This document shows, in pieces, positions 1-7,293 of a stretch of DNA of 7,293 nt. Where the stretch lies: the NCBI GenBank assembly GCA_027031765.1, contig JALVPN010000022.1:1-7293 (forward strand), given 5' to 3'. Made by a program: the position numbers and the translations under genes. Position 1 is the first letter of the stretch, and every line of letters starts with the position of its first letter. This stretch comes from Promethearchaeota archaeon (GTDB lineage: Archaea > Asgardarchaeota > Thorarchaeia > Thorarchaeales > Thorarchaeaceae). Below the pieces are notes generated by a model. That model saw only the letters and a list, made by a program, of their open reading frames with translations, had not been told where the DNA came from and ran no database searches.

Positions 1-1470
1 CTGTGCAAGAAGCGGGGCTTCTTCTGGGGCCCGTCACCAGAGATTTACGGTGGCAGTGCCGGCTTCTACGACCTCGGCCCGCTTGGGAAGCTCCTCAAGA
101 ACCGGCTTGAGGACATGATACGGCGGCGGTTCGTACGTGCCGGGTTCTGGGAGGTCGAGTGTCCAACGGTATCGCCCGCCATCGTGTGGCGTGCGTCCGG
201 TCACCTTGAGGGTTTCATCGACCCGGTCACTCAGTGTACGGACTGTGGTCAGGTCTACCGTGCTGACACGCTCATCAAAGAGCAGGCCCCTGATGCGTCC
301 GTCCAGGGCCTCTCCATGGACGAGATGTCTGCAATGATATCATCCCTGGACATCCGTTGTCCTGCGTGTCGGGGGGCCCTGGGGCCTGTCCGTGAGTACA
401 ACCTGATGCTCAAGACCCAGCTGGGCCTCGACCAGGAGGCATACATGCGCCCCGAAACAGCCACCACCACATACCTCCTGTTCAAGAGGCTCCTCACATT
501 CTTCAGGGACAAACTGCCGGTGTCCGTGTTCCAGATTGGCAAGGCCTACCGGAACGAGATCAGTCCACGGCAGGGCATGCTCCGCCTGCGCGAGTTCACA
601 CAGGTGGAGGCACAGATGTTCATCCTTGAGCGGGACGAGGCGTCATGGCCCCCCTTTGAGGCCGTCCGCGACGAGGTACTGCCACTCCTCCCACATACCA
701 TCCAGGAAACGGGCTCCGAAGAGGTCCAGCAGATGACCCTTGCAGAGGCGCTTGCAGCAGGGCACTTCCAGAAGGCCGCATACGCGTGGTGCGTGTACCT
801 TGCCCACTCGATATTCAGGGACATGGGCTTTGGTGACGGTGCCGTCCGTCTGCGTCAGCACCTCCCCACAGAGCGCGCCCACTATGCTGCCGACGCCTGG
901 GACGTGGAGGTCTATAGCCGCAGTTTCGGGTGGGTCGAGTGCTGTGGTGTCCATGACCGCGGCAACTACGACCTGGCCCGTCACCAGGAGTTCTCACGCG
1001 AACGCCTTAGCGTCAAGGTCGATGGCGAGCTCGTGGTGCCGAATGTCCTTGAGATAGCCTTCGGAGTGGAGCGGCCGCTGTTCTGTGCAATTGACAATGC
1101 ATACGTGCAGGACGAGGAACGGGTCTGGCTGAAGTTCCCGCCCCCCATCGCACCCATCCAGGTAGCGGTCTTCCCGCTCATGGGGAAACCCGAACTTGAG
1201 GGCCCCGCCAGAGAGGTCTACGAGAAGCTCGTGGACAGCGGCCTTGTCGCATACTATGACAAGGGTGGTTCGATAGGCAGGCGCTACCGCCGGCAGGACG
1301 AGGTCGGTACGCCGTTCTGCATCACCATTGACTACGACACCCTCGAAGACAACACCGTGACGGTCCGGAACCGTGATGACATGCAACAGGTGCGGGTGGG
1401 AGTAGACAGTGTGGTAGGGACGGTCGCACAACTCGTGCGTGGTGAGGTCTCGTTCGCATCACTGGGATAG
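1..1470 (+). CDS. glyS: Glycyl-tRNA synthetase, alpha2 (archaeal/eukaryotic, class II) type; 5' end lies just outside the window
   Basis: Frame 1 is open from base 1 (LCKKRGFFWGPSPEIYGGSAGFYDLGPLGKLLKNRLED) into the 115..1470 ORF. It contains GlyRS hallmarks: SGHLEGFIDP, CxxC...CxxC insertion (CTDC/CPAC), MRPETA, motif 2 QIGKAYRNEISPRQGMLRLREFTQVE, DRGNYDLARH, motif 3 FGVER, and the anticodon-binding domain SIGRRYRRQDEVGTPFCITIDYDTLEDNTVTVRNRD. Confidence 0.96.
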   Translation: MCKKRGFFWGPSPEIYGGSAGFYDLGPLGKLLKNRLEDMIRRRFVRAGFWEVECPTVSPAIVWRASGHLEGFIDPVTQCTDCGQVYRADTLIKEQAPDASVQGLSMDEMSAMISSLDIRCPACRGALGPVREYNLMLKTQLGLDQEAYMRPETATTTYLLFKRLLTFFRDKLPVSVFQIGKAYRNEISPRQGMLRLREFTQVEAQMFILERDEASWPPFEAVRDEVLPLLPHTIQETGSEEVQQMTLAEALAAGHFQKAAYAWCVYLAHSIFRDMGFGDGAVRLRQHLPTERAHYAADAWDVEVYSRSFGWVECCGVHDRGNYDLARHQEFSRERLSVKVDGELVVPNVLEIAFGVERPLFCAIDNAYVQDEERVWLKFPPPIAPIQVAVFPLMGKPELEGPAREVYEKLVDSGLVAYYDKGGSIGRRYRRQDEVGTPFCITIDYDTLEDNTVTVRNRDDMQQVRVGVDSVVGTVAQLVRGEVSFASLG

Positions 1471-1480
1471 CCCCGCTGCG

Positions 1481-1496
1481 CCGCCCCTATGGGCGG
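1481..1496 (+). terminator. Possible terminator or RNA-stability hairpin after glyS
   Basis: CCGCCC-CTAT-GGGCGG is a perfect 6-bp stem 10 nt after the glyS TAG. No U-tract follows, so the function is uncertain. Confidence 0.25.
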
Positions 1497-1643
1497 TCAC
1501 TGTCTGTGCTGCCCGTGTCTGGCATGGATCACGAGCTCGGAGCACCCTGGCGACTGTGACCCCAGCCTGCCCCACCACTCCGTGTGGTCCAGTCTGCCTG
1601 CCGCGGCGCAACAGAGATAAGGCCCGCATGCAGACACACTGAA

Positions 1644-1653
1644 GGAGAGAGGG
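1644..1653 (+). promoter_or_regulatory. Shine-Dalgarno-like site for the USP gene
   Basis: GGAGAGAGGG ends 7 nt before ATG 1661. Confidence 0.5.
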
Positions 1654-1660
1654 TTAACAG

Positions 1661-2110
1661 ATGAGCGAGCCCCCCGAGCCCGTTGAGATAAAGACGATAC
1701 TGGTCGCCGTTGATGGTTCGAAACACTCCGACAAGGCAGTCCGTTACGCATGTGCGATTGCCCCGCCGCTCGGTGCCGAGGTGATCCTGCTGCACGTCGT
1801 ACCCATGCTCGTATCGGCAACCCCCTACCACGACACGGTCAGCGACCAGCCATTCCTTGCACTCCAGAAGGTCGGAGAGGACATCCTCTCCAAGGCAAAG
1901 GCCCTTGCTGCCAGCCTCAACTGTCCTGTGACAGACCTGATTGCCCAGGGCGACCCAGCCAACACCATAATCCGCGTGGCCGAAGAGAAGGGGGCTGACA
2001 TCATAGTCATGGGCTCAAGGGGGGTCAGTGGGTTCAAGAGGCTGTTCGTGGGCTCGATAAGCGACAAGGTGGCGAACCAGGCCCCGTGTCCCGTGATGAT
2101 AGTGCGCTGA
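1661..2110 (+). CDS. uspA: Universal stress protein (UspA family, ATP-binding motif intact)
   Basis: N-terminal KTILVAVDGSKHSDKAV, ILLHVV, GDPANTII, and C-terminal DIIVMGSRGVSGFKRLFVGSISDKVANQAPCPVMIV containing G-x2-G-x9-G-S. The symbol is a family-level assignment. Confidence 0.95.
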   Translation: MSEPPEPVEIKTILVAVDGSKHSDKAVRYACAIAPPLGAEVILLHVVPMLVSATPYHDTVSDQPFLALQKVGEDILSKAKALAASLNCPVTDLIAQGDPANTIIRVAEEKGADIIVMGSRGVSGFKRLFVGSISDKVANQAPCPVMIVR

Positions 2111-3402
2111 ACACCACACCACCGGAGACGGCTGCGTCACATCTGGGTGCGGCCATTGACATCGGGACTTCAACACTGAGGGCCGCAGTGGTCGACCTGC
2201 GTTCGGCCCGCGTCCTTGCCACACGTGCTGTCCCCAACCCGCACAATGCGGTCGGGTATGATGTCGTGACGAGAGTGCAATATGCGCTCAGGGGCGAGCG
2301 GGCCGCAGCAGCACTCCGGGACAGTCTCCGTGGTGCCACGGTCGGCCTTGTCACTGGAATGGTCCGCCGGCTCGGCCTGTCACGCGACCGCGTCAGAGAG
2401 ATGGTGGTCGTCGGCAACACGGTCATGCACCACCTGTTCCTCGGGCTATCGGTCGATGGCCTTGCAGAGCACCCCTACACCCCGGAGTCACGGGGACCGG
2501 TGGATGTCTCAGGTGATGCCCTTGCCCTCGACCTGCCCGCGTGCACCTGCCACGTGCCACCTGTGGTCGACGCATTTGTTGGCCCCGACGCGCTGGCGTC
2601 GCTCATCGCCTCAAGGGGACACTGTGCTGGCGGCACCTGCCTTGTGATGGATGTGGGCGTGAACACCGAGCTCGTCCTCGTGGACGGCGACCACACGTGG
2701 ATGACCTCGGCCCCATCAGGGCCGGCCTTCGAAGGGATGTCCATCGAGTGTGGCATGCCTGCAGTACCTGGGGCTGTCTTCTCGGTGCGGGTACAGGAAG
2801 GTGGCCGCGTGGCCGTGAGGACACTGGGCAGAGTGCCACCACGTGGCCTCTGTGGCTCCGGCGCGGTCTCTGCAGTCGCCGAGGCCCTGAGGGCGGGCCT
2901 GCTCACCCGCGAGGGCTCAATCCGCCGTGACACCGTGCACCCGCTCATCGTGAGGGGTCCTGGGCCGTCCGTGTCCATCTGTCTCGTGCGCCCACATGGC
3001 GCAGCCCCGTCCCGGACGAGTCGGGGAGTGTATCTCTCACAGCAGGACATCAGGATGCTCCAGCTCTCAAAAGCAGCAGTGAGGGCTGCACTGGACACGC
3101 TCGTGGCCACTGCCGGGACAGGGAGCAGTGACATTGACAGAGTTGTACTCACGGGTGCGTTCGGCCACAGCATGGATGTCCGGGACCTCGTGGACATCGG
3201 CGTACTGCCGGCACGGCTCGCCCCGCGTGTGGTCCAGGGACGTGACTGTGCACTCCGTGGTGCCATCATGTTGCTGCTGGACAGGGACTTGCGGAGTGTA
3301 GCCTCGTCGCTGGCCTCACGTACACGCTACGTTGACCTTGAGGCATCCCAGTCGTTCGACCAGCGCCTCTCAGCAGCGCGCCTCTTCGATGTCAGTACGT
3401 GA
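2086..3402 (+). CDS. ASKHA-domain protein, DUF4445/RACo-like (ATP-dependent corrinoid reductive activator family), lacking the N-terminal [2Fe-2S] domain; start uncertain (GTG 2086 or CTG 2107)
   Basis: Ordered RACo-family motifs: GAAIDIGTST, NPHNAVGYDVVTRV, VGNTVMHHLFLG, FVGPDA, MDVGVNTE, SGPAFEG..I.CGM.A.PGA, GLCGSG, LSQQDIRMLQLSKAAVRA, VLTGAFG. Confidence 0.88.
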   Translation: MSRDDSALNTTPPETAASHLGAAIDIGTSTLRAAVVDLRSARVLATRAVPNPHNAVGYDVVTRVQYALRGERAAAALRDSLRGATVGLVTGMVRRLGLSRDRVREMVVVGNTVMHHLFLGLSVDGLAEHPYTPESRGPVDVSGDALALDLPACTCHVPPVVDAFVGPDALASLIASRGHCAGGTCLVMDVGVNTELVLVDGDHTWMTSAPSGPAFEGMSIECGMPAVPGAVFSVRVQEGGRVAVRTLGRVPPRGLCGSGAVSAVAEALRAGLLTREGSIRRDTVHPLIVRGPGPSVSICLVRPHGAAPSRTSRGVYLSQQDIRMLQLSKAAVRAALDTLVATAGTGSSDIDRVVLTGAFGHSMDVRDLVDIGVLPARLAPRVVQGRDCALRGAIMLLLDRDLRSVASSLASRTRYVDLEASQSFDQRLSAARLFDVST

Positions 3403-3850
3403 GGTCATCCGGACTGAAGACCTCGCCCCTGCGTAGCCTGGACGATGATAGCGGCCTCCCATCACGCGTCCTGACCCGGGGGACGACCACTATGTGGAAC
3501 CGCCGGAGGCCGTTCCGTTCCCTAAGCTCGTTTATTGCGAAGGCGTTCTTGACCACTGAGATCTCGTCTGACACGACCAGTGCCTCGAGGTCTGCCATCT
3601 TGTCGGCACCCCCCTCCACGGTGTCAATGGGGAACACCGTCCAGCGCCCCTCTGGGCACTCCTCCCTCAGGAAGGCCTCGACAGCCCTCCGCCTCTCCTC
3701 GTAGCTCTGGATCCGCTCTGCATCCTTCTTCCACGAGACCATCCTGTCCGTTGTCAGGCCTATCGCGACGTGCTGGCCCAGACGCAGCGCTGTACGCAGG
3801 AGGTGTCTGTGTCCTTCGTGCAGCCTGTCAAACGTCCCTGCAAAGACCAC
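3392..3850 (-). CDS. coaD: Phosphopantetheine adenylyltransferase, archaeal type (HIGH nucleotidyltransferase); true start may be CTG 3877
   Basis: (YRK)VVFAGTFDRLHEGH HxGH motif, IGLTTD, YEERR, ALVVSDE, INELRERNGL, and DGRPLSSSRLRRGE all match the archaeal/eukaryote-like PPAT pattern. Confidence 0.85.
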   Translation of the reverse strand: MVFAGTFDRLHEGHRHLLRTALRLGQHVAIGLTTDRMVSWKKDAERIQSYEERRRAVEAFLREECPEGRWTVFPIDTVEGGADKMADLEALVVSDEISVVKNAFAINELRERNGLRRFHIVVVPRVRTRDGRPLSSSRLRRGEVFSPDDLTY

Positions 3851-3872
3851 CTTGCGGTACGGCCAGCAGGAA
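3835..3872 (-). other. Predicted RNA stem-loop with GCAA (GNRA) tetraloop starting 5 nt after the peptidase UGA
   Basis: Minus strand reads UUCCUGC-U-GGCC-GU-ACC-GCAA-GGU-GGUC-UUU-GCAGGGA, giving 7 + 4 + 3 bp stems including two G-U pairs. Folded by hand. Confidence 0.4.
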
Positions 3873-3877
3873 GGCAG

Positions 3878-5872
3878 TCACTCCACGCCCCTTGTCTGCA
3901 GCAGTCCCGCCTCTTCGAGGTCTCTGACAATCTCCTCCAGCGTCTTCAGTCCGATGTCGCCGAACTGGAAGCACACCTTCTCCCAGATCTCGTCGAGGGG
4001 CGTCCAGTCACGGGCAAGGTTGAACAGCTCGTCCAGGCCTTCCATTATGTGTCGGTAGTCCTCGCGCATCTCCATGTACTTGAGCGCCTTCGCCCCCATT
4101 TTCCTGAACAGGTAGCCGGGGTTCAGGGCGTACTTGAATGTCCTCCTGACCTCCAGGCCTGACTCGCGTGTGAGCCGTTTGAAGATGTCCTCCTCTTTTG
4201 CCTCCAGCCCGACCTCAGCGCACGCCCCCTCGTATGCCTTCCTTGCAATGAGCATTGATGCTGAGTACGACATCTCAAGGGCGGCCGCCAGCGCGTCCTT
4301 CAGTCTCTCCTGTTCTGCAATCAGGTGCCATTCCTCACCTGCCCTCCGGAGGGTCGCAGTACCAAGTTCGTGGGCGTACTTCAGTTGTCGCAGGAGTCTT
4401 GAGTACTGCTCGTCGGGGTCGCCCTCACACCTCGCGAGTCGGCGTACCCCCCTGATGAGCACCTCTTCGAGTAGCTCCTGTGCCTCAGCCCTGCAGTCAT
4501 TGAGCACGAGCTCCTTGCAGGTGTGGCGCGGCATCGTGAGTGACAGTGTGCTCAACACGGCGACGCGTGTGGCGAGTGCCAGTTGTCCCGGGTCGAGCTT
4601 GTCCACAGTGTCCTCTGACGTGTGATAGAACTTGTCAGGGTGGACATTCAGCATCACCGCTGGCACGCCGACAGTACTGTCCGTGAACATGAAGTGGTCA
4701 CTCCCTGCTGAATAACGGGCGTACCTGCAGACCGGCGGTGCAATGCCCTCACCACGACGCGGCTCGCGGGCCACCTCCCCCTCGTTCCTGAGCCAGTACC
4801 TCACCACATTGTTGAGCGTCGTCGGGAGCGAGAACGGTGTCCTGTAGAGCCACATCGCTGAACCGGCCTTGCACGGGTCTGCACCCACCATGTCTAGGTT
4901 GACCATTGCGATGCAGCGTTGCAACAGCTCCCGTTCATTGTGGATGAACCTGATAGTCCCGAACCACTCCGGCCCCCAGAGGAAACGCACCGAGTACTCT
5001 AGGGGGCCTACAACCCCCCTCTCGATGAGTGACGACAGTGTCCGCAGGGCCTCGAGCAGGGCTGCTGACCCGGAGGCGTTGTCATTTGCTCCGGGCAACG
5101 GGTGGCAGATGTGCGCGAACAGCCACACCTCTTTCGATGGGTCCTGTCCCGGGATCAGGGCACTAAGTACCTCCATTTCCCCCTCTGTGAGTTCCGCCTG
5201 CACCCTGGCCCGTACTCTGACGGTCTTCCCATCCATGAGCCACTGACGGAGCTTCACCCCGTCCGCCTGTGCCAGAGAGAACCCGAACCTCGTGCTGTCC
5301 TTTTCATCCCCCGTGGGCCAGATGGCGTCGTACCGTCGCATGGCTGCAATCTCATCCTTGCCTGACGGTGGGACGAAGGTGAGCAGCCCCACTGCACCGT
5401 GCTCGACACATGCCATCCTGTGGACGTGCCGTGCGCGGGCCTCACACAGTACGACCTTCCCCTCCACATCGAGTCCGTCGTAGTCCTCGGGTCGTGTCCC
5501 CTTCCCGACGTACACCACTTCGGCCTCGACATCAACGGATGTGGAGTGGGCAACAAGGCTGATGGGCTCCGCGGTGTAGTCCGCCAGCAGTCCCTTCTCC
5601 GGTTCCAGTAACTCGAGGGTCCCAGCCGTGGCCCGCCATGCATACGGTGCCGTCCACGTCTCAATGGTGTCCTTGCCATCTGCGGGGTACCTGAACACCT
5701 CGCACTGGGCCCCGGACACCAGACCGGCCTCACGTCGGACGTACTCTATCGCATCGTGGATCCCAGCTGTCGCCTGTATCCTGTGGTGCTGCGATATTGC
5801 CGCCGCATAGCTCTTTGCCCGGACACCGGACACGGTCTCGCGCACCCGTCTGACCATTTCTTCGCGTAGCAT
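3878..5872 (-). CDS. M28-family metallopeptidase/hydrolase with PA domain (DUF4910-like), long helical C-terminal region and terminal winged-helix-like segment
   Basis: PA domain VEAEVVYVGKG...DYDGLDVEGKVVL. Metal-site motifs FAHICHP, GANDNASG, WGPEWFGT, NLDMVG, GSDH, FYHTSEDT. C-terminal ELFNL...TPLDEI...LEEAGLL. SD-like GAGGG at 5880-5876. Confidence 0.85.
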   Translation of the reverse strand: MLREEMVRRVRETVSGVRAKSYAAAISQHHRIQATAGIHDAIEYVRREAGLVSGAQCEVFRYPADGKDTIETWTAPYAWRATAGTLELLEPEKGLLADYTAEPISLVAHSTSVDVEAEVVYVGKGTRPEDYDGLDVEGKVVLCEARARHVHRMACVEHGAVGLLTFVPPSGKDEIAAMRRYDAIWPTGDEKDSTRFGFSLAQADGVKLRQWLMDGKTVRVRARVQAELTEGEMEVLSALIPGQDPSKEVWLFAHICHPLPGANDNASGSAALLEALRTLSSLIERGVVGPLEYSVRFLWGPEWFGTIRFIHNERELLQRCIAMVNLDMVGADPCKAGSAMWLYRTPFSLPTTLNNVVRYWLRNEGEVAREPRRGEGIAPPVCRYARYSAGSDHFMFTDSTVGVPAVMLNVHPDKFYHTSEDTVDKLDPGQLALATRVAVLSTLSLTMPRHTCKELVLNDCRAEAQELLEEVLIRGVRRLARCEGDPDEQYSRLLRQLKYAHELGTATLRRAGEEWHLIAEQERLKDALAAALEMSYSASMLIARKAYEGACAEVGLEAKEEDIFKRLTRESGLEVRRTFKYALNPGYLFRKMGAKALKYMEMREDYRHIMEGLDELFNLARDWTPLDEIWEKVCFQFGDIGLKTLEEIVRDLEEAGLLQTRGVE

Positions 5873-5901
5873 CTTCCCTCAACGCTGCATGAGCGGTCCC
5901 C

Positions 5902-5916
5902 TACATAAGTACTATA
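5902..5916 (-). promoter_or_regulatory. Candidate TATA region for the peptidase-coaD transcript
   Basis: AT-rich island TATAGTACTTATGTA in a GC-rich background, 30-44 nt upstream of ATG 5872. Confidence 0.4.
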
Positions 5917-6209
5917 CTGATTGACCGTTTCCCCACAGCCCCCGGGTCGTCGGCGTACCACGGCAATGTCCACATACAATGGCTGTAGTACTTGGCCTGC
6001 CCACCAGACAGTACAGGCCGGTCACGTCCGGTCTCCGCTCTCTCGTGCCCCCCAGCCCCGACCGTAACGCCCACCCTCGTCGGTGACGGGTGCACCGGAC
6101 TGCCATGGTGGTTGGGGCACCACCCTCCCCACGGTCGATGCCATACCGGGCCACGTGAGGTCCACTGGAGGGCCGTGGTGGACGTACGGGTGGGCCCCAT
6201 GAACAGGGA

Positions 6210-6704
6210 CTAGTCTCCCCTCTTGCCGAGCTGCGCATCAAGCATGAACAGTGCGTTCTTCGAGTCCCCTATCATCTTGAGGAGGTCTCTGACCTTCATG
6301 GTCTGTTCTTCCTCCTCGATCTGTTCGTCATAGAACCAGTGCAGCATCGGGAGGGCTGCGCGGTCGCCGTTCCTCTCGGCGATCTCACCTATCTTGAATA
6401 TCCTCTCACTCACTTTCTTCTCGTGTTCGTAGGCGTCCTCCCAGGCCTCCAGTGGTGAGCTCCACTCCGTTTTGGGCCTGCCAATCGCCTCCAGCTCTAC
6501 CTTGCCACCCCGGTCAACAATGTGCTCCCAGAACCGCATGGCGTGCTCATACTCCTCTTTCGCCTGGACCTTCATCCAGTGAGCCATCCCGTTCAGGTTC
6601 TGCTGTTCGAACCATGCCGCCATGGCTAGGTAGAGGTATCCGCTATACAGCTCAAAGTTTAGCTGGTCGTTGATTGCATCCTGAAGCTCTTTGCCAATCA
6701 TCAT
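6210..6704 (-). CDS. ftnA: Non-heme ferritin (prokaryotic Ftn); the second ATG (6701) is the probable start
   Basis: Counting from the second Met, E17, Y24, E49, E50, H53, E94, E126, Q127, E129 and E130 are all present, matching the ferroxidase and C-site numbering of archaeal/bacterial Ftn. SD-like AGGGGG at 6718-6713. Confidence 0.96.
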   Translation of the reverse strand: MMIGKELQDAINDQLNFELYSGYLYLAMAAWFEQQNLNGMAHWMKVQAKEEYEHAMRFWEHIVDRGGKVELEAIGRPKTEWSSPLEAWEDAYEHEKKVSERIFKIGEIAERNGDRAALPMLHWFYDEQIEEEEQTMKVRDLLKMIGDSKNALFMLDAQLGKRGD

Positions 6705-6724
6705 GGGACTTACCCCCTGTGTGA

Positions 6725-6743
6725 GTTAACCAATGTTAATAAC
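6725..6743. promoter_or_regulatory. AT-rich inverted repeat, candidate repressor operator in the ferritin promoter
   Basis: The + strand reads GTTAACCAATGTTAATAAC, containing TTAAC-N4-GTTAA and GTTA-N11-TAAC. It lies between the TATA box and the predicted transcription start. Confidence 0.4.
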
Positions 6744-6746
6744 TAC

Positions 6747-6760
6747 TTATATCCCTTCCG
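6747..6760 (-). promoter_or_regulatory. BRE + TATA box for ferritin
   Basis: Minus strand CGGAAGGG-ATATAA is a purine-rich BRE-like tract followed by a TATA-like hexamer ending 42 nt upstream of ATG 6704. The implied leader would include the SD. Confidence 0.55.
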
Positions 6761-6954
6761 CTGTGTCGCCGTGCCTGTCTGTGACTGACGGCCGCTCCAG
6801 CACCCGGCGGCTGGTAGGGGCCCTTCCGGACGTGGTGGTCTTGACAGTCCGGGCAGATGCTCCCCGTACGGGGGTTGACACAGTGACGTCCTGTGGTCCA
6901 TGGCACGAAGCTTTTTCTGTCACGAATCAGTACCACGCCAGTTTGTCGTTGGAG

Positions 6955-7293
6955 ATGGTCGTGATGGCAAACCTGAATGTGGCAACAGTCCTGGTGGAGC
7001 TGATCCCGCCTCTGGTGCTGACCTTGGCCTACCAGGTTCTCTTCCGGAAGCGGAAGAACAAGTTTATCGAGGCGTTCATCGTACTCATGTACGTCAAGAC
7101 CATTACTTTCTTCCTTTACAACGTCGCATTCTTCCCGGTGGATGTGCCGTACTACTTCTCAACGGAGGTGTCCCCCGACACCTTGAGCCGGGTGCTGTTC
7201 CTGGACTTCGTGTTCCAGCTACTCGTAACAGTACAGGACTTTATCACTTGGGTGATGGTCTCTTTCTTCTCCGTACTCTTCGGCATCCTCGTG
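6955..7293 (+). CDS. Hypothetical multi-pass membrane protein, 3'-truncated (not in the ORF track because it has no stop in the window)
   Basis: Frame 1 from ATG 6955 (or ATG 6964, preceded by GGAG at 6951-6954) is open to the window end: MVVMANLNVATVLVELIPPLVLTLAYQVLFRKRKNKFIEAFIVLMYVKTITFFLYNVAFFPVDVPYYFSTEVSPDTLSRVLFLDFVFQLLVTVQDFITWVMVSFFSVLFGILV. It has several hydrophobic stretches and a positive-inside RKRKNK loop. Confidence 0.8.
   Translation, partial: MVVMANLNVATVLVELIPPLVLTLAYQVLFRKRKNKFIEAFIVLMYVKTITFFLYNVAFFPVDVPYYFSTEVSPDTLSRVLFLDFVFQLLVTVQDFITWVMVSFFSVLFGILV

Follow-up and report, generated by a model that had tools for sequence, protein, structure and literature searches.

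A CUG codon directly behind a peptidase stop codon as the probable start of CoaD in Thorarchaeota

NCBI table 11 lists CTG, and plasmid RepA of Escherichia coli is the textbook case of CUG initiation in bacteria. Such bacterial starts use the near-cognate CUG as initiator, as is proposed here for an archaeal gene, but they are isolated cases, whereas the CUG described below appears to be kept by selection in about 25 species-level genomes of Asgard archaea, in a housekeeping gene. In a haloarchaeal ribosome-profiling paper, near-cognate starts made up about 30% of the putative alternative start sites and were set aside. Termination-reinitiation, with overlaps or spacers of zero to a few nucleotides, is established in both archaea and bacteria (PMC6728339, PMC10666635, PMC12548453). 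The E. coli pairs galT-galK and rplK-rplA are coupled with a spacing of +3 nt, and coupling efficiency collapses past approximately 15-20 nt (PMC6728339, PMC10666635, review PMC12548453). The coupled pairs described so far restart on ATG, GTG or TTG, mostly within ATGA or TGATG overlaps, and a CUG restart is mentioned neither in the review (PMC12548453) nor in the 2023 coupling paper. Furthermore, the reinitiation of caliciviruses and influenza B takes place a few nucleotides from the stop and tolerates non-AUG restart codons (PMC2793014, PMC3035654). In this viral TURBS system, the post-termination small subunit would be tethered through a motif complementary to rRNA that lies within the final codons of the upstream ORF (PMC2793014, PMC3035654).

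The locus studied here lies in a window of 7293 nt (the whole stretch of DNA that was analysed) from a Promethearchaeota archaeon of the Thorarchaeia. It resembles the coupled pairs of Haloferax volcanii and E. coli in having co-directional ORFs and a start only a few nucleotides from the stop, with a spacer of 0 nt in the window. It differs from them in the proposed restart codon, which is not ATG, GTG or TTG, but a CUG conserved in many species. The features needed in the following are:

3878..5872, minus strand: M28/DUF4910 peptidase-like ORF, 664 aa, including the stop TGA 3880-3878 (ORF list and Pfam)
3881..3884, minus strand: SD-like GGAG, 3 nt upstream of the CTG and too close for normal SD spacing
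3878..3880, minus strand: peptidase stop TGA, in frame with CoaD; the equivalent stop of relatives is TAA, TAG or TGA
3875..3877, minus strand: CTG, putative start codon of CoaD, abutting the stop (0 nt) and the only NTG before Val10
3392..3877, minus strand: CoaD / phosphopantetheine adenylyltransferase (PPAT) ORF from the CTG, 161 aa plus stop (NF001985, 3DO8, AlphaFold)
about 3832..3875, minus strand: predicted hairpin with GCAA loop, MFE -18.9 kcal/mol
3848..3850, minus strand: GTG (Val10), start used by gene callers and fallback start (ORF list: called CoaD 3392..3850, 152 aa)
3809..3838, minus strand: codons of G-T-F-D-R-L-H-E-G-H, nucleotidyltransferase (T/H)xGH motif region (translation)

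The initial annotation had described peptidase and CoaD as sharing one frame across the single TGA at 3880-3878, with CTG 3877 as the only start-like codon between the stop and YRK and GGAG 3 nt upstream of it. All of this was borne out. The minus strand was confirmed to read GGC GTG GAG TGA CTG CCT TCC TGC TGG CCG TAC CGC AAG GTG GTC TTT GCA GGG ACG TTT GAC, and it translates in one frame as ...RGVE*LPSCWPYRKVVFAGTFD. No other NTG codon lies between the peptidase stop and GTG 3850, which is the next canonical start after CTG 3877-3875.

A second public assembly record (L107, an ENA scaffold of 6118 nt vs 7293 nt here) carries the same junction sequence, which lowers the chance of a local assembly error without removing it. 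Such an error would be an indel of 1-2 nt, the true arrangement then being a GTGA overlap with GTG 3881-3879 as start, as in the related locus L002. GTGA is indeed present in the window, the loci with the highest CoaD identity (L002/L031, 76%) start by a GTGA overlap, and the window comes from a MAG that is split into 229 contigs. However, the two matching records differ in length, no homopolymer is found at the site, and the same in-frame stop-CTG layout is seen again in over 20 genomes that were assembled independently. We regard an indel as very improbable.

The upstream ORF matches the Pfam profiles of M28 peptidases (PF04389, 63.6 bits, cut-off 21.3) and of DUF4910 (PF16254, 49 bits, cut-off 26.6). 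A peptidase precedes CoaD in 24 of 24 genomes of the same family and in L026, and this synteny is universal among the 73 distinct Thorarchaeota loci that formed our comparison set. The downstream ORF, with one strong match per genome, belongs to the archaeal CoaD/PPAT proteins, as indicated by NF001985 (138.7 bits, cut-off 104), PF01467 (52.1 bits, cut-off 21) and a match to the PPAT structure PDB 3DO8 (E 9e-17). Its GTFDRLHEGH stretch supplies the GTFD...HxGH motif that goes with the Rossmann-like fold, and G14, F16, D17, H20, G22 and H23 are invariant in 26 CoaD sequences. The AlphaFold model has a mean pLDDT of 94 and places strand beta-1 at residues 7-14.

Homology extends upstream of GTG 3850, as had been suspected. 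The NF001985 alignment begins at residue 7 (Tyr, profile position 4), the CoaD matches of relatives begin at residues 3-7 (numbered from the CTG), and conservation of Tyr7 is 90% or more. Although the window sits on a long terminal branch, its C-W-P-Y-R-K codons ahead of the GTG are conserved relative to L035 and L032. If CoaD nevertheless started at GTG 3850, with Val10 read as Met, the product would be a 152-aa enzyme without W-P-Y-R-K and the CTG would be an untranslated leftover. This would fit with GTG being a canonical start, with the database entry of the window's own protein (P0003), which begins MVFAGTFD, and with the solved PPAT 3DO8, which starts M-K-V and is just two residues longer. 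On the other hand, W-P-Y-R-K is conserved at the amino-acid level, and Tyr7 to Lys9 form the start of the predicted strand beta-1. No SD precedes GTG 3850, and the codon lies inside the predicted hairpin; sequence and predicted fold agree with the initial annotation on both points. Whether orthologues start at the equivalent valine had been put forward as a check, and they do not: this position holds a normal four-fold Val codon (GTC 27, GTG 18, GTT 14, GTA 13 and ATC 1 in 73 loci), at which 55 of the 73 relatives cannot start. This supports a start at the CUG. A start at GTG 3850 seems unlikely to us, and the codon remains the fallback start in this genome.

Judged by sequence comparison, the codon column of the CTG behaves like a start codon across Thorarchaeota. 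Peptidase and CoaD are in frame in 48 of 73 loci, and there the codon 0-3 nt past the stop is CTG in 26, TTG in 7, GTG in 5 and ATG in 4. No further Leu codon occurs in this column unless the next codon is a GTG; CTA is found solely in such a position (L061, L072), and the sister of these two loci has CTG GAG (L049). As controls from the same CTG loci, CTG accounts for only 17% of ordinary Leu codons, and all six Leu codons occur at the invariant Leu19. For 21 of the 25 CTG loci, no canonical start is met in frame until 12-39 codons downstream of Tyr7, beyond GTFD and, in most of the 21, also beyond HxGH. Therefore, only the CTG can give a working enzyme in these loci. This comparison, with its CTG/TTG/GTG/ATG column and 21 species without a canonical start before the catalytic motif, supports the original proposal of CUG initiation or re-initiation.

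On the tree, CTG turns up in no fewer than five separate positions, mixed in with ATG, GTG and TTG. The nearest relatives of the window have TGA-TTG (L032, L035) or a GTGA overlap (L002), and a metagenome scan for close relatives of its genus recovered one distant locus only. The spacer between stop and CTG, 0 nt in the window, is 3 nt in 24 of 25 CTG relatives, which is the spacing of galT-galK and rplK-rplA in E. coli. A phylogenetically independent, underpowered test of phase vs non-canonical start yielded 6 pairs, of which 2 agree and 0 oppose (p ~0.5), so that the link between CTG and a tight in-frame geometry is inseparable from shared ancestry.

The shared frame, the C after the UGA and the hairpin downstream had also been read as signs of read-through, by which CoaD would be made in part as a peptidase-CoaD fusion of 826 aa. 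In the strong form of this reading, programmed read-through of the UGA would make the fusion the form in which CoaD functions. The locus does resemble programmed read-through in its single frame across one stop followed by a structure, and one four-species genus, with ACG, GCG or TCG in the start column, has no start-like codon at all. However, neither phase, stop identity nor context is conserved. In 25 of 73 loci the two genes differ in phase or stand further apart, which speaks against read-through. All three stop codons are in use (TAA 12, TAG 11 and TGA 2 among the CTG loci), and the base after the stop varies; one leaky stop in a fixed 3' context such as UGA-C is not seen. Double stops precede the CTG in L051 (TAA TGA CTG) and L088 (TAG TAG CTG). 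Moreover, the window's hairpin is not significant, and a search among longer proteins found no natural M28-CoaD fusion (weak evidence). The fusion was rejected on these grounds, and we give read-through next to no credence.

As for the hairpin, a fold with a GCAA loop is indeed predicted at the place indicated initially. It pairs the codons of the N-terminal tail with those of V-V-F-A-G, with the G of the CTG in the outermost pair. In the window, this fold is no better than shuffled sequences (z -1.23 with 23 of 200 as good; z -1.46 with 18 of 200 as good), and its standing as a significant feature of the window is not supported. Hairpins of the same topology reach z -3 to -5.6 in one large related clade, and z is about 0 in another. 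A single consensus hairpin over 42 loci was not found (alifold energy 0, covariation term about 0). Per-clade alifold gave weak consensus structures in which compensatory pairs are all but absent, since the conserved V-V-F-A-G-T-F-D codons make up the 3' arm. Given the highly significant hairpins of the large clade, the structure is not dismissible, but it is unlikely to act by stimulating read-through.

The position of SD-like motifs bears on how a ribosome could reach the CUG. The genome-wide optimum for GGAG is a spacer of 9-10 nt, and GGAG stands exactly 10 nt upstream of the CTG in 18 of 25 CTG relatives. In the window it stands 3 nt upstream, the position around 10 nt being taken by no more than a weak AGGGG, and neither the CTG nor GTG 3850 has a properly spaced SD, which favours reinitiation over de novo binding. 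These statements on SD use come from motif spacing and not from the anti-SD: the 16S of the window's genome (G000) breaks off at model position 828, where the contig ends, and the genome of L036 yielded no 16S.

The well-spaced GGAG of most CTG relatives, together with a second likely CTG start in the window's genome (C55:16053), which has a well-spaced SD and no upstream ORF, suggests that SD-directed de novo CUG initiation is possible in this lineage. The CUG of CoaD might be used in the same uncoupled way, by ordinary SD-guided initiation that is independent of peptidase translation. In line with this, CTG is the top non-canonical ORF-initial codon after an SD (14 vs a mean of 3.6), although such genome-wide counts are rough, the gene set being a crude codon-usage model that includes some spurious ORFs. 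The poorly spaced motif of the window does not fit this reading, and the large-clade hairpins, which cover the start codon or begin 3 nt later, would hinder free 30S binding. Furthermore, all 10 loci with an intergenic gap of 75-115 nt use canonical starts. We hold uncoupled initiation at the CoaD CUG to be decidedly unlikely.

By a rough count, the window's genome has three stop-CTG junctions, including cases on contigs C25 and C144. The C25 junction was set aside as chance, its homology starting at residues 38-45. Another candidate, C21:1910 (GGAGGTG-TAG-AGA-CTG), was rejected as a CTG start, with homology from residues 4-10 and a canonical ATG at codon 11. Pfam matches did not fix the N-termini of the C21, C55 and C50 candidates.

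Overall, we consider it probable, if well short of certain, that CoaD is translated from CUG 3877-3875 after the peptidase UGA, most likely by termination-reinitiation. The sequences show the geometry of the junction, the homology upstream of Val10 and the start-like behaviour of this codon column in Thorarchaeota. We infer that initiator tRNA reads the CUG, that this depends on termination upstream, and that the hairpin suppresses independent initiation. A ribosome finishing the peptidase would remain on the mRNA, move 6 nt and restart on the near-cognate CUG with initiator tRNA, while the nearby hairpin would keep other ribosomes from initiating independently. The product would be a 161-residue CoaD that retains W-P-Y-R-K ahead of GTFD, made as a small, fixed fraction per peptidase. 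The four-species genus with ACG, GCG or TCG counts against this explanation, as its start column is unexplained by near-cognate pairing of the CUG type.

Asgard initiation factors resemble those of eukaryotes, in which CUG is the best non-AUG start. More tentatively, post-termination ribosomes of Thorarchaeota may restart with a relaxed choice of codon, using CUG routinely and apparently ACG, GCG or TCG in one genus. An SD-like motif within the final codons of the upstream gene would hold them in place, with the hairpin blocking free initiation. The GGAG in the last codons of the peptidase would then be the Thorarchaeota counterpart of the viral tethering motif. TURBS is a eukaryotic system (40S, 18S rRNA helix 26) and a viral one, and the analogy is of mechanism only, with no homology implied. 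If true, the archaeal lineage nearest to eukaryotes would have a natural, cellular equivalent of the termination-reinitiation with tolerance of non-AUG codons that is known from eukaryotic viruses.

Standard gene callers cannot start at CTG, and CoaD is consequently truncated in these genomes. The public CoaD entries of the window are 152 aa long (MVFAGTFD) and 116 aa long (from Met46, without the HxGH motif), and in 21 related species the sole canonical start removes the catalytic motif. As a result, the CoA pathway may be wrongly scored as broken in metabolic reconstructions of Thorarchaeota. A probable near-cognate start that selection has retained in about 25 species, in each case 0-3 nt past a stop, offers a concrete and easily cloned test case for the choice of restart codon by archaeal post-termination ribosomes and for start-codon strictness in Asgard archaea. 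If so used by the cell, the weak restart codon, combined with a hairpin that sequesters it, would hold CoaD at a fixed, low level relative to the peptidase.

The peptidase and CoaD genes share one frame on the minus strand, and the initial annotation of their junction (a single TGA, CTG next, then GTG 3850) proved accurate on re-reading. The features are as follows:

5872-3878, minus strand: peptidase open reading frame of 664 aa, matching Peptidase_M28 and DUF4910
3880-3878, minus strand: TGA, the sole stop between the peptidase and CoaD frames
3877-3875, minus strand: CTG directly after the peptidase stop
3877-3392, minus strand: CoaD open frame of 161 codons, in the same frame as the peptidase
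3850, minus strand: GTG, the first ATG, GTG or TTG after the CTG and the first valine of K-V-V-F-A-G-T-F-D
upstream of the peptidase, minus strand: a 99-aa open reading frame and a ferritin-like protein
1-1470, plus strand: class II aminoacyl-tRNA synthetase
1661-2110, plus strand: universal stress protein
2086-3402, plus strand: RACo-like ATPase

A profile search identified the CoaD frame as an archaeal phosphopantetheine adenylyltransferase (NF001985, 138.7 bits vs. a cut-off of 104); it also matches PF01467, and PDB 3DO8 at an E value of 9e-17. Its 3′ end (3392, minus strand) and that of the RACo-like ATPase (3402, plus strand) overlap tail-to-tail by 11 nt (window 3392-3402).

A search of 40 relatives, combined with a scan that took a single genome per species, yielded approximately 100 orthologous loci, nearly all titled Candidatus Thorarchaeota (Asgard archaea), with 73 distinct after de-duplication. 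The peptidase gene lies immediately 5′ of CoaD in all genomes of the family, and in the single genome examined from the same order. The phase between the two genes is variable. The peptidase stop is in frame, 21-36 nt ahead of the conserved Tyr codon, in 48 of the 73 loci, while 15 have a short out-of-frame overlap or spacer (for example GTGA in L002, L004, L005 and L013), and 10 have a gap of ~75-115 nt, all with a canonical CoaD start. Taken alone, this variation is evidence against a conserved fusion made by UGA read-through, one of the two options initially proposed. Furthermore, double stops precede the CTG in two loci (TAA TGA CTG in L051, TAG TAG CTG in L088), and two stops in a row would be hard to reconcile with read-through. 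On both grounds, the peptidase-CoaD fusion was rejected.

The start column lies zero or one codon after the stop. Among the 48 in-frame loci, this column holds CTG in 26, TTG in seven, GTG in five and ATG in four; in two more, an ATG follows within a few codons. CTC, CTT and TTA were found there in none of the 48, and CTA only in L061 and L072, each with GTG next (their sister L049 reads CTG GAG). There was ample time for synonymous change, as indicated by the diversity of other leucine codons: all six occur at the invariant Leu19 column (CTA 11, CTG 5, TTA 4, CTT 3, TTG 2, CTC 1), and CTG makes up 17% of the ordinary leucine codons in the same CTG loci. Keeping TG while the first base varies is the signature of an initiation codon. 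CTG is scattered over at least five positions in a tree computed from CoaD and the C-terminal 480 peptidase residues, and within the largest clade it is mixed with ATG, GTG and TTG. In addition, 21 of the 25 CTG loci offer no canonical in-frame start until 12-39 codons past the Tyr codon, beyond GTFD and mostly beyond HxGH too, and strong CoaD matches occur once per genome. A working enzyme in these 21 loci would thus need CTG or another non-canonical event. Both the NTG pattern and these loci support the second option initially proposed, in which CoaD would be (re)initiated at CUG.

The remaining four in-frame loci (L014, L073, L022 and L075; one genus, four species) have ACG, GCG or TCG aligned with the CTG/TTG/ATG start. 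NTG is absent between their stop and Tyr codon, and in L014 neither Val10 nor Val11 is encoded by GTG. A strong GGGAGG SD-like motif stands right before their stop, ~9 nt ahead of the start column.

In the window, the relatives also bear on the choice between CTG and GTG 3850. Those of highest identity (L002 and L031, 76%) begin CoaD with a GTG that overlaps the TGA, and L032 (72%) and L035 (71%) with a TTG directly after it, exactly where the window has its CTG. The residues encoded between CTG and GTG 3850, C-W-P-Y-R-K, match the (S/C)-(W/R)-P-Y-R-K of L032 and L035, despite the long terminal branch of the window. Tyr7, counted from the CTG, is conserved in at least 90%, and residues 7-14 form the first beta-strand in an AlphaFold model (mean pLDDT 94). 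At the Val10 column, the relatives use GTC (27), GTG (18), GTT (14), GTA (13) and ATC (1), an ordinary four-fold degenerate codon, so that GTG 3850 is a synonymous variant and not a conserved start. Its use as a fallback start in this genome is possible: the solved PPAT 3DO8 begins M-K-V, just two residues further upstream, but GTG 3850 has no SD ahead of it. In public entries, this CoaD has a length of 152 aa (MVFAGTFD...) or 116 aa (beginning at Met46). The shorter entry, a call on an ENA metagenome scaffold holding the same DNA (L107:2377-2727, equal to window 3742-3392, minus strand), is without the GTFD and HxGH motifs. The CoaD of several relatives is likewise listed as MVFAGTFD or MFAGTFD.

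The spacing of SD motifs was taken from the window's own genome (G000; 2.95 Mb, 229 contigs, 59% G+C), in which the window is contig C22. Upstream of 982 unambiguous ORF-initial starts from a crude gene set, the preferred spacer is 7 nt for GGTG and 9-10 nt for GGAG, consistent with a GGAGGTGA-type SD. These starts comprise 421 ATG, 367 GTG and 194 TTG, an unusually high non-ATG share that the first-canonical-codon rule may explain in part. In 18 of the 25 CTG relatives, GGAG lies exactly 10 nt ahead of the CTG, within the last peptidase codons, making SD-guided CUG initiation plausible for them, coupled or uncoupled. In the window, GGAG is just 3 nt ahead of the CTG, and the best other motif is AGGGG at ~10 nt. 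With no well-spaced SD for either CTG or GTG 3850, restart by the just-terminated ribosome is favored here. Archaea and bacteria are both known to use termination-reinitiation, which requires overlaps or very short spacers, and coupled pairs at +3 nt are known, e.g. galT-galK (PMC6728339, PMC10666635, PMC12548453). Non-canonical CoaD starts occur in 29 of the 48 tight in-frame loci vs. none of the 25 others, an association inseparable from shared ancestry (six independent pairs, two agreeing and none opposing). The CoaD junction is supported as a candidate for translational coupling in Asgard archaea in which the restart codon is near-cognate and conserved.

The hairpin noted initially downstream of the stop does exist as a predicted fold (~3875-3832), but its stability does not significantly exceed that of dinucleotide shuffles in the window (z -1.23 and -1.46; 23/200 and 18/200 shuffles fold equally well). 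Unexpectedly, in the largest related clade the equivalent 60 nt from the peptidase stop have z scores between -3.1 and -5.6 (0-1 of 200 shuffles fold equally well). Strong hairpins are found in L061, L072, L049, L006, L053, L038 and others, and in L057, L082, L042, L048 and others. The clade has two pairing registers, differing between sister sub-clades. In the first, codons of the variable N-terminal tail base-pair with those for F-A-G-T-F-D, and the stem starts 3 nt past the CUG; in the second, the topology of the window's weak hairpin, the CUG itself is part of the stem, which pairs with the codons for V-V-F-A-G. In 60-nt folding, comparable structure was absent from the L009 group, another CTG clade, and from the ATG/GTG relatives nearest the window. 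Covariation is essentially uninformative, since the 3′ arm consists of strongly conserved codons. Where present, the hairpin would hide the start region from free subunits, and most CoaD would come from ribosomes that have just translated the peptidase.

A census of crude codon-model ORFs in G000 covered 566 same-strand pairs whose downstream frame is open where the upstream ORF ends. The commonest junction was the NTGA overlap (104), and only three were stop-CTG junctions without a nearby canonical start. One on contig C25 was rejected as a CTG start, being a chance event. Another count took ORF-initial codons that follow a correctly spaced SD and have no canonical start within the next eight codons. 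CTG was the top non-canonical codon there (14 vs. 3.6 on average for a codon type); 14 of 224 ORF-initial CTGs, vs. a baseline of ~2.5%, is a modest excess. Further candidates, with a well-spaced SD and no canonical start for at least eight codons, are C50:6242, C144:34807 and others on C167, C191, C9 and C73; one on C50 overlaps an upstream ORF of 331 codons as CTGA.

A likely second CTG start, judging from homology, is one of these 14 SD-preceded CTGs, C55:16053 (L140:1501-1503 in the extracted locus), which reads GGTGA-TAA-GGT-CTG with the SD GGTGA at L140:1490-1494 and a 7-nt spacer. In ten relatives the ATG start precedes a conserved (Y/F)-A-P motif by 9-13 codons; G000 keeps L-V-R-D-Y-A-P, and its first canonical start is a GTG at L140:1543, just past the motif. 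This gene follows a divergent intergenic region and is thus not coupled to an upstream ORF. In this organism, CUG seems to serve as a genuine though rare start codon, with CoaD as the best-supported case.
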